64,000 nt of DNA from IMG/VR virus record IMGVR_UViG_3300027896_005002, positions 310,001 to 374,000 of that record, one strand, 5' to 3'. The translations under genes and the position numbers were made by a program. A model generated the notes under the pieces. The model was not told the origin of the DNA. It searched no databases and saw only the letters and a program-made list of their open reading frames with translations. How positions within the stretch are numbered: the first letter of the stretch is position 1; each line of letters starts with the position of its first letter. Shown here piece after piece: positions 1 to 64,000 of this stretch.

Positions 1-71
1 AACCACAAAAACTTAACCTGTAACTTATATCTTACTGGCAATGAATCACTAAACAAAATTTTAAAATTCAT
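1..71 (-). CDS. hypothetical protein, 5' end only (runs off window)
   Basis: ATG at 71 with AAGGAG RBS; open frame MNFKILFSDSLPVRYKLQVKFLW to the window edge. Confidence 0.55.
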   Translation of the reverse strand, partial: MNFKILFSDSLPVRYKLQVKFLW

Positions 72-79
72 ATTTCTCC

Positions 80-439
80 TTAGTAGCAATTAGTAGCAAA
101 TATTTTTGTAATATCATCAAAATATTTGATAATTTCAGAAGGTAATAATCCGCATTCAACAGCTCGTTTACCGTTTCTGGCAATTCGAAAAATTTCAGCA
201 TCTTTATCAATAAAGAAACGTTTTCTTTTTTTAGATTTAGATTTTGAATGTTCTTGCGAATCTATAAAATCAGCAACTTGTCGTAAACAATTTGGTCTCC
301 AAAATGTTAAATCATCACTAATAAGACATAATAATTTCCGGCGACCAACTCGTTCTTTATGTATATGTCCAATTCCTCCTCCAGAATAACCTGTAACTGG
401 AAATCCTTTTGCATCAATTCCAATTTTTAATTTTTTCAT
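80..439 (-). CDS. hypothetical protein
   Basis: Track ORF 80..466; start placed at ATG 439 (MKKLKIG), directly after the ligase stop. Confidence 0.65.
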   Translation of the reverse strand: MKKLKIGIDAKGFPVTGYSGGGIGHIHKERVGRRKLLCLISDDLTFWRPNCLRQVADFIDSQEHSKSKSKKRKRFFIDKDAEIFRIARNGKRAVECGLLPSEIIKYFDDITKIFATNCY

Positions 440-440
440 C

Positions 441-2411
441 TTAGTCCACCATTGCCCAAAATTCATCTTCTGATATCATTTTAATTCCAAGTGTTTGTGC
501 CTTTGCTATCTTATTGCTATTGGATTTTATAGCCACAAGAAAATTCAAATCCTTATTCACTCGACTTATTGTTCCTCCATGAGCCTGTACCAATTCATAC
601 CATTCTTCTCGTTTATATGGCTTATTGGTCTTTGGATTTACCTTTGAAAAAGCACCAGTAACCTGAAATGATTTTCCTTGTAATTTATTGGATTCAGTTT
701 TTACAGCTTGAGCTTTCCTAATCTTAATTCCACTTGCCATCAATTTTTCAATAAGTGGTTGTCGTTGTTCCAGTCCTTCAACGATTTCTTTCGCTCTTGA
801 TGAACCAATTCCAGAAATCTTGGCTAAATCATCAACTGTAACCTCTTCCATTAATGTTCCTAAATCATATTCATCAGCTATCAATTCAGCCATAGTTTCA
901 CCAAGAGAAGGAATTGCCAAAGCACATAAAAAAGTTACAAGATCCATTTCTTTACATCTATCCAATCCATCGGTAATTTTCTTTGCTGATTTTTCTCCCA
1001 TTCGATCTAAACCAGCGATATTATTCGCCGTAAGAATAAAGAAATCTGCAGGATCCTTAATAATATTCTTATCAAACAATTGTTGAATTGTACTTTCACC
1101 CAAACTATCCATACCCATCCGCTTTTTAAGTACATCAACAAAATGCCTTATTTTTCGAAATTCTTTTCCTTCACATTCATTACTTGTGCATATGAGACTT
1201 ACACCTTCGGAACCATCATCCTTTTTTACCTTAGTAACCGGTCCATGACACATCGGACATTCGGTAGGAATTTTATACGGCTTACCAGCAGACTGTATAA
1301 CCTCCGTAACTTTTGGAATTATTTCACCTGCTTTAATCACCAATATTGTATCACCAATACCAACCTTCAATCTTTCAATTTCATCGAAATTATGAAGCGA
1401 TGCAGCTTTTACCATCGATCCATCAATATTCACAGGTTCAATTACTGCATTTGGTGTTATAACTCCTGTTCGACCAACTGTTAAAATAATATCTCTAAGA
1501 GTAGTTGCGACGCCTCTTGCATCAAATTTAAAGGCAATTTGTGCTTTTGGGTCACCACCAGGATGAAGTCCAAGATCTTTTTGTTTTTGAATACTATTAA
1601 GTTTTATCACCAAACCATCAATATTATATGGCAATTTTTCTCTATCTGATGTCGTATATTGTTCTCGAACTCTGATGACTTCCTGAGGGGAAATTAATTT
1701 ATAATTAGCAGTTACCATTTTTAAAGTATGTGACAAATAATCCATTTTTTCTGTTTCAAAACTAAATGTCACATCATCCGAAACTATATCATAAACTACA
1801 ATACAAAGCATCTCACAACCTTCGCCATCAAACCTTTTACAAATACCACTTGCCGCATTTCTAGGATTTGCATATTTTTTATCAGTGGTTTGTAATGCGT
1901 TGATTGTTTCAAAATCCTTCTTTAATAAAATAATTTCACCACGAACACTAGCCTTTATCTTCTCAGGAATATCCTTCTGAACATATTTCATTCTCAAAAC
2001 ATTAATGGTAATATCTTCACCGGTCCGACCATCACCGCGAGTTAATCCCTGAACTAATTTACCATTATCATAAATTAACTCCACTGACAATCCATCAAAT
2101 TTATCCTCGGTAACACAAACCCTTCCAACAACACCTGTCCTTTTACACCAATCATTAAATTCGGGAACTGACATCGCATTTTGAAGGGAAAACATTTTCA
2201 TCAAATGAGGAGCTTTTTGCCAACCGGAATCTTTTGATGTAGGAGCACCGGTTTCTAATAATACTTGACTATTTGAATCTAACTGTCTTAATCTTTCCAT
2301 TAAAGCATCAAAGGCCGCATCTGAAATCCTCGGTTGTTTATTATAATAAAGATATCGATGCAGCCTAATATCGCTTTCTAATCTGGCAATCTCTGGTTTG
2401 TTATTTTTCAT
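441..2411 (-). CDS. ligA: NAD-dependent DNA ligase
   Basis: Domain Ia YLYY...ISDAAFD, adenylation motif EDKFDG, LTRGDG, NPRNAASG, OB fold VGRTG, C4 zinc finger, HhH repeats, C-terminal BRCT-like domain; GGAGG RBS. Confidence 0.97.
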   Translation of the reverse strand: MKNNKPEIARLESDIRLHRYLYYNKQPRISDAAFDALMERLRQLDSNSQVLLETGAPTSKDSGWQKAPHLMKMFSLQNAMSVPEFNDWCKRTGVVGRVCVTEDKFDGLSVELIYDNGKLVQGLTRGDGRTGEDITINVLRMKYVQKDIPEKIKASVRGEIILLKKDFETINALQTTDKKYANPRNAASGICKRFDGEGCEMLCIVVYDIVSDDVTFSFETEKMDYLSHTLKMVTANYKLISPQEVIRVREQYTTSDREKLPYNIDGLVIKLNSIQKQKDLGLHPGGDPKAQIAFKFDARGVATTLRDIILTVGRTGVITPNAVIEPVNIDGSMVKAASLHNFDEIERLKVGIGDTILVIKAGEIIPKVTEVIQSAGKPYKIPTECPMCHGPVTKVKKDDGSEGVSLICTSNECEGKEFRKIRHFVDVLKKRMGMDSLGESTIQQLFDKNIIKDPADFFILTANNIAGLDRMGEKSAKKITDGLDRCKEMDLVTFLCALAIPSLGETMAELIADEYDLGTLMEEVTVDDLAKISGIGSSRAKEIVEGLEQRQPLIEKLMASGIKIRKAQAVKTESNKLQGKSFQVTGAFSKVNPKTNKPYKREEWYELVQAHGGTISRVNKDLNFLVAIKSNSNKIAKAQTLGIKMISEDEFWAMVD

Positions 2412-2478
2412 ATTTCCTCCTATATAATATAGTCATCAAAAAAGGCGTAGATTTTGGGTTTAAATGTTAAAACGAAGA

Positions 2479-2640
2479 TTATTTTTGAGGCTTTTCTTTG
2501 ACATTTTTCTTTGGATAAAAAGGATTATATTTAGCATTTATTTTGCCAATAATAATGCCGATCGCTAATCCTACTGCAAAAGTAAAACTAAAAAGAACTA
2601 ACATAAAATTTGAATGTACTGGTACAATCATATCTTGCAT
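2479..2640 (-). CDS. small single-pass membrane protein
   Basis: Hydrophobic stretch FMLVLFSFTFAVGLAIGIII and basic tail; start moved to ATG 2640 because the track start overlaps a tRNA. Confidence 0.5.
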   Translation of the reverse strand: MQDMIVPVHSNFMLVLFSFTFAVGLAIGIIIGKINAKYNPFYPKKNVKEKPQK

Positions 2641-2712
2641 ATTACTATATTCTATTTTAAAGACAATGAATAACCAGTCTTCTTTAACATCAACTTTCAA
2701 ACTAGAAAAGAG

Positions 2713-2779
2713 AGACGACAACAGGAATTGAACCTGCGTAGGCAGTTTTGCAGACTGCCAACCACTCGGACACGCCGTC
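2713..2779 (-). tRNA. tRNA-Cys(GCA), truncated D-arm, possibly a pseudogene
   Basis: Acceptor GACGGCG/TGTCGTC, U73, anticodon arm GCAGT-CTGCAAA-ACTGC, T arm GCAGG-TTCAATT-CCTGT; 3' strand of D stem missing; no encoded CCA. Confidence 0.75.
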
Positions 2780-2790
2780 TAAAATGAAGA

Positions 2791-3021
2791 CTAACTGAAG
2801 AACTTTCTTTCCTGTATCGTCAATCTAGAAATACCCTTATAATGACGCCTTGGATTGCCACAACAATACTGTGAACATCGTTTAGTAGTATTTCTCAAAT
2901 ATCTTGCTGCAATCTCTCGTTGTTTTCTAACATCTACAGAATAATAAAAATTTGACACTCTTTTACGACTCTTCTTAACACCAACAAGAAAATGATCCCT
3001 CTTGTTTTGAGGATGCGGCAT
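2791..3021 (-). CDS. small basic Cys-containing phage protein
   Basis: ATG 3021 with AAGGAG RBS; motif RNTTKRCSQYCCGNPRR...LTIQERK. Confidence 0.7.
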   Translation of the reverse strand: MPHPQNKRDHFLVGVKKSRKRVSNFYYSVDVRKQREIAARYLRNTTKRCSQYCCGNPRRHYKGISRLTIQERKFFS

Positions 3022-3084
3022 AATGACTCCTTTTGTTAGCGCCACTAAGTGCGCGTTCGTTTGGAAGCCATCATATCCTCCTTC

Positions 3085-3702
3085 TTATAAAAGATCACTA
3101 TAACTCAAATTTTTATTCTCATTACACAATTTCTTCAATCGATTTAACCACTGAAAAGTCTTTACTTTAAACATAAAAGGATGTTGTTGTTTGTGCTGAC
3201 TCTTCATCTTACATACTACACCTTCAAATGTAATTCCAGCTAATTGGTTTGTACGTATTTGATTCTCAACCTCATGATTGAAATTACCTTTATGCACAAG
3301 CTTCGGTATCCCGATATGACCATAAAGATCAATAAATTCATCTGGATTTATTATTCCACTCTTAAAAGGATTAACATCTATAAGAACAATATTATGAGGT
3401 TCTTCTATATGAAATCCGGCAAAACTACTACCTCCATAAAATTCAAAAAATGCTACTACTCTATTATATCTTTGTTTCTCAAAAACTTTATTCATCTCTT
3501 CTTCATATTTCTCTTTTATAAGATCTTGCGCATCTATAATATAATCTTGATCTGTCCCAAGCAATCGTCTTCGACTACCAAATTTCCAAAAACCCTTCTT
3601 TCTTTCCCATTCAGCTCGAATATTTGATCCATCTAACTTATCAAAAGCATAAACATAAGATCCATATCTAAGAGTAGATGTTATTGAAATATACTGTTTC
3701 AT
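3085..3702 (-). CDS. ATP-dependent RNA ligase-like nucleotidyltransferase (adenylation domain only)
   Basis: Motifs I KLDGSN, III FFEFYG, IIIa VLIDV, IV FEGVVCK, V FKVK; no OB domain. Confidence 0.8.
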   Translation of the reverse strand: MKQYISITSTLRYGSYVYAFDKLDGSNIRAEWERKKGFWKFGSRRRLLGTDQDYIIDAQDLIKEKYEEEMNKVFEKQRYNRVVAFFEFYGGSSFAGFHIEEPHNIVLIDVNPFKSGIINPDEFIDLYGHIGIPKLVHKGNFNHEVENQIRTNQLAGITFEGVVCKMKSQHKQQHPFMFKVKTFQWLNRLKKLCNENKNLSYSDLL

Positions 3703-3825
3703 ACTCTTTTTCTTATTGATGGTCTTAAAGGATGTTTTTCTAACTCATCGCCTATAGTTTCATACTCTTTTTCTTATTGATGGTCTTAAAGGATGTTTTT
3801 CTAACTCATCGCCTATAGTTTCATA
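3696..3825. repeat. exact 61-bp tandem duplication (2 copies plus 8 bp)
   Basis: Unit starting GTTTCATACTCTTTTTC at 3696 and 3757, with GTTTCATA again at 3818. Confidence 0.95.
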
Positions 3826-3975
3826 ATAACAATCATCACACATAAAACCATTTAGTACTTTCTATTTTCCAGTAACCATTGATATCGGTACTTGACACTT
3901 GCAACACTTATCACCATCTATAGTTAAAGTACCTTTATCCATCATTTCCAAAAATTCTTGTAATGTATATGACAT
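3760..3975 (-). pseudogene. CxxC...CxxC zinc-ribbon protein interrupted by an in-frame TAG
   Basis: MSYTLQEFLEMMDKGTLTIDGDKCCKCQVPISMVTGK*KVLNGFMCDDCYYETIGDELEKHPLRPSIRKRV; TAG at 3862-3864 lies between the two Cys pairs. Confidence 0.7.
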
Positions 3976-3976
3976 T

Positions 3977-4321
3977 TTACCCTAACTCGTTTGGTACAAC
4001 GCAACAATATTTTTGTCGTTCTTCTTTAAATTTTTCCCATTGCTGATTTAAATATACAAGTTTTGACTTATCATCAATTTTTGGCACTAATTCAATTTCT
4101 TTTAATGGTATTACAGTACCATATTGTTTCATATTAGGTTGTAAATTTCCAATATTATAATGATATTCTATATCTAAAAAATTACCACCAAATTTATGTC
4201 TACTAATTATGAATCCTATATCAATTTTATTATAAATACCTATTTTGGCCCAACGAGCATAAATAAAATAAAGACAACCATCTTTACAATCATCTATTTC
4301 TATCATTGATAAACATATCAT
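3977..4321 (-). CDS. hypothetical protein
   Basis: 114-aa ORF on the operon strand, filling the gap below tRNA-Cys. Confidence 0.7.
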   Translation of the reverse strand: MICLSMIEIDDCKDGCLYFIYARWAKIGIYNKIDIGFIISRHKFGGNFLDIEYHYNIGNLQPNMKQYGTVIPLKEIELVPKIDDKSKLVYLNQQWEKFKEERQKYCCVVPNELG

Positions 4322-4344
4322 ATTTGTCTCAATTACAACTTAAA

Positions 4345-4435
4345 TGGAGACGGCGGTGGGATTTGAACCCACGTTGGAGCTTTCGCTCAGCAGTTTTGCA
4401 GACTGCGATCTTCGACCAACTCGATCCACGCCGTC
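4345..4435 (-). tRNA. tRNA-Cys(GCA) with a long variable arm
   Basis: GACGGCG/CGCCGTC acceptor, U73-CCA, D stem GATC/GATC, anticodon loop CTGCAAA, extra arm GAGC-GAAA-GCTC, T arm GTGGG-TTCAAAT-CCCAC. Confidence 0.92.
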
Positions 4436-4436
4436 A

Positions 4437-5654
4437 TTAAGTATTTTCTCTAATAAAACGCCTAACCTGAGTATGAGACACATTCCATAAATTAGCAAGT
4501 TTTGAAATAGATCCCCATTTTTTTAAATCTATATTTTGTAAGTCTTGTAATCTTTGATTATGAATCTTAAATGATTTCACTTTATTCAATACAATAATAA
4601 GTTTTTCTATTTGCTTTTTTGTTTTTCGTTTTATTTGTTTTGTTGTTGTTATACTTTCTTTCTTTTGATTTATGTTTTCTTTTTTTCGATTATTTAATAG
4701 TAATAATTTGTTTTGCAATTTTTCATTAAAACTACAAACAGTTCTTTTTTTAAGTACTTCTAAAACTTCATTCAATACACTTTTAGACTCATTACAAACA
4801 ACTTTCCATGGTAATCTTATTACTTCAACACCCAAATTATTAAGCAATTCATCTTTTCGTTTATCAATTTCTTTTTGATGATTATATCTATAATGTTGTG
4901 ATCCATCAATTTCAATTGCTACATTTAAATTTTGAAAAAAGAAATCAATTCTATAAAAAGACACTCTATACTCACGAATATAATCTTTATTTAATTTATA
5001 ACCTGATGTTTGTAAAAAATTATTGAAAAATTTTTCTGCAAATGACTCGTGAAATTGTCGTTTGCACATTCTACCTTCTTTATGACTTCTTTTAATAACA
5101 TCAGACATATTTCTTTTTTCACAATTTTTTAATACATGATTTAAATCTCTCTTTGTAAAACCATTTTGTTGCCTAATAATTTTTATCGGCACATTATCAT
5201 AATAAAGTGATTTTATTTTTTTAATATTTTCAGTTGTTAAATGACATTTTTCAATATGCATTACAAAAATATTTGCAGGAAATGAATGATTACACTTATC
5301 ACAAATATACAATCCATTTGTGGATTTATATTGTGTAAAGTCGACTTTTTTATATTTTCTTATTCGTCTTAATCTTCTTGGACCTAAACCATTGCATGAA
5401 TTATAATGTATCTTATATACTTTACTGCTTATAAAATTTCCACACTTAGAACATAAAATTTCTTTAAGTTTTTTTATTTTTGGACCATTACAATACTTTA
5501 CATGATTTGACCAACTTGATTTATCTTTAAACGATGTATTACACTTATCACATTTATAATCTTTATTCTGTTTATGTCTCCATCTAAAATGATTTGCAAA
5601 TAAAGATGATGAACTAAATGGCAATTGACATTCATCACAAAAATAATTTTCCAT
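4437..5654 (-). CDS. C2H2/C2HC zinc-finger + DUF559/Vsr-like endonuclease (putative free-standing homing endonuclease)
   Basis: Four CxxC...H fingers; nuclease motif EYRVSFYRIDFF...IEIDGSQH...DKRKD; C-terminal HTH-like segment; inserted between two tRNAs. Confidence 0.8.
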   Translation of the reverse strand: MENYFCDECQLPFSSSSLFANHFRWRHKQNKDYKCDKCNTSFKDKSSWSNHVKYCNGPKIKKLKEILCSKCGNFISSKVYKIHYNSCNGLGPRRLRRIRKYKKVDFTQYKSTNGLYICDKCNHSFPANIFVMHIEKCHLTTENIKKIKSLYYDNVPIKIIRQQNGFTKRDLNHVLKNCEKRNMSDVIKRSHKEGRMCKRQFHESFAEKFFNNFLQTSGYKLNKDYIREYRVSFYRIDFFFQNLNVAIEIDGSQHYRYNHQKEIDKRKDELLNNLGVEVIRLPWKVVCNESKSVLNEVLEVLKKRTVCSFNEKLQNKLLLLNNRKKENINQKKESITTTKQIKRKTKKQIEKLIIVLNKVKSFKIHNQRLQDLQNIDLKKWGSISKLANLWNVSHTQVRRFIRENT

Positions 5655-5669
5655 TATAACTCCTTTAAA

Positions 5670-5761
5670 CGGAAGATGAGAGAATTGAACTCCCAGTCCA
5701 ATTTTTATTTGGACAACTGTTTAGCAAACAGCCCCGGCGAACCATTATCCGGCTATCTTCC
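5670..5761 (-). tRNA. tRNA-Ser(GCT)
   Basis: GGAAGAT/ATCTTCC acceptor, G73, D stem CCGG/CCGG, loop TTGCTAA, long variable arm GTCCAA/TTGGAC, T loop TTCAATT; A at position 8; no encoded CCA. Confidence 0.9.
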
Positions 5762-5835
5762 AATTATAGAAGTTATAAAGACATAATCAATTGTATTGCA
5801 ATTAATTTAACCTCTCTAAGTTTACATTTATATAA

Positions 5836-6110
5836 TGGCTGGCTCGGAGGGTTTCGAACCCCCAACCTACTGGTTACACTTATCTATATATTTCTATATA
5901 GCGTGGACTTTCTCTTCACCATTTTCTATTTCTAGAATTTAGGTGCACCGTGTAAAGTCTCTACACATAAGAACTTTTAGTTCTCTTGCTCGGGATTGCC
6001 ATAGATTTCTCTTTAGGTTTCCCCGACTTAGCGGCGAGTTCATCTAAATATTTCTATTTAGAGCTGCGTTTGACCACAGCCAGTCGCTCCGCCTATTGAG
6101 CTACGAGCCA
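5836..6110 (-). tRNA. tRNA-Asn(GTT), intron-containing (exons 6076-6110 and 5836-5876)
   Basis: Joined exons give TGGCTCG-TA-GCTC-AATAGGCG-GAGC-G-ACTGG-CTGT^TAA-CCAGT-AGGTT-GGGGG-TTCGAAA-CCCTC-CGAGCCA-G-CCA; G73 fits Asn. Confidence 0.92.
5877..6075 (-). ncRNA. group I self-splicing intron (199 nt, no ORF) at tRNA position 35/36
   Basis: P1: exon GCUGU pairs with IGS GCAGC, U.G at the splice site; P AAGUCGGGGAAA, Q GCAAUCCCGAGC, R GUAGAGACUUUAC, S GAAGAGAAAGUCC; P9 hairpin; terminal omega-G. Confidence 0.93.
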
Positions 6111-6121
6111 GTAATTTGTAC

Positions 6122-6134
6122 AATTTCAAAGAAC
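6122..6134 (-). promoter_or_regulatory. boxA-like antitermination element
   Basis: GTTCTTTGAAATT just upstream of tRNA-Asn; resembles rrn boxA. Confidence 0.55.
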
Positions 6135-6152
6135 ATAACTTCGAAAATAATA

Positions 6153-6228
6153 TGGTGGGCGCACTCCGAGTCGAACGGAGATAAGAAGATTTTCAGTCTT
6201 CCGCCTTGTCCGCGTTGGCAATACACCC
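6153..6228 (-). tRNA. tRNA-Phe(GAA)
   Basis: GGGTGTA/TGCGCCC acceptor, A73-CCA, anticodon arm GAAGA-CTGAAAA-TCTTC, T arm CTCCG-TTCGACT-CGGAG; 76 nt. Confidence 0.93.
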
Positions 6229-6230
6229 AT

Positions 6231-6243
6231 ATTTTCAAAGATC
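6231..6243 (-). promoter_or_regulatory. boxA-like antitermination element
   Basis: GATCTTTGAAAAT between the terminator and tRNA-Phe. Confidence 0.55.
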
Positions 6244-6258
6244 ATTTATACTCAAAAT

Positions 6259-6297
6259 AAAAAAGGCTCCATCAACATTTGTTGGTGGAGCCTTTTT
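6259..6297 (-). terminator. intrinsic terminator of the putative attenuator (symmetrical, may be bidirectional)
   Basis: GGCTCCACCAAC-AAAT-GTTGATGGAGCC then TTTTTT on the minus strand; one C-A mismatch. Confidence 0.85.
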
Positions 6298-6320
6298 ATA
6301 AATAATCGCCGATTATTTAT

Positions 6321-6407
6321 TTAAGCAAACTCCACCAATTCGTTTTTGCTATTAAAGCAAAAACTACTAAACATGTTATTATTACATGTTTTGGTGTAGT
6401 TTTTCAT
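6321..6407 (-). CDS. putative attenuator leader peptide MKNYTKTCNNNMFSSFCFNSKNELVEFA
   Basis: 28 codons plus TAA, AAGAGG RBS 5 nt upstream; codons 24-26 (TTGGTGGAG) are complementary to the terminator 5' arm. Confidence 0.8.
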   Translation of the reverse strand: MKNYTKTCNNNMFSSFCFNSKNELVEFA

Positions 6408-6427
6408 TATTTCCTCTTAAAATTAAA

Positions 6428-6600
6428 GTTGGCTGGCGACCCATATTCAACATCGACTTGTGATCTTCATTTTCGCCAGCTAAACCTGAAGAATAAATTC
6501 GATGTTATTAAATGGTTTTATTATAAGGCGCCCTACTTTGGGCGCCATTTTCCTCAGCTTATACCCTACGACTTAGTAGGTTGATTCTTTCGAATCTCTC
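6428..6600 (-). ncRNA. candidate structured RNA (pseudoknot plus three hairpins), family not recognised
   Basis: GC-rich complementary segments in an AT-rich intergenic region; GAAA tetraloop on the minus strand. Confidence 0.5.
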
Positions 6601-7005
6601 AAAATTTACGCAATTATAAATATAATATAAAAAAACTATTTTGTACAATTATTTGTAGGAATATAAATCCAACATAATAAAACAAAGCTGACTACTTCTA
6701 TTGTTGGTAATAAATGTTCCATAGTTTATATAATCACTTATTTATCGAAGAATGGCCTATAATCAATCTTCGAATCACTTTCTATAATTTTCCAATCACT
6801 TCCTCTTTTTTTAGAAGTTTTTTCAATCTTGCCATTATTCTTTAAAGTAATAAGGTTTGACCAGGTTAATCCATAATCAGCAAATGCCATTGGATTTTGT
6901 TCTTTTTATAAAAGAATTTATCAAAAATCAAATAAGAGAGATAATCTATGACTCCCAAGAGAATAAAAGAAGTTTTCATTTTTTATCCTTTGGTTTGTGG
7001 TAAAA

Positions 7006-7083
7006 TCAGCGGGGGTGGCTTCGAACCACCGCACTCCTCCATGTTTTAGAGGTGCTCTGATAATCCAGCTGAGCTACCCGCCG
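7006..7083 (-). tRNA. tRNA-like gene with non-canonical anticodon loop (AAAACAT; nominal AAC), isotype undetermined
   Basis: CGGCGGG/CCCGCTG acceptor, A73, D stem GCTC/GAGC, stem CCTCT/GGAGG, T arm GGTGG-TTCGAAG-CCACC; A32/A33 instead of Y32/U33; no CCA. Confidence 0.75.
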
Positions 7084-7097
7084 TTATATTTTTATAT

Positions 7098-7268
7098 TCA
7101 ATAAAAAGTCGAAGATTGGTCTTTAATCTCAATTTTAGCTAATCTTCTAGCTCTTTTCTTTGACTTTCCATTGTGGTATTCTTTTTCCCACCAATTTACA
7201 TAGCCTTTTGGAGGATGATTATCGGGCATATTTGCAGGATGCTGAGGTTGTAGTCCATATTTTTTCAT
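7098..7268 (-). CDS. small basic hypothetical protein (56 aa, not in ORF track)
   Basis: MKKYGLQPQHPANMPDNHPPKGYVNWWEKEYHNGKSKKRARRLAKIEIKDQSSTFY; ATGA overlap with the upstream stop. Confidence 0.7.
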   Translation of the reverse strand: MKKYGLQPQHPANMPDNHPPKGYVNWWEKEYHNGKSKKRARRLAKIEIKDQSSTFY

Positions 7269-7537
7269 TTCATATCAATACGATTAAGAAATTTCATTGT
7301 ATTAGATCGAGGAGAATTTCGTCGTTCGTCAAAATTAAAAATTTGAGTTCTATCAGGACCTTCACCTTTATAAATAGTACAATGAACACTATTATATAAT
7401 TTAAGTAAATCATGTCTTACTTGTGTACGAAATTCTTTTATAGCAGTCACGTCATTTTCAAATTCTCGAACTGCATATTGAGATGGTGCAGTATTTTGAT
7501 CATTCATTTTTTCAATAACTAAAAAATATCTTATCAT
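7265..7537 (-). CDS. hypothetical protein
   Basis: 90-aa ORF tightly packed in the operon. Confidence 0.7.
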   Translation of the reverse strand: MIRYFLVIEKMNDQNTAPSQYAVREFENDVTAIKEFRTQVRHDLLKLYNSVHCTIYKGEGPDRTQIFNFDERRNSPRSNTMKFLNRIDMK

Positions 7538-7538
7538 A

Positions 7539-8339
7539 TCAACGATCCTTTTTTAAAAATGACTTTAAAGACTCATTGATATTATTCTCACAATCAACCC
7601 AATTACAATATTTACAATGATCACCTCTATTTTTCTCAAATTTATTATTTTCAATTGCATCAAACATCTTTTCTACTTCATTTGATACAATCATATAATC
7701 TTCATCTTTTACTACAATGTCTATAATCTTATTCTCTTTTTTAGATGGATGTACAAATCTTACTTTCTCTTCCACAAGACCATACCTTTTGTACAAGGCC
7801 CAACTATAAATTAATCCTTGCATTCTATATTTCTCTACATCATGTTTTCCTGTTTTCCAATCTAAAATATTGAGACATCCATGTGACTCAATAACTAAAT
7901 CCATGAACCCATGCATATTTATTTCAAATCTTTTATTATTATATGGTAATAAAAATTCTAATTCAATTCCTTTTTTGCCGTCATTAAAAAGATAAACTTC
8001 ATGTAACCAATCATGTTCTTTGGCCATTGCTACCCAGTTTTTGATCATTGTAAATCCAGTAGCTTTACTATATTTTAATTCTAATTGTTCTGCTTGTTGT
8101 TGTTTTGTTTCAATATCAAAAAATTTGGGCCAATTCTCAAATAATGTTTTAGTATTGCTAAATCTACCGGTATTATAAAATTTTTGAAGTAATTTATGAA
8201 GAGCCTGACCAAAAACTAGATGTACACTTGGTAATCTAATAACTTGACGTTTGTCTATTTTGTCTAGTTTGAAGGCCCAAGGACAGGTAGAAAAATTATT
8301 GATTGTAGAAGCAGATAAGTTAAAATGAAGTTTTTTCAT
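7539..8339 (-). CDS. PD-(D/E)XK nuclease, RecB/AddB/Cas4-like
   Basis: LSAS...CP, FGQALH, GFMDLV, ILDWKTGK, QGLIY, C-terminal CxxC...C. Confidence 0.88.
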   Translation of the reverse strand: MKKLHFNLSASTINNFSTCPWAFKLDKIDKRQVIRLPSVHLVFGQALHKLLQKFYNTGRFSNTKTLFENWPKFFDIETKQQQAEQLELKYSKATGFTMIKNWVAMAKEHDWLHEVYLFNDGKKGIELEFLLPYNNKRFEINMHGFMDLVIESHGCLNILDWKTGKHDVEKYRMQGLIYSWALYKRYGLVEEKVRFVHPSKKENKIIDIVVKDEDYMIVSNEVEKMFDAIENNKFEKNRGDHCKYCNWVDCENNINESLKSFLKKDR

Positions 8340-9616
8340 TTTTGTTTTGACTGTACATATTCAGTCAAATAACTTATTGCTTTTTCATGTTTTGCAGCGG
8401 TCTCACTAGCTTTATAGTTAACTTCTTTTTTCAGATTTGCAATAATTGACTTTTTCTCTTCTTCAGACTTTTGTAATTTTGTAGTTCTGTCTTGAATAAA
8501 AGCATCAACATCTTCTTTAGATGCAGTAATATTTCTTATATCACAAATATGATCTAAAAATATTTTTGATTCAAGAGTCTTTTCTACACGACGTTTTGTT
8601 TGAGCATAAAAAGTACTTTTTGCGTCTTTAAATTTTTTCAAATATTCTTCTTCACTTGTTGACATACGATACAGAAATTGATTCCATTCACCATCTAATT
8701 CTCGACCAATCATAACCTCGGGTAAAGGCTCAATTTCCGAACTACTAATACATGCAGCTATTATTCCAGATTCAAAATTATCCTGATCAATTTTTTCATA
8801 ATCTTTTATCAATTTATTTTTAATAGTAGCTTTGTACTCATCAATAGATTGTGAATTTGCAGTAGCAAGTTCTTCAATTGATTTTTTAATAGTAGCTTCT
8901 TTTTTATGAATTGTAGTTGTAAAATCCGCAAATTTGCCATTAAGATCTTTGTTATGATATTCTTGAGGAAATTGAACTTTAATTATACCACTAACACCTA
9001 TTTTCATTTGTAGTAATTGTTCTTCAAATCCAGGGATAAATTTTGTTTGACCTATGACGTATCTAAAATTTTTAGATGCACCGCCTTGGAATAATTTTCC
9101 ATCAATTCGTCCTTCATAGTCCATTGTTATGACATCATCAGTTTTTAAATTATATGAATCATCGACTACTGTATATGTTGTATCTTTACTTTGAATAGCG
9201 CTAACTTGTTGACTAACCATTTGATCAGTGATTTCAGTAACTTTCTTAGTAAAATTCACTTTGTCAATATCAAATGATAATACTTTTGGTTTCAAAAACA
9301 CAGTTGCTTGAATTGCTAAAGGTACTTTATCATCAAATTGTCCAAGGACTTCAAAATCATATGCGTCAACAACAGGTAATTGTTTTTCTTCAATAGCTTT
9401 TTGATAAAGAATTGTAAAAATATTTTGATATAGTTTAAATCTGTCAAGACGTTTTTCTGCTTCAGCTCGAGGCGCATGACCTTTTCTAAAACCAGGAATT
9501 TCAATATTGGATTTTACTTTGTCGTATTCTTGATCCATTAACTCTTTTACTACAGTTGCATCTGCAATAAATTTTAATTTATGCGGCGTTGCTTGTTTTG
9601 TCAGAGTTACTTGCAT
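8336..9616 (-). CDS. tig: trigger factor (ribosome-associated chaperone/PPIase)
   Basis: Signature IPGFRKGHAP, FKBP domain (DYEGRIDG..FQGG, FIPGFEEQL, VQFPQEYH), helical C-domain; ATG 9616 with GGAGG RBS. Confidence 0.93.
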   Translation of the reverse strand: MQVTLTKQATPHKLKFIADATVVKELMDQEYDKVKSNIEIPGFRKGHAPRAEAEKRLDRFKLYQNIFTILYQKAIEEKQLPVVDAYDFEVLGQFDDKVPLAIQATVFLKPKVLSFDIDKVNFTKKVTEITDQMVSQQVSAIQSKDTTYTVVDDSYNLKTDDVITMDYEGRIDGKLFQGGASKNFRYVIGQTKFIPGFEEQLLQMKIGVSGIIKVQFPQEYHNKDLNGKFADFTTTIHKKEATIKKSIEELATANSQSIDEYKATIKNKLIKDYEKIDQDNFESGIIAACISSSEIEPLPEVMIGRELDGEWNQFLYRMSTSEEEYLKKFKDAKSTFYAQTKRRVEKTLESKIFLDHICDIRNITASKEDVDAFIQDRTTKLQKSEEEKKSIIANLKKEVNYKASETAAKHEKAISYLTEYVQSKQK

Positions 9617-9764
9617 TTTTTCCTCCACATAAGAAATCAAATTTTGCTAATTTGTCATTTTTGTTATTATTGTTAACTGTTGGCTTCGTATAATTTACAT
9701 TTTTATCTTTTTTACACTTTTTAGCTATTTCAAACAATTCTGGAATTATAACAACTTTTTTCAT
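9579..9764 (-). CDS. hypothetical protein
   Basis: 61-aa ORF with ATGA coupling to the upstream gene. Confidence 0.5.
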   Translation of the reverse strand: MKKVVIIPELFEIAKKCKKDKNVNYTKPTVNNNNKNDKLAKFDFLCGGKNASNSDKTSNAA

Positions 9765-10417
9765 ATAATGCGTTTAAAGCTTAATACTTCATCTTTTAAG
9801 TTATATTTTACAGGTATAACATTTAATTTTGTTAATTCTTTAGCTACTTGATCAAGAAAACTATTAGCAATAACAACACCAATTATTTCATCCCAAATTT
9901 TCAAAATAAGATTCAACTTAAAATCGAGAATATATTTATCAATTTGTGACACAACACTATAACGTGCTTCATTCTTTTTTACTTCAATCAAATACATTGT
10001 AGTTTTATCTTTTACAACTATGTCGACAAAGCCGAATTGCGTAGGATGTTCTATATTATAAACAAAGAATTCATCAGAGGCATTAAATAGTTTTTTGAGT
10101 AAATGGATATTTGTTACGATATTTTTTACTAAATCTTTTTCTTTTTCAGCTCTGTCATCATCTTCTTTAGTTTTTTCAATTTTTTGACTATCTTTTTCAT
10201 AATTGAATGTTTTGACAACTAAGTTATTGTCAACAATATAACCTAATTGTTTTAAATGACTGAATTTGTCACCTAATATGTTAAAAGCTTTTGGATTGTT
10301 TTCAAAATCATCTCGTAACATGCTCAAATACATTTTTGCATTGTTACTTTCGCCAAGTAGAACAGAGTTGTATAAGTAGTAATATAAGACTTCAACTTCC
10401 GTCGTCGTTATCGGCAT
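9761..10417 (-). CDS. NucS-like PD-(D/E)XK endonuclease domain protein
   Basis: EHPTQFGFVDIVVKD...LIEVK...VVSQIDKY...GVVIA. Confidence 0.75.
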   Translation of the reverse strand: MPITTTEVEVLYYYLYNSVLLGESNNAKMYLSMLRDDFENNPKAFNILGDKFSHLKQLGYIVDNNLVVKTFNYEKDSQKIEKTKEDDDRAEKEKDLVKNIVTNIHLLKKLFNASDEFFVYNIEHPTQFGFVDIVVKDKTTMYLIEVKKNEARYSVVSQIDKYILDFKLNLILKIWDEIIGVVIANSFLDQVAKELTKLNVIPVKYNLKDEVLSFKRII

Positions 10418-10622
10418 TTAATACTTCCAACACTTCTTTTAAAATGTTATCAAAATTTTCATTAACAAATTTAAAAATTCGTTGAAAACACACTTTTTTA
10501 TAGCCCGCAATATCTTTCAAATAATGACCGACAGTAGCAGTTATTAAATCTTGAACCATATCTCTATCAAATAATTGTTGATTTTTTGATCTATAATCAG
10601 TTTGTTCCATCTTCTTCTTCAC
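10392..10622 (-). CDS. hypothetical protein
   Basis: 76-aa ORF in the operon; start may be the internal MEQTD. Confidence 0.6.
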   Translation of the reverse strand: MKKKMEQTDYRSKNQQLFDRDMVQDLITATVGHYLKDIAGYKKVCFQRIFKFVNENFDNILKEVLEVLNADNDDGS

Positions 10623-12018
10623 CTACAATCTGTGCCATCACATCTTGATTTTCATTAGATTCCGGATCATATTCTATTCTCATAACATCAAATTTTCTTT
10701 TTAAATACAATGTTGGTCCTTTACCATCTCTATATTTTATTATTGTCAATTTCAACCATTGCTGATCATCAGAAATAATACCTATCATTACATCACTATT
10801 TTGACCAAGCCTATCAGAACTAGCAGAATCCATAGCATCCATGTCTCTGCCTTGTAAATGTCTCTTGTGACCTTCTCTATTAATTTGGTTTGCAGTTATC
10901 ACAGGAACATCTAATTTTCGTCCTAATAATTTAAGGTCCCAAGAAATTTCACCTACAGGATCATCATCATTTCTTTGATTGGGTACCATTAAATAGATAG
11001 GATCAACAATTATTAAATTAAATTTCTTTTTTGTCGCCTTTTCATAAGTATTAATTCTACTTTCAATAAAATTAGCAGAACATTTTGATGGCGCATCTAA
11101 AATGACAAAATCACTTTCATATTGTGATTTAATTTCTTTAATTTTCTCTTCAAAAAATATTAATTCTTCTGATGATAAATGTTGAGAATTTTTGATTTTA
11201 AAATATTTAACACCTGTCATTCTAGAATATAATCGTCTCTTTTGCTGCTTTATTGGCATTTCAATTGAAACATATAAAACATTATTGCCTGCAATCCAAG
11301 CTGAATATGCAAAATTTAATAATACAATTGATTTTCCTTGACCTGTTCTACCAATAACAGTTATTAAATCACCTTTTTGCCAACCATTAGTTGCCAAAGT
11401 CAAGGGTTCTATTCCAGTGTCAATTCCTTTATATTTTTCAGGATTATTATGCATGTCTCTAATTTCATCAATATCTTTAGGAACATTTGCAAAAGCATCC
11501 TCCTGAATTATACGCTCTTTACTATTTTGAATATTAACTACTTCAATAGTGTTTTCTAATTTTTGTATTAATGGTACAGCACTTACACTTGCAGCACCTT
11601 CTTTTATAGCTTTTAATGTGTTTAAAACATCTGTTGTTGTATCAAATACTTTTCGTAATTGATGTAAGTTTTTAAGTTCATCAATTAAGGGTAATAATTC
11701 TTCTTGTTCAAAAGTTTTTTGTAAGATCTTCTCTAATAAGGCATTAGCATCTTCAATTGCTTGATCTTTTTTATATTTTTTAGTTATTTTCTGACGTAAT
11801 AAATCAACTGTTAAAGCAGCAGAATATGAAAAATAATGTTCTGTTATAGCAGTATATAACCAAGATCTAAAGTCAGATGTGAAGAAATCCGGAGAAACAT
11901 TACTATTTATAGTTAATTCAATATTTCTTATTACAAGTTCTTGCGATAAATTTTCATTATTTAAGAGACCTTTGAATAATTTATTTTCACTTCTTATAGA
12001 TACAAAAAGAGCCGACAT
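10597..12018 (-). CDS. dnaB: DnaB-like replicative helicase
   Basis: GDLITVIGRTGQGKS, VSIEM, IIVD, ANQINR, KYRDG. Confidence 0.93.
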   Translation of the reverse strand: MSALFVSIRSENKLFKGLLNNENLSQELVIRNIELTINSNVSPDFFTSDFRSWLYTAITEHYFSYSAALTVDLLRQKITKKYKKDQAIEDANALLEKILQKTFEQEELLPLIDELKNLHQLRKVFDTTTDVLNTLKAIKEGAASVSAVPLIQKLENTIEVVNIQNSKERIIQEDAFANVPKDIDEIRDMHNNPEKYKGIDTGIEPLTLATNGWQKGDLITVIGRTGQGKSIVLLNFAYSAWIAGNNVLYVSIEMPIKQQKRRLYSRMTGVKYFKIKNSQHLSSEELIFFEEKIKEIKSQYESDFVILDAPSKCSANFIESRINTYEKATKKKFNLIIVDPIYLMVPNQRNDDDPVGEISWDLKLLGRKLDVPVITANQINREGHKRHLQGRDMDAMDSASSDRLGQNSDVMIGIISDDQQWLKLTIIKYRDGKGPTLYLKRKFDVMRIEYDPESNENQDVMAQIVGEEEDGTN

Positions 12019-12750
12019 TTATTTACCTTTTTTCCCAATTTTTAATTGCTGTACTAATTCTTTTGATTTTTTCTCTCTAATGTCTTTTCCAACTACTTTC
12101 AATTCAATCAGATTTGACTTAAATAATGTAAGTAAAGATTCATTAATAGTATCAGATTCAGAATCAATTCCATATTTAGATGTTAAAATAGTTGTTTTCT
12201 TTTGATTGCTTCTTGTCACAAATAATTTATCTAAAAATTGTGTTGATTGATTATTATTCTGTGTATGATAATTTCTATCAATATCATCAACAACTAAAAA
12301 ATCGACATTTGTAACGATATATTGATACTTTAGTTTTAAATTAAAATCTTTCCATCCAGAAGTCACAAAATCAACTAAATCATTCATTGAAATAAAATAA
12401 GCAGTATACTTTAATTCAATTGCTTTTTTAAGTACAACAATTGCTGCTGTTGTTTTTGCTAAACCATACATCCCTGTTATAAACAATCCAGTTCCATTTC
12501 GAGCAGCCTTTTCAATATTATTATAATATAATGTAAAATTTTCAATGGCTTCATCATTAGCAATATCATTACTCCAAGTCTCTAATACGCTCTTGAATGT
12601 ATAGTTATAATAATTAGCCGGTATATTTGCAAGTATTAAATGCCGTTTAACCTCATTCTGTTCATCTTTTAACATGTATCTTGAACCATCTAATTCAGAC
12701 ATTTCATACATTCTAAAATAATGATCTAAAAATTTTCTCTTCTGGTTCAT
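12019..12750 (-). CDS. DnaC/IstB-like AAA+ helicase loader
   Basis: GLFITGMYGLAKT (Walker A variant), FLVVDD Walker B, TILTS, GKDIR; abuts dnaB. Confidence 0.82.
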   Translation of the reverse strand: MNQKRKFLDHYFRMYEMSELDGSRYMLKDEQNEVKRHLILANIPANYYNYTFKSVLETWSNDIANDEAIENFTLYYNNIEKAARNGTGLFITGMYGLAKTTAAIVVLKKAIELKYTAYFISMNDLVDFVTSGWKDFNLKLKYQYIVTNVDFLVVDDIDRNYHTQNNNQSTQFLDKLFVTRSNQKKTTILTSKYGIDSESDTINESLLTLFKSNLIELKVVGKDIREKKSKELVQQLKIGKKGK

Positions 12751-12828
12751 GATTAAATCATATACCTTTTCAAACTAAAATTTTAAACATAAAAAAGCCT
12801 TTACAAAAGGCCTTTTCAAAAATGACTT

Positions 12829-13716
12829 TTATTTTAACCATTCGTAGTTATGAAAAATTTCATCTTCTCTACTATCTTGTTTCAATATTTCTTCACCTTT
12901 ATGCCAAATAGATTTTAATTTATCAAATTGTTTACTTTCTAGTAATTTGGCATAAATTATACTTGATTCAATCTTGCCTAATGCTACCTTTATTGCAAAA
13001 TTTCTTTCACCATCATTTTTATTTTTTTCAACTTCTTTTATTGATACATCATCCGGTTCAAAATCATGTTCCATGTCCATTCCTTGGGCGATTCTCAGCA
13101 CATATTTAAATCCTCTTAAACCGGCAATTTTTTGGTCATTATTATACTTCTTACAAACCTCTTTAATAACACTATTTTTATATTTTATAAGACCAATTAA
13201 AAAAGTGCCTAATTTAGATAATGTAAAAGATTTTTCTCTCTCAATATGATATTGTTGTAATAATTGAACTGTTTTACACAGGCTTTTAAATAATCTATCA
13301 TCAATATCAACAAATATCTGTCGTATTTTTCTCTCAATAATATCATTGTCCAAATTAATTACATCAACATTATTTTCATGATTAATGCTAAAAATTGTTA
13401 CTCTTAATCTTCGCAACTTAATAGGTTGATTATCAAATAATAAATTGTCATTTTTAATCTTGTTACTATTTAAAATATAAATCGTTTTGTGTTTTTTCTC
13501 TTTTTTTATCACTAAATCATGTTGTACTAATTCATTAAAAACACTATTTGCAAACAATATAGTAGTTCCAATTGCTCGTTTTAATGCTCTATTACTAAGT
13601 ATTTTTACGTCTCTATCTGATGACTTACTCAAATATAGCATTTTTAATAAAACTTTAATAGCATCACTACTCAAATCATTGATATATTTTTCAAAAAATA
13701 CAGTCTCAATATTCAT
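12829..13716 (-). CDS. putative replication initiator-like protein (N-terminal winged HTH)
   Basis: LSSDAIKVLLKM...ALKRAIG...VFNELVQHDLV resembles a wHTH; position before loader and helicase. Confidence 0.5.
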   Translation of the reverse strand: MNIETVFFEKYINDLSSDAIKVLLKMLYLSKSSDRDVKILSNRALKRAIGTTILFANSVFNELVQHDLVIKKEKKHKTIYILNSNKIKNDNLLFDNQPIKLRRLRVTIFSINHENNVDVINLDNDIIERKIRQIFVDIDDRLFKSLCKTVQLLQQYHIEREKSFTLSKLGTFLIGLIKYKNSVIKEVCKKYNNDQKIAGLRGFKYVLRIAQGMDMEHDFEPDDVSIKEVEKNKNDGERNFAIKVALGKIESSIIYAKLLESKQFDKLKSIWHKGEEILKQDSREDEIFHNYEWLK

Positions 13717-13786
13717 ATTAATAAATATTTATTTTTTTACTAAATCAATTTACTTATACTTTGAAAACAATGGTGATTATTAAGCT

Positions 13787-14011
13787 ATGACAAGAATTGC
13801 AGCAATAAAAATACTAATTTGCCGTGGTTGTGCAATAAAAGTTCACGCAATTAACAAATTTGAATCATCAATAGTACAACTTACTACATATCCTGGTGAA
13901 CAAGGATGTTCTATATGCGGGCATACCGGCTTATTAAGTGAAGTAATAGTATATAAAGATCAATATTTGAAATATCGACAGCGACAGTTAACTAAACAAA
14001 TTGAACTTTGA
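13787..14011 (+). CDS. small putative Zn-binding protein
   Basis: CRGC...CSICG; divergent from the replication operon. Confidence 0.65.
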   Translation: MTRIAAIKILICRGCAIKVHAINKFESSIVQLTTYPGEQGCSICGHTGLLSEVIVYKDQYLKYRQRQLTKQIEL

Positions 14012-14039
14012 AGTTAATTACCATTAATCTCGTTCAGGA

Positions 14040-14255
14040 TTAAAGTGACTTAGCATATAAAGTAGCTAATCTATATGCAGATTCTTCAGCCTTTTTAGTA
14101 TTAATAAACATTCTTTTAGTCCACTGATGGAATTCATCATCAGTCGGACTAGGATACATTTTCAGATAATTAATGACCATATTGTCAATAAATCTATCTG
14201 GAAAAGTTCGAGCAATTTTTTTAAATTCAGATCGTATTTGAGCTAAATGTTTCAA
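14040..14255 (-). CDS. 71-aa protein with MKHLxxIQSEF-type N-terminal tag
   Basis: TTG start at 14255 with GAAAGG RBS gives MKHLAQIRSEFKKIARTF...; the longer track ORF overlaps the neighbour. Confidence 0.8.
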   Translation of the reverse strand: MKHLAQIRSEFKKIARTFPDRFIDNMVINYLKMYPSPTDDEFHQWTKRMFINTKKAEESAYRLATLYAKSL

Positions 14256-14298
14256 TATACATGCCTTTCTATATATTAAAACAGACATTATAAAGATA

Positions 14299-14805
14299 TT
14301 ATTTTTGTAAAGTGAATTTAGGTAAGTCTTCAGTATTTGAGGTCTTAAATGGATCTGAAAAATTGACTCCAGATCCACCTTCAGGATGTTTATCATGGGA
14401 TAATCTATGTCGAATGACTTCAAAAATATCATGAGCTATTTTTACCATCTCAGTCACATTGTTTGAACATATTGAATAAGATTGATTCGGCAACAAATCA
14501 AATAAAATTTTTCTTACTTTATTCAAACTATCTTCAACTTCTTGATCATATCCTTTTAATTTCGACGCAGGCATTGCTATATCTATAGCATTACTGAATT
14601 GAGTTAAACCCAATCTCATAAAAGCTTCTAGTGCGGCAACCATAGCACTTGCCTGATTTTCAGTTAACTCTAAAACATATTTGCCTCTTGATTGTACAAA
14701 TGGACATTCTTCAGCACCACGAATAAAAAACTCAGTTGGCACAGTGTAACCATATGGGCATTGATTTTTCATTTTATCATCCATCAATACTAATTCCTTC
14801 TCCAT
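14299..14805 (-). CDS. hypothetical protein
   Basis: 168-aa ORF directly downstream of rtcB; exact start uncertain. Confidence 0.7.
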   Translation of the reverse strand: MEKELVLMDDKMKNQCPYGYTVPTEFFIRGAEECPFVQSRGKYVLELTENQASAMVAALEAFMRLGLTQFSNAIDIAMPASKLKGYDQEVEDSLNKVRKILFDLLPNQSYSICSNNVTEMVKIAHDIFEVIRHRLSHDKHPEGGSGVNFSDPFKTSNTEDLPKFTLQK

Positions 14806-16117
14806 CTTTCATATTATGAATTGGTTTAATTTTATCCAAAATAATAGCTGTTGGCGCTATTGCTTCTTCAATTATTCTTGCGTCCTTATAAGCATTAGGA
14901 GCTTCATCCAAAGTGCTTCTACCAACGGATGTTGAAAATACAGCTGTCATCTGTTTTTTGAATTCATCTATATTAAGTTCTCTTTTAGCTTGTGATCGAC
15001 TCATCACACGCCCAGCTCCATGCGGTGCCGAAAAATTCCATTCAGGATTTGATTGACCTTCACAAAGTAAAATACCATCACGCATATTAAAAGGAATAAT
15101 CATCTTCTCATTTTTATATGATCGAATAGCACCTTTACGTATAATAAAATCATTAAAATCAATGAAATTATGTATGGTCTCAATCATTTCTAAAGGCGTT
15201 ACCTTTAAAATATCAGTGATGATATTCATCATGTATAAACGATTAGTATGAGCATATAATTGACAAAAAATCATATCAAACAAATATCCTGCCATGTCTT
15301 CATTTTCTAACCACATCAATTCTTCAGGACATTTAATTGTAGGTTGTTCACCTTTTTTTGCTTCCTGAATTTTATGATAAAGTTCATCACCTTTATATTG
15401 TTGACGTAATTCAATTATTTTATTTTGTATATCTTCTCTTGTCGTTTTCTTCAATTTCTTAATAGCTTTGTTTTGCCAATATTCACAAACCTTCTTACCA
15501 AAATTTCTTGAACCAGAATGTATTGTTATCCAAACATCACCTTTTGTTGACACTCCGGTTTCAATAAAATGATTACCACCGCCTAATGTTCCAACACTAT
15601 CAATAACTCTTTTAAAATTAGCTTCAAGAATTTTACATTTTTGAGTAAGCCAGTCAATATCATATTTTTCCAATTCATACGTAATACCCACACGACTATT
15701 AAAAGCAGCAAAAAATTTCTGTGCTAATACATTGGCATCATGCCATGGAAAATCATTTTTCATATGAATTACAGATCTTTCATGAACATTTTGCCCAAAT
15801 GGTACTCGCTGACGAATCTTTCGATCAAATTCATCTAATGATATATCTAACTTTTTCCCAATATTACAAGTCAACATACCGCATGATACATCAACACCAA
15901 CAACATTCGGCACAATTTTATCAGTTAATTCCATTGTAAATCCGATAACACTACCTTTACCTGCATGAGTATCAGGCATAATTGCTACAGGATTTGTAAA
16001 CACTGGATTATTGATAAATTGAGTGATTTGACCGACACAAGTTTCTTCAACATTGTCGATCATTATTTTTGCGTTTGTATATTTTCCATTCATTTGTATC
16101 ATATTTAATATAATCAT
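14777..16117 (-). CDS. rtcB: RtcB RNA 3'-phosphate/5'-OH ligase
   Basis: MPDTHAG, VGVDVSCG, GTLGGGNHF, IHSGSR, HNF, RKGAI, APHGAGR, LDEAPNAYK; start uncertain by a few codons. Confidence 0.96.
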   Translation of the reverse strand: MIILNMIQMNGKYTNAKIMIDNVEETCVGQITQFINNPVFTNPVAIMPDTHAGKGSVIGFTMELTDKIVPNVVGVDVSCGMLTCNIGKKLDISLDEFDRKIRQRVPFGQNVHERSVIHMKNDFPWHDANVLAQKFFAAFNSRVGITYELEKYDIDWLTQKCKILEANFKRVIDSVGTLGGGNHFIETGVSTKGDVWITIHSGSRNFGKKVCEYWQNKAIKKLKKTTREDIQNKIIELRQQYKGDELYHKIQEAKKGEQPTIKCPEELMWLENEDMAGYLFDMIFCQLYAHTNRLYMMNIITDILKVTPLEMIETIHNFIDFNDFIIRKGAIRSYKNEKMIIPFNMRDGILLCEGQSNPEWNFSAPHGAGRVMSRSQAKRELNIDEFKKQMTAVFSTSVGRSTLDEAPNAYKDARIIEEAIAPTAIILDKIKPIHNMKDGEGISIDG

Positions 16118-16156
16118 ATAATATGCATTGATATGAAGGAAAATTTAACTTATAGA

Positions 16157-16196
16157 AAATAAAAATGGTCGGCTTGGAATCTTCCTAGCCGACCAT
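16157..16196 (-). terminator. intrinsic terminator
   Basis: ATGGTCGGCT/AGCCGACCAT stem followed by a U-rich tract on the minus strand. Confidence 0.8.
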
Positions 16197-16527
16197 CCTC
16201 CAATTTTAAATTTAACTCTTTTACCAATTAAAATCTAAATTCTTTACCAATTAATCAATTTTTCTAATAACATCATTTTTTCTAATAATTGATTGGGATT
16301 TTCTCCACAATCCGCGCGCATCTAGTTTCATTGCTCAATGAGCTCCACTAGTTTGAAGGGTTTATTACAACGACCTTTTTGCGCAGACATATAAGTCTAA
16401 TAACATAACAAAATTAAATATAACATCATAAATATTAAATAAAAATAATTATTAGTTGTTACGACATTTTGTCCTCCAAGAAAAAGTTTCATATTATCTA
16501 TTTTCTAAAAATAAAAAGGATATTTAT

Positions 16528-17166
16528 TTATTCATGTTGTTTTTCGTAGATTGTTCTCGTTAACCATTGTCTTGCTTCTATCTGATCTACAGTATTATCT
16601 TTTATTCTATCATAAAATTCACTATATGAAATCTTCGGAAAAACATCTAGATTAGAATTTAGAGACACATTAAAAACATTTTTATAATTTGAAAAAATCT
16701 TGAACTTATAAGTCTTTGTATATGGTCGTTCATTCTCTCGACCTCTATGTGGAATGTCATGGAAATGACTAACATTATTTACAAACCCACAATCGTAACC
16801 TAACAAATATATTTCTTTAAAATCTAAAGCAATTCCTAACGACAAAGAAAATAATCCTACTAGAAAAGAACTATATAAACCTTGTTTTAAACCTTGACCA
16901 CCACAAAATACATCAGAATCCTGTAATTTCATAATATCTGACGGTACATTGCATACACTTCTTGTAATTTTTATGCATTTTTTATCATCAATAAATTGTT
17001 TTTGTTTATCATAAAATTCTCTATCAACCCAAATCAAAGCAGTTGGTTCATAAAAATGACAAACAAAATTTGTTCCAAAAGTAAATTGATTATCTAATTT
17101 TTTAAAGTCAAGTTCTTTTATACTTGGTCCGCCACCAATTATTACAAGTTTATTATTCATTATCAT
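16528..17166 (-). CDS. Maf/DUF115-like glycosyltransferase-related protein
   Basis: VIIGGGPS...TFGTN...IYLLGYD...HFH. Confidence 0.7.
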   Translation of the reverse strand: MIMNNKLVIIGGGPSIKELDFKKLDNQFTFGTNFVCHFYEPTALIWVDREFYDKQKQFIDDKKCIKITRSVCNVPSDIMKLQDSDVFCGGQGLKQGLYSSFLVGLFSLSLGIALDFKEIYLLGYDCGFVNNVSHFHDIPHRGRENERPYTKTYKFKIFSNYKNVFNVSLNSNLDVFPKISYSEFYDRIKDNTVDQIEARQWLTRTIYEKQHE

Positions 17167-17213
17167 CTTCTATCCTTATAAGACAGGAAGGAGATAAAGG
17201 TCCAAGGGAAGAC

Positions 17214-18107
17214 TTACTTAATATCTTTTAGGAATTGTTGCATTTTTTCAATATCAGTTTCTTTACCTTCCCAGAATAAAGATAAATATGGAATATTTGG
17301 ATCATGCCAAGTGCCTGCCAATTTTCTTCCAGGAGGTTCATTAAATGGTGGATAATAACAACAAACTGGTGTATAAAGCACATTAGCTAAAACCATTAAT
17401 CCACTACAAGCACCAAAATACATTTTACTTTGTTGAAGAAGTGCTATTACACATAATAAATCAGGTGTTCGTCCAACTAAACTAATAGCTTGTATGTTGC
17501 GTTTTAAAAGTTCAACGTGTATATCATTCGTATAGTCATCATAATATCCGCCAACAAATACTGGAATCCAATTTGTCTTTTTCACTATATCTTGTACTAC
17601 ATCAGCCGAAATAGATACATCATAATATCCCCAAGCTTTTTTAGTGCCGTAAGAAGAAAAATTTACAATAAAATAATTTGCTTTTGTAGATTTAGTCAAT
17701 GCACCTTCAATTTTATAATGGAAATCTGTTGTCGGAATCTCATCTTTAAGCCAAAGTTCTAGTCTATTGCCATCTTCAAGAAAAGTATTTGATTCAACAA
17801 ATGTTGAAGCACCATTATTTAATTGACAATATTTAACCATTTTTGTTCGATTAGAATAAACAGAGGGATTACGTGATTTACAGATTAGTTCTATAGGTTT
17901 AACATGTTTATTCCACATTGTATGATATTGACTATTAGGACCAAAACTAAGAATTTTATCTTTAGATAATAAATTTAGATAGGCTTTCATTCTGTCAGGT
18001 TCACCACCGGCATATTCAATGTGATATTGATCACCAGTTGTTACAAATTTACTCCATGTCCAACTAAAATCACCAATACCACTTGGCACCAAAATTTTGT
18101 GAATCAT
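17214..18107 (-). CDS. GT9-like glycosyltransferase
   Basis: GIGD motif, LVGRT.DL, FGACSGLMVLA...TP; paralogue of 24044..24892. Confidence 0.75.
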   Translation of the reverse strand: MIHKILVPSGIGDFSWTWSKFVTTGDQYHIEYAGGEPDRMKAYLNLLSKDKILSFGPNSQYHTMWNKHVKPIELICKSRNPSVYSNRTKMVKYCQLNNGASTFVESNTFLEDGNRLELWLKDEIPTTDFHYKIEGALTKSTKANYFIVNFSSYGTKKAWGYYDVSISADVVQDIVKKTNWIPVFVGGYYDDYTNDIHVELLKRNIQAISLVGRTPDLLCVIALLQQSKMYFGACSGLMVLANVLYTPVCCYYPPFNEPPGRKLAGTWHDPNIPYLSLFWEGKETDIEKMQQFLKDIK

Positions 18108-18119
18108 ATAGACTCCTAT

Positions 18120-19034
18120 CTAATTTAAAATTTTTTTCGCTCTATTAATGTTTAAATGATGTCTTTTAAGCAAATCAAACGAATTTAGAGCAACATTTTC
18201 CATTTCTTTTAAATGATCTAAATAATAATAAACTATGTCTTTTAAATTATTTTTATCAAAAAATATCATACTTTCACCATGTCTAAAAAATTGGTCTTCT
18301 AATTCAATATCTGGTTTATCTGCTATTACACAATTATAATTTGATAATAATTCCCATAATCTCATACAATCCCAACCAGCACCTCTAATATGAAAATTTA
18401 ATTTAGATTTTCTTGATATTTCATAGTATCTATCTCTATCTAGAAATGTATCAGTAGCATATACAATTTTAAATTGTTTATGCATATTAAATAATATCTT
18501 TCCTACATCCCACCGTAATTGATTAGACAAATTTCCAGAAAAAAATATATCAATTGGTCTTTTGTCAAAACTAATAAATTCTTCATTTAACATATACTTA
18601 TTTGCAGACATAAACAATGGAACAGCTATTTTCTTTTCATTTTCTTTTATGATTTCTCTTTGAAATATTTTATGAATTCTTATAGGCGGCAAATTGGGTA
18701 ATGCAGCTTCATCAGATCCATTTATATAAATAATTTCACCATTAAATTTATTGAAAAAACATTCAATATCATCCCATTTAAAAAACCAAAAATAACAATA
18801 ATTTATGATGATATGTGAAATTTCATTATTGTTTATCATTGACAAAATGTTAGATTTAGAATACGCTGTAGGATATTGATTGACTTTAGTAAATATTGGT
18901 GTGTTTTTACCTCGCATATAATCAATATTTGGGTAATCTATGACATTATCTGCTCCTAACAATTCAATTAATCCTGACCACAAAGTTCCTGCGACATAAT
19001 CAAAATTTTGACAAGTTATATAAAGAATTTTCAC
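18120..19034 (-). CDS. GT-B fold glycosyltransferase
   Basis: DIFFSG...R, SKLNFHIRGAGWDCMRLWE, H...NRAK. Confidence 0.72.
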   Translation of the reverse strand: MKILYITCQNFDYVAGTLWSGLIELLGADNVIDYPNIDYMRGKNTPIFTKVNQYPTAYSKSNILSMINNNEISHIIINYCYFWFFKWDDIECFFNKFNGEIIYINGSDEAALPNLPPIRIHKIFQREIIKENEKKIAVPLFMSANKYMLNEEFISFDKRPIDIFFSGNLSNQLRWDVGKILFNMHKQFKIVYATDTFLDRDRYYEISRKSKLNFHIRGAGWDCMRLWELLSNYNCVIADKPDIELEDQFFRHGESMIFFDKNNLKDIVYYYLDHLKEMENVALNSFDLLKRHHLNINRAKKILN

Positions 19035-19045
19035 ATTAGATTCTC

Positions 19046-19666
19046 TTATTCATAAAATTTTTCTCTTTGCCAAATAGCTTGACCTTCAGGATTATACGAT
19101 AAATTAGGAAAATAAATGATATGACCATTATATTTTGTCATTATTTGTTTAATGGCTTCTTTTACTTGACCTATTCCTACATTATCAAAATATACAGTAT
19201 CAACGCCTAATTTATAAATTATATCAAATTCTTCAACAACATAATCCTTTTCATGACAGCTATCTAAAAAAGCAAAATTTATTTTTACATCAATTTCATT
19301 TAAGAAATTAATACTATTATTACAAATAATCTTTATGTTGGTTAATCCTGATTTTGCTATATTATCTGATGCTATTGCAACTTTTTCAAGGGAAGAATCG
19401 CAAGTTAAAATTGTGCCATTATAACCAGAATCTTTTAAAGCCTGACCCATAATAATTGACGAACATCCATAATTCGTTCCAGTTTCTATTAAAAGATTTT
19501 CACCTTGTCTTAAACAACCTATAATACAATAATATAGTAATCCCCATGCCGGGTATCCAATTGATGAACCATTTTTCAAAAACGCTTCACCATTATCATG
19601 AACATCATCCAAAATTTTTAGATATTCATTAGGAAGCAAATTTCTGTTATAATTGAAATATCTCAT
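19046..19666 (-). CDS. class I SAM-dependent methyltransferase (Methyltransf_24-like)
   Basis: IETGTNYGCSS, FAFLDSCH, YFDN. Confidence 0.85.
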   Translation of the reverse strand: MRYFNYNRNLLPNEYLKILDDVHDNGEAFLKNGSSIGYPAWGLLYYCIIGCLRQGENLLIETGTNYGCSSIIMGQALKDSGYNGTILTCDSSLEKVAIASDNIAKSGLTNIKIICNNSINFLNEIDVKINFAFLDSCHEKDYVVEEFDIIYKLGVDTVYFDNVGIGQVKEAIKQIMTKYNGHIIYFPNLSYNPEGQAIWQREKFYE

Positions 19667-20238
19667 TTTCTTACACTCAAAAGTAGACCTTTATTTGATG
19701 GAAATATTACAGTATTCCAATCTTTTAAACTTTTCATGTACTCATATATATGCATCATTCTATGATCTGTATAAATATCATGAAATAATGCTATTCCTTC
19801 ATGATATATTTTATCTTTAACTATATCAAATTCAGCTACTGCAGTTTGAAAAGAATGTTGACTATCATGAAAAAAAACATCACAATACTTAATATTTTTT
19901 ATTAACTCCGGCAATAATTGTAAAGAATTTCCCAATTTAAATTCAAATTTTGCATTTAGACCAAACTTATCAATCCACGATTTTGTCCCAAAATCAGTTA
20001 CATCCATTGTAAATATTTTACCATTTATATCAGCATCCCGTAAAGCCAATGCCATACATATTGATGAATATCCTTTATTTGTACCTGTTTCTATAATAAT
20101 AAATGGTTCTGAATCTCTACCTACTCTATTGCTGCTTTTAGCTTTAGATATGACAAAATAATATAATAAATAGCCTAGTTCAAACTCTACAGACATTCCA
20201 GTCATATTTTTATTTAATTCTTCAATATCATTTTGCAT
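19663..20238 (-). CDS. class I SAM-dependent methyltransferase (Methyltransf_24-like)
   Basis: IETGTNKGYSS, FFHDSQH, LFHD; paralogue of the adjacent gene. Confidence 0.85.
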   Translation of the reverse strand: MQNDIEELNKNMTGMSVEFELGYLLYYFVISKAKSSNRVGRDSEPFIIIETGTNKGYSSICMALALRDADINGKIFTMDVTDFGTKSWIDKFGLNAKFEFKLGNSLQLLPELIKNIKYCDVFFHDSQHSFQTAVAEFDIVKDKIYHEGIALFHDIYTDHRMMHIYEYMKSLKDWNTVIFPSNKGLLLSVRK

Positions 20239-21193
20239 TTAAAAATTTCTTTCTTTCATATTCTAGACATTCAATAACTGTTTCTTGAATAGAAAATTTG
20301 GGATACCAACCTAAATCTACTCTTATTTTTCTAGAATCTGCAACTTTATCAAAAGCTTCTTTATATGCAGATCCATGTAACTTAACAGGATCTGTAAATT
20401 GAATTTCAGATTTACTTCCCGATAATTTTAAAACCATTTTAGCTAAATCTAAAATAGTAATTTTGTTTAATTCATTACCAACATTAAAAACTTCTCTATT
20501 TACATCAGAATTTTGTATAAGCATAATTCCAGAAACAATATCTTTTACATTAGTAAAACTTCTAACCATTTTACCATCATAATAAACTGTTAATGGTTCA
20601 TTTCTTAAAGCAGCATTAATAAATCGAGGTAAAACAAAACCTCCTGGGATTGCACTTTGTCGTAATCCAATAATATTAAAAGGTCTTATAATATTTATCT
20701 TCAAATCTAAAACTGAACTAGTATTCAATCCGCTAATTTCAGCCAATAATTTACCAACAGCATATTCTTGTCTTGCACTTGAATCACTAATTACTATTTT
20801 ATTATCAGTTTCTGCTAAATGTTCTTTTGGTGACGGTCCATATAATTCTGATGTTGAAACATATAATAGTTTTGCACCAGTTTCAATACATAATTTCATA
20901 ACATTGCTTGTTTCTTCAATAATTCTACGACCAATTTGACCTGAATACTTTAAAACACCAACAGGACCAACAACACTTGCACAATGATAAATATGATCAT
21001 ACTTTTTACTAGTAACAAATGTATTAATATCCTGTTTAATTATTGTAACTTGATTTTGATTAAAGAATGATTCAGTAATAACGTTTGATTGACAATTATC
21101 AACAATATCAATATTATCAATTGTATTTGCTAATAAATTTTCAACAATATGAGAACCCAAAAAGCCTAATCCTCCGGTTACTAGATGATTCAT
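20228..21193 (-). CDS. NAD-dependent nucleotide-sugar epimerase/dehydratase/decarboxylase
   Basis: VTGGLGFLG, STSELYG, YAVGK (YxxxK), RPFN, RSFT. Confidence 0.92.
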   Translation of the reverse strand: MNHLVTGGLGFLGSHIVENLLANTIDNIDIVDNCQSNVITESFFNQNQVTIIKQDINTFVTSKKYDHIYHCASVVGPVGVLKYSGQIGRRIIEETSNVMKLCIETGAKLLYVSTSELYGPSPKEHLAETDNKIVISDSSARQEYAVGKLLAEISGLNTSSVLDLKINIIRPFNIIGLRQSAIPGGFVLPRFINAALRNEPLTVYYDGKMVRSFTNVKDIVSGIMLIQNSDVNREVFNVGNELNKITILDLAKMVLKLSGSKSEIQFTDPVKLHGSAYKEAFDKVADSRKIRVDLGWYPKFSIQETVIECLEYERKKFLNAK

Positions 21194-23421
21194 GATATCT
21201 GCCTCCTAATATAAGGTTCAATAAATTTGTTCCATTCATTAACTTGTTCACCTAATTTATAATCTAAAAAAGCATGATTTATATGATATCCTAATCGTTC
21301 AGCATTCATACCAAAATGTTTTGTAAATGCAAATTGTGTATCTAATGCTGTTATTCTATTTGAATCAATTTTTTCAGTATAAAGTGTCCTTCCCATAAAA
21401 CCTTGACTTCTCAAATGTATAAATGGTCCTGATGGCACAGATAAACTAATATACCCTAAATACGCAGCTTTTGATCCCATCCAACCTTCATAAAAATTAA
21501 ATCCTGGTAAAAATCCTCCAGCTTTTTCCCATAAAGCTCGTTTTACAATTATAAGCCCACCTGGCCAAAAAGCTAATCCCAATTTTTTATTCAAAAGTTT
21601 TTCTCTATTACCTTTAATTAAATCCATATATGGAAACCCAGAATGAGTCAACATACTACTAAAATTAGCAGGTAAATTAATATGATCAGAAAAGATGATT
21701 TCTTTATTTTTTTCTTTCCACACATCAAGATAATCAAAAAATAATTTATATGTTAAATTACCATTGTTCCATGCTGCATCATCTTTATAAAATTCTTCAA
21801 TTATTTTATAATAAATATCTATATTTGAATCATTTATCTCATATCTAAAAATCCAATTTAATGGATCCAAAGTTGTTGGTATAAATCCAACTAATGCTAA
21901 TAATGGCGCTTCAATATGAGGCAATCCCAACATTCCTAATTCAACAGGTCCTTGAGGTCCATTTAATTTAACATTATTTACATTATTTATTAAAATATAA
22001 GCAGCATCTAACCATTCAAAAGATGGTAAAACACCATCTTCTATTATTGCAACCCACTCATTGTCACAATTTTTAAAAATAAAATTTAAATTACTAGATA
22101 AATCAGGAGTATCATTAACAATAAATTTAACCCCAAAAGAATCACAAATTACTTTTTTCTTTTCAACTTCATCTTGTAACGGTGTTCCATCGTCAGATAC
22201 TATGTATTCTACATCTTTAACATTAGTAAATTTTTGCAATTGTGGTAATAATGCTTTTAATCTATGACTTGCTATACTAACACTTGGAATTGCAATAGTA
22301 ATTTTCATATTACACCTATTTATATTTAATTTTGATAAATTGATTTCTTTTTCTTGCTGTTCAGATTGTTGTTGTTCAATAGTTTTTACTTGTAATGTAT
22401 CTAATATTGACTTAAAAGTTAATCTCCATCGTTTATGTGTAATTTTTCTCCAATTAATAAGAGATTTTGAAATTGATTCAACAGATAAAGAATCGCACCA
22501 ATCAAGAATATTAAAAGGCTGCCATGGACAATGACTTATATCAATTCTAGATAAAAAAGGTATTTCATCTGCCAAAAATTGTCTATAATCTGTTCCAAGT
22601 AATAAACTTGGCATACCACTACCTGAACATGGCAAAGCACCATTATTGCGAATGCCTATATAAACATCTTTATCATTAAAAAAATTGCAAAATTTATTAA
22701 ATGTATCAAACCAATTAATTGTTTTTGACAATTTTTCTGTAAAATATTCTTGCAAACCAAGATAATTTGATAATTTCCTCTCATATATTAAATGAACATT
22801 ATATTTACTTTTCTCAAATTCATCTATTATATATTTCATTTTTTCAAAATAATTCTTAAATGTATCATCAGTGCTACAACCAACTTCAGAAGGATTAGCT
22901 ATTGATAATACAATATCTTTTTTACTAATTACTGATTTTGGCTCAAATGAATAAAAAGCAGGACAAGGTAAAATATGAGTAATATTAGATGCAAATCCAT
23001 TCTTTACTGTTAACCACCAATAACAAAATCTATCTCTACAAACAACTAAATCAATAAGTTTTGAATCACGTAATTCAATTAATTCTTCTTTACCATAATA
23101 AAAATCGCTATTATATGGAACTGTTAATCCTACGCCAAGTAACATTAGCCTTTTTTTATATTTAATACAATACTTCCAAGATAATCTATGTTCTATATCA
23201 AGCCATGATGGTATACCTGGTATAATAACATAATTTGCATTTTTTATTAAGGTTTCTAAAACTGTCGGCCCTTTGTCTTTTAATACTTTTGATGAAAATA
23301 TAATATCAAAATTTTGTTGTAATTCGGGTAATAATTTAAAAATACCTTCAATAATAAAGTTACTACCTCCACCATCAAACTCCCAAGCAGTTGAAATCAT
23401 TACAATATAATCTTTAGTCAT
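21190..23421 (-). CDS. polysaccharide pyruvyltransferase-like + GT2-like glycosyltransferase fusion
   Basis: N-half LGVG, VCRD, LPCPA; C-half ITIAIPS, VSDDGT, IIEDG, AGGF; Q/E-rich linker. Confidence 0.7.
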   Translation of the reverse strand: MTKDYIVMISTAWEFDGGGSNFIIEGIFKLLPELQQNFDIIFSSKVLKDKGPTVLETLIKNANYVIIPGIPSWLDIEHRLSWKYCIKYKKRLMLLGVGLTVPYNSDFYYGKEELIELRDSKLIDLVVCRDRFCYWWLTVKNGFASNITHILPCPAFYSFEPKSVISKKDIVLSIANPSEVGCSTDDTFKNYFEKMKYIIDEFEKSKYNVHLIYERKLSNYLGLQEYFTEKLSKTINWFDTFNKFCNFFNDKDVYIGIRNNGALPCSGSGMPSLLLGTDYRQFLADEIPFLSRIDISHCPWQPFNILDWCDSLSVESISKSLINWRKITHKRWRLTFKSILDTLQVKTIEQQQSEQQEKEINLSKLNINRCNMKITIAIPSVSIASHRLKALLPQLQKFTNVKDVEYIVSDDGTPLQDEVEKKKVICDSFGVKFIVNDTPDLSSNLNFIFKNCDNEWVAIIEDGVLPSFEWLDAAYILINNVNNVKLNGPQGPVELGMLGLPHIEAPLLALVGFIPTTLDPLNWIFRYEINDSNIDIYYKIIEEFYKDDAAWNNGNLTYKLFFDYLDVWKEKNKEIIFSDHINLPANFSSMLTHSGFPYMDLIKGNREKLLNKKLGLAFWPGGLIIVKRALWEKAGGFLPGFNFYEGWMGSKAAYLGYISLSVPSGPFIHLRSQGFMGRTLYTEKIDSNRITALDTQFAFTKHFGMNAERLGYHINHAFLDYKLGEQVNEWNKFIEPYIRRQIS

Positions 23422-23430
23422 AATTCCTTT

Positions 23431-24051
23431 TTATAGACGATTCTTTGCCGTCTGTTTCCTTTTAAACCGTCTTGATGCTTGATAATGTATTATTACTGGA
23501 TTTTCAACTTTTATATAAGGTTCTTTTCCATCTGGTAAACTAAAAATATATGAATATTCTATAGGCAAATAATAACACTTTAAATTAGTAGAATTTACTA
23601 ATCGTTCAAACCATATATGTTCTCCAGTATCTAAACTAAAACATTTCTTTCTCCATTCAGTTACAAATTTAAGAACATTATCATTATTTCGAAAAAATAT
23701 CGTTCCATTAAAAACTTCTTTTTTATTTGTATTAGTTCTATACCAAACATTATGGTCTAATACATGAAAAGCAATATCACATTCTTCAGGAATTGAATCA
23801 AATAATTTAGGATAACATTGCACTACAGCATCAGTATCAAGATAAACAATATTTTTAGGTTTGTTTTCAATTAATGCATTTAAAATAATAGTTGGTTTGT
23901 GTGCAATATTAGCAAGCCAACTACCTTGATCTTCAACTTTTTTACACTCAAATTCAAGTTCCAATCTTTGTAATGATGGTAAAAGAATGTCATTTGCCAT
24001 TTGTTCATAACTACCAGGAGTATAAAAACTAATTACTTTGAATTTATTCAT
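23431..24051 (-). CDS. nucleotide-diphospho-sugar transferase (GT-A)
   Basis: KP, VYLDTDA (DxD), NGTIFF, IIHYQASR; start at ATG 24051. Confidence 0.8.
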   Translation of the reverse strand: MNKFKVISFYTPGSYEQMANDILLPSLQRLELEFECKKVEDQGSWLANIAHKPTIILNALIENKPKNIVYLDTDAVVQCYPKLFDSIPEECDIAFHVLDHNVWYRTNTNKKEVFNGTIFFRNNDNVLKFVTEWRKKCFSLDTGEHIWFERLVNSTNLKCYYLPIEYSYIFSLPDGKEPYIKVENPVIIHYQASRRFKRKQTAKNRL

Positions 24052-24892
24052 ATATACTTTTAACAAATTTACATAAAGCTGTAATGTCTTGCTTATAATC
24101 AGACCATAAAAACCATTTATAAGGAACGTTTGGATCACTCCAACTGGTTGGTAATTGCGGTCTTGGCCACCATGACGCTGACGGAATACTTACCAAATTA
24201 GATAACATTGTCATACCGGAACTAACACAACCTAAAAAGAATTTACTACATTGAATTTGATGCAAGGCACTTAATACGTCTACTGTTTGTCCAATAAAAT
24301 TGGTAACATTTGCATTTATTTTTACATATTCATCATAAACAGCTTTTGCAAAATCATCATAATCAGCACCAATAAAAATTGGTCTCCAATTTGTCTGTTT
24401 TTGTACAGCATATATTATTTCTAACCATCGAGGAACATCATATGTTTTCCAAATCTTTTGCATTTTCCATGATGACAGATGAACAATAAATTGATCTTGT
24501 TGAACAGGATTTTTAAGCAATCCATTAAGTTCATAATGAAAATCTATTTTTAATTCTGGCATCCATACTTCAATACGACCACCATTTTCCAAATGTGTAT
24601 TTGCTTCGACATAAGTTTGCTCATTTACTAACAAATCACTATAATTGAATGCTTTTCGCACAGCTGGAATTATTTTCATTTCCAAATTTGAAAGAATAAA
24701 TTGAGCTTTATAAGCTTTATTTTGCTTATAACCAACAATTTTATTTTTAGGTAGGAGAGTCAAATAAGGCCCTAATCTATCAGGGCCTGTATCTGGATAT
24801 TCAACAAAATAACTGTCTTGTGTTGTAGATAATTTACACCATAACCAATGAAAATCACCAATTCCTGGAGGTACAATAATTTTGTATAACAT
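24044..24892 (-). CDS. GT9-like glycosyltransferase
   Basis: PPGIGDFHW, FIGQT.D, FLGCVSSGMTML; paralogue of 17214..18107. Confidence 0.75.
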   Translation of the reverse strand: MLYKIIVPPGIGDFHWLWCKLSTTQDSYFVEYPDTGPDRLGPYLTLLPKNKIVGYKQNKAYKAQFILSNLEMKIIPAVRKAFNYSDLLVNEQTYVEANTHLENGGRIEVWMPELKIDFHYELNGLLKNPVQQDQFIVHLSSWKMQKIWKTYDVPRWLEIIYAVQKQTNWRPIFIGADYDDFAKAVYDEYVKINANVTNFIGQTVDVLSALHQIQCSKFFLGCVSSGMTMLSNLVSIPSASWWPRPQLPTSWSDPNVPYKWFLWSDYKQDITALCKFVKSIYE

Positions 24893-24954
24893 AATTTTCC
24901 TAAATTTAAATTTAATTTATTTTATTTACTAATTTATATTAAATTTTACTGCAG

Positions 24955-26397
24955 TTATCGAATATCATATGCCGTTGGATCAACACCCTCTTTAGACGTA
25001 CCAAACATAGAAATAGATACGCCTGCAGCAGTGCCAATAATCTCGTTGTTAGTTCTTGTTGATGTGGTTACTATAGGCTCTGCTTGAGTAAATTTTACAT
25101 CATCAAATCTAGCAATTTCTGGTTTTGATAAAACGCCTGCGGTTATAGGTACTTTTTTTCCTATAATTGTTTTTTTTACAATCAATAATGCCTTGTCAGA
25201 TATCACATCTGGAGAAACACCATTAAAAATTCTAACAGAATAATTACCAGAGTCACTAGCTATTAAATTAATAATGGTCAATACAGCTGTATTTGTACCA
25301 GATATCCTACTACCACTGATTAGTGGTGTATGATTTCGTCTCCATTCATAAGATACTGTCGGTACACCTGTAGCTGTCACAGAAAACATGACAGTATCAC
25401 CAAACATTTTATTTGCATCGATAGGCTGTACTATAATTTCAGGAGCTTGAGATAATATAACTTTTAAATAAGATCCTATATCTGCATGTCCGGTTCTATT
25501 TACATTATTATAATCTACAGTCGGAACAACAGATTCTGCTGCATGATTAATACCTCTCCCGATACATGGACTATCATCTTGTAAAGTAAAATCATCTCCT
25601 GTAGGATTTGTAAACATAGGATCAGTGTTATGTATATTATGACTTCCAACAAATAATCCTGCATTTGCTCCAAATTCTTCAATACCATAATTATAAGAAA
25701 TACCATAATCAATAATTAAATTACATGTATCAGGTGTTTCTATCCTATAACACTCACTAGTATTATTCGAACATATATTATTTAACCATTTTCCATTTAC
25801 ATGACCGTTACTTGTTTGTAAAATACCACGAGCACCCCCATAAAAAACATTATTGCAAATATTACCATAAAAAGTAACACCCGCTCCTTGAGCGATTTCA
25901 ATTAAATTAACACCCATAATAAGGTCTTGACATATATTATTAGTTACAAGAGCTTCTACATCTGTCGAACAGTCAAATCGAAAAGTAGTAATATTGAAAT
26001 GACATCTACTAATCTCGGATACAATTGTATTTAATCCTGCAATTTGTATTAATGAGAAAAAATTACCTTCACCAATAGTAGATTCAAATCGTATATCATA
26101 TAAGTTAATTGCTTTAGGAAAAAACAAAGATGCAAAACTTCCATCACTACCTGCAAGTTTCCATGTAGGTTTATTTGTATTCCCGCTCCAGGATCTAATT
26201 GTAATTGAATAAGGTGGCATCTCAATTACATGACCTGAATCATCAATCACTCCATTATCTACCAATTCTATAATAGTTCCATCAACAATTGAATCTCCTA
26301 TAATAGATTGTATTAGATCATACATGGAATGAAAGCCGGCATCAGGAGTAAGACCAGATGGAACAACGCCTGCAGCATTTAAATAAAAAGTTGACAT
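24955..26397 (-). CDS. putative virion surface protein: beta-helix/choice-of-anchor-Q-like region + Ig domain
   Basis: Asn/Ile-rich repeats, DPMF...DFTLQDDSPCIG...DIGSY, Ig signature V.FSVTATG.P...YEW...DSGNYSV. Confidence 0.7.
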   Translation of the reverse strand: MSTFYLNAAGVVPSGLTPDAGFHSMYDLIQSIIGDSIVDGTIIELVDNGVIDDSGHVIEMPPYSITIRSWSGNTNKPTWKLAGSDGSFASLFFPKAINLYDIRFESTIGEGNFFSLIQIAGLNTIVSEISRCHFNITTFRFDCSTDVEALVTNNICQDLIMGVNLIEIAQGAGVTFYGNICNNVFYGGARGILQTSNGHVNGKWLNNICSNNTSECYRIETPDTCNLIIDYGISYNYGIEEFGANAGLFVGSHNIHNTDPMFTNPTGDDFTLQDDSPCIGRGINHAAESVVPTVDYNNVNRTGHADIGSYLKVILSQAPEIIVQPIDANKMFGDTVMFSVTATGVPTVSYEWRRNHTPLISGSRISGTNTAVLTIINLIASDSGNYSVRIFNGVSPDVISDKALLIVKKTIIGKKVPITAGVLSKPEIARFDDVKFTQAEPIVTTSTRTNNEIIGTAAGVSISMFGTSKEGVDPTAYDIR

Positions 26398-26423
26398 ATA
26401 ATCCTTTCAAATATTATGAAAAC

Positions 26424-27062
26424 TTAACTTCGTTTTATTGATGATACATTATATCCAACAGGCTTACTTGCCTTAACAGGAGGAACAATATTAACTAAAT
26501 AACTAAAAATATTACTAGTTCTTATTCTATCATTAACTGTTACAAAAATATTTCGTGTAGTAGTATTTGAACTTCCAGTAATAATAACTTTTGCAGAAGT
26601 ATCAGTCATTGATATAATATTATATCCTACACCATCGGTCACAGATAACAAAAATGACCCTGGATATACTTTATCTGTAGTGACTATTAAGTTTGCTAAA
26701 CTAATATTTAAATAAGATCCTACATATAATTTTGGCACACTTACTTGTCCAATAATTTGCGGCATTGAAATCACAGTAATACTTAGATTAAAATAATCAG
26801 ACCATATAACTCCACCATCACTTACTCTAACAGGGACTGTTAAATCACCAACAAAATCTGTTGTCGGAATAACATCAAATTGATTTAGCACGCCAGATGC
26901 AAAAGATATTGTATAATGACTTCCAGCCAATGCTTCTATCATCCAATCTGTACCACTACCATCAGGATATGATGGATCATTAACATATAAATCTGATAAT
27001 ACAACAAGTCGGTCAACATTAATAGCAGTCGATAATGCTTTTTGTCCAATAATAATGGCCAT
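26424..27062 (-). CDS. two-repeat cadherin/Ig-like protein
   Basis: Repeats IIGQ...L.V...YP....L...G.Y...V.V.D...S..F; start at ATG 27062. Confidence 0.6.
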   Translation of the reverse strand: MAIIIGQKALSTAINVDRLVVLSDLYVNDPSYPDGSGTDWMIEALAGSHYTISFASGVLNQFDVIPTTDFVGDLTVPVRVSDGGVIWSDYFNLSITVISMPQIIGQVSVPKLYVGSYLNISLANLIVTTDKVYPGSFLLSVTDGVGYNIISMTDTSAKVIITGSSNTTTRNIFVTVNDRIRTSNIFSYLVNIVPPVKASKPVGYNVSSIKRS

Positions 27063-27188
27063 ACACCCATCCTTGTTAAATGTTTTAATTAGTAGAAAAA
27101 TCAAACTTTTATTTATTGAATAATTTATTTATATACGCTCATATTTACATAGTAAAAAAACGTACGTCAATCAACAAGAAAAGATCTG

Positions 27189-28655
27189 ATGAAACATTTA
27201 GCAAAAATACAATCTGAATTTATTAAATCTGCATTAACCAAGGCAGATATAAATTTGTCTGTAGTGGCTACTTCTCAAAATCAACTAATGTTTTTTACTA
27301 AAGAACAAAGCAAGCATTTCAATGATTTCATTGGTGAAAAAAATGAATTAAACGTTAGACATAATGCTAACAATTCAATAATATATGTTGGCTGTGGTAA
27401 TGAAAATCAAATCACTCAACATGTTATTCGTAGTGCTACATCATTCGGCATTCAAAAAGCACAACATTTAAACTGGCAAAAAATATCTGTTATTATTCCA
27501 CCGTGGTTTAATAATACATATAAATATGCGTGTATAGAAGGAACATTACTTGGGTCATATATTTTTGATGAATATAGATCAATAAAAAAGCCAAAAATTT
27601 TAATAGAAATTGTTGATAAAGATTTTTCCACTGAACAATTGGAAGAAATTAAAATAATTTGTAATTGTACAAATTATGCTAGAGATCTTACAAACAGAAA
27701 TGCAAGTGATAAATATCCTGAGAAATATGCCGAAGAAATTAGTAATCTTTTTTCAAAATACAATGTAACAATTAATATTTTAACAGAAAAAGAAATTGTA
27801 GAAAAAGGACTAGGTCTTTTAAATGCTGTTAGTAGTGGTTCACCAAAACCTCCTCGATTAATTATTCTCCAATATAAAGGTAATCCTACATCAAAAGAAA
27901 ATATTGCTATTATAGGCAAGGGCATCATATTTGACACTGGTGGACTAGATCTCAAAGAAGAAAATATGAAATATATGCGAAGAGATATGGCTGGCAGTGC
28001 AGTAGTTGCTGCATTAATGAAAGCTATTTGCGAATTAAAAATGCAAATAAATATTACTGGAGTGATGCCATTATCTTATAATTCAGTCGACGCAAAATCA
28101 TATCTTCCTGGTGATATTTATAAATCATATGATGGAAAAACAGTTCAAATTGATAATACTGACGCTGAAGGTCGATTAGTTCTTGCAGATGCTATTGCTT
28201 ATTGTAAAAAGAATTATAATCCAACAATGATAATTGATGTTGCAACATTAACAAAAGCCGTTTCAACTGCATTAGGTAAAATCGCTGCTGGTCTATTTAG
28301 TAATGATGATGATTTAGCTAAAAATTTAATAGAAGCCGGTTTAAGAACCAATGAAAAATTATGGCGTTTACCATTATATAAAGAATATGAAGAATCTATT
28401 CGTAGTGATCTTGCAGATTTAAAAAATTCTGATGAATATGAACAAGCAAAATCTGCTATGGGTGCTGCTTTCCTTAAACAATTCGTTGGACAAACTCCAT
28501 GGGCACATCTTGATATTGCAGGTGTAGCTTACATTGAAAGATTAGGCGATGCACCAGAACATTTATCTCATGGTGAAGATCCTCATTATGCTACAGGTTT
28601 TGGCGTTAGATTATTATGGCAATATCTTAAAAATAAAATAAGGATTACTAAATGA
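27189..28655 (+). CDS. pepA: M17 leucyl aminopeptidase with N-terminal MKHLxxIQSEF tag
   Basis: IGKGIIFDTGGLDLK, DMAG, NTDAEGRL, DVATLT, WRLPL, WAHLDIAG, ATGFGVRLL. Confidence 0.95.
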   Translation: MKHLAKIQSEFIKSALTKADINLSVVATSQNQLMFFTKEQSKHFNDFIGEKNELNVRHNANNSIIYVGCGNENQITQHVIRSATSFGIQKAQHLNWQKISVIIPPWFNNTYKYACIEGTLLGSYIFDEYRSIKKPKILIEIVDKDFSTEQLEEIKIICNCTNYARDLTNRNASDKYPEKYAEEISNLFSKYNVTINILTEKEIVEKGLGLLNAVSSGSPKPPRLIILQYKGNPTSKENIAIIGKGIIFDTGGLDLKEENMKYMRRDMAGSAVVAALMKAICELKMQINITGVMPLSYNSVDAKSYLPGDIYKSYDGKTVQIDNTDAEGRLVLADAIAYCKKNYNPTMIIDVATLTKAVSTALGKIAAGLFSNDDDLAKNLIEAGLRTNEKLWRLPLYKEYEESIRSDLADLKNSDEYEQAKSAMGAAFLKQFVGQTPWAHLDIAGVAYIERLGDAPEHLSHGEDPHYATGFGVRLLWQYLKNKIRITK

Positions 28656-29068
28656 AGCATTTAGCAACAATTCAGTCTGAATTTTTAAAAGAAGCTCGCA
28701 AATGGGATAGTTTATCTGAAAAACAACAACGAGCTTATTTAAAAAGACATCCAAAATCTAAAAGAAGATTAACTTTTAAATCAAAACCAAAAACTAATGT
28801 TATAGATGATGACGATGAACTAGATAGATTCATTACAGATTTTAGTGAAAAACATAATAGCGCTGCAGAAATATGGATGTCAGATACTTCAAAAGAAAAA
28901 TTAAAAAAGTTATATGATTCAAAAAAATATAAATTTAAAAGTATAATAAAAGATATTGAAGATGTAAAAGATGATTATATTGAAAAAATGAAAGATAGAG
29001 GTTGGAAATTATTTGAAGATGAAGATAATATAGATCAAATTGAATTTATTTTTTACAAGGCAAAATAA
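28652..29068 (+). CDS. tagged hypothetical protein (putative head-internal protein)
   Basis: Starts MKHLATIQSEFLKEARKWDSLSEKQQRAYLKRHPKSKRRLT. Confidence 0.85.
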   Translation: MKHLATIQSEFLKEARKWDSLSEKQQRAYLKRHPKSKRRLTFKSKPKTNVIDDDDELDRFITDFSEKHNSAAEIWMSDTSKEKLKKLYDSKKYKFKSIIKDIEDVKDDYIEKMKDRGWKLFEDEDNIDQIEFIFYKAK

Positions 29069-29069
29069 T

Positions 29070-29645
29070 ATGAAACATTTGTCTCAAATACAATTAGAAT
29101 TTGTTAAAAATGCTGCTTGGGACGATTATTCTGAAAGTCAACAACAGCGATATCTCAGACGACATCAAAAATCAAAATTAAGACCAACTACACATGATCC
29201 TAAAACTTGTAGAAATTGTGGCAGTCAACTTAGAATTAAAGATCATGGTACTTGGGAAGGATATCATTGTCCTAGTTGTGGTCAAGGTGGTTCAAGAACT
29301 AAAAAATGTCATTTAAAAAATAAAGGATGGCGTCCACCATTTCATAGTCCTATTCTTTCTACACCTAGTTCAGATTTTCAAAAAACAATAGCTGATCAAT
29401 TTACAGATACTGTGGACATTAAACCTGAATTTTATAATGCAAAAACTCGAACATTTAGTTTCGAATTATCAGATGTTAATATTGGTTCTGCTCCTAAAGT
29501 AATTACTTTAAGAAATCCAAAAACAAATACATCTGAAAAATTTATTCAATATAAAGTCGACAAAGATTCGACCGGAGAAGATACTTATGGTTGGCATTAT
29601 CTAAGTGAAGGCGGAAAATACAATTTACTTATCATAAATGATTAG
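29070..29645 (+). CDS. tagged hypothetical protein with zinc ribbon
   Basis: ATG 29070 gives MKHLSQIQLEFVKNAAW...; CRNC...CPSC. Confidence 0.85.
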   Translation: MKHLSQIQLEFVKNAAWDDYSESQQQRYLRRHQKSKLRPTTHDPKTCRNCGSQLRIKDHGTWEGYHCPSCGQGGSRTKKCHLKNKGWRPPFHSPILSTPSSDFQKTIADQFTDTVDIKPEFYNAKTRTFSFELSDVNIGSAPKVITLRNPKTNTSEKFIQYKVDKDSTGEDTYGWHYLSEGGKYNLLIIND

Positions 29646-30414
29646 AGAGATAGGAACACTAATGGCTGCGACTCAATCGATAAAATTAAAAGATCATATT
29701 AATAAGATTTTTTCAGATTGTGAAGAACATTTTTCCTATCCTCATTTTACACAATATTTTGATAAAAAACCGGTTAACCTAAAAGACTTCTTATCTATTC
29801 GTAATAATCCAATTAATGTTATGCCAGAATCTGATGATGATTGGGATAATCTAGTAAATATCATAAAACGACATGAATCTAGTGACGGTATTATGTCTTT
29901 ACAAGAATGTAAAGAAGATACTAAAGAACGAATAGAAAAAATACTTTCATATTTATCATGTCCAAATTCTTTTCTGTTTTTAAACGTCGGTTCTTTCCAC
30001 AATAATGTTTTTAACAGTGATAAAAGAATGATAAATATGATTAAAAACCGACTTAAAGAAGAAAAATTTAGATTTATTGTATCTTCTGCTAATTATGTCA
30101 TGATGAAAAATGGACATAATACATTTCTAGAAACATTATTAAAACATCCTGATAAAGGTGTTGTTGTTAACGCTGGTAAAAGAATGCCACTGCATTTCAT
30201 TTCCGTAGCATATGATAGTGTTTGTGGACCAAGAACATTAATTAGCTTTGAACATGAACATGATGAGTCACAAAATATTAGAAAACGATATACCCCTTAC
30301 AGTATAAAGTCTCTCAATCTACTATATGCCTCACAATTAAAACAAATACTCAAAAATGGCTTCCTTGTACAATCAGTCAACGACTTTGAGGAATATAATG
30401 GACTCTACGCATGA
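29638..30414 (+). CDS. hypothetical protein
   Basis: 258-aa ORF overlapping both neighbours. Confidence 0.75.
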   Translation: MIREIGTLMAATQSIKLKDHINKIFSDCEEHFSYPHFTQYFDKKPVNLKDFLSIRNNPINVMPESDDDWDNLVNIIKRHESSDGIMSLQECKEDTKERIEKILSYLSCPNSFLFLNVGSFHNNVFNSDKRMINMIKNRLKEEKFRFIVSSANYVMMKNGHNTFLETLLKHPDKGVVVNAGKRMPLHFISVAYDSVCGPRTLISFEHEHDESQNIRKRYTPYSIKSLNLLYASQLKQILKNGFLVQSVNDFEEYNGLYA

Positions 30415-31360
30415 AGGATTAATCCGAGAAAATAAAATACTGAATCACCAAAACAAAAAGCTCACGTCTGTTGTTTTATCAATGTTAGAATGTCTAGAAT
30501 GCAAAGATGGATATACTCATAGTCATTCCAAAAGAGTCGGTGAGTTTGCTGTTTTATTAGCTATTGCAGCCGACTATCAAGGTCAATGTGATGTATTAAA
30601 AAAAGGTTGTCTCCTTCATGACATTGGCAAAATTGCAGTCATGGACTCTTTACTTAAAAGAAAAAGTGACTTGTCAAATAATGAATTAAAATACCTCAGA
30701 ACTACACACGAAGTCGTCGGCTATAAAATGTTAGCAGGATTTGATGAAGGTGTCATTCCACCATTCATTGCGGGCTTTCATCATACAAAATTTTGTAATT
30801 TAGATGATGATATACTTAATGCTAAATTAAAATTTGGTACTGAACATGACATTAAAAAAATGAGTAAAAATATGATTGAAGAAATAAAAAATCATATTTC
30901 TATTGCAAGAATTGCAGATTGCTTTGATGCTATTGTTACAGAAAGACCTTATCATCCAAAAAGAACATTAGAAGAAGGAAAAGACTTATTAAGAAAATTA
31001 ATAGCTGAACAACATGTTCATCCTAAATTTGGTGAATTTTTTTTAAATGAAGATAATAAAAAATTGCAAACTATTTTAGAAATGTATCCACAACAATTTT
31101 ATGAAATACCAGATATTCATCCGTATGATGTATCACAATCTCAACGAACATTAACGTCTTCTTATAATGAAGATATTAAATATCTCTTTTCATTCTGTAA
31201 AAGTGTTAAATCTAAATATAAAGAAAATGACAAAGGAAGCAATTTTATTTATATTGAAACATTGCATGATAAGAAGATAGATCCAGCATGTTCACCACTT
31301 ATTCTTAGTCAATCAGATCATAAAAACTTTATTTCATATTTATCTAATATGGAATCTTAA
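30398..31360 (+). CDS. HD-GYP-like metal-dependent phosphohydrolase
   Basis: D.YTHSHS.RV, LLHDIGK, H...GY, HH, IADCFDA, RPY; start placed at ATG 30398 (GAGG RBS). Confidence 0.85.
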   Translation: MDSTHEGLIRENKILNHQNKKLTSVVLSMLECLECKDGYTHSHSKRVGEFAVLLAIAADYQGQCDVLKKGCLLHDIGKIAVMDSLLKRKSDLSNNELKYLRTTHEVVGYKMLAGFDEGVIPPFIAGFHHTKFCNLDDDILNAKLKFGTEHDIKKMSKNMIEEIKNHISIARIADCFDAIVTERPYHPKRTLEEGKDLLRKLIAEQHVHPKFGEFFLNEDNKKLQTILEMYPQQFYEIPDIHPYDVSQSQRTLTSSYNEDIKYLFSFCKSVKSKYKENDKGSNFIYIETLHDKKIDPACSPLILSQSDHKNFISYLSNMES

Positions 31361-32838
31361 TTAAAACTTTCTACTATTTTAAATCGTCTTTCGCCTTCAC
31401 AAATTTCTCGTCTCTTTTTATAATGACCCAACAAATATCGAACGCTATCTCTAAAATCTATAACTATAGCATCCTTTTTTCCAGGTGACAATCTCAATAC
31501 TCTACCAATTCTCTGAATCATTCTTGTCGGTGACTTTCCTCCACCAGCTAATATAAGTGAATCTAAAGCCGGTATGTTCAGACCCTCATCAGCCAATGTC
31601 GTCCCAATAATCACATCCAATTTTTTGTCACGAATTTGATCAATATATTTTTTTCTAACCATCTTGTCAACATGACTATAAATAAATTCAACTGATATAC
31701 CAGTTTCTTTAATTAACTTCAATAAAATTTTGCCATGATTTATTGTCGTAACGGTTATTAATACAGACTTTTTCAATTCTTTTAATCTGGAAACACAATC
31801 TTTTATCAAATTATTTCTATATCCATTTTTTACAATATATTTATTATATAAGGTTCTATATCTTTGACGTTTATATAAATATTTAGTTGATGGTAATCCA
31901 GGTAAAAAATAAATCGTTGGCGGCACTAAATATCCATGATCTATCAAATAAGAAGCTGTTACTTTACCTATTATACTTCCGGCATATGCCTGCAAAATCA
32001 TATCGCGCCCGTCACCAGATTGAGGTGTCGCTGATAATCCTCCTCTAAAAAATGCTCTTTTACAAGCCTTCATGACATTTACATATCCAGTGGCTCTTAA
32101 ATGGTGACACTCATCAATTAATACACATTCAACTTCTTCAATAAATTTTCTAAGATCGTTATATTTAACAAAACTTTTCCTTACTATTTCATCGTGTTCC
32201 ATTAATTCTTTTTCATCATCATCAAATGGAATATATTTTTTATCTAAAGCTGCATGAATTGTTTGAATCATACAGACATTTATTTGTTTAATGTCACATA
32301 ATCCACCACCAATTCGACCAATTGGTATTTTTAACAGTTTAGATAATTCATCATATGATTGTTCAAACAAATCACCAGTATGAACAATAAATATAGATTT
32401 TAAATTTAATTTTGCAAGTATTGCTGCTGCTATTATAGTTTTTCCACCACCAGTAGCTACTTGAATTATAAATCTTTCTCGTTCAATAGCATTATCAATA
32501 ATTAATTTTTGAAAATTATATGGTTTGACGACATGTAGTTTTAGTGAAGGTCTTTTTTGAGGTTCTACACGATTATCAATTACATCATATTTTATATTAT
32601 TTTCCTCAAAAACTTCAATTGCTTTTGAACATAAACCGGTGGGAAAGGACTGTTTCAATTTGTTAAAAAGATTATGTTCGACAGTTGCAAAATCAAATCC
32701 ATTATATTCCAATGTTTCATATTTCATTATTTCAGATAGTTTACCTATAATAAAAATCGACACTTCACCAGTTAATGAAGTATTAATATTTCCAATATTC
32801 ATCATAATCATAAATCTTAACCTATTAATTTTTATCAA
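31357..32838 (-). CDS. superfamily 2 DExH helicase (UvsW-like)
   Basis: ATGGGKT, DECHH, LSAT, EGLNIP, QRIGRVLR. Confidence 0.92.
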   Translation of the reverse strand: MIKINRLRFMIMMNIGNINTSLTGEVSIFIIGKLSEIMKYETLEYNGFDFATVEHNLFNKLKQSFPTGLCSKAIEVFEENNIKYDVIDNRVEPQKRPSLKLHVVKPYNFQKLIIDNAIERERFIIQVATGGGKTIIAAAILAKLNLKSIFIVHTGDLFEQSYDELSKLLKIPIGRIGGGLCDIKQINVCMIQTIHAALDKKYIPFDDDEKELMEHDEIVRKSFVKYNDLRKFIEEVECVLIDECHHLRATGYVNVMKACKRAFFRGGLSATPQSGDGRDMILQAYAGSIIGKVTASYLIDHGYLVPPTIYFLPGLPSTKYLYKRQRYRTLYNKYIVKNGYRNNLIKDCVSRLKELKKSVLITVTTINHGKILLKLIKETGISVEFIYSHVDKMVRKKYIDQIRDKKLDVIIGTTLADEGLNIPALDSLILAGGGKSPTRMIQRIGRVLRLSPGKKDAIVIDFRDSVRYLLGHYKKRREICEGERRFKIVESFN

Positions 32839-32995
32839 GTTAAATAATCACAACAAAAACCATAGTATCAACACTACTTATAACTAGTTGATTCTGTTAA
32901 GATTATATCATATAGGTTTTCAACCACTTTTTGACCTGTTTTTTGTTAATTAGTGTGATTATAATAATATAATATAATATAAACAAGGAGGATTT

Positions 32996-34402
32996 ATGAA
33001 GTACAAAGTTTTTTTAATTGTCAGTCTTTTTTGTATGTCGGGCATCGCATCATCAAATGATACGATGAAATTTTATGATAGGGTAATATGTGATTCAACC
33101 GGAACAAATGTTTACGGCAAAGCCGTAACAGTTTACACATGTTACAAAATGATTCTTCAGTCGAAAATAAACGAGTACATTGAAAATGTGCTTTTAGCTA
33201 ATGGATGGTCAAGAACCATTAGCTCAAATGACACAAATTGTCATATTACATTATTGAATAAAGTAAACAGTGATTCATTCGTTGCACTTGACACTTCGTT
33301 ATATACATACAACAAATCAACACATACTTACTTTCTTTCAGGATTATTTACGGATTACACAAACCTTTATTATAGCGTGGATTCAAAAGTTGTAAAATCG
33401 TATTTAATTACTGAAGCATTTGATTGCCCAAACAATGGCAAAACAATTTTCATCATCAGACCGATAAATGGCGGTAACACTTATCGGGATACTACTACGA
33501 TGCACTATAGAGGATATGATACAATTAACGTAAAGAATGTTGACACCACCAGATTATCTCCCGCAAAGAAAGAAATTGCTGCCGGTGATTCTGTCAAACT
33601 TGGAACAATCGCACTTATGTCATCATACAAAAATATTTCATGGAAAGTAAATGACACAAATTGTCATATTTGCAAAATTGATTCAACAAGATATTGCTGG
33701 ATTTCAGCAACCATTTCAAAATCCTATGTAATCACTGAATCTTACGACAATGACAACACAAAATCTTATATGGTCAATAATAACCCGCTTATAGAATTTA
33801 TAGGCGCTTACAACCCGCCGCCTGCTCATTATAAATCATATGATACTGTAAAAGTAAAAGCTGGAAAGACGACGACAATGAGTTTCAAAGCCGATACTTT
33901 ACGAAAAACTGCACTTCGAGCAATAATTTTTGGAAGCTCAAAAGCTGACAGTCTTGATATCAAACCAATCAATAGCAAATTGGATACAGTACATACTTTT
34001 CAAACAAGTGGCAAAGTTTACATAGTACAATATGACAAATACGGTAATTATGCAGGACTTGCAACTGATTCAATGACAATCAAATTTTCCAGCAATTATA
34101 TGTCGGCAATAGCAAATCATGGAGAAATTACCATCACCAGATTAAAAACTGATAATACTTCAAATATTACGGATAATATGATTGTAACATGTGATTCCAT
34201 AAATGCAAGTATCGCTTGCACACTCAAACCAATTACTATGACTGAAGTTCTTTACACTAATTCAATTCAGCAACATCATGAAAAACTAATAATAAAAATG
34301 CTCAGTATTAATGGTCGGTCATTACCAACAGTTATGAAAACATCCTCAATAAAATGTATCCAAATTAATTCAAACACTGCAAAAATTATTACAAGATTTT
34401 AA
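32996..34402 (+). CDS. secreted/surface protein with signal peptide and internal duplication
   Basis: MKYKVFLIVSLFCMSGIA signal-like N-terminus; NDTNCHI and KSY.ITE each occur twice; AGGAGG RBS; own terminator. Confidence 0.75.
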   Translation: MKYKVFLIVSLFCMSGIASSNDTMKFYDRVICDSTGTNVYGKAVTVYTCYKMILQSKINEYIENVLLANGWSRTISSNDTNCHITLLNKVNSDSFVALDTSLYTYNKSTHTYFLSGLFTDYTNLYYSVDSKVVKSYLITEAFDCPNNGKTIFIIRPINGGNTYRDTTTMHYRGYDTINVKNVDTTRLSPAKKEIAAGDSVKLGTIALMSSYKNISWKVNDTNCHICKIDSTRYCWISATISKSYVITESYDNDNTKSYMVNNNPLIEFIGAYNPPPAHYKSYDTVKVKAGKTTTMSFKADTLRKTALRAIIFGSSKADSLDIKPINSKLDTVHTFQTSGKVYIVQYDKYGNYAGLATDSMTIKFSSNYMSAIANHGEITITRLKTDNTSNITDNMIVTCDSINASIACTLKPITMTEVLYTNSIQQHHEKLIIKMLSINGRSLPTVMKTSSIKCIQINSNTAKIITRF

Positions 34403-34418
34403 GAAAAAGATTTGAAGT

Positions 34419-34444
34419 AAAAAAGGACCTTCGGGTCCTTTTTT
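34419..34444. terminator. bidirectional intrinsic terminator
   Basis: A-tract, GGACC-TTCG-GGTCC, T-tract between convergent genes. Confidence 0.92.
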
Positions 34445-34943
34445 ATTTATGATTAGTCACAGCCATTTTTAGTCGAAAAAAAACTGATGATATTAAATTA
34501 CGCAATGGATGATCCATAGGTCTTGATGCGCCATGAGATAAAATACGAGGATCAATATGACCATTTTTATCGTGCGAGGGAATTAAATAATATCTATTAA
34601 CAATATTTTTATTATCCATGTCAATAATTTCAAAATCAACTAAATCAGGTTGATTTTTAATTACTCGAATTCTTAAACTGTCAATATGATTTGAACAATC
34701 TATTTTAGGTTCTGCAGTACATCCATAGCACTGACAGTTTTTACAGCAAGATTTTTCCCATAATTCCCTAAATTCAGAAGCATGATCTTTTATCCAATTT
34801 ATATAAAAGGTTTCAATTTCATGACCAGTATTATCTTTTCCTAAATCACGACGAGCTTTCTCACTTTCAATCCATTTTGATCTGTTTATTTCATCTATCT
34901 GTTTATCTAAAAAATGTTTTAATTGTGCTGCATTTTTTGTCAT
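34443..34943 (-). CDS. hypothetical protein (DUF4032-like N-terminus)
   Basis: EINRSKWIESEKARRDLG...WI..H...FR, followed by a Cys cluster. Confidence 0.65.
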   Translation of the reverse strand: MTKNAAQLKHFLDKQIDEINRSKWIESEKARRDLGKDNTGHEIETFYINWIKDHASEFRELWEKSCCKNCQCYGCTAEPKIDCSNHIDSLRIRVIKNQPDLVDFEIIDMDNKNIVNRYYLIPSHDKNGHIDPRILSHGASRPMDHPLRNLISSVFFRLKMAVTNHK

Positions 34944-34949
34944 TTGTCC

Positions 34950-37946
34950 TCAACTTTTTATCAACGGTCTCTTGTTAATAAAAAAGAAATCCACTGCAAT
35001 GCTTACTGCATTTGTTGGATAAAATGTATCGTTTGATGGTACAAAATTATTATTTAAATCATGAGTTGTTAATGTCCAAACATAAAGAACCAGCTCATTT
35101 TGTAAACCAAAATTAGCAGTTGCAAGCCCAAAAATTACAGCTTGCTTTAAATCAGTTGGTCCAAACAAACCATATAACATTTGTTGTAACATTGCAGCTT
35201 TTGCAGTCGTTGCTTGATTTCCGCCTCGTTCTACAGAATATGAACCAGGATTATATATTGCAGTAACAATATCACCTTCAGTTAATGGTGTTGCTACACC
35301 AATTTCTGAAGCATCAAAAACTTTTCTAAACGAATAACATACCGGTATATCACCAGTTGCTCCTAAAATGACTCCTGCATCTGGATCATACTGACCTTGC
35401 ACATCTGCCCGTTTTACTGATGATTCAAATCCTAATGGTGTTGGTAAATAAGAAATTATAGATCTTGGATACTTAATTGCATCAATACCAATTTGTGAAT
35501 ATTCTGTTCCACCAGTACCATCAGTATGAATAAATCCCATCATTGATTTTAATACACCTTGTAATTGTACTAATTCAACAAAACCTTGATATGGTAAATA
35601 TTTATAAATCATTTTAATTAACGCACCATTATGAGGTACTCCAATATAATCTAAATCTAAATATAATGTTTGACCCGTAACAACACCGGTTCCTGACCTT
35701 AATTTAATTGTATTAGTAGTAGGATCAGAATCATCTGAATTGTAATCATTATATACACTAACATCAGAAGTTAATATACTTCTATGAGTTATATTATATT
35801 GACTTGCAATACCTGTTGCAATATATTGAGTTCCAGTTGTATAATGAACCAGAATAAATTGATTTACATGTCCACCACTAGTTTGTCTAAATACTGGAAC
35901 GTATGAACCACCGCTACCATATAATAATTCAATCGAAGTTGGATCTAAAACAGATGTAATTTTTGCAAAAGAGTATCCACTTGTAGGATGAACAAAAACA
36001 TTACTTACTATTGCACTTGGATGTTCTGCTGCAGGCAATGTTGTAGCTACTTCATTTCCTCCACTAGCAGCATCATAAATACCACGTATAAACCACACAT
36101 GATTTCGTCTAAATGGTAAACATACTAATCTAGTAGCTGCATCATAATTATTAGCAGATATTGTTCGAGTTGTTCCATCAATAGTTGTCGTTGATGAAAT
36201 TAATGGATGAATATTTATTGTTTTACTTCTATTATCAACATTATAATTTGATAAATAAAATGGAGGTGTAAAAACAGTAGAATTTCCCATATGACTAAAA
36301 TCTAACTGTTTAGTATGTCTTGATGTTAATTGTATTGATTTATTCAATAAATCAACTTCTCCTGCAATATTTGGCATTCTTAAAACACCAGTATGCGGAA
36401 AATAAGCAGCAGATACAGTTGGATATGATGAAGCATTAATATAATTTAATTTTAATAATTGATCAGGCGAATATGTTAATCCATAATTTTGTGGATAAAG
36501 TACATCAAACTGTATCCACAATTCCTGATTTGTTAATGAAGCATTAATTCCTAATGTAAAAGTAGCTGCAGCTGTGTCAAGTCCTGCCCATGCTCCTTGA
36601 ACTGTTACTAAACCACCACCAATTATATTTTGAAAATAAACTGCCACACTCGTTGATTGAATTACTGTACCTACCGGTGACCCATGAGGCGCTTTAACTC
36701 TAATTGTATTACCTGCAGTCCAGTTTCCAACTCCACTTACTCTATAAAAATCTTGAGAAGAATCCATATCGCCAATATTTAATCTAAATACTTTTATGCC
36801 AGAAAAATAACTAGTGTATTTATCAATATCAGCATTTGATGTATCATCACTCCATGCTGATCTAATTCTATCACAAACACTAATAACTGAATAATTAGTT
36901 ATACTAGTATTACTAATAGCATCATATTGCAATAATTCTCGTTCACGAACTTTATTTTTACCCATTAATAAATCATTAACTGCAGTTTTTAAAATCTCAT
37001 TAGCACTATAATCTCTACTAAGTACTAAATGTCTTAAATCAATAACATCAGTTTCATCAACTGAATTATAAAATAATCCATCAGGTCTATCTGATACTCC
37101 GCCTATAGCTATACCAGAACCAAATTGGTTCGTTTCATCATTATAAGCAATTGTATTTCTTCTAAAAATAAGTGCTATAGGTATTGCATATGTGTATCCA
37201 TCAATGGTTTGTAATTGCGTTCTTGATGCAAAATCACCATTTCCTGCTCTCCATAAGCCATAATCTCCAATTGCTGCTCCCATATTAGTATACAAAAATG
37301 AACCAATTGGAGAAATAGCTGCACCTTGACCAAATGTTTGACTATCAAATATATTAGTACGTTGTTTATTTGGAACTGTAACATTTTGTTGTATTCTTAT
37401 TCTATATTGAATCTGCACTCTTTTTGTTGATTCACCGGGTGTTGGTAATAAAGCAGGATCAATAATATCATCAGGTAAAATTTCAGAAACTATAGTGTTT
37501 TGTACATTTCCATCTTTATAAATTCCTGCAGATGATGGTTTATGTGTTGTTGTTCCACCACTAATAATTGTTTTCCATACTTCAAGAAAGACAAAATCAT
37601 ATCTTTCAGAACTTGAAGCAGCTGGAAGAATTATACTATTATGTGTATTATTAAACACGGGACTAACATTAACTTGACAACCATTAACAATTGCAACATC
37701 ATCTGACATTACAAACATATTAGAATAAGACACATTTAATGGATCAAATGTAAATAAATCTACTTTGTAGAATCCACTTTGATAATTACTTTTGATATAA
37801 TTTTGTAATCTATTAGACATTATATCAAAATGTAAATTCCAATCTGCATCCATTACAGGTTTTCCATGTTGCCAAATAATGGTGTCAAAAGATCTATTAT
37901 CTGGCTGTAATGTTCTAGATACTGTTAAACCATAATCGGTCGTCAT
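34950..37946 (-). CDS. virion structural protein (baseplate/tail-fibre associated)
   Basis: Q.GKPVMDADWN, RYDFVFLEVW, RVQIQYRIR, YAIPIA...RRN, RPDGLF...D..DLR pattern typical of large-myovirus fibre-anchor proteins. Confidence 0.75.
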   Translation of the reverse strand: MTTDYGLTVSRTLQPDNRSFDTIIWQHGKPVMDADWNLHFDIMSNRLQNYIKSNYQSGFYKVDLFTFDPLNVSYSNMFVMSDDVAIVNGCQVNVSPVFNNTHNSIILPAASSSERYDFVFLEVWKTIISGGTTTHKPSSAGIYKDGNVQNTIVSEILPDDIIDPALLPTPGESTKRVQIQYRIRIQQNVTVPNKQRTNIFDSQTFGQGAAISPIGSFLYTNMGAAIGDYGLWRAGNGDFASRTQLQTIDGYTYAIPIALIFRRNTIAYNDETNQFGSGIAIGGVSDRPDGLFYNSVDETDVIDLRHLVLSRDYSANEILKTAVNDLLMGKNKVRERELLQYDAISNTSITNYSVISVCDRIRSAWSDDTSNADIDKYTSYFSGIKVFRLNIGDMDSSQDFYRVSGVGNWTAGNTIRVKAPHGSPVGTVIQSTSVAVYFQNIIGGGLVTVQGAWAGLDTAAATFTLGINASLTNQELWIQFDVLYPQNYGLTYSPDQLLKLNYINASSYPTVSAAYFPHTGVLRMPNIAGEVDLLNKSIQLTSRHTKQLDFSHMGNSTVFTPPFYLSNYNVDNRSKTINIHPLISSTTTIDGTTRTISANNYDAATRLVCLPFRRNHVWFIRGIYDAASGGNEVATTLPAAEHPSAIVSNVFVHPTSGYSFAKITSVLDPTSIELLYGSGGSYVPVFRQTSGGHVNQFILVHYTTGTQYIATGIASQYNITHRSILTSDVSVYNDYNSDDSDPTTNTIKLRSGTGVVTGQTLYLDLDYIGVPHNGALIKMIYKYLPYQGFVELVQLQGVLKSMMGFIHTDGTGGTEYSQIGIDAIKYPRSIISYLPTPLGFESSVKRADVQGQYDPDAGVILGATGDIPVCYSFRKVFDASEIGVATPLTEGDIVTAIYNPGSYSVERGGNQATTAKAAMLQQMLYGLFGPTDLKQAVIFGLATANFGLQNELVLYVWTLTTHDLNNNFVPSNDTFYPTNAVSIAVDFFFINKRPLIKS

Positions 37947-38152
37947 TTGATATCTCCGTGTTTATGTATTTGAATAGCTCTTTCTTGAGCTAATGCTTTT
38001 TCTTTAGAAGGATGTCGACCTAATAATTTTTTTCCTTTACTGTCATACAAACAAAATTTACTTGGTTTGCCTTTTTTCTTATCCTTTTGTGGACATTTCC
38101 TGATTATTGATTCTTTGACAAATTCAGATTGTATTTGCTGTAAATGTTTCAT
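37943..38152 (-). CDS. small basic tagged protein
   Basis: MKHLQQIQSEFVKESIIRK...LLGRHPSKEKALAQERAIQIHK. Confidence 0.85.
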   Translation of the reverse strand: MKHLQQIQSEFVKESIIRKCPQKDKKKGKPSKFCLYDSKGKKLLGRHPSKEKALAQERAIQIHKHGDIK

Positions 38153-40422
38153 TTACCTAATAATCCTTTTAATAAATTTAATCTGTCCAAAAAATGTTTC
38201 TTTTTAGTTTGCATATTCTTTCTAACATCTTCAGCTGACACTGTTCTTGACAATTCATTAATTTCTTTTTGAGTATCATCATCAACTGAAGATTCAGGTT
38301 CTTCTTCTGGTTCTTCAACTTCCGGTTCTTCACTTAATAATTTTTTTCTTTCTTCTTCTTTTTTAGCAATTTCTTCTTCACGTCTTTTTTGTTGTTCATT
38401 TCTTTCTTTTTGAGTAATATCACTTTTAGAAATTTCTTCTTCAGTTCCAGTATCTCCAAGTATTTCTTTTATTCGTTTTCGTCTAGCTTCAATTTGTTTT
38501 TTAATATTTGAATATTCATCTTCTGGTTCTTGTTTTTCAATTTCTTCTTTTGGTATTGTAGTTGATTCTTCTTTTGGTTTTATGGATTGCAAAAGATCTT
38601 GTTTTCCTTGACTCTTTTCACTAAATTTAGTTGATTCATTACCAGAAACAAAACCTGATTGAAATCTCTTTTTCGGTTGACCCTCAGCAGCATAAAAAGC
38701 ATCACCGTGACTTAATAAATCAGTAGCATCTGGTAAATCTACACTTTCAGCATCTGCATGTTGATTCAAATGTAATATGACTTTTGACCCTAAATTTGCT
38801 TGTAATTGTCTAGGTATTGCTTTTAATGCAGGTGATTGAGTTGCCAATATAATATTTATACCCGATTGTCTTGCAACAGCAAGCATGTCATCTATATAAC
38901 CTTTAATTTTACTTGCATTTTTATTTACTTCTGGATTTAATAAACTTTTAACCTCATCTGCAACTAAAAATATTTGAGGTATAACTTTTCTTTCTTCAGG
39001 TGCTAATTTTTCAAATGCTACTTTTTCTTCTTCAGTTTTATCTTTTTTATCAATAAATGCATTAAATGACTGTGTATCTTTGAATGTTAATCCTGATTTT
39101 TTGCTTAATTCTTGTATTTTCTTAAATCTATTTCCACTTTCCTTGTGCAAATTCTGTAATGATTTAATTGCACTATTTTCATCTTTTGCAACAGGATCAG
39201 CTAAATATTTACTTCCGTCATATAAACCAAATTCATTACCTTTTTTTGCAACATCTAACATAACAAATTTAACATGATCAGAATCCTGCGTTGCCATTAA
39301 TGAATTAACCATAGAATTAATAAATACTGATTTTCCGGAACCAGTTCCTCCTGCAACTAGCATGTGAGGATTTACTTTAAAATCATGTATGATTACTTCA
39401 CCATTAGCATCTTTACCAAAAGGTACAACTAATTTTTTAGGATTACTTGACTCATTAACAAACTTGTCACTTGTTAATATATCTTTCAAATATACAGTAT
39501 CACGATTTGCATCATCTTTTGGAACTTCAATATTAACCATTCCTGATTTTCTATCTTCAGATATGATTACATCTCGATCTTTCCCAACCATTGAACTAAT
39601 AATATTTTTTCCATCATTACTTAATAACCATCTAGTACCTTTAACTTTTGCAACATCATCATCAAATTTTATTTTAAATGTCATAGAATTAGGTGCGTTA
39701 GTTGCCTCGGCTATATTAGAACCTTTAATGTTTGCAGCAGTAAATGATCTACGAATAGCATCAACTGAATGATCAACTTCTTCTATACTGCCCTTTGACG
39801 GTGGCGGAGGATCATTTAAAAAACTAATATCATTTTTTAATTTACCTTCATTTGCTTTAATTCTATCATTTTTTTGTTGATATTGTTCAGTTTTGTCACC
39901 TGCTTTATCTAATTCTATTTTTTTCTGATTAATAATTTGTTCTTCAACTTTGTCACTCTTGATTTCATTATTAATTGCTTTATCCGTTGGTTTATTTTTT
40001 AATTCTGTCTTTTTAGCATCAAGCTTTTCCTTTAATTTAGGCTGTTTCTGTTCTCGCTTTATTTTCTTAAGTTCTTCTCTTTGCTTCTTTAATTTTTCCT
40101 GCAATTTTGTTAATTTATCTTCTCGTTTAGTAACAGAACTTACTCCTGAAACGCCTGTGCCTTTCCACTGTTTGTACAACTCTCTAAACAATCGTTGTTG
40201 AGGAGAATTTTTATCATAACCCTTTAACGATTTTATTTTGATACGTGGCTTTTTAGCTTTTAAATCGGGATTTCTAACTTCTCTCTCTCCCATTTCTTTC
40301 AAAAAACTACCAAGATCACCTTTACTGGGCGATAAAACACGAGGCGTTTTAATAGTAGCTGCATCTTTACGAGTATATAACTCTGTCATAAACTCATTTT
40401 GTACTAAATCAAAATGTTTCAA
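38149..40422 (-). CDS. FtsK/SpoIIIE-family ATPase with tag variant, no transmembrane or gamma domain
   Basis: IEVP, PHMLVAGGTGSGKS, LVADE, ARQSGINIILATQSP, A.DLLSHGD; TTG start with GGAGG RBS, MKHFDLVQNEF. Confidence 0.9.
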   Translation of the reverse strand: MKHFDLVQNEFMTELYTRKDAATIKTPRVLSPSKGDLGSFLKEMGEREVRNPDLKAKKPRIKIKSLKGYDKNSPQQRLFRELYKQWKGTGVSGVSSVTKREDKLTKLQEKLKKQREELKKIKREQKQPKLKEKLDAKKTELKNKPTDKAINNEIKSDKVEEQIINQKKIELDKAGDKTEQYQQKNDRIKANEGKLKNDISFLNDPPPPSKGSIEEVDHSVDAIRRSFTAANIKGSNIAEATNAPNSMTFKIKFDDDVAKVKGTRWLLSNDGKNIISSMVGKDRDVIISEDRKSGMVNIEVPKDDANRDTVYLKDILTSDKFVNESSNPKKLVVPFGKDANGEVIIHDFKVNPHMLVAGGTGSGKSVFINSMVNSLMATQDSDHVKFVMLDVAKKGNEFGLYDGSKYLADPVAKDENSAIKSLQNLHKESGNRFKKIQELSKKSGLTFKDTQSFNAFIDKKDKTEEEKVAFEKLAPEERKVIPQIFLVADEVKSLLNPEVNKNASKIKGYIDDMLAVARQSGINIILATQSPALKAIPRQLQANLGSKVILHLNQHADAESVDLPDATDLLSHGDAFYAAEGQPKKRFQSGFVSGNESTKFSEKSQGKQDLLQSIKPKEESTTIPKEEIEKQEPEDEYSNIKKQIEARRKRIKEILGDTGTEEEISKSDITQKERNEQQKRREEEIAKKEEERKKLLSEEPEVEEPEEEPESSVDDDTQKEINELSRTVSAEDVRKNMQTKKKHFLDRLNLLKGLLGK

Positions 40423-40464
40423 TTTATATCCTCCATTTTATATTACACACTTATAAATCATTAA

Positions 40465-41829
40465 TCAATCCCTACAATACAATGACGGTGTTACTTTAAT
40501 ATTTTGACTTCCAGTTTCCCATAATGGTATTAAATGCATGTACTTTCGTTTTAATCTTCTCCATATATCTGATCGTTGTTCTAACACATTAATTATCTTA
40601 TCTGGATAACATAACTTAAAAACATTTATTTTTCTTAATGATTCATCACCAATAGTTTGCTTTAATTCGATATATGTACCTAATTTCCAATATTCAAAAT
40701 TATCTAATAATTTAATATCTGGAATATAAGCATGAAAATCTTTATCATTTAATTTAAATATCTCTTTTTCATATTCATAGTGTATATTATTTAATTTTAA
40801 CATTCTACAAAAATTAGCTTCTATTGTACTCCTAACAAAATGACCAACATCTCTTCTAAAACCATAATAACCTCTATTTTGAAATATAAGTGCGTCTGTG
40901 TCTAACATTGTTTTAGTTGCAGTAAAAGATGATCTTTCTACAACATCTCTTGTAACTAATGGTGCATTAACAAATATTTTCTGATACATATTAATAGTAA
41001 GTTTATGTTTATCTAAATGTCTAGCAGACATTCGTTTAACACATTTCAAACAATATCTACAATAAATTTTATTGTTACTATCTTGCAATTTGCTTTTATT
41101 AAATTGATTAATTATTTCTATATAACTATTTATATCAAATTCTTCTTCCCAAATTAATCGTTTATCATCTCTATTAATTTTAATTTCGGGATATTCTAAT
41201 CTAAATTGCTTAGTAGTATAATTATGTCGTTTCAAATGACTAGTTGTCATTAAACCAACCCTAGATAAAATTTCATCATTTGTTTCTTTCAAACACAATG
41301 GACAAACCACAAACTCTTTCAATTGACATTTACTATTTCGTTTTTTATTCTTTCGTCGTTCCAATGTTAATGGTCGACGTTTTTTTCCTGCTTTATAAAG
41401 ACTTTCAGAAATTCTCTGTTTATGTTCTTCACTCAACACTTTTATCTTTAGACTATCCCGCATTGACTTACATCTAAATTTTCTTACATCTTCATTAGAC
41501 CAACTTGCTTTTGCTGCTTTACTCATCTTTTGCCGACATTCATCATCTTTCAATTTTAATTTCATACTATTTTTAGCAAAAACAGGTGCATTATATTTAT
41601 TCTTGTACTCATCTAATGTTAAATTATGCATCTTTTTAATGTGAAAATCCAATCGACGTTTTACAATGTTACATATACGACAATAAATAAATTCCTCAGT
41701 ATCATAATCTCTTTTTCCTTTAGGTATTTTTCCTAACTTTTGTTGACAATCTTCACATTGAACTATTGTAACATATTTAGATTCAACCAAGACAACATTA
41801 CCACAGGTCTTGCATTTTCTTTCAAACAT
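40465..41829 (-). CDS. putative free-standing homing endonuclease (Zn-finger repeats, NUMOD3-like, C-terminal PD-(D/E)XK)
   Basis: Three CxxC...H...H..T...Y/F modules, LSEEHKQRISES, RSTIEAN...YEYE...YIPD...IELK; start moved to 41829 because the track ATG lies inside a terminator stem. Confidence 0.75.
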   Translation of the reverse strand: MFERKCKTCGNVVLVESKYVTIVQCEDCQQKLGKIPKGKRDYDTEEFIYCRICNIVKRRLDFHIKKMHNLTLDEYKNKYNAPVFAKNSMKLKLKDDECRQKMSKAAKASWSNEDVRKFRCKSMRDSLKIKVLSEEHKQRISESLYKAGKKRRPLTLERRKNKKRNSKCQLKEFVVCPLCLKETNDEILSRVGLMTTSHLKRHNYTTKQFRLEYPEIKINRDDKRLIWEEEFDINSYIEIINQFNKSKLQDSNNKIYCRYCLKCVKRMSARHLDKHKLTINMYQKIFVNAPLVTRDVVERSSFTATKTMLDTDALIFQNRGYYGFRRDVGHFVRSTIEANFCRMLKLNNIHYEYEKEIFKLNDKDFHAYIPDIKLLDNFEYWKLGTYIELKQTIGDESLRKINVFKLCYPDKIINVLEQRSDIWRRLKRKYMHLIPLWETGSQNIKVTPSLYCRD

Positions 41830-41846
41830 AAAACTTTCTTCATACA

Positions 41847-41886
41847 AAATAAAAAACGGATTCATAATAATATTATAAACCCGTTT
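41847..41886 (-). terminator. intrinsic terminator ending the baseplate operon
   Basis: 15-bp stem AAACGGGTTTATAAT/ATTATGAATCCGTTT (two G.U pairs on the minus strand) and a U-rich tract. Confidence 0.7.
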
Positions 41887-41929
41887 ATGAAGAAAATTTA
41901 CTAGAAATCAATATACTATTATAGTACTA

Positions 41930-42475
41930 CTAGAATGTCAGTCGCCAAGTAATAGTGAGTGTAGCGGTGCTGGGTTTATTCCAGACGGGCATTGTATAAT
42001 AGTTGATTTGAGTTCCACCATTAGCAACTGAATATCCAAAACCAGTACTAGGATTTAAACCACCACCAAAAAGACCTTGCTCAACAAGTGCGCCTACAGC
42101 TTGTGTTTCAGTAAATATTGCTTGAAAATCAACAATATTTGTTCTTGTTACCGATGGTAAAAATGTTATAGGATCAACATAATTTTTAGTTAACGATGCT
42201 CTTGCAATCTCATTAACTAATGTATGTTGCGCCGCAGTTGCAACTGGTGGATTTTGTAAATCCCAACCAGGATCACCAACACCAACTGCTAATCTCATAA
42301 TTCCAGCAACAGTTGATGGATCATCTTGAATAGCCCATTGAGCCATTTGTAACGATGCATCATCAACAATAACATTATGATCTTCACGATGTTCAATCAT
42401 ACCATTATTGTGCTTCATCTCCATTACAATCAATCCACTTTTTATTCGAAAACGACTACCCAAATCTATAAGCAT
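41930..42475 (-). CDS. baseplate wedge / tail-fibre attachment protein
   Basis: NVIV...LAVGVG...TL.NEI.R...EQGLFGG...K......ITWRLTF. Confidence 0.8.
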   Translation of the reverse strand: MLIDLGSRFRIKSGLIVMEMKHNNGMIEHREDHNVIVDDASLQMAQWAIQDDPSTVAGIMRLAVGVGDPGWDLQNPPVATAAQHTLVNEIARASLTKNYVDPITFLPSVTRTNIVDFQAIFTETQAVGALVEQGLFGGGLNPSTGFGYSVANGGTQINYYTMPVWNKPSTATLTITWRLTF

Positions 42476-42487
42476 GGTTAACTCCTT

Positions 42488-42619
42488 TTAAAATTTGCGT
42501 TCTTCAATTCTTCCATCACTATGCTTCATAACACTAACACAAGCATCTGATTTTACTTTTGAAAATTCTTCAGTATTTGAAGGTTTTGACTTTGGTTTTT
42601 CTTTCTTTTTCTCTTGCAT
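42488..42619 (-). CDS. 43-aa hypothetical protein (not in ORF track)
   Basis: ATG 42619 with GGAG RBS, in frame to TAA 42488; fills the intergenic gap. Confidence 0.55.
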   Translation of the reverse strand: MQEKKKEKPKSKPSNTEEFSKVKSDACVSVMKHSDGRIEERKF

Positions 42620-42627
42620 ATTTTCTC

Positions 42628-45600
42628 CTAAACTACTCGCTCAATTTGATAATACAATAAATTATTAACTGTGTTTGTTACTGAATTAGCTCTATTCGTA
42701 GTAAACATTATTTTTACCAAATTAGGCTTATTTGATTCAATCATTACAGCAGATTCATCAACAATTGTCTGTATTAATTCATCTATCTCAGTTACAAGAT
42801 CTGAAAATACTACTTCCTCAGGAATTTCAATATGTGTTGTAATCGTTAATGTTGTTCCATAAAAATTATCTTGAATCCCTGATGTTAAAATTGTTTCATT
42901 TCTTGATTCAATATAATTTGAATAACCTGTTTCCTCAGTTAATGGAAATTTCCGTTCAATAAATGGTTCAAATTGCCATTCTACATCTACAAAAGATTCA
43001 CATATATGTGCATGTAAATCTTCAGGAATATTATAACTAATTATTGTACTAGCATTTGTAATCTGATTCATCAAATACGGTTGTGTCAAATCAAAATGAT
43101 CACCTTGAACCGTATAAGTATTTAAAAGAAAATTTAACTGTCTATATATGACGTATTTATTAAATTTATAGATAATTTTTACGATCTCAACAACAGATGG
43201 ATTGCTATCAAAACAAACTGTTCCTGACAATCCATCAACAGAACTAACAGATAACATATTACCTGACTGTGACGTCATCGTTTGCGTTCCAGCACCAATT
43301 GTTGTCAATGTAATCGGAAATCCACCTGATGTCGCAGATAATTGAATATGTGTTGAATCAATTCTAATTACAAAATATATTACCATTGGCACTAATGGCG
43401 CCGGTAATAATGCTGATGTTTCAAATGTTACTGTGTCATTATTAAACCAATCTTGATCAATAGTTATTTGCGAATTCAAAAGATTCACAGCTGTTGGAGT
43501 AAATTGAATAGAAACAGTAACCTGAATATCATTCGGATTATTAGTTATTGTATTTTCACTCCAACTTAAAATTGGCTTATAAAATGTTGTACAACAATGA
43601 TTTGTACCATTAAACTGAAATGATACATCTTCAGTTATAATTTGAGCTTGTTTATATTTATCTGCACAATTAGTTCTTACATCATCACTACCTAAAAATT
43701 TAAAATCTATTTTTGTTATTTGATCAATAATATTCTTTGTTCTTATAGTCTCAAAAAACAAATATCTTAATAAAAAGAAAGTATGGGCAGGTTTTATCAA
43801 TTTCAGCACATTAGTTGCACTTGTGTTAAAACTTTGCCAATCGGTAAATTTCTTATTATTTGCGTCAATATCAACAGCAAAAGTAAATTGTCTTGCAATA
43901 TCATACAAGAAATATTCAGTAATATTTACTGATAATGAACTAACAGTATGTTCTAATCCTAAAAACATTGTCAATCCATCAGTAATACTTTCAATTGTTG
44001 ATCCTTTAAAAAACATTTGCATTAATGTCAATAATGCTTGTCTATAATCAGAATTTATTGGAAATGCAGGTGATGGCGGCGTCTTCAATAAATAACCCAA
44101 ATTTTGATACAATAATTCAGTAGATTCCGATGTTGATGCATTATAATACATGTCATTATTATAAGATTCTGCTCGTTCTTTTGCTCGAGCTATTTCAGAA
44201 GCTATCATTCTAAAATAACCATCAAATACTGTCGATTCAGTATCTTTATTATACGTGCTTTCTAAATTATTCAGAATATTGCTAATAATTTCAATTTGAT
44301 ATTTATACCATAAATCTCTTGTCGTTCTTGACGGTGTAACAATATCTCTGCAAACAAATGAATATGTTTGTGTCGGCATTACATGAGGACCATTTAATCC
44401 ACTATAAAAATCTTTTGCGTCAATAGCTACATTTACTGTAGCTTTATCTTCAAATATTTCATTAGGAGTGATAGCAATCAAATATCCACGACTTCTTGGA
44501 ATATAAAAGAAATTCTTATTATCGTCAAAACTTGCAAGTGATAATACTAATGAATTAACAATTGCAATATTATACAAATTTATTAAATCAATACTTGGTA
44601 AATATGCATAATTATCATTCAAAATTGTTGAACTAAAATATGGCAATGTATTAATATAGTTGTTAACTTTCTTTATAGTTGAAAATTCATCTCTTGTCAA
44701 ATTCATTGTAGCAATAACAACGCCATCAACTATAATTCTCAATAAATATTCATCCAATGTTAAAAATACTTGAGTTGATGACCCAGAATAATCTATTCTT
44801 AAGGCGTCTTTTACAACCAATTGATAAGTAGTATTTGAAATCTTAACTTTTACTGTTCTTATATCAACACCAGATACATCATCATCAATAAAAAACATTA
44901 CATTTGTTTCTCGAGAAACATCAACTGCTTTATCACGAGGCCAGCAACCTTTTAAATACGGCGCGCTTGAATCAATCGGTGTCAAATTGATAGTCTTAAT
45001 ATTTGCTAAATTTCCAGCAACATCTTTAGCATAAATAACAACACTATCAATATCATCAAAATTTGGAATATTTGCTACTGGCCCAATTTGTACCTGTAAT
45101 GAGTAATACCCACCACCAGGATTAATTGGGCCAACACCAGTATAATTAAAGAATGACGAATTTTTAACAGTTGAATATTCGATGTCATCAACAAATATTT
45201 TAACTGAATTAACATCAATTCCAGAACAAGTACTATCTGTTGATGATAATGGATCATAAAGATTTATTGTTAAATATGTATATAATGTAAAATCTAAATC
45301 AGCAGGAACAACTGATGTCACTATAGGTTTTATTACATCCAAATAAAAAAAGCGCTCAACTGGTGTAGTTGCTACAATATAATTTGTCTTTATTTCAGTC
45401 GCAGAATATGATCCTTTTGTAGCTGTCAAAGTAACAGTATATACTCCGGCAGTATTATAAACATGAATAGGATGTTGTAAACTACTATGTGGCGTTGCAT
45501 CACCAAAATTCCAATTCCAGCTAGTTGGACCACCAGTAGTCAAATCTAGAAAACTGACAGCTAAATTAATATTACCTATAGTCGGAGAACCACTGAAATC

Positions 45601-47061
45601 TACAACAATCGGTACTGTCACTATAATATAATTTGGTTTAACATTAATAGAAGAGCTAATACCTCTTGAAGCAGTTAAAGTAACAGTATAAATGCCAGGA
45701 ACATTATAAATGTGACTTGGATTTTGTAAACCACTATGAGGCGATGCATCACCAAAATCCCAATCCCAACTAGTAGGATTTCCCAATGTTGAATCAATAA
45801 AATTTACAGTTAAAGGAGCATTACCAGAAGTAGTAGAACTAGAAAAATCAGTTATAATATTAACAGTAATATAATCTGTTTTTACTGCAGTAGAAGTATG
45901 TAAACCATCTGAAGCTATCAAAGTAACAGTATATATTCCGGCAGTGTCATAAATATGAATCGGATTTTGATCACCACTATGAAGTGATCCATCACCAAAA
46001 TCCCAATCCCAAATTGTTGCTCCGCCTGTCGTTAAGTCAGTGAAATTTACTGTTAAATTGGCATCACCAGAAGTAACAGAAGCAGAAAAATCTGCTACTA
46101 TAACAACTAAATCTTCATAAGCACCTATACTTGGAGGATTTAATCTAGTTGTTTTAAGCACATCATCAACCGGACTATCAGTAAAATGATGACCTGTATG
46201 TCTGGCTGGACTGCCATCTTGTAATGCATAAGGTTCTGCACCAGAACCTATAAAAAGAGGATCACCCTGTATTTCAGTAATATCTGGCGAAAATGGAACT
46301 GAATGATCTGTATAAGTATAAGCATCATAGCCATTATATTTCAAAACAATATTATAAGAATGTTGAAAATCAGCTATAATATGACCAAATAAAAGCGTAT
46401 TATCAATTGTTATTCCCCCATATGTTGTAACTTCATTCTCAGTGACTATATTATTTCGAATATATACTTTATTAACTGCTTTATTTCCACGAATAGCAAA
46501 ATTTATGTCGGTAGTTCTAATAAATGTATTATTTTCTATTATTATATGATCGACATCACCTGCAGCATCAGTATCTATAAGAACATCACCATAACCAACA
46601 CCATCACAATAAAAAATATTATTTGTGATTATACAATCATTTCCATAATTACCATGAATGAATAAATCACATACTTGTGATGGAGTACCTACAAAACCAA
46701 TCTTACAATACTTCATGTCTTTACAATCTATAATGATAAGACCACCTGAAGTATCATCATTTGTCCAAATATGTAAATCTCTAAGTTCTCCAATATTTTC
46801 AAACCAATTATCTACACCCAAATAAATCTCATCAGTATGAAAATCAGTACCATGCATTGTACAGGCGCCCATTCCATATACAAAACTAGAAGTCACTGAT
46901 TCAGTAATAACTCCTCTAACTTCAACAACATCAGTTGGACTCAAAGTTACACTATGGGCATCCAATCCTACAAAAAGATCATTAAAAGTGAGTGCGGCTT
47001 TAACTTCAGTATCAAATGGCCAAGTATTTGATCCGGTTGCTTTTACATAATAAACAGCCAT
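42628..47061 (-). CDS. large baseplate protein with beta-helix region, three PKD domains and a wedge-like domain
   Basis: Three W.W.FGD...Q.P.H.Y...G.YTVTL PKD repeats; LYQNLGYLL...YR..L...F..GST and LKLIKPAHT wedge-like motifs. Confidence 0.82.
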   Translation of the reverse strand: MAVYYVKATGSNTWPFDTEVKAALTFNDLFVGLDAHSVTLSPTDVVEVRGVITESVTSSFVYGMGACTMHGTDFHTDEIYLGVDNWFENIGELRDLHIWTNDDTSGGLIIIDCKDMKYCKIGFVGTPSQVCDLFIHGNYGNDCIITNNIFYCDGVGYGDVLIDTDAAGDVDHIIIENNTFIRTTDINFAIRGNKAVNKVYIRNNIVTENEVTTYGGITIDNTLLFGHIIADFQHSYNIVLKYNGYDAYTYTDHSVPFSPDITEIQGDPLFIGSGAEPYALQDGSPARHTGHHFTDSPVDDVLKTTRLNPPSIGAYEDLVVIVADFSASVTSGDANLTVNFTDLTTGGATIWDWDFGDGSLHSGDQNPIHIYDTAGIYTVTLIASDGLHTSTAVKTDYITVNIITDFSSSTTSGNAPLTVNFIDSTLGNPTSWDWDFGDASPHSGLQNPSHIYNVPGIYTVTLTASRGISSSINVKPNYIIVTVPIVVDFSGSPTIGNINLAVSFLDLTTGGPTSWNWNFGDATPHSSLQHPIHVYNTAGVYTVTLTATKGSYSATEIKTNYIVATTPVERFFYLDVIKPIVTSVVPADLDFTLYTYLTINLYDPLSSTDSTCSGIDVNSVKIFVDDIEYSTVKNSSFFNYTGVGPINPGGGYYSLQVQIGPVANIPNFDDIDSVVIYAKDVAGNLANIKTINLTPIDSSAPYLKGCWPRDKAVDVSRETNVMFFIDDDVSGVDIRTVKVKISNTTYQLVVKDALRIDYSGSSTQVFLTLDEYLLRIIVDGVVIATMNLTRDEFSTIKKVNNYINTLPYFSSTILNDNYAYLPSIDLINLYNIAIVNSLVLSLASFDDNKNFFYIPRSRGYLIAITPNEIFEDKATVNVAIDAKDFYSGLNGPHVMPTQTYSFVCRDIVTPSRTTRDLWYKYQIEIISNILNNLESTYNKDTESTVFDGYFRMIASEIARAKERAESYNNDMYYNASTSESTELLYQNLGYLLKTPPSPAFPINSDYRQALLTLMQMFFKGSTIESITDGLTMFLGLEHTVSSLSVNITEYFLYDIARQFTFAVDIDANNKKFTDWQSFNTSATNVLKLIKPAHTFFLLRYLFFETIRTKNIIDQITKIDFKFLGSDDVRTNCADKYKQAQIITEDVSFQFNGTNHCCTTFYKPILSWSENTITNNPNDIQVTVSIQFTPTAVNLLNSQITIDQDWFNNDTVTFETSALLPAPLVPMVIYFVIRIDSTHIQLSATSGGFPITLTTIGAGTQTMTSQSGNMLSVSSVDGLSGTVCFDSNPSVVEIVKIIYKFNKYVIYRQLNFLLNTYTVQGDHFDLTQPYLMNQITNASTIISYNIPEDLHAHICESFVDVEWQFEPFIERKFPLTEETGYSNYIESRNETILTSGIQDNFYGTTLTITTHIEIPEEVVFSDLVTEIDELIQTIVDESAVMIESNKPNLVKIMFTTNRANSVTNTVNNLLYYQIERVV

Positions 47062-47088
47062 GTATTACTCCATACTATAATTTTTATA

Positions 47089-50000
47089 CTAACCAACTTT
47101 TATAGATTCAACATTACCAGCAACATCAACAGAAAAATATTTTATATGATAAATTCCGCTCAATGGTACAGTTATTGTAAAAGTTTCAGTATACGGTGAA
47201 AGTAATGTTGGATCTGGTACTGGAATAGATGATAATCTTATTTCATAATATGTCCGTTTTGCACCAGATACATTGTCAATAGCTGTAAATGTAATCACTG
47301 GATTATTTGTCCATTGACCTGAAATATTATCAATTGTAGTCGGCGGATTTACATCTAATTTAAAAACATAACTTTTAATTTGTTCAGTATTTCCAACATT
47401 GTCAACACTAAAAAAGTATAAAGTATGAATGCCTTCAGATGGTATTAAAAATACGCCAGTATATACCATAAAGAAAATACTATTGTCCCATTTATAATAA
47501 ATAGCATTTACACCTGAATGCGCATCAACAGCTGTTAAGCTTATATTTGGATTTGTAACATACCAATTTTCTAAACCGTTAGGTGGACTTACAACAACAC
47601 TTGTAATTGGCGCAATATTATCAATTTGAACAATATCTGTAGCGGTTTGAACTAATTCAATATTTCCTGCATAATCTTGTGCGAAATATTTAATTGTATA
47701 TTGACCTGAAATATCAAGTATTATTGATGCATCAAATATATCAACGGGTGTAGGACTTGTAACAACTACATCAGGCACTAAACCGTGTATATTGTAAGTT
47801 ATGCTCTTAATTCCAGAATTGTTCGGTGTATTAAAATCTGTAGCTGACAATGTAACTATAGCAGATGATACCCAACCAGTATGACCTGGAGCGGGATTCC
47901 AGCCAATTATTGATGATGTGTCATCTGTTGTTACGGGAATAAAAGTATCTAATTTTATGATATTATTGAATCCGACCAACTGTGTGATAGTAGATTCAAT
48001 TGTAAGATTATTATTTTTATCAATTATTGCTACAAAAGCAGTATGTTGACCCTCAAAATTATATGTATATGATACGCCATTGAAGAATAAATGCGGACTT
48101 AATTGATTGTAAAAATCATCAACATAACTAACAGTAGATGTTGAATGTGGTATAATATCAATTTGTTTTGATAACGGTGTCACATTATCCTGAGAAGTCG
48201 TAAAAATATAATCAATTTCAAAAGTATCATTGCCTAAAAGAGCAACATTTGTTGCAGCAAAAAATCTACTAGGATTTATATCCAAAGTAATAGAAGAATA
48301 TATTCCACCATGAATAGTGTTAACAATACTTGAAACTGAAATCATTTGTTCTATAAATGGATCAACTCTAAAGGCTTCAAATGTAACTATATATGCGCCA
48401 CTTATAGAAATAGTTTCTAAATAAACAACTGTTGATGATGATGTTACAAAAAATGTATCACCTTGAACAATTGATGATCCTTTAGCAGCTGCGAGTGCTC
48501 CATCACCTGTATCAGTACCATCACCTGAAAAAAATCTATTTGCATTGTTTAAGGATCCACTGCCGTCAGTCGTTAAATCAATGAAGATATTATTTACAGC
48601 ATCATTATATGTTAATGCTAACTTTAATTCAGTAGATGACACATAAATTGCATAATATGCTGTCATTGTAGTTAACGGTGTCGGTAATAAATCTGGAAAT
48701 ATAGGAGCTATAATTTCAACAACATCACCTGTTTCATAAGTATTTACTGGAACAGTTAATATATCTGTTGCTGCACTTGCAACAAATGATGTTTGTGGAA
48801 AATATGAAATTAATAAATTTTCAGTTGTCGTTAATTGGGTTAAATTTGCATATAATGATGGAATGACAGATTTATTGATACTAACAACAAAAGAACTTTC
48901 TTTAAAAACATAATGTAATTGATCTTCAAATGTTACCTTTATTTCGGGTGATGTCCCGTTAATATACCAACCATCACTATTTGGAGATAACGGATTATTT
49001 GTATGTAAACTATCAACAATGTCTGTTATAATTACTGGTCTTTGATTTATAATAGCAATTTTTGCAGGATATGTTTCAAATGGTTCAACATTACCTGCAA
49101 TATCAGTCGATCTATATTGTAAATTGTAAAATCCACTATCTGCAAGAATGACAATTAAACCAGAGCCTGATCGTGTAGTGAAATTAATATCATCTGCTGA
49201 ATATGTAACTATATAATCTGTGGACGTTATTCTAGAATATGTGTAATTAACCAATATATTATCACTTACGCCAAAAGGTTCTAATATATAAATTTTGTTG
49301 TCATTAAAATAGTCAACTGTTAAATATTGACTTGTAGTATCATTAAATACTGTAACAATACTGTCTATAATGCCACTAACAGTTAATATATTATTGACAA
49401 CATCTCTATCTATCGGTAATTCAGTAACAGTAACAGATAAATCATCAGTAGGTAACAAATATAATCTGAAATCTGTTATAATATTTCCTGAACCTAATGA
49501 TGCTAATTCAATAGCATTATTTGCAATTGCATTAGCATATGAATATGCAAGCTTTATTGCAATTGGAGACAATTTAATAATGTAATAAGTTTGATTTCGT
49601 ACTAATGGTTCTGGTAATGATAGACCTGTCAGTTTTACTGCATCTCCAGTAGCATATTTATAATTAGGTTCTGATAAATCTAAAGTGTCATCTATTATTA
49701 TTGATACAGTAAATAATGTTGGTGCATGACTATTAAAAATTGTTGCTTCTGGCGTTACTCTAACTAAATCGCCATTACCACTAGATGTTAAATCAATCGG
49801 TGTAGGAACAATTGCAATTGCATCAGCATAAGTTGCTGCAAGTTGTAATTGTGTTGCAGACAATCTAATTGCATAATAATTTGTTGATTCAGTTAATGGT
49901 GCTGGTAATGAAGATCCTATAACATTTACAACATATCCCGTTTGATAAATATTAGAGCTAACAGTTAATATATCAGTTAATGAGTCAGCTGTAAATGCTA

Positions 50001-53000
50001 TATGAGTATAATTTAAATTTAAAGTTGCCAAATAAGCATCTAATTCAGTCCATGTTCTAAAATATTGTAAAGTTTGTCTTAATGACGGCGTCATCAATGA
50101 TGTAATTTCATATTGTCTCGTAACATCATTATAATCAACTACAGGAGCTAATGTGCAAAGAATATCATATCTAGAAGGTACGATAAATCCTGCATCTTGT
50201 ATATGATCGCCAATGGGTCCATAATTATTTTGCCACTTTTCATCAGTTTCTTCATCAGTATCTTGAATTCTATCAATATCGGTAAAATCGTTAATATAAT
50301 TTGTAGATACACTATTTATTGATGTTATAGGTGGCGCGATATCAAAATTTAATATTATTTCATGTGGTGATTCAATATTTCCAGCAATATCTGATGAAAA
50401 ATAAACGAATGTTATTGTTCTAGATGCTAATACAAATGGTAATTGTATGGGTCCCGTATAATAGCGGATCGTGGGATCCTTATCCATTTGATAAATAATT
50501 TTGTCAACGCCTGAAATATTATCTGTCGCAGTTAATGTTATTTGCTGTTGTTGTGTATAATAATTATTAATTGATCCAGGAAAGATACTTATACTGGTTT
50601 CAGGATTTGTTGAATCAAGATAATAAATCTTTTGTGTTATTGCAGTTTCTGTATCAGTAACAGCTTTAGCACTTACCAACCAAATATTATCACTTGGTAA
50701 TGTAAATAGATTTGTATAGGTCTGATATAAATAAGTTTCTGTAAATGTATATTCTGGTTGAAGATCAAAATCAAGACCAAACACAGTTAAAGTAGCATCA
50801 AATTTTCCAGGATTAACAAATTTTATTTCTGATGTTGCAACTCCAGTTGCTGCAGCCGGTGATGTAACAGTAATATATCCAGTTCCAGCTAAACCATCAA
50901 CACCAGTTTGCGTTGCTATAACTGTACCAATAGCATTGTTGATGCCATCAATAATGTCTTGAATCGATGTATTTCTAGAGTCGACACCTCTAATGTCAAT
51001 TGTTAATGGTTGACCTGATTGATCAATTTCAAGAGAAATTAATGACCCATTAAATAAATCAATTGGACTTGTTATTTGAACTGTACTAGTATAGGTTGCT
51101 GTCGTTGGTTTGCTGTTTGGAGCAATTTTATATTGTAATGTGTTTATTAAGTTAGGTTTGTTTGTAACAACACCAATATCAGGCGATGATCTATACCAAC
51201 CGTGTTTTCCGTTTATTGGAAAACTTTCAGTTAATATTACTTGTAGAGTTGTTTCACCAAGCTCAATTCTAAATGGATCAGATTGTTTTACACTTTCAAT
51301 ATTTCCAGCATCATCTACTGAAAAGAATTTTACAACATATAATCCAGAATCTTTAATTTCAAAAGATGATCCCGATTTAGAATTAATTGTAGGAGTTGTT
51401 CCATCAATTGTATAATATGTTGTTGTATTATCTGATGCACTATCTGTTGTTAAAAAAGTTATTGTAACTGGTTCATGAGAAACAGTTAATGGGATTAAAA
51501 TTTCAGTTGATGGAACAATATTATCATATTTGAACACTTGCGTTAAAGCATCTTCTTTATTTCCTGCTATATCTACAGAATAAGCTTGTAAATAATGAAC
51601 ACCAATATTTGGTATTGTTATAAACAATGATGTATATTCTTGAAATGGTTGACCATCCCAAGAATAAAATATTTGTTTTAACCCAGATACATTATCAGTA
51701 GCAGATAATGAAATAATCGGAGATGTTAAATACCAATTATTTGACCCATCAGGTACAATATTAGTATTTACAGTTGTAATAGGCGAATGACTGTCAATTT
51801 TTACATATTCTGTTTGTACATCATTTATCTCGCTAGTAGAATGGCTTATTGAATAATATCTTATTCTTAATCCGGTTATTGTTATATCACCAGTGCCTGC
51901 AAAAGTAAAATCAATAAAATTATTAGCTACTGCATTGGCAAAAGTTGTCGCAAGTCTTATAGTTGTTGAAGATAATCTAATAACATAATATTGTGTACCT
52001 GAAACTAATGGTACTGGAATAGATGGTCCTGAAACAGTAACAATATCTCCAGTAAAATAATTATTGTCGTTGCTTATTGTTATTATACTAGTTATTAACC
52101 GTCCTATACCTGTTGAAGCAATATCAACAAAATTAATATCTCTAGCATTTTCCTGAGATATCGACAATCTTATTTGCGTGTCAGATAATCTAATGATATA
52201 ATAATTAGTTGTTTCTGACAATACTGAAGGTAACGAGTCATCAAATAAAACAGTACTTAAAGTATCAACTGTAAAGGCATCATCTGCATTAAGTGACGCA
52301 GCCTTTGCAGTCGTTAATTCTCCACTAGTAACATCTGACCCGTCAGCAGTATTAAATATATCTGATATACTTAAATTTTCGCCAATAATAAGATCTGCCA
52401 ATGTGGCATAATTTGACGGAATAACTGGTTTTCCTGCTCCAGATACAGTAGTAATAGAATAACTACGGACAGTACCAGATCCATTATTTGTTAAATGAAT
52501 TGCAATATTCGCTTTTGCATCATCAAATGTTAAAGCAAGTTTTAAAGAACTTTCAGAAATTCGAATCGCATAATAATTTGTTGATGTATTTAATGGTGAT
52601 GGTAAAGAATTTCCAGAAACTGTTATGATATCACCAGTAGTATAAATGTCTAATGACAAATTCAAATATAATATATCATCACCTAAATCAGAAATGAAAT
52701 TAATCGGCATATCACGAATAAATAAAATTTCACTCGCTGTTGCTGCACCACCAGTTGTTAAATCTATAGGTATATTAGCCAATGCATCAGTATACGATGC
52801 TGCTAGTTTTATTGAAGTATTACTAATATGAATTACAAAATAATATATATTTTCTTGTAACGGTGTGGGTAATGATCCACCAGTTAAAGTTACGATATCT
52901 CCAGTATTATAAGAATTATTGCCAATCAAAAGATCTGTTATACTATCACACACAAAAACATTCGCAGGAATATCAACATTCAATATACTTGTTTCTAACT

Positions 53001-53472
53001 GTCCTCCAACACCTGTGCTAATCAATGTAATAAAATTGTTTAAAATAGCATCATCATATGTTAAAGCTAATTGTATTGTTGTCGGAGATGTAATGATTAC
53101 ATAATAATTTGTTCCTACAACTAATGGATCTGGCAACGCAAATCCCGAAACATTTACAATATCACCAACAGTATAAATACTAGAATCAAAAACATTTAAT
53201 TCGCTTGTTAGTATATTAGCAATAAAAGATACTGGACCATTTACTGTGAAATTAAATGCATTACTCGACCAAAAACCTTTAGCAACTATGGGATAAGTTT
53301 CGTCTTGTAATATAAATGGACTGATATATTGTAATCTTGTAATCGAAGTTTTAGGATCAGTACCATCTAAAGTATAATATGTATCACTTGGTTCATTTAC
53401 TGTAAAATAAACTGCAAAAAAACTATTACACCACTGTGTTGAAATATTGCTAACAGTTATTGGAATTCCCAT
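47089..53472 (-). CDS. giant repetitive virion protein (2127 aa; Ig-like/OmpL47-type repeats plus eight LPxPL-YY modules)
   Basis: Repeated D...P.T...L.ATD..SG...I.Y...Y.S.D.AGN.E; YYTLDGT.P; between baseplate genes. Confidence 0.8.
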   Translation of the reverse strand: MGIPITVSNISTQWCNSFFAVYFTVNEPSDTYYTLDGTDPKTSITRLQYISPFILQDETYPIVAKGFWSSNAFNFTVNGPVSFIANILTSELNVFDSSIYTVGDIVNVSGFALPDPLVVGTNYYVIITSPTTIQLALTYDDAILNNFITLISTGVGGQLETSILNVDIPANVFVCDSITDLLIGNNSYNTGDIVTLTGGSLPTPLQENIYYFVIHISNTSIKLAASYTDALANIPIDLTTGGAATASEILFIRDMPINFISDLGDDILYLNLSLDIYTTGDIITVSGNSLPSPLNTSTNYYAIRISESSLKLALTFDDAKANIAIHLTNNGSGTVRSYSITTVSGAGKPVIPSNYATLADLIIGENLSISDIFNTADGSDVTSGELTTAKAASLNADDAFTVDTLSTVLFDDSLPSVLSETTNYYIIRLSDTQIRLSISQENARDINFVDIASTGIGRLITSIITISNDNNYFTGDIVTVSGPSIPVPLVSGTQYYVIRLSSTTIRLATTFANAVANNFIDFTFAGTGDITITGLRIRYYSISHSTSEINDVQTEYVKIDSHSPITTVNTNIVPDGSNNWYLTSPIISLSATDNVSGLKQIFYSWDGQPFQEYTSLFITIPNIGVHYLQAYSVDIAGNKEDALTQVFKYDNIVPSTEILIPLTVSHEPVTITFLTTDSASDNTTTYYTIDGTTPTINSKSGSSFEIKDSGLYVVKFFSVDDAGNIESVKQSDPFRIELGETTLQVILTESFPINGKHGWYRSSPDIGVVTNKPNLINTLQYKIAPNSKPTTATYTSTVQITSPIDLFNGSLISLEIDQSGQPLTIDIRGVDSRNTSIQDIIDGINNAIGTVIATQTGVDGLAGTGYITVTSPAAATGVATSEIKFVNPGKFDATLTVFGLDFDLQPEYTFTETYLYQTYTNLFTLPSDNIWLVSAKAVTDTETAITQKIYYLDSTNPETSISIFPGSINNYYTQQQQITLTATDNISGVDKIIYQMDKDPTIRYYTGPIQLPFVLASRTITFVYFSSDIAGNIESPHEIILNFDIAPPITSINSVSTNYINDFTDIDRIQDTDEETDEKWQNNYGPIGDHIQDAGFIVPSRYDILCTLAPVVDYNDVTRQYEITSLMTPSLRQTLQYFRTWTELDAYLATLNLNYTHIAFTADSLTDILTVSSNIYQTGYVVNVIGSSLPAPLTESTNYYAIRLSATQLQLAATYADAIAIVPTPIDLTSSGNGDLVRVTPEATIFNSHAPTLFTVSIIIDDTLDLSEPNYKYATGDAVKLTGLSLPEPLVRNQTYYIIKLSPIAIKLAYSYANAIANNAIELASLGSGNIITDFRLYLLPTDDLSVTVTELPIDRDVVNNILTVSGIIDSIVTVFNDTTSQYLTVDYFNDNKIYILEPFGVSDNILVNYTYSRITSTDYIVTYSADDINFTTRSGSGLIVILADSGFYNLQYRSTDIAGNVEPFETYPAKIAIINQRPVIITDIVDSLHTNNPLSPNSDGWYINGTSPEIKVTFEDQLHYVFKESSFVVSINKSVIPSLYANLTQLTTTENLLISYFPQTSFVASAATDILTVPVNTYETGDVVEIIAPIFPDLLPTPLTTMTAYYAIYVSSTELKLALTYNDAVNNIFIDLTTDGSGSLNNANRFFSGDGTDTGDGALAAAKGSSIVQGDTFFVTSSSTVVYLETISISGAYIVTFEAFRVDPFIEQMISVSSIVNTIHGGIYSSITLDINPSRFFAATNVALLGNDTFEIDYIFTTSQDNVTPLSKQIDIIPHSTSTVSYVDDFYNQLSPHLFFNGVSYTYNFEGQHTAFVAIIDKNNNLTIESTITQLVGFNNIIKLDTFIPVTTDDTSSIIGWNPAPGHTGWVSSAIVTLSATDFNTPNNSGIKSITYNIHGLVPDVVVTSPTPVDIFDASIILDISGQYTIKYFAQDYAGNIELVQTATDIVQIDNIAPITSVVVSPPNGLENWYVTNPNISLTAVDAHSGVNAIYYKWDNSIFFMVYTGVFLIPSEGIHTLYFFSVDNVGNTEQIKSYVFKLDVNPPTTIDNISGQWTNNPVITFTAIDNVSGAKRTYYEIRLSSIPVPDPTLLSPYTETFTITVPLSGIYHIKYFSVDVAGNVESIKVG

Positions 53473-53480
53473 AGTATCCC

Positions 53481-56400
53481 TTAGATAATATTGATGATTA
53501 ATGATTTAAGATTCAAATAATCTAAATCTGATACAATGATGTCATTCGCACCAGATTCTCCATGTACATTATATGCGACAGTCACATTAAAATTTGTCAC
53601 GCTTGAACTAATCTGACTGACAATTGTATGATTCCCTGTACCTTGATTTATAAAAGGTATTGCAATTCCGGACTGAGCATTAGCTAGTGAACTTGCAATT
53701 CTAATATAAATATTGTTAAGAAATATCACATAATAATCTGTTAATGGTAGTAAAGGATCAGGTAATGATCCTGTTGAAATAAATTGAACCTTTGTTCCTG
53801 TTTCCCATACTTGACTTACAAGAATAGTGTTATTTACTATATTTATATCAGTTGCGGCAACAACTTCCTGTTGATAATTAACAGATAAATAGATAGATCC
53901 ATCACTACTAATATATGCTTGATTTGCAAAAGTTTTGACATCATCTGGTGTCGCAACTAATGTAAGATCAACATTATCTTTTGTCACTCTCCAAAATTTT
54001 GAAATATCACTGCTACTACCCAATGTCTTATATCTTAATATACCAGCTAATGTTTTATAAACAATAGCATTTCCAACTTGATAAATAAACCAATTAATAC
54101 TGTTTGGTATTACCTCGTTTGCAATATGAACACCATCAGATATTTTCATTGTTGTCATAGGCAAACTAACATAATCAACATCTGCACTATCATCAATTAC
54201 AGCAACGACATCACTTTGACTAATTCTATCACCCATTTTCTTTTGATCAAATATTGTAAACAATTTAGTTGAAAGTTGATCTTTAACTACTGGAGTATTT
54301 GCACCAGTAGCTAATTTTACATTAAATTCTAAGTCAACATCAATTTGATTTGCAGCTTTAACCAAAACATCTGCAGTAACGTGTCTTGAAACATTTATTT
54401 TATCTTGTATAGTTTTAATTAATGAATTCACAGTATAAGTTGCAGTCATTTGTTCACCATATTTATAACTTACGATAACTGTTTGACCCGTTGATATTGA
54501 AGATGTATTTGATCTTGCAATTTGAACATAATTAAATGGTGTTTCTGCAGACAATATCAAATAATCATTATTTAATTCATATGTTATTGTTTGTGTTAAA
54601 TCAGTAACTACAATTGTATGCTCATCAATTCCTTTTTTATTTAACGACTTGTAATCAAGTCCGGCAAGCACAACATTCTCACTAAAATCATATAATTGTC
54701 CTTCAGGCATTCCTGTACTAGGATTATATAGTAGTGTCACACTTCGTTGTGATCTTACTGAATTTCCTTCAATTAAAATATCGTCAACCTTATTAAATGT
54801 GTATCCTGAACCTTCCTGTAAAACTGTCCCATTAGCTGTAACAATAGAAACAATAGTATCAACTGGTTGATTTGAAAAAATAATCGGCGGCGATTTACGA
54901 TAACGATATGTCATTCTAACAATATCTGTTGACAATAATCCAATAGTACTATTAATAGCATTATGAGTATTAATATTAATAGTTTTTCCATCAGCTTCTA
55001 TTAATATCGCTTCAACAACATTGTCATGACTTAATAATGCTGTTATTTCTCCACCAGAAGCACTTGCAATAACAACTTCATTTAATACTGTTGTAACATA
55101 TTTATAATCTGCAGTCAACATGTCACCAACAGCAATAAATGTATTATAAAATCTTTGTGTCGTCAATGCACTATTTATTGTTACAATGCCCGTACTATAA
55201 TCTATTGTATAATCTAAATCTTTTACTAATGTCACTTTTGTATCAGGAGTAATTACTAATGATCCAAAACCAGCATCAACAAAACCAATTGCCACACCTG
55301 CTAATGCATTTTCTATTGTTGTGGCTAATTTCAACTGTCTTGTTCCAGTTTCTGTTAATCTACTACAAATCACATAATAGCCTATATCAGCTACTAATGG
55401 AGCAGGTAATATTCCTGAAGGACTTGAAACTAAGACTTTATCACCAGTTCTGAAAATATGACGTTCACCTGTTGTTATTGTTATAACTGATACTGGAAAA
55501 CCAACTGTTGATATTGTCCACGGATTAAATGATCCTGATCCAGCAGTAGACGTCACATTCACGACTAAAATTCCTGTCATCACATCATATGATGTTACAG
55601 CTCCTTGCATTTTATGTGTATCATCATATTTAAGTTCAATGACTTCATCAACACTAAACATCAAATTCAAATCATTTGTAATTACAGTTTGTAATCCTGT
55701 ACTTATTGAAACTATCGTATTTGATGTTGTTAAATTTCCAACTACAAAATTATTTGTTCTCGATCCATAAATTATCTCAGAAAATAATGCTACTGGATTA
55801 TTAATAGTTTGAATAGTTTGGGGATCAAGAACTATTACTGTTTCATTTGTAATTGCAACTTTATAATCATAATCTGCAACTATTTGATCACCAAACGATA
55901 ATGGTGTATCAAATGTCATTTCTCCCGTTATTAAATCCATTGAATATTGATCTTTAGGTAAAATAACAGCATTTCTTTTAATTGTAAAATTGCCTGTCAA
56001 ATCATATAATTTACTTTTTGTTATATTCTCAATCATTTGTATTAAATAAACAGGATCATCAATTGAAACATCTGGATTTATAACTTGAATTCTCCACTGT
56101 ACTGGTAAACTAGCAACAACAACCACTACTGTTTCATCAATCACACCATTATATACAAAACCAAAAGTATCAGTATAACTTATTTCTGAAAATCCTTTAA
56201 AATAAATATCAACTTTTCCATAAGCATGCTGCTTTCTTACAATATCATAATCTCTTTGCATTAATGGATGACCTGCATCAACTACTAAAACATCTTGAAC
56301 GTATTGAACACCAATAGTTGTTCTTAAATATCCGTCAAGAGTTCCAATATCTAAACCAGTAAAAGCCAACATTGCTCTAAAAGCTAAATTACTATTACTT

Positions 56401-57527
56401 TCACTATCAGATCCTTCTTGCGTCGGCCTTATATTTGTTACCTGAAATTGTGTAAATGTAGAGTTTGTAATTGTGCCAGCATCAACATTTGTTATAGAGC
56501 CTGTTTGAACAGATTGTACTGGAGCAGTTACTTCATATCGTTGTGTAGCTTCATTAAAATATTGATCAATTGAAGATATCAACATTTTAGCTTCAGCCAA
56601 TGTTTGAAAATTTATGGCAGGCACTGTTGATGTTGCTGTCGTTGACACAATAGTATTTAACGGTACAGTTATTGTTGCTGTTGGTTTTATTATAGTATAA
56701 AAAACAACTTCACCTATAGATCCAGTTGCAGGCTCTCTAAATGTTTGACTATTTGCTGCAAGTTTGTCAAAAGAAAAATCAATCAAACTTTGTACATCTG
56801 CATCTACAGTTAAATGTAATGCTGCCTTTAACTGTTGTTTATATACAGAATTTGATACACTGATTGATGATCCAGTATTATTAGGATCATCAATATTTAA
56901 CAACGTTAGAAAAGATTGTGACCTCAAAAGAAAATCAATATAAATGTATAAATCACCATAATTAGCAGCATGTGGATCAATATGAATGTCTCTAGTCATT
57001 GTACCAGGTTTAACATCAAGATCAGGATATCTATCAAGCATTCGACCAATCATTGTTTGAGCTACATCACTTGTAGATCTAACAGGAAAATCAACAATAC
57101 TTGATGTTATTATTATTGGTACATCGCTTATTTCAATAGAAAATAAACTTTCTTCATTACCATTATTAACAGCAGTAATTACATAATATTGTCGTCTATT
57201 ATCAACAAGCCCGCTATGAGTATAAGCATAAATTGATATATTTTGAAAGTCTTCAACTGTTGTTGTAGTTTTTACACCACCTATTACTTGTACTGTAGTT
57301 GTAGAATCAATCACTTTTTGAACAACACTATTCACAACTGTAATTAATTCATTATTTAATTTAGCATATCCACTAACACCACCACCAGAAGTAGTGGCAT
57401 TATAAATATTATAACCTTTAATATCAGTTTCAGGATTGGCATCCCATTTTATGATGACTGCATTTCCTGATGATTCTGTAAATAGACCGGTAGGCTGTGA
57501 AGGTCTAGACATGAAATGTCCTTTCAA
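53481..57527 (-). CDS. baseplate J-like wedge protein with N-terminal FN3 domain and insertions
   Basis: DLDVKPGTMTRDIHIDP, R.PAT...G.V.F, GSDSESN..L..R, GKVDIY, ISQSDVV..I....VDYV; start probably MSRP. Confidence 0.85.
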   Translation of the reverse strand: MKGHFMSRPSQPTGLFTESSGNAVIIKWDANPETDIKGYNIYNATTSGGGVSGYAKLNNELITVVNSVVQKVIDSTTTVQVIGGVKTTTTVEDFQNISIYAYTHSGLVDNRRQYYVITAVNNGNEESLFSIEISDVPIIITSSIVDFPVRSTSDVAQTMIGRMLDRYPDLDVKPGTMTRDIHIDPHAANYGDLYIYIDFLLRSQSFLTLLNIDDPNNTGSSISVSNSVYKQQLKAALHLTVDADVQSLIDFSFDKLAANSQTFREPATGSIGEVVFYTIIKPTATITVPLNTIVSTTATSTVPAINFQTLAEAKMLISSIDQYFNEATQRYEVTAPVQSVQTGSITNVDAGTITNSTFTQFQVTNIRPTQEGSDSESNSNLAFRAMLAFTGLDIGTLDGYLRTTIGVQYVQDVLVVDAGHPLMQRDYDIVRKQHAYGKVDIYFKGFSEISYTDTFGFVYNGVIDETVVVVVASLPVQWRIQVINPDVSIDDPVYLIQMIENITKSKLYDLTGNFTIKRNAVILPKDQYSMDLITGEMTFDTPLSFGDQIVADYDYKVAITNETVIVLDPQTIQTINNPVALFSEIIYGSRTNNFVVGNLTTSNTIVSISTGLQTVITNDLNLMFSVDEVIELKYDDTHKMQGAVTSYDVMTGILVVNVTSTAGSGSFNPWTISTVGFPVSVITITTGERHIFRTGDKVLVSSPSGILPAPLVADIGYYVICSRLTETGTRQLKLATTIENALAGVAIGFVDAGFGSLVITPDTKVTLVKDLDYTIDYSTGIVTINSALTTQRFYNTFIAVGDMLTADYKYVTTVLNEVVIASASGGEITALLSHDNVVEAILIEADGKTININTHNAINSTIGLLSTDIVRMTYRYRKSPPIIFSNQPVDTIVSIVTANGTVLQEGSGYTFNKVDDILIEGNSVRSQRSVTLLYNPSTGMPEGQLYDFSENVVLAGLDYKSLNKKGIDEHTIVVTDLTQTITYELNNDYLILSAETPFNYVQIARSNTSSISTGQTVIVSYKYGEQMTATYTVNSLIKTIQDKINVSRHVTADVLVKAANQIDVDLEFNVKLATGANTPVVKDQLSTKLFTIFDQKKMGDRISQSDVVAVIDDSADVDYVSLPMTTMKISDGVHIANEVIPNSINWFIYQVGNAIVYKTLAGILRYKTLGSSSDISKFWRVTKDNVDLTLVATPDDVKTFANQAYISSDGSIYLSVNYQQEVVAATDINIVNNTILVSQVWETGTKVQFISTGSLPDPLLPLTDYYVIFLNNIYIRIASSLANAQSGIAIPFINQGTGNHTIVSQISSSVTNFNVTVAYNVHGESGANDIIVSDLDYLNLKSLIINII

Positions 57528-58296
57528 CTATTTTATTTCTAATTTTTCTTGTTATAATCAATGTCTTAATAATTTTAGATAATTTTTTTCCTTTTTTTGA
57601 TTCACCAATTTTTCTTTTTGTTTCTTCAGATAATTTTTTTCCTTTTCTTGACTCACTAATTTTTTTCCTAGCTTCTTCAGACATTTTTTTACCTTTTTTT
57701 GATTCACTAATTTTTCTTCTAGTTTCATCAGAACATGGTCTATTATAAAAATTAGGATTGTTTTTTCTTGTTTCATTCATTTTTCTTTTCACTTCATCTG
57801 AAAGATGTTTACCAAATAAATAATGATTTTCACCTTTATTTGATTCACTTATTTTCTTTCTAGTCTTTTTTGAATGATGCTTGCCAAACATTGGATGATT
57901 TTTACCTGACTTTATTTCACTTAATTTCTTTTTATGCTCTTCAGTAAATTTCCTACCCTTTGATGCTATACTTAATTTTTTTCTAGTTTCTTCTGATATT
58001 ATTTTACCCTTACCACCTTCATTTAAGTTATAACCTTTTTGTGGATTCATAGTATTATGCATTTTTATAAAATACTGTTCAGCTTTATCTAAAGTAGAGT
58101 TGTCTAAAGTATTACATTTTATACTCCACTCAAATTTATCAAACCCATACTTTCTAAGAGCTCTATGAAAATAAAGATCATCATTTTTCATAGCATCTTT
58201 AAAATGTTGAATCCTTCGTTTTTCTAAAGTTCTAGTAGTCTGACCAAAATAAAGTTTTCCGTTTATTTTATTTTTAACTTGATAAATTATAGACAT
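57505..58296 (-). CDS. GIY-YIG homing endonuclease with NUMOD3 repeats
   Basis: IIYQVKNKINGKLYFGQT, RALRKYG, E..FI, GYN; repeated SEETRKKISES.KG. Confidence 0.92.
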   Translation of the reverse strand: MSIIYQVKNKINGKLYFGQTTRTLEKRRIQHFKDAMKNDDLYFHRALRKYGFDKFEWSIKCNTLDNSTLDKAEQYFIKMHNTMNPQKGYNLNEGGKGKIISEETRKKLSIASKGRKFTEEHKKKLSEIKSGKNHPMFGKHHSKKTRKKISESNKGENHYLFGKHLSDEVKRKMNETRKNNPNFYNRPCSDETRRKISESKKGKKMSEEARKKISESRKGKKLSEETKRKIGESKKGKKLSKIIKTLIITRKIRNKIVERTFHV

Positions 58297-59792
58297 TAAT
58301 TTCCTTGAAAGAGCGGCTTGTTAAACATTAGTGATGTGTCCAACTGAATAGCTGTCGCAGCTTGAGATACAACAGTAGCATCTATATCATAAAAATCTGG
58401 ATCAATATCACTCTGTTCAACAATAATATTACTAAGAAAACTAAAAAATTCTTCATCATCAACTTGTTGATACTGTGTCTGTTGTGTTTGTAAATCTTTC
58501 ATCTTCTCACCAGCATCAATAATCTCACCTTTAAATTTCGGTATATAATATTCCGATGGCTTAGCTGTACCAATATAAGATATTAATGATGTTCCATACC
58601 ATGGATGTGCTGTATTTGTTCCTTTTATTGCTGTTACAAGTTTCAATAAATCTTGCAACATTTTTTGCTCTTTAACCACTGTAATTACATCATGTAACTT
58701 ATCATAATCATAATCATTAACTTGACCAGTTCTTCTACATTTTCTGCATTTTAATATTGTGACTTGATAATCTAATGATATTATATCTGTCGGCACATTT
58801 TCATCTCTATAATTATATGAAATTGTCACAGTATCAGTTATTTTTGGTACAAATCCTAAATTAATTTCACCTGTTATTGCATCCATATTAACTGGAGTAA
58901 TACGTTGTCCATTAACTAATACAGCTACTTGAGTTATCATTGTTGCATTTGGATCTGTTCTTATTTTTGCTTTTGGTGGAATTATAGGTTTATGTTGTGT
59001 ATAAAAATAATTTTCAATACCAGTAAATTGATTTGACACATCTTCATCCTGAATCAAAAATTGATTTGTTTGTTTTTGTTGATCAAAAATAATCTTACTT
59101 ACACCAAATGTGTTATCAAATGTTAATTGCCACCCATCCTTAAATAATGGATAATAAAATATTGCAACAGTTTGATTCGTTGGAATAACCTCTTTAATTG
59201 TTATTCTACCTGTTGTTGCGTCAACATTCTTAACATGCGCCCTATATATATAAGATACAGTCACAATTGCACCAGCAACCGGCGCATTTTTTAATATTAT
59301 TTTACCAAATATAGGTTCAATAGAATCAATATCTACAATAACAGAATTAACTTTGACTGTAATATCATTTTTTGTTAGTTGTGTTGCATATATGTCATAT
59401 TTTGACATTAAAGGTCTATGTTGTGTCACTAAAAGTGTATCTATACCTGTAAACTGAGCTGAAGCATCTTCATCAGTAATAGTTACTTGTACAATTACAT
59501 CATAAGGTCTTGATGCCAATATTTTTCTATTTGAACCATCATAAATTGGTATTTTAGATGCTACATAAATAGTATTTGATCCTGTAATTTGTGATGTTAC
59601 ATCTTCTGTAAATAAAAGTTCTGTTGTGTTATTTCTATTTAAAGGCACACCATCAACTCTAACAATCATACTATCAGGATTTGCAACAATAGAACTAATT
59701 GTCACTGTTTTGAAATCAGTATCTTCAACACAGTATTCATCCTCAGATACTTTATGATCACAATATCGTAAAAGTTTTGTATCAAATGACAT
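58296..59792 (-). CDS. baseplate protein with C-terminal gp25-like domain
   Basis: KMLQDLLK...GTN.AHPWYGTSL...IG; three ED(V/A)(S/T)xQ(F/I)TG repeats. Confidence 0.72.
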   Translation of the reverse strand: MSFDTKLLRYCDHKVSEDEYCVEDTDFKTVTISSIVANPDSMIVRVDGVPLNRNNTTELLFTEDVTSQITGSNTIYVASKIPIYDGSNRKILASRPYDVIVQVTITDEDASAQFTGIDTLLVTQHRPLMSKYDIYATQLTKNDITVKVNSVIVDIDSIEPIFGKIILKNAPVAGAIVTVSYIYRAHVKNVDATTGRITIKEVIPTNQTVAIFYYPLFKDGWQLTFDNTFGVSKIIFDQQKQTNQFLIQDEDVSNQFTGIENYFYTQHKPIIPPKAKIRTDPNATMITQVAVLVNGQRITPVNMDAITGEINLGFVPKITDTVTISYNYRDENVPTDIISLDYQVTILKCRKCRRTGQVNDYDYDKLHDVITVVKEQKMLQDLLKLVTAIKGTNTAHPWYGTSLISYIGTAKPSEYYIPKFKGEIIDAGEKMKDLQTQQTQYQQVDDEEFFSFLSNIIVEQSDIDPDFYDIDATVVSQAATAIQLDTSLMFNKPLFQGN

Positions 59793-60256
59793 TAGGTCAC
59801 AATCCCTTCTGTCTTTAAATACCTATGTTTATTGTCAAACAATGAATTAATTGTTTCGATATTAGTTCTAAAATCTGACTTAGTAATCCGTAACAAATGA
59901 ATTCTTTCTTGCAATTGTTCTATTTTATCAAGAATTTTTCTATTTCGATGTTCAATATTATCTCTTACTTTAATATTTGAATAAAAAGGTTCTTTTATTC
60001 TCTGTACTAAAATAGCAGAATCAATGTCATCAACTTGTGTAGGTACTACTCTAAAAAAAGATTTTTCAAAAGTTTTAAACTTAACATTCATACGATTGGA
60101 ATAATCTGATAAATCAGATAATGTTTTCTGTAACTGGCCTATCTCAAAAATCATATGATTAATTTGTGCATCTACACTATCAAGTTGACTTTGCAGATAC
60201 GTACGTAAAGATTCAAGTTCTTGTTTTGAAAATATTCCCAAAAAATCAAATGCCAT
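59792..60256 (-). CDS. hypothetical coiled-coil protein
   Basis: 154-aa ORF, helical, coupled to the downstream gene. Confidence 0.75.
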   Translation of the reverse strand: MAFDFLGIFSKQELESLRTYLQSQLDSVDAQINHMIFEIGQLQKTLSDLSDYSNRMNVKFKTFEKSFFRVVPTQVDDIDSAILVQRIKEPFYSNIKVRDNIEHRNRKILDKIEQLQERIHLLRITKSDFRTNIETINSLFDNKHRYLKTEGIVT

Positions 60257-60392
60257 GAATGTCTCTTTTCATAATTGTAAGATATTATGATTTTATAAAA
60301 CGATTATCGATATTGAGAGGATATAAAGACATTCTCCCTTAATAGGTCGATGAATGTCTTTGAGGGATAAAAGAAGCAAGAATTATAAATTT

Positions 60393-61151
60393 TTAATCGT
60401 ACATCTCACCTTCTCGATGTTGTGCTAAAGATTTAAGATCACTAATAAAATAACTGTCAACTTTTGAAATTTCAGGACCCCAGTCACCAGATCTTAGTAC
60501 TGCTTTTTTATGTTCTTTTGTTGGAATAACCATAAGAGTCATACCGTCAGGATCTACACCACCATGTGGTCCCTCACCAACAGAAAATAATTGTTTGGGA
60601 TATTTCTTCTTCAACTTAATAATTCTATTTACCATTCTTTTAGGACTAGTATGTGACATATCAAAATCAAAAGTTTTTAAACCTTTTACTAATTTTTGAT
60701 CAGCATCTTCTAATTCTTTATTTTCTTTTGTTAAAATACTAACAACAGTATTTTTACTATATTTCTTATATGAAAGTATAATTTCATTTCCATCTTTATT
60801 CCATGTTCTGACGCCAATATGGTAATCAGTTTTAGGTAATTTCTTACTTTTTCCATAATGTTCATTAAATTGTTTAAATAATTCTTTATATTTTCTTTTA
60901 GATTTATCTGGAAACGATTCACGTATTGCATAATCTCCATCACCTTCAGGCTCATTTTGCAATAATGATTTAATAGATTCAGAATGTTCTTGCGTGTCTT
61001 CTCCAGAAACTTCACGTTTTGGTCTCGCAGTTAACCGTCTTTTACTTTTCCTATGTCTTTTTAAATAAGCCCTTTGTTCATCTAAAGACAAATCATCCCA
61101 TTTTCTTGCTTCTTTAACAAATTCTGATTGAATTATAGCCAAATGTTTCAT
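60393..61151 (-). CDS. tagged hypothetical protein (putative head-internal protein)
   Basis: MKHLAIIQSEFVKEARKWDDLSLDEQRAYLKRHRKSKRRLT; AAGGAG RBS. Confidence 0.85.
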   Translation of the reverse strand: MKHLAIIQSEFVKEARKWDDLSLDEQRAYLKRHRKSKRRLTARPKREVSGEDTQEHSESIKSLLQNEPEGDGDYAIRESFPDKSKRKYKELFKQFNEHYGKSKKLPKTDYHIGVRTWNKDGNEIILSYKKYSKNTVVSILTKENKELEDADQKLVKGLKTFDFDMSHTSPKRMVNRIIKLKKKYPKQLFSVGEGPHGGVDPDGMTLMVIPTKEHKKAVLRSGDWGPEISKVDSYFISDLKSLAQHREGEMYD

Positions 61152-61198
61152 TATTACTCCTTGAATGTTTCTTAAACTATAACTGACTTATCAATTGA

Positions 61199-64000
61199 TT
61201 AAAAAAACAAATTCAAAAAGCCTTGAATCTTATCTACATTCGGTCCACCAATCAATAATACCAATCCAGCAGTATAACCATTTTGACCTGAATCAGGACC
61301 TCCAATTGCAGATTTAACCTGAGCTTTTATTCTTTCAACACCACCAGTTTTAACATCAATTCTAAGAATATAAAAACCTGCATTCGGAGAAAAAATAGTC
61401 TTTATAGTATCAATAATTTTTTCAATTTGATCTATAAAATCTGCCAATGTATTAATCTTAACAGTCAACAAATCTATAAATTGTGTTACAGATTCAGATC
61501 CTTTTTGAATTGCATCAAGTTCTGAATTAACCCAAGCTTCTAATGATTTAATAAAATCCTCAACGGGTTTAAATAAACTTTGTGCAGTCATATTCATCCA
61601 ATTTGGGTATGTACCAGTAACACCTTCTTCTATTGATGTATAACCGGCACAAGAACCTGATGAATTACCTATCGTTGGCAAACAATAATTTGGATCATTT
61701 CTATATTGCTTATTATAATATTGTACTTCACCACCTATTGTTCCATCCTGACATAAAACAGTATCAAAAAATAATCTATTTGGCACACATTTAGTACCTA
61801 ACTTTGTATAACCGACATTTAAGCATGCGTTTCCACTATCATAAACACATCGTTTATTTACATATTGTTCACAAATTTGTTTATTGACACCATTAGCACA
61901 CAAAATTTCATCAAAATTTATATTTTGTTTTCTACAAGCTGGTGAATAAGCCTTTATAGTATATTCTACGTATATATCATCACCATTTTGATAACCAATA
62001 CTTGAAATATCACTAATTGTTAATATAGTTTTATTATTCTGTCTAGCTATTAACAAATCCCAACCATAAGTTAACTTTGTATCATTTAGTACTGTTATAA
62101 ATCGATCATATCCAGGAGCATTTGTATCAATTTTGCTCGTTTCCACATCAATGAATCTATCATAGTTAAAATTTAGATCATTACTTTTCATTCTACGTAT
62201 AGTTTCACTCAAATTTCTAATTGAGATATATCTCATGTCAATCATATCATCAATTGTAAAAGTAAATGTATTTACTTGTTGAAATCCTGCATTAATTTGT
62301 ATTTTTGTACTAACAGAAAAATTACTAGATTGCTTCGCAATACCACTTCTATTAATAGATTTTACAATTACATTACTAAGTTTTTTGATCACAGTTGTTT
62401 GTGACTTATCAATATTACAAGCAAAATTTGCACATCTTTCAAAAATAACAGAATCTATCGATGGTTTTGCAAATAATTTTGATGAACCTACAACTTCATT
62501 TGATAATACACTACCACTACTCGATCCCATTGTAGTTCTAATAGTATAATAATAATTTGTACCATTTTCAACACTTAAATCTTGATACTCATATCCTAAC
62601 GGCATTGCAGGTTGAACATCTTTGCTCCAACCAACAGCAAAATTGCTAAATCTAAGTTTATATTCAGATGCTTTCACACTACCTATCGGTTTTAACTTTT
62701 GTTTTGTTTGAGAATCAATAACATCACCTCTATTAGATATTATTGTCTTATTATCTGTATCATAATAATCTTGTTGAGCAATTATAGCATTTGATTGTAG
62801 TTGAGTCCTGTAAATATCAAATCCAGAAACTAAATCAATTAAATTTTGTTTATGAAATATTCCAGATATACTAAATGTTATAAATTCCGGCAATTCCCAT
62901 CGTACTATAACTTTTGAACTTCCAGAAACAGCTGTAACATTTTTTGGTTCTTGAACCTGTGGTTGCCAATCTATTGACGTAAATATTTTCTGTAATGATT
63001 TTATTCCATTTATCACGTCAACAAGGTTTCCAGAATCAATAGCAATAATATATGCACCTACATCCGCTGATTCAGAAAATTGTGGTCGTTTACTATCAAA
63101 AATATCATCAAAAGAATCAGTAACTCTTTTCTTAAAAGCTTCAGATCCACCTCCAACACTTGCCAAAAATTTTGCAAATCCAGGTTCAGCTTCTACAGTC
63201 GGATCATTATAATTTATATTTGGAAATACAGGCAATAAATAAACACCAGATGCAGCTAAATCATTAACATATTGTTCAATAGCTTTTGATAATGCAGTCA
63301 ATATTGCTTTTAATGCACTTCCAGTATCAACCAATAATACTTTAACAACACTTAACACACTATTAATTAATTTTAATATTGTCTTCATTGGATCTATTAC
63401 ATTTTTAATAGCATCTGCTGTTGATATAATAGACTTCGGTAACATTGACTGTAAATCAAATGATTCCCATGCACCTTCAGGAACAACTCCAAGACCTTTT
63501 AACACAACATCTACTTGAGGTCGATCTATATCACTACTATTTATTCGAATTTTTCCTAAAAGATCACCTGATGTACTTGGTGCAAATATTATTGAATAAA
63601 ACGCTGAACCGCCAGGAGCTATAGTTGTCGGTATAAATCCTGCAACACTATACGAAGATGAAGCACTATCTATAACACTAATATTAGTAACACTCAATGT
63701 ATCATTACCAATATTATTAATCGTCACAGTTCTTTGACTTGAAGTTTTAACATTAGTATCTGCAAATAATATTTTATCTTCAACTTCAATAATTGGTTTA
63801 TGAACACCAGTACCAGTGATAGTAATAATAATTTGACTATTTATAGGATCATCACATGTAATTCTTAATTTAGCTGTATATGACACTGTATCTAATGGTT
63901 TGAATATTACATCAAAATTATAGAAATTATTTGCTAAAACAATAGCTGATATTGGAGAAATTACAAAAACATCTGATATTAATTGTATTGAAACAATCAA
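61199..64000 (-). CDS. virion structural protein, 5' end outside the window (ASH/choice-of-anchor-D Ig-like domains, FN3-like domain, helical segments)
   Basis: F.P......L.I..DD......GTG repeats; Y.D.SVENG..YYY; frame open to the window edge. Confidence 0.75.
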   Translation of the reverse strand: MIVSIQLISDVFVISPISAIVLANNFYNFDVIFKPLDTVSYTAKLRITCDDPINSQIIITITGTGVHKPIIEVEDKILFADTNVKTSSQRTVTINNIGNDTLSVTNISVIDSASSSYSVAGFIPTTIAPGGSAFYSIIFAPSTSGDLLGKIRINSSDIDRPQVDVVLKGLGVVPEGAWESFDLQSMLPKSIISTADAIKNVIDPMKTILKLINSVLSVVKVLLVDTGSALKAILTALSKAIEQYVNDLAASGVYLLPVFPNINYNDPTVEAEPGFAKFLASVGGGSEAFKKRVTDSFDDIFDSKRPQFSESADVGAYIIAIDSGNLVDVINGIKSLQKIFTSIDWQPQVQEPKNVTAVSGSSKVIVRWELPEFITFSISGIFHKQNLIDLVSGFDIYRTQLQSNAIIAQQDYYDTDNKTIISNRGDVIDSQTKQKLKPIGSVKASEYKLRFSNFAVGWSKDVQPAMPLGYEYQDLSVENGTNYYYTIRTTMGSSSGSVLSNEVVGSSKLFAKPSIDSVIFERCANFACNIDKSQTTVIKKLSNVIVKSINRSGIAKQSSNFSVSTKIQINAGFQQVNTFTFTIDDMIDMRYISIRNLSETIRRMKSNDLNFNYDRFIDVETSKIDTNAPGYDRFITVLNDTKLTYGWDLLIARQNNKTILTISDISSIGYQNGDDIYVEYTIKAYSPACRKQNINFDEILCANGVNKQICEQYVNKRCVYDSGNACLNVGYTKLGTKCVPNRLFFDTVLCQDGTIGGEVQYYNKQYRNDPNYCLPTIGNSSGSCAGYTSIEEGVTGTYPNWMNMTAQSLFKPVEDFIKSLEAWVNSELDAIQKGSESVTQFIDLLTVKINTLADFIDQIEKIIDTIKTIFSPNAGFYILRIDVKTGGVERIKAQVKSAIGGPDSGQNGYTAGLVLLIGGPNVDKIQGFLNLFF

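What the first reader, a model, noticed from the sequence alone, without database searches (positions are those of the whole stretch)
5836..6110. Very compact group I intron splitting the anticodon (35/36) of a phage tRNA-Asn
Seen: a 199-nt ORF-less intron with P/Q/R/S core elements, omega-G and a P1 helix placing the U.G pair at U35. Established: classic bacterial tRNA group I introns sit at 33/34 (fMet), 34/35 (Leu) or 36/37 (Ile, Arg), and the compact Azoarcus model intron is about 205 nt. I recall 35/36 Asn introns being reported in Patescibacteria, which should be verified. Standard tRNA scans may miss this gene, and it supplies the Asn arm of the proposed attenuator. Inference: splicing could add a control step or keep the anticodon from nucleases until maturation.
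Basis: partly seen in the sequence, partly recalled or inferred. Interest (0 to 1): 0.7.

Follow-up and report, generated by a model that had tools for sequence, protein, structure and literature searches.

The report
Self-splicing intron in phage tRNA-Asn
A huge freshwater phage carries its asparagine tRNA gene split inside the anticodon by a small self-splicing RNA (a group I intron); this intron type is already known and common in bacteria, so the case is real but ordinary, apart from sitting in a phage.

Summary
The pre-tRNA spans 6110-5836: 5' exon 6110-6076 (ends at U35), a 199-nt ORF-less group I intron 6075-5877 (ends at omega-G), and 3' exon 5876-5836 (includes CCA). Rfam RF00028 scores 55.2 bits (cut-off 50). 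Across seven homologues, 98% of cells pair and 39 of 82 pairs show compensatory changes. The invariant U35.G wobble in P1 and a covarying P9.0 fix the junction at 35/36, giving loop CUGUUAA and tRNA-Asn(GUU). They do not support the Thr(UGU) that ARAGORN's intron mode reports. The genome (416 kb, IMG/VR) has 28 other tRNAs but no other Asn, although Asn makes up 6.5% of codons.

It is not a new kind. Williams 2020 already lists the class Asn.4Ug (= 35/36). My scans found at least 44 bacterial species and 12 viral contigs with the same tRNA-Asn intron site, plus Tyr and Asp tRNAs split at the same position. At 199 nt it is on the short side for this lineage (181-844 nt, median 221). Splicing itself is not shown, because no RNA data cover it. 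Verdict: real, a new member of a known kind, of modest interest.

The parts
5836..6110 (-). Complete pre-tRNA-Asn(GUU) gene: 5' exon, group I intron, 3' exon with encoded CCA
   Evidence: Sequence. Spliced product folds as tRNA-Asn. All tRNA stems covary across 7 homologues.
6076..6110 (-). 5' exon, tRNA nt 1-35 (acceptor 5' strand, D arm, anticodon stem 5' strand, C32 U33 G34 U35); ends at U35 = 6076
   Evidence: U1-A72 and discriminator G73, as in the bacterial tRNA-Asn homologues.
5877..6075 (-). 199-nt ORF-less group I intron (IC3-like)
   Evidence: RF00028 at 55.2 bits against GA 50. Covariation. No ORF over 37 aa.
6062..6081 (-). P1 hairpin: exon G30-U35 plus intron G+1 pair with the internal guide sequence 6068-6062; the U35(6076).G(6067) wobble marks the 5' splice site
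   Evidence: U.G is invariant in 7 of 7 homologues. P1 score is 7 for 35/36 against 3 for 33/34.
6044..6061 (-). P2 hairpin, 7 bp with a GAAA tetraloop
   Evidence: 5 of 7 pairs show compensatory changes.
5965..6026 (-). P4-P5-P6 domain. P4 is 6026-6021/5995-5990. P5 carries a CCUAAA/UAUGG receptor-like motif. P5a has a GAAA loop. P6/P6a are included.
   Evidence: P4 and P5 are invariant; P5a and P6a covary. The tetraloop-receptor reading is inferred from sequence only.
5946..6036 (-). P3 (6036-6032 with 5950-5946), which encloses P4-P6 and the 5' strand of P7
   Evidence: 3 of 5 pairs show compensatory changes.
5906..5959 (-). P7 pseudoknot helix (5959-5954 GACUUU with 5911-5906 AAAGUC; guanosine-binding helix), which encloses P8 (5945-5917, GAAA loop, CCUAAA/AAUGG receptor-like motif)
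   Evidence: P7 is invariant in the 7 homologues and matches the Rfam consensus GACUA/UAGUC, with a compensatory difference from the tmRNA intron of the same genome. P8 covaries.
5877..5904 (-). P9.0 (5904-5903 AC with 5879-5878 GU), P9 hairpin (5901-5884, GAAA loop) and omega-G at 5877
   Evidence: P9.0 covaries (AC/GU to AG/CU) and is complementary in 57 of 71 family members. 6 of 7 P9 pairs are compensatory.
5836..5876 (-). 3' exon, tRNA nt 36-76 (U36 A37 A38, anticodon stem 3' strand, variable loop, T arm, acceptor 3' strand, G73, CCA)
   Evidence: Intron-less tRNA-Asn genes in other huge-phage contigs have the identical anticodon arm ACUGG-CUGUUAA-CCAGU.

Best explanation
This is a functional tRNA-Asn(GUU) gene of a huge (at least 416 kb) freshwater phage. 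A 199-nt, ORF-less, IC3-type group I intron interrupts it between anticodon nucleotides U35 and U36. The gene lies on the same strand as the neighbouring tRNA genes (Phe, then Asn, then Ser; whether they share one transcript was not tested). The intron folds into the standard P1-P9 core. Its internal guide sequence pairs with exon nucleotides G30-U35, so that U35 forms the U.G wobble marking the 5' splice site. An external guanosine attacks after U35. Omega-G (5877), positioned by P9.0 and bound in P7, then takes its place, and the freed 3'-OH of U35 attacks after omega-G. This joins the exons into an anticodon loop CUGUUAA. The product is the genome's only Asn tRNA, in a 31% G+C genome where Asn is 6.5% of codons. 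The intron is best seen as an inherited, tolerated selfish ribozyme of the known Asn.4Ug class, passed down vertically within a clade of huge phages. No extra function is needed to explain it. Shown here: sequence, structure, covariation, site, class membership and distribution. Inferred: that it actually splices, and that it does so without a protein.
For: RF00028 scores 55.2 bits, above the gathering score. The alignment of 7 pre-tRNAs with my P1-P9 and cloverleaf structure gives 98% paired cells, 39 of 82 pairs with compensatory changes, 0 of 500 shuffles as good, and 33-45% paired when the partners are slid. The U35.G wobble is invariant. P9.0 is complementary to the two bases before the inferred omega-G in 57 of 71 introns of the lineage, with several covarying pair types. 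In homologues L016, L044 and L070 only the 35/36 junction has both U-1 and omega-G. The genome has 28 tRNAs, including Thr(UGU), but lacks Asn. Asn codons are 6.5% of long open frames. Intron-less phage tRNA-Asn genes carry the identical predicted ligated anticodon arm. The class Asn.4Ug is in Williams' seed alignment. The same site occurs in 56 tRNA-Asn genes from at least 44 bacterial species and 12 viral contigs. The source DNA run has a contig spanning the locus with 0 differences, so this is not an assembly artefact. The record has an HK97-type capsid hit and phage-type replication genes.
Against: There is no RNA evidence. No run showed a spliced junction or a free intron for this phage. 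No P10 pairing between the 3' exon and the guide sequence is apparent. G30 and G31 are shared between P1 and the anticodon stem, so the two folds compete. The Rfam score is only just above the cut-off. Assignment to IC3 rests on architecture and on what Williams 2020 says of tRNA introns, not on a formal classifier.
Confidence: 0.88

Rival explanations
1. The gene encodes tRNA-Thr(UGU), with the same-length intron shifted by two bases to sit between U33 and U34 (5' exon ends at 6078, omega-G at 5879), as ARAGORN's intron mode reports.
For: GU is repeated at both borders, so this junction also has U at -1 and G at omega and gives a valid cloverleaf with loop CUUGUAA.
Against: U33 pairs with A in P1, not with G; the P1 score is 3 against 7. 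The two bases before G5879 (AA) cannot form P9.0, whereas GU before G5877 pairs with AC after P7, and that pairing covaries. In homologues L016, L044 and L070 the shifted junction has no omega-G. The genome already has tRNA-Thr(UGU) at G000:75743-75826 and lacks Asn. U1-A72 and G73 match the bacterial tRNA-Asn homologues.
Confidence: 0.03
2. The intron is a decayed, splicing-dead insertion and the tRNA-Asn is a pseudogene; the phage relies on the host's tRNA-Asn.
For: Splicing is not shown, the Rfam score is near the cut-off, no P10 is apparent, and the intron has no maturase or endonuclease ORF.
Against: Every helix of the ribozyme and of the tRNA is kept by compensatory changes across a clade that differs by 12-20% in sequence, and the catalytic core (P4, P7, J8/7) is invariant. 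This is the signature of purifying selection on a working ribozyme and tRNA. ORF-less introns of this size, such as the 205-nt Azoarcus intron, self-splice efficiently (PMC13168695).
Confidence: 0.05
3. Besides being a selfish element, the intron is kept because it gates tRNA-Asn maturation, or hides the U33-G34-U35 motif in P1 from anticodon nucleases or modification enzymes until splicing.
For: Only circumstantial. The intron has been retained vertically in a huge-phage clade. In the precursor, U33-G34-U35 lies inside P1.
Against: The same intron class is spread over many bacterial phyla with no link to phage biology. Other huge phages carry the same tRNA-Asn without an intron. The mature tRNA is exposed after splicing in any case. 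No regulatory element or ligand-sensing domain is visible in the 199 nt.
Confidence: 0.04

Closest known systems
Asn.4Ug class of bacterial tRNA group I introns (Williams 2020, bioRxiv 10.1101/2020.01.27.920355; seed sequence Pam37.Asn.4Ug)
   Same: Same host gene (tRNA-Asn GUU), same site after the 4th anticodon-loop nucleotide (35/36), U at -1 and G at omega, same CUGU/GCAG P1 pairing, and usually no ORF.
   Different: It sits in a huge phage genome rather than a bacterial chromosome. The tRNA body differs (acceptor UGGCUCG, not the UCC... typical of the bacterial homologues). The intron belongs to a phage or metagenome clade of its own; its nearest cellular relatives are introns from Omnitrophota, Melainabacteria and a PVC-group bacterium, at 54% identity or less.
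[quoted passage not shown]
   Same: A small ORF-less intron in a tRNA anticodon loop. It has P1-P9 without large peripheral domains, GAAA tetraloops on P2 and P9, and receptor-like motifs in P8 and P5 (the comparison of tertiary contacts comes from my own knowledge of the Azoarcus structure).
   Different: The site is 35/36 inside the anticodon rather than 36/37 after it, the tRNA differs, and the sequence is only distantly related. Activity is untested here.
Cyanobacterial and plastid tRNA-Leu(UAA) intron (Leu.3Ug), and the fMet.2Ug and Arg.5Ug classes
   Same: Same kind of element (an IC3 intron in the anticodon loop) and the same conserved P4-P5 core GGGAAACC...GGCAAUCC(Y)GAGC. That core is what let one pattern recover all these classes.
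   Different: Different tRNA, different loop position and a different guide sequence.
Group I introns in the T-loop of tmRNA genes (Williams 2002; PMC11915505)
   Same: The same phage genome carries one (G000:69613-69854, 91 bits) with a related core and the same ...AUAA(A)GUG 3' end.
   Different: It is inserted in the T-loop of the tRNA-like domain, not in an anticodon loop, and it is not a close paralogue of the tRNA-Asn intron in the tree.
Classical phage group I introns (T4 td, nrdB, nrdD; SPO1 and Twort introns)
   Same: Self-splicing group I introns that live in phage genomes.
   Different: By my own knowledge, those interrupt protein-coding genes, belong to other subgroups (IA) and often carry homing-endonuclease ORFs. 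This one interrupts a tRNA and has no ORF.

Membership tests
Group I intron (Rfam RF00028) | Score at or above the family's gathering threshold | tested here: met
   55.2 bits against 50, over the full model 1-253. The whole-window gathering scan missed it through its filters.
Group I intron (Rfam RF00028) | P1 helix with a U.G wobble at the 5' splice site | tested here: met
   U35(6076).G(6067) within a 7-bp P1, invariant in 7 of 7 homologues.
Group I intron (Rfam RF00028) | Terminal omega-G positioned by P9.0 and P7 | tested here: met
   G5877. P9.0 is AC/GU and covaries to AG/CU. It is complementary in 57 of 71 lineage members.
Group I intron (Rfam RF00028) | Conserved core P3-P8 and P4-P6 with the P3/P7 pseudoknot, supported by covariation | tested here: met
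   98% of cells paired and 39 of 82 pairs compensatory. P4, P5 and P7 are invariant.
Group I intron (Rfam RF00028) | Guanosine-dependent self-splicing | not testable with these tools
   No RNA run holds this phage's transcript. An in vitro assay is needed.
Asn.4Ug class (Williams 2020) | Exons form a tRNA-Asn(GUU) | tested here: met
   ARAGORN calls the spliced product tRNA-Asn. It has U1-A72 and G73, it fills the Asn gap in the genome's tRNA set, and its anticodon arm is identical to that of intron-less phage tRNA-Asn genes. An isotype-specific model (tRNAscan-SE) was not available.
Asn.4Ug class (Williams 2020) | Intron after the 4th anticodon-loop nucleotide, with U at -1 and G at omega | tested here: met
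   Enumerating the 8 possible sites gives k=4 (loop CUGUUAA, P1 score 7) as best; k=2 scores 3.
IC3 subgroup (Azoarcus/Anabaena type) | Compact core with no P5abc or P2.1, and P2 and P9 capped by GNRA loops that dock in P8 and P5 receptors | tested here: inconclusive
   The helix inventory and the GAAA loops on P2, P5a, P8a and P9 are seen, and so are the CCUAAA/UAUGG and CCUAAA/AAUGG motifs. Docking is inferred, and no formal subgroup classifier was run. Williams 2020 states that the classical bacterial tRNA introns are IC3.
Mobile group I intron with homing endonuclease | Endonuclease ORF inside the intron | tested here: not met
   The longest ORF overlapping the intron is 37 aa. A free-standing HNH-like ORF lies about 220 nt downstream, at 4437-5654.
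tRNA-Thr(UGU) with a 33/34 intron (ARAGORN's call) | U.G wobble at U33, and P9.0 before G5879 | tested here: not met
   U33 pairs with A in P1. AA before G5879 cannot pair with J7/9.

The most novel reading that the evidence does not exclude
The intron may be more than a passenger. It buries U33-G34-U35 in P1; by my own knowledge, not tested here, that motif is read by tRNA-guanine transglycosylase and by colicin-E5-type anticodon nucleases, whose targets are the GUN-anticodon tRNAs (Asn, Tyr, Asp, His). The scan pattern required CUGU, so it could only recover that family, and it recovered Asn, Tyr and Asp. The huge phage might thus keep a nuclease-resistant precursor pool, or time tRNA-Asn supply during infection. 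Huge phages may retain such introns in tRNA and tmRNA genes for that reason.
Probability: 0.04. Interest if true: 0.7.

Novelty: new member of a known kind. Interest (0 to 1): 0.3.

Why it matters
The main value is for annotation. Standard tRNA scans either miss this gene or call it Thr(UGU), so the phage appears to lack tRNA-Asn when it in fact encodes one. The same problem affects many huge-phage contigs. One core pattern recovered intron-split tRNA genes for Asn, Leu, Arg, Lys, Thr, Ala and CAU-anticodon tRNAs in viral contigs, and the main text of the main huge-phage survey does not mention introns. tRNA repertoires of large phages are therefore probably under-counted. The locus also adds natural 181-210-nt ribozymes to the pool of small group I introns usable as models. 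It does not reveal a new mechanism.

Tried and rejected
- **Phage GenBank search:** blastn of the locus against GenBank phages found no match.
- **Rfam whole-window scan:** at the gathering threshold it missed the intron. It appears only with laxer filters or a shorter stretch.
- **Other RF00028 hits in the genome:** the two weak hits (L003 at 17.8 bits, L004 at 12.5 bits) were not reproduced at E<=0.1 and are taken as chance.
- **RNA evidence:** the two 'RNA' runs hold only fragments from relatives. X15 has an unspliced-type contig of a relative across the 3' junction. X16 has a relative with a different 213-nt insert between the same exons. Neither shows a spliced junction.
[quoted passage not shown] 2025) is not held, so the site it reports could not be checked. 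Paquin 1997 and Biniszkiewicz 1994 are not held either.
- **Literature partly readable:** Table 1 of Williams 2020 is an image. The Asn.4Ug class was confirmed from the supplementary seed alignment instead.
- **Covariance model:** Instead I used a MAFFT alignment of close homologues with a hand-drawn structure.
- **Upstream motif:** GTTCTTTGAAATTA before the tRNA is conserved in the clade. It is not clearly enriched genome-wide (40 hits against about 10 expected without correcting for 31% G+C). I did not pursue it.

Full report
**What is there.** The feature lies on the minus strand. Reading 6110 down to 5836 gives a 35-nt 5' exon, a 199-nt insert and a 41-nt 3' exon.
- The 5' exon is UGGCUCG-UA-GCUC...GAGC-G-ACUGG-CUGU.
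- The 3' exon is UAA-CCAGU-AGGUU-GGGGG-UUCGAAA-CCCUC-CGAGCCA-G-CCA.

Rfam's group I model matches 6085-5884 over its full length at 55.2 bits (gathering score 50, E=3.5e-13) when the region is searched alone, and again in a search of the whole genome. The first scan of the whole window at the gathering threshold missed it, through its speed filters. Default ARAGORN and the Rfam tRNA model do not see the gene. ARAGORN's intron mode sees it but calls it Thr(UGU) i(34,199). The fold energy is 5 sd below shuffles. No ORF over 37 aa overlaps the intron. The source DNA run holds a 40-kb contig that spans 5700-6300 with no difference, so this is not an assembly artefact.

**Where exactly it splices.** GU occurs at both borders (CU-GU-GG...AAG-UG-UAA). 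Two junctions therefore have U at -1 and G at omega: 35/36 (loop CUGUUAA, Asn) and 33/34 (loop CUUGUAA, Thr). Four lines of evidence choose 35/36.
- **P1.** Exon G30-U35 plus intron G+1 pair with 6068-6062. U35 lies opposite G6067 as the wobble pair, while U33 pairs with A. A Williams-style enumeration of the eight possible sites gives a P1 score of 7 against 3.
- **P9.0.** The two bases before G5877 (GU) pair with the AC that follows P7. In two homologues this pairing becomes AG/CU. In 57 of 71 introns of the lineage the same two positions are complementary, with many pair types. The bases before G5879 (AA) cannot pair in this way.
- **Homologues.** In L016, L044 and L070 only the 35/36 junction ends in G.
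- **The tRNA set.** The genome has 28 other tRNAs, including Thr(UGU) at 75743-75826, but none for Asn. Asn is 6.5% of codons in long frames of this 31% G+C genome.

Intron-less tRNA-Asn genes in other large viral contigs carry the very anticodon arm predicted for the ligated product.

**Structure and conservation.** Pattern scans recovered close relatives in viral and metagenome contigs of 126-442 kb: L107, L247, L256 and L263, and a step further out L252 and L259. L262 is the window's own contig, Ga0209777_10000009. I aligned seven pre-tRNAs and drew the cloverleaf plus P1, P2, P3, P4, P5/5a, P6/6a, P7 (pseudoknot), P8/8a, P9.0 and P9.
- 98% of cells form standard pairs.
- 39 of 82 pairs show changes on both sides.
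- No shuffle out of 500 reaches these values.
- Sliding the partners by 1-3 columns drops pairing to 33-45%.

P4, P5, P7 and the U.G pair never vary, and the peripheral helices and all four tRNA stems covary. P2, P5a, P8a and P9 all end in GAAA. P5 (CCUAAA/UAUGG) and P8 (CCUAAA/AAUGG) look like tetraloop receptors. This is the compact Azoarcus-type IC3 design. The docking itself is inferred, not tested.

**How it most likely works.** This is an ordinary group I splicing pathway. External guanosine attacks after U35. Omega-G then replaces it in the P7 pocket, and the exons are ligated to give mature tRNA-Asn with its encoded CCA. The steps are inferred from the anatomy; no RNA data cover this phage. 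The simplest account of why the intron is there is that it is a tolerated selfish ribozyme.

**Is it new?** No. Williams (2020, bioRxiv 10.1101/2020.01.27.920355) lists four classical bacterial tRNA intron classes: Leu.3Ug, Arg.5Ug, fMet.2Ug and Ile2.5Ug. Williams extends the list to 21 classes. The seed alignment contains Pam37.Asn.4Ug, Mba143.Tyr.4Ug and Wba81.Asp.4Ug, where '4' means after the fourth loop nucleotide, that is 35/36.

Of the 83 loci from this and the viral-contig scans whose exons I could resolve, all with the intron after U35:
- 56 are tRNA-Asn(GUU), of which 12 are viral and 44 bacterial.
- 12 were first called tRNA-Tyr(GUA); 11 remain after dropping one doubtful call.
- 4 are tRNA-Asp(GUC).

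The bacterial hosts are mainly Patescibacteria, with Omnitrophota, Acidobacteriota, Melainabacteria, Elusimicrobiota, Pseudomonadota and others. The pattern itself demanded CUGU, so the restriction to GUN tRNAs is built in. Intron lengths run from 181 to 844 nt with a median of 221, and 11 of 71 are shorter than 199 nt. 'Very compact' is therefore relative.

**What is particular here.** The host is a huge phage. The record is an IMG/VR record of 416 kb, estimated 77% complete, with an HK97-type capsid hit and phage-type ligase and helicase. In a quick tree the window's intron forms a well-supported clade with four viral or metagenome contigs. Two more are sister to that clade, and next come Asn introns of Omnitrophota, Melainabacteria and a PVC-group bacterium. 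A second viral clade (L070, L016, L044, L242, L243) and single viral sequences sit elsewhere. tRNA-Asn introns of this class therefore appear to have entered phage genomes more than once. In the window's clade the intron has been inherited together with a phage-specific tRNA body (acceptor UGGC...). The tree is short and quick, so the branching order deserves caution. I found no paper in the held library that reports group I introns in phage tRNA genes, and the main text of the main huge-phage survey does not mention introns. That is absence from a partial library, not proof of novelty.

**Verdict.** The functional speculation is unsupported. The finding is a new member (in a phage) of a known kind (the Asn.4Ug IC3 intron). 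Its interest is modest and mostly concerns annotation.

Noticed in passing
L001:1501-2112 (-) = G000:C1:69613-70224, outside the window: The same phage genome encodes a tmRNA (RF00023, 80 bits) whose T-loop is split by a second group I intron (RF00028, 91 bits, about 236 nt). P1 pairs UCAAU with GUUGA, and the 3' end is AUAAAGUG. tmRNA T-loop introns are known in bacteria (PMC11915505); I did not find them reported for phages. In the tree this intron is not a close paralogue of the tRNA-Asn intron.
   Followed up: partly
Viral contig loci L006, L018, L027, L039, L042, L051, L052, L054, L060, L061, L063, L076, L080, L090, L120, L250, L251: One IC3 core pattern recovered many other intron-split tRNA genes in IMG/VR contigs. 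By site enumeration they include Leu(UAA) 34/35, Arg(UCU) 34/35, Lys(CUU) 35/36, Lys(UUU) 34/35, Thr(UGU) 34/35, Ala(UGC) 34/35 and CAU-anticodon tRNAs 36/37. ARAGORN's isotype labels for these are often wrong. Phage tRNA counts are probably under-estimated.
   Followed up: partly
window 4437-5654 (-): A 405-aa ORF with a weak HNH-endonuclease match (phrog_559, E=1.6e-8) sits inside the tRNA cluster, between tRNA-Ser(GCU) and tRNA-Cys and about 220 nt downstream of the intron-bearing tRNA-Asn. It could be a free-standing homing endonuclease like T4 SegB in its tRNA cluster. Any link to mobility of the ORF-less intron is untested.
   Followed up: no
window 4345-4435 (-) and 2712-2779 (-): There are two odd tRNA-Cys(GCA) genes. 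One is 91 nt with a long variable arm (Rfam tRNA 47.9 bits). The other is 68 nt with a poorly paired D arm (36.1 bits).
   Followed up: no
window 6111-6140 (-), and the homologous positions in L107, L247, L256, L263: A motif GTTCTTTGAAATTA lies directly upstream of the tRNA-Asn 5' end in all five members of the phage clade, and a similar TCTTTGAAAATAT precedes tRNA-Phe (6229-6245). It may be a promoter or a processing signal. Genome-wide enrichment is unclear.
   Followed up: partly
window 5838-5878 and 6076-6110, run X16 record 13: A metagenome contig from another sample aligns to both exons of this tRNA-Asn but has a different 213-nt insert between them. Distinct intron variants therefore occupy the same site in related elements.
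   Followed up: no
G000 whole genome: ARAGORN finds 28 uninterrupted tRNAs for 18 amino acids in two clusters (60.8-90.4 kb and 312.7-316.2 kb). With the split Asn gene, only Trp has no tRNA in the 77%-complete record.
   Followed up: no

Follow-up and report, generated by a model that had tools for sequence, protein, structure and literature searches.

A putative leader-peptide attenuator ahead of tRNA genes in a jumbo phage, with counterparts in related genomes

The window analyzed here, a stretch of 64,000 nucleotides, belongs to the 416-kb genome of an uncultivated freshwater jumbo phage. On its minus strand, a promoter-like site is followed by a short open reading frame (ORF), a series of RNA segments with alternative pairing partners, a terminator and a group of tRNA genes, as follows.

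6619-6648, minus strand: promoter-like site TTGTAC-N18-TATATT (-35 at 6648-6643, -10 at 6624-6619)
6421-6612, minus strand: structured 5' UTR between promoter and leader (minimum free energy -54.2 kcal/mol, z -3.56)
6413-6418, minus strand: Shine-Dalgarno sequence AAGAGG, 5 nt 5' of the ATG, resembling the ribosome-binding sites of neighboring genes in sequence and spacing
6321-6407, minus strand: leader ORF, with its ATG at 6407, 28 codons and then TAA at 6323-6321
6392-6402, minus strand: segment 1, whose AAACU.CACCA pairs with UGGUG.AGUUU of segment 2
6348-6386, minus strand: control codons 8-20, of which 12 of 13 specify Cys, Asn, Phe or Ser(AGY)
6342-6364, minus strand: hairpin B within the ORF, 9 bp, three pairs of which show compensatory double changes among homologues
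6327-6338, minus strand: segment 2, 5' arm of the putative antiterminator (codons 24-27), predicted to form a 12-bp helix with 6293-6282 in the absence of arm 4
6298-6320, minus strand: spacer hairpin between segments 2 and 3, predicted by folding; its 8-bp form has two compensatory pairs in the RNAalifold consensus of four homologues
6281-6293, minus strand: segment 3, 5' arm of the terminator, common to antiterminator and terminator
6265-6276, minus strand: segment 4, 3' arm of the terminator, with the A of a C-A mismatch at 6272
6254-6264, minus strand: U-tract TTTTTTATTTT, with U6 at 6264-6259; the T6 run is kept in homologues
6153-6228, minus strand: tRNA-Phe(GAA), the presumptive first regulated gene, about 25 nt 3' of the U-tract
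5836-6110, minus strand: tRNA-Asn(GTT), with a group I intron at 6075-5877 and exon boundaries read from the sequence
5669-5762, minus strand: tRNA-Ser(GCT)
4345-4435, minus strand: tRNA-Cys(GCA) with a long variable arm
2712-2779, minus strand: a second tRNA-Cys(GCA)

Many of these elements had been pointed out in an earlier note based on the sequence, and its description of them holds. The AAGAGG site and the 28-codon ORF at 6407-6321, the twelve Cys, Asn, Phe and Ser codons among codons 8-20 (with all three Ser codons AGY), the 9-bp antiterminator complement, its inner hairpin, the C-A mismatch and the U6 run were all recovered, as were the same-strand tRNA genes for Phe(GAA), Asn(GTT), Ser(GCT) and, twice, Cys(GCA). 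The tRNA-Asn gene was missed by ARAGORN because it is split by a group I intron (Rfam RF00028, scoring 55.2 bits where the gathering threshold is 50); an intron-split tRNA-Asn gene is also present in L036.

The four anticodons read a set of eight codons, and 15 of the 27 sense codons in the window leader fall within this set, as opposed to 14.7% in the long ORFs of the genome (binomial P = 9.5e-7). The enrichment suspected in the earlier note holds at equal composition, in that a count of 15 was reached 21 times when the leader was shuffled 200,000 times with its dinucleotides preserved. When all frames on both strands of the 416-kb genome are considered, 13-codon stretches with at least 12 such codons occur at six loci; none of the five others adjoins these tRNAs, and most are antisense to genes.

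A possible explanation for this arrangement is that the hairpin is an ordinary intrinsic terminator of an upstream unit, that the ORF is a chance occurrence or an unrelated small gene, and that the tRNAs are expressed by other means. Codons for Asn and Phe are plentiful in AT-rich DNA, phage tRNA regions often contain small ORFs and terminators, and the five additional loci reached 12 of 13 codons by chance. However, a dedicated promoter-like site lies upstream of the unit, and there is neither space nor a conserved promoter between the terminator and tRNA-Phe: the earlier note had considered a tRNA promoter 3' of the terminator, but the roughly 25 nt available leave no room for one, and in a close relative no part is less well preserved than this spacer; leader and terminator there match the tRNAs in conservation, and the flanking spacers have diverged. 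The sole candidate promoter in the spacer, a poor TTGATG-N19-TATAAA, is mutated in a close relative and was rejected. The upstream TTGTAC-N18-TATATT motif occurs three times in the 416-kb genome, twice upstream of leaders (that of the window unit, W, and that of a second unit, K), and the promoter motif also stands about 45 nt 5' of the leader ATG in G002 and G007. The structured 5' UTR that follows it, 192 nt in length, is confined to the window unit and is lacking from homologous units in relatives; it has no match in Rfam and no other copy in the genome or the fetched loci, and the window leader likewise has no paralogue elsewhere in the genome.

Two helices compete for segment 3. The sequence TTGGTGGAG (6338-6330) is perfectly complementary to CTCCACCAA (6290-6282), and this antiterminator extends to 12 bp (6338-6327 with 6293-6282) once G-U pairs are counted. 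The terminator is a 12-bp stem with a single C-A mismatch (6285/6272) and a stem energy of -16.5 kcal/mol, and the 2:3 domain, at -23.6 kcal/mol, is the minimum-energy structure without arm 4; both conformers are thus predicted to form as the earlier note had proposed. Segment 2 is situated 4-15 nt 5' of the stop codon, inside the footprint of a terminating ribosome.

A third helix bears on the state of the RNA when no ribosome is present. In the minimum-energy fold, 6402-6392 (segment 1) pairs with 6337-6327, and the CACCA/UGGUG pairing is kept in three of four homologues, with a bulged form fitting the fourth (sequence read by eye). Because of this 1:2 pairing, the antiterminator arm can be sequestered without translation, and the claim in the earlier note that an untranslated leader would also leave the unit ON is not supported. 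Folding prior to the emergence of arm 4 favors 2:3 over 1:2 (-40.1 vs. -31.7 kcal/mol), and the untranslated state is therefore ambiguous.

This device is not unique to the window cluster but is repeated and modular within the phage clade. The 416-kb genome contains four attenuator-like units, one ahead of each main tRNA cluster, and in all four the order is promoter, Shine-Dalgarno sequence with short ORF, predicted 1:2 pairing, 2:3 antiterminator, 3:4 terminator and tRNA. The four leaders are mutually unrelated in sequence, yet their architecture is identical. Each is biased toward a different set of codons: Phe, Asn, Ser-AGY and Cys in the window leader; Pro, Gln and Arg in the second; Lys, His, Leu, Ser-TCN and others in the third; and Met, Thr, Ala, Ile and Val in the fourth. 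Codons cognate to the leader's own module number 15/27 (the window leader), 10/20, 25/45 and 9/25, with binomial P values of 9.5e-7, 2.9e-7, 6e-3 and 1.4e-2 and leader-shuffle P values of about 1e-4, 4e-4, 1.5e-3 and 1.3e-2, respectively. With module boundaries set by the analyst, enrichment for codons of the own module ranges from 1.5- to 7.1-fold per leader and is at most 1.2-fold for any other module across the four leaders; enrichment is modest (1.3- to 2.2-fold) in the units with large modules (K, M and Y). A genome-wide scan was made for a short ORF with Shine-Dalgarno sequence and ATG whose end lies at a stretch able to pair with the terminator 5' arm over 10 bp or more, 5 or more of them G-C. 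It retained four of 112 terminator-like hairpins, and all four precede tRNAs.

Homologous units were found in five related IMG/VR phage contigs by inspecting the regions upstream of tRNAs, the strict automated scan having missed them. The 2:3 antiterminator helix is present in all 13 units. In each of the 13, segment 2 falls between -16 and +15 nt relative to the stop codon, and 53-66 nt separate the stop codon from the U-tract (59 nt in the window unit). The terminators are canonical intrinsic terminators with U6-U8 tracts, situated 10-85 nt before the first tRNA in most units. Between families of units, segment 2 sequences are unrelated, and the leader peptides have nothing in common in sequence except their cognate-codon bias. 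Protein genes occur in some modules as well: a 110-aa ORF lies 3' of the terminator of the P unit, and an endonuclease gene lies inside the W module. As a marker for leaders the 110-aa ORF was rejected, 12 of 15 loci placing it in other contexts.

Within the W family, that of the window unit, four full sequences are available. Alignment gaps within the ORF all have lengths divisible by three, whereas those past the stop codon are of 1-2 nt. The conservation in relatives looked for on the strength of the earlier note is evident both in the five contigs and in the frame of the leader. Compensatory changes preserve the 3:4 and the 2:3 pairing alike. Three pairs of the terminator stem have compensatory changes among homologues, and the C-A mismatch is invariant (4/4); at the pair 6338-6282, relatives have C-G in place of U-A, and 2:3 is also kept through G-U changes. 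Segment 3 has changed at three positions in relatives, where its pairing with segments 2 and 4 is still possible. Because three of these four sequences are close to one another, each co-variation amounts essentially to one evolutionary contrast.

The codons of the leaders vary along with the tRNA content of the modules, in relatives and in paralogous units, as the earlier note had anticipated. Codon ACG (2, 3 and 2 occurrences) is restricted to leaders whose module contains tRNA-Thr(CGT); the window leader has no ACG, and tRNA-Thr(CGT) is absent from its genome. An AGG codon in the leader of G001 accompanies tRNA-Arg(CCT) in its module. In G003, a leader core of Pro and Gln only goes with a module without Arg tRNAs, and a His- and Met-rich leader in a relative precedes tRNA-His and tRNA-Met. 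Of the 17 Ser codons in the four W homologues, all but one are AGY. Given that the design recurs four times in one genome, that the total is about 13 units, each matching its own tRNAs, that indels within the ORF are in-frame only, and that covariation keeps the antiterminator in addition to the terminator, we regard an ordinary terminator next to a chance ORF as very improbable.

A second possibility is that the switch between 2:3 and 3:4 is real but is set by an RNA-binding protein, a small RNA or direct binding of tRNA, with the ORF being incidental. The helices covary independently of the ORF, the window unit has its extra 192-nt structured 5' UTR, and UGGU in segment 2 of the W family is faintly reminiscent of the T-box bulge. 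T-box riboswitches also resemble the phage units in that the state of a tRNA is sensed and a terminator or antiterminator is chosen in the leader RNA. However, in a T-box the RNA itself binds uncharged tRNA, with no translation involved, and a conserved Stem I specifier and T-box sequence are present, whereas the sensor of the phage units would be the translating ribosome. No T-box or other Rfam family matches the locus (for T-box RF00230, no match in a 0.9-kb search up to E = 10 or in a 12-kb search up to E = 1), and the sequence of segment 2 is not shared with other families. In addition, frame-preserving indels are unexplained without translation, as are the Shine-Dalgarno sites and the close fit of the stop codon to segment 2 in all 13 units, and so is the match of codons to anticodons, which includes synonymous choice (Ser AGY vs. 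TCN, Thr ACG, Arg AGG). For these reasons, a switch operated by something other than the ribosome seems unlikely to us.

We observe the anatomy of an attenuator, mutually exclusive and covarying helices, a conserved ORF frame and, across many independent units, codons that match the tRNAs. This comparative evidence strongly supports the core of the interpretation offered in the earlier note, and the window unit is most probably a ribosome-mediated leader-peptide transcription attenuator that gates the phage tRNA module. Because the leader is written in the codons of its own downstream tRNAs, the block is probably ON only when those tRNAs are short. We infer that the leader is translated, that stalling on it decides between termination and read-through, and that a physiological shortage acts as the trigger. 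Transcription would start from the dedicated promoter, and the 28-codon leader would be translated co-transcriptionally. With an ample supply of charged tRNA-Phe, -Asn, -Ser(AGY) and -Cys, the ribosome would reach the stop codon and cover segment 2, such that the 3:4 terminator forms and RNA polymerase halts about 25 nt before tRNA-Phe. When any of the four is scarce, the ribosome would stall in codons 8-20 and hold segment 1 off segment 2, leaving segment 2 free to pair with segment 3; no terminator would form, and the tRNA module would be transcribed. Once the new tRNAs have been processed and charged, faster translation of the leader would turn the module OFF again, amounting to negative feedback with one loop per module. 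Anticodon nucleases, codon demand and starvation are candidate triggers. If a phage polymerase transcribes the unit, it might run through intrinsic terminators or work without coupling to ribosomes, and a weakness of the model is that amino-acid starvation would also cause read-through, a condition in which extra tRNA is of no help.

It could also be argued that the leaders do sense tRNA but that their main output is RNA processing or stability, translational coupling, or a peptide or RNA acting in trans. In some modules, protein genes lie past the terminator (the 110-aa ORF of P and the endonuclease of W), the H and Y leaders of G003 have an N-terminal motif in common that could mean a function of the peptide, and Sinorhizobium has leader peptides and attenuator sRNAs that act in trans (PMC7298713; PMC7968998). 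Against this, the terminators are canonical, with U6-U8 tracts and a position 10-85 nt ahead of the first tRNA, the stop codon and the U-tract stand a constant distance apart, and leader peptides across families are alike only in their cognate-codon bias. We assign a low probability to such an output, and transcription attenuation is the reading that we adopt below.

The phage units have the layout of the enterobacterial trp, his, pheA, leu, thr and ilv attenuators: a short ORF led by a Shine-Dalgarno sequence and bearing a run of regulatory codons; segments 1-4 with exclusive 2:3 and 3:4 helices, a predicted 1:2 helix and an intrinsic terminator; and a stop codon placed to let the terminating ribosome mask segment 2. 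They differ in that tRNA genes, rather than biosynthetic enzymes, would be regulated, in that one leader would monitor from four to a dozen tRNAs, in that the codon set is fixed by the downstream anticodons down to synonymous choice, and in that they are viral and present in several copies per genome. The E. coli pheST operon has a leader-peptide attenuator (pheM) that reads charged tRNA-Phe and precedes genes of the translation apparatus; in contrast to the window unit, it controls a synthetase, not a tRNA gene, and senses a single amino acid. Two Rfam leader families were considered and rejected, both alignments resting mainly on the terminator: Phe_leader (RF01859), at 20.9 bits against a gathering score of 55, and PyrG_leader (RF02371), at 30.7 bits against 65.

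Phage tRNA genes are widespread, and their role has been argued for fifty years in terms of codon compensation versus counter-defence; to our knowledge, little has been described of how they are regulated. Phage tRNAs can replace host tRNAs depleted by defence nucleases (PMC10264068; PMC11555353). These studies concern the tRNAs themselves, and PMC10264068 contains no mention of attenuators, leaders, terminators or promoters of phage tRNA genes. Stalling-responsive uORF attenuators of bacteria include that of whiB7, a gene upregulated once the tRNase VapC5 has cleaved tRNA-Ser (PMC10287673), and the polycysteine uORFs of mycobacteria (bioRxiv 10.1101/834739). Like the phage leaders, such uORF attenuators let the speed of translation of a short ORF set downstream transcription, and a readout of tRNA cleavage by toxins has been proposed for them; however, the whiB7 and polycysteine uORFs control bacterial stress or biosynthetic genes, and none controls the genes of the sensed tRNAs. 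The earlier note knew of no attenuator of this kind for a phage tRNA cluster, and our full-text literature searches likewise recovered no prior description of such attenuators for tRNA genes. Leader-peptide attenuation of tRNA genes has apparently never been described before, and its newness lies in the regulated genes, which are cognate tRNA genes and not biosynthetic or synthetase genes.

Searches outside the five related contigs were largely negative. The locus had no blastn match among 50,697 cultured phage records and no match in the RNA runs searched, and exact-pattern searches of IMG/VR returned no matches for the terminator or for tRNA-Phe. Synteny by way of the neighboring nuclease, in viral and metagenome contigs, led to relatives without the whole 5-kb tRNA island, and no orthologous leader was present there. 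The 49 matches of a W-type arm pattern in bacterial genome contigs were rejected as chance, all being in GC-rich DNA and none having a U-tract; the single match near a tRNA has a GC content of 72%. No convincing leader was found ahead of the tRNA clusters of G005 and Lak-A1 or the second cluster of Bacillus phage G.

On a broader scale, we think it fairly likely that huge phages operate a modular tRNA-homeostasis network, with one attenuator per tRNA block that senses and replenishes exactly that set. Shortage would be sensed anticodon by anticodon, whether caused by host anticodon nucleases, by host shut-off or by the phage's own codon demand. The codons of a leader would be rewritten along with the gain or loss of tRNAs (ACG with Thr-CGT, AGG with Arg-CCT), and duplication would be a second route of change (the N-terminus common to H and Y). 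In relatives, a leader ends in TAG and its module encodes tRNA(CTA); as a bolder corollary, such a device might read the supply of suppressor tRNA during stop-codon reassignment. A sensor that lets a tRNA module be transcribed only during slow reading of its own codons would show that the phage keeps watch on its tRNA supply, in direct support of models of replacement on demand. Leader-peptide attenuation would extend to stable RNA genes, with a product that feeds back on its own sensor, and to multi-amino-acid leaders whose codon content is readily re-programmed. Leader codons could also serve as an annotation tool, predicting the tRNAs of one transcription unit and flagging missed ones, such as the intron-split tRNA-Asn.

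By its DnaB helicase, the closest cultured relative is Bacillus phage G (30% identity), and from its sequence gp86 of this phage looks like the same attenuator device. Because Bacillus phage G is cultured, the attenuator model can be tested at the bench. In the control stretch of gp86, 21 of 28 codons are cognate, and the seven tRNAs that follow are each represented by two to six codons; the geometry differs, with segment 2 located 25-40 nt 5' of the stop codon.

The best explanation for the leader that precedes the tRNA genes of the window is ribosome-mediated attenuation in which the leader senses how well supplied the cell is with the tRNAs that its own downstream genes encode. The leader, unit W, lies in G000, a single virus contig of 416,029 bp (G+C 31%) from a freshwater metagenome assembly; the window covers its bases 310,001-374,000. 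Its sequence on the minus strand matches the description in the earlier note exactly, and the tRNA set that the note placed downstream (Phe, Asn, Ser(GCT) and two Cys) is present.

Features of unit W
6612-6421, minus: structured 5' UTR of 192 nt, the promoter-to-leader interval (z = -3.56)
6418-6413, minus: Shine-Dalgarno AAGAGG
6407-6321, minus: leader ORF of 28 codons (ATG at 6407, TAA at 6323-6321), core CNNNMFSSFCFNS
3' of the terminator, minus: tRNAs Phe(GAA), Asn(GTT), Ser(GCT), Cys(GCA), Cys(GCA), in this order

Twelve of the 13 codons at positions 8-20 specify Cys, Asn, Phe or Ser, with all Ser codons being AGY, and the terminator hairpin carries a single C-A mismatch and is followed by T6. 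The 192-nt 5' UTR matches no Rfam family, is present in a single copy, and is missing from the corresponding units of related phages.

In computed folds, the whole leader (176 nt) reaches -55.3 kcal/mol (z = -8.3) and the terminator stem by itself -16.5 kcal/mol. When the RNA ends before arm 4 (the terminator 3' arm), the fold switches to a 12-bp helix joining 6338-6327 with 6293-6282, the proposed antiterminator, such that both conformers envisaged earlier are obtained. The earlier note held that the upstream hairpin (6342-6364) does not sequester the antiterminator arm; that the arm stays free is contradicted by the full-length fold, in which 6402-6392 pairs with 6337-6327 and encloses two hairpins, and because of this pairing the unit has the complete 1:2 (putatively sequestering), 2:3 (antiterminator) and 3:4 (terminator) layout of a classical attenuator. 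Before arm 4 is made, however, 2:3 (-40.1 kcal/mol) is favoured over 1:2 (-31.7 kcal/mol), so an untranslated leader might be either ON or OFF.

Chance is a poor account of the codon content of this leader: 15 of its 27 codons fall within the eight-codon set of the four anticodons, against 14.7% in the long ORFs of the genome (binomial P = 9.5e-7), and the enrichment is upheld under dinucleotide-preserving shuffling, with only 21 of 200,000 shuffles reaching 15. Across all frames and both strands of G000, just six loci contain at least 12 such codons per 13-codon window.

The decisive result is that the design is repeated within the same genome, in that scanning the other tRNA clusters of G000 revealed three further leader units, each with its own module (the tRNA block downstream).

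Further leader units, in G000 coordinates
60,369-60,434, plus: unit P, 21 codons, core RQTQPQQPRQPR; then a 110-aa ORF and tRNAs Pro(TGG), Gln(TTG), Pro(CGG), Gln(CTG), Arg(TCG), Arg(GCG)
90,710-90,570, minus: unit K, 46 codons, with Leu, Ser(TCN), Lys, His, Gly, Glu and Tyr abundant; tRNAs Lys, Lys, His, Leu, Leu, Ser(TGA), Asp, Ser(CGA), Met, Glu, Gly, Tyr
76,890-76,810, minus: unit M, 26 codons, core VVVKSMRITISTA; then tRNAs Met, Thr, Ala, Ile, Val

Each of the four has a Shine-Dalgarno sequence, an ATG, an ORF whose final part is complementary to the terminator 5' arm over 10-13 bp, a terminator with U6-U8, and a 1:2 alternative. When all leaders are compared with all modules (4 x 4), each is most enriched for its own (3.8, 7.1, 1.5 and 2.2 times for W, P, K and M), and every other cell is at or below 1.2 times; the P leader contains at least one exact cognate codon for each of its six tRNAs. 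Among the 112 terminator-like hairpins in G000, a short ORF with Shine-Dalgarno and ATG plus a strong antiterminator occurs only at those of W, P, K and M, all four upstream of tRNAs. Units W and K share a promoter-like motif, TTGTAC-N18-TATATT, found three times in the whole genome. Upstream of P and M lies a motif similar, as judged by eye, to a promoter-like one that precedes the DNA ligase gene and is conserved in four genomes (ATCTACGC ... GATGACTAT ... TAGG; window 2422-2460, minus; L003:9090-9200; L004:3310-3385; L006:1760-1825).

Five IMG/VR contigs have homologous leader units 5' of their tRNA clusters. Four full sequences represent the W family (window:6250-6420, minus; L035:1106-1272, plus; L036:1300-1477, plus; L038:3616-3798, minus), and among them all gaps within the ORF are multiples of three, while post-stop gaps are of 1-2 nt. 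Pairing is preserved in the terminator through three double changes, its C-A mismatch being invariant, and in the antiterminator through a U-A to C-G change plus G-U intermediates; the hairpin within the ORF (6342-6364) and that between segments 2 and 3 (6298-6320) likewise covary. Segment 3 has changed at three positions and is still compatible with both partners, as selection on a two-state switch predicts.

Codons follow tRNAs among these relatives, as the attenuator reading in the earlier note anticipated. Three W-family relatives whose modules have gained tRNA-Thr(CGT) have 2, 3 and 2 ACG codons in their leaders; the window's leader has none, and G000 lacks this tRNA. AGY accounts for 16 of 17 W-family Ser codons. 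Within the P family, AGG in the G001 leader accompanies tRNA-Arg(CCT) in the module, and G003 combines a Pro/Gln leader core with Pro and Gln tRNAs only. Two further leaders occur in G003, one His/Met-rich (core MVHHMIHSH) upstream of tRNA-His and tRNA-Met, the other Tyr/Phe/Lys-rich upstream of tRNAs Tyr, Lys, Phe and Lys; their common N-terminal motif suggests duplication followed by re-programming. Binomial P per unit ranges from 9e-2 to 3e-11, and the own module ranks top in every genome. Segment 2 falls within -16 to +15 nt of the stop codon in each of the 13 units, and the U-tract follows the stop by 53-66 nt.

Three relatives end the W leader with TAG (L035:1200-1202, L036:1406-1408, L038), and their modules encode a tRNA with anticodon CTA (in L028, L036 and L038); reading frames past this TAG show no conservation. 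In the window's genome the stop is TAA, and no tRNA(CTA) was found. In one relative (L036:1125-1296), a tRNA-Gln sits immediately 5' of the W leader between direct repeats of 25 nt, a pattern resembling insertion with target duplication.

Contigs from two public sequencing runs contain a close relative with nearly identical tRNAs, terminator and leader. It differs by six substitutions within the 14 nt 3' of the U-tract and by a replaced Phe-Asn spacer. This pattern speaks against any conserved promoter in the gap that separates the terminator from the tRNA.

Beyond this clade, a cultured phage offers an apparent example: gp86 of Bacillus phage G (JN638751), annotated as hypothetical (44 codons, 58,381-58,515; L043:1082-1216, JN638751.1), resembles a leader peptide serving the Cys-Asp-Phe-Tyr-Glu-Thr-Ser(TGA) tRNA cluster that follows it. 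A terminator lies about 61 nt after gp86, and tRNA-Cys 10 nt beyond. In its putative control stretch (which includes FEFDTDFTDVFYCEYTF), 21 of 28 codons are cognate to the seven tRNAs, with 2-6 codons for each and Ser encoded by TCN; an antiterminator is predicted here too, at a greater distance 5' of the stop than the freshwater clade shows. The device is not universal, since some tRNA clusters of other phages lack such leaders.

Ribosome-mediated attenuation is a textbook class of mechanism. The earlier note gave W the geometry of the trp/his/pheM type, and the defining features that could be checked agree, with a 1:2 pairing that may sequester segment 2; the regulated genes depart from that type, being tRNA genes. 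What appears to be new is the application of attenuation to tRNA genes: a full-text search with incomplete journal coverage found no leader-peptide attenuator 5' of tRNA genes, in phages or elsewhere, and a phage-tRNA paper that we checked does not mention them. A T-box (no Rfam-based support) and the Rfam leader families (Rfam search) were excluded for W. The sequences show the anatomy, the alternative helices, their covariation, the preserved ORF frame and the codon-anticodon association. We infer that the leader is translated, that ribosomes stalling at cognate codons would permit read-through and that transcription would otherwise terminate, so that each module would have its own negative-feedback loop. 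Candidate triggers would be defence nucleases (context in PMC10264068, PMC11555353; compare PMC10287673), codon demand or starvation.

Close synteny is uninformative for the leader because related contigs whose neighbouring nuclease is 64% identical are missing the entire 5-kb tRNA island (window 2411-7540); in these, a single ORF separates the PD-(D/E)XK nuclease from the NAD-dependent DNA ligase downstream.

Other features of the window
5836-6110, minus: tRNA-Asn(GTT) with a group I intron in the anticodon loop (6075-5877, 199 nt; Rfam RF00028, 55.2 bits)
4437-5654, minus: 405-aa ORF between tRNA-Ser and tRNA-Cys, carrying zinc fingers (C2H2 type) plus a DUF559 / restriction-endonuclease-like domain
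3085-3702, minus: RNA-ligase-like ORF within the island (PF09414, E = 5.5e-5, below cut-off)
8336-9640, minus: full-length trigger factor homologue (Trigger_N, FKBP and Trigger_C domains)

Because the intron interrupts its anticodon loop, tRNA-Asn is overlooked by ARAGORN. A related phage has this gene split in the same way (L036:2038-2298, 58.6 bits), and another relative has an intronless copy; G000 has a second, stronger group I intron (G000:C1:69613-69854, 91 bits). One tRNA-like gene (7008-7083, minus), whose anticodon loop is enlarged, escapes ARAGORN defaults and yields a 4-base anticodon, 'aaaa', under relaxed settings, and relatives have tRNAs called (cttg) and (cttt) (L014, L029, L036); such genes may decode quadruplets, act as odd suppressors or have decayed. 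Two tRNA-Cys(GCA) are oddly shaped, one of 91 nt with a long variable arm (4345-4435, minus) and one of 68 nt whose D arm is shortened (2712-2779, minus). The 405-aa ORF looks like a homing endonuclease inserted into the tRNA module. The RNA-ligase-like ORF might possibly serve tRNA repair, and a perfect 61-nt tandem duplication (3701-3822, minus) spans its ribosome-binding site and start codon. Trigger factor, a ribosome-associated chaperone, is unusual in viruses.
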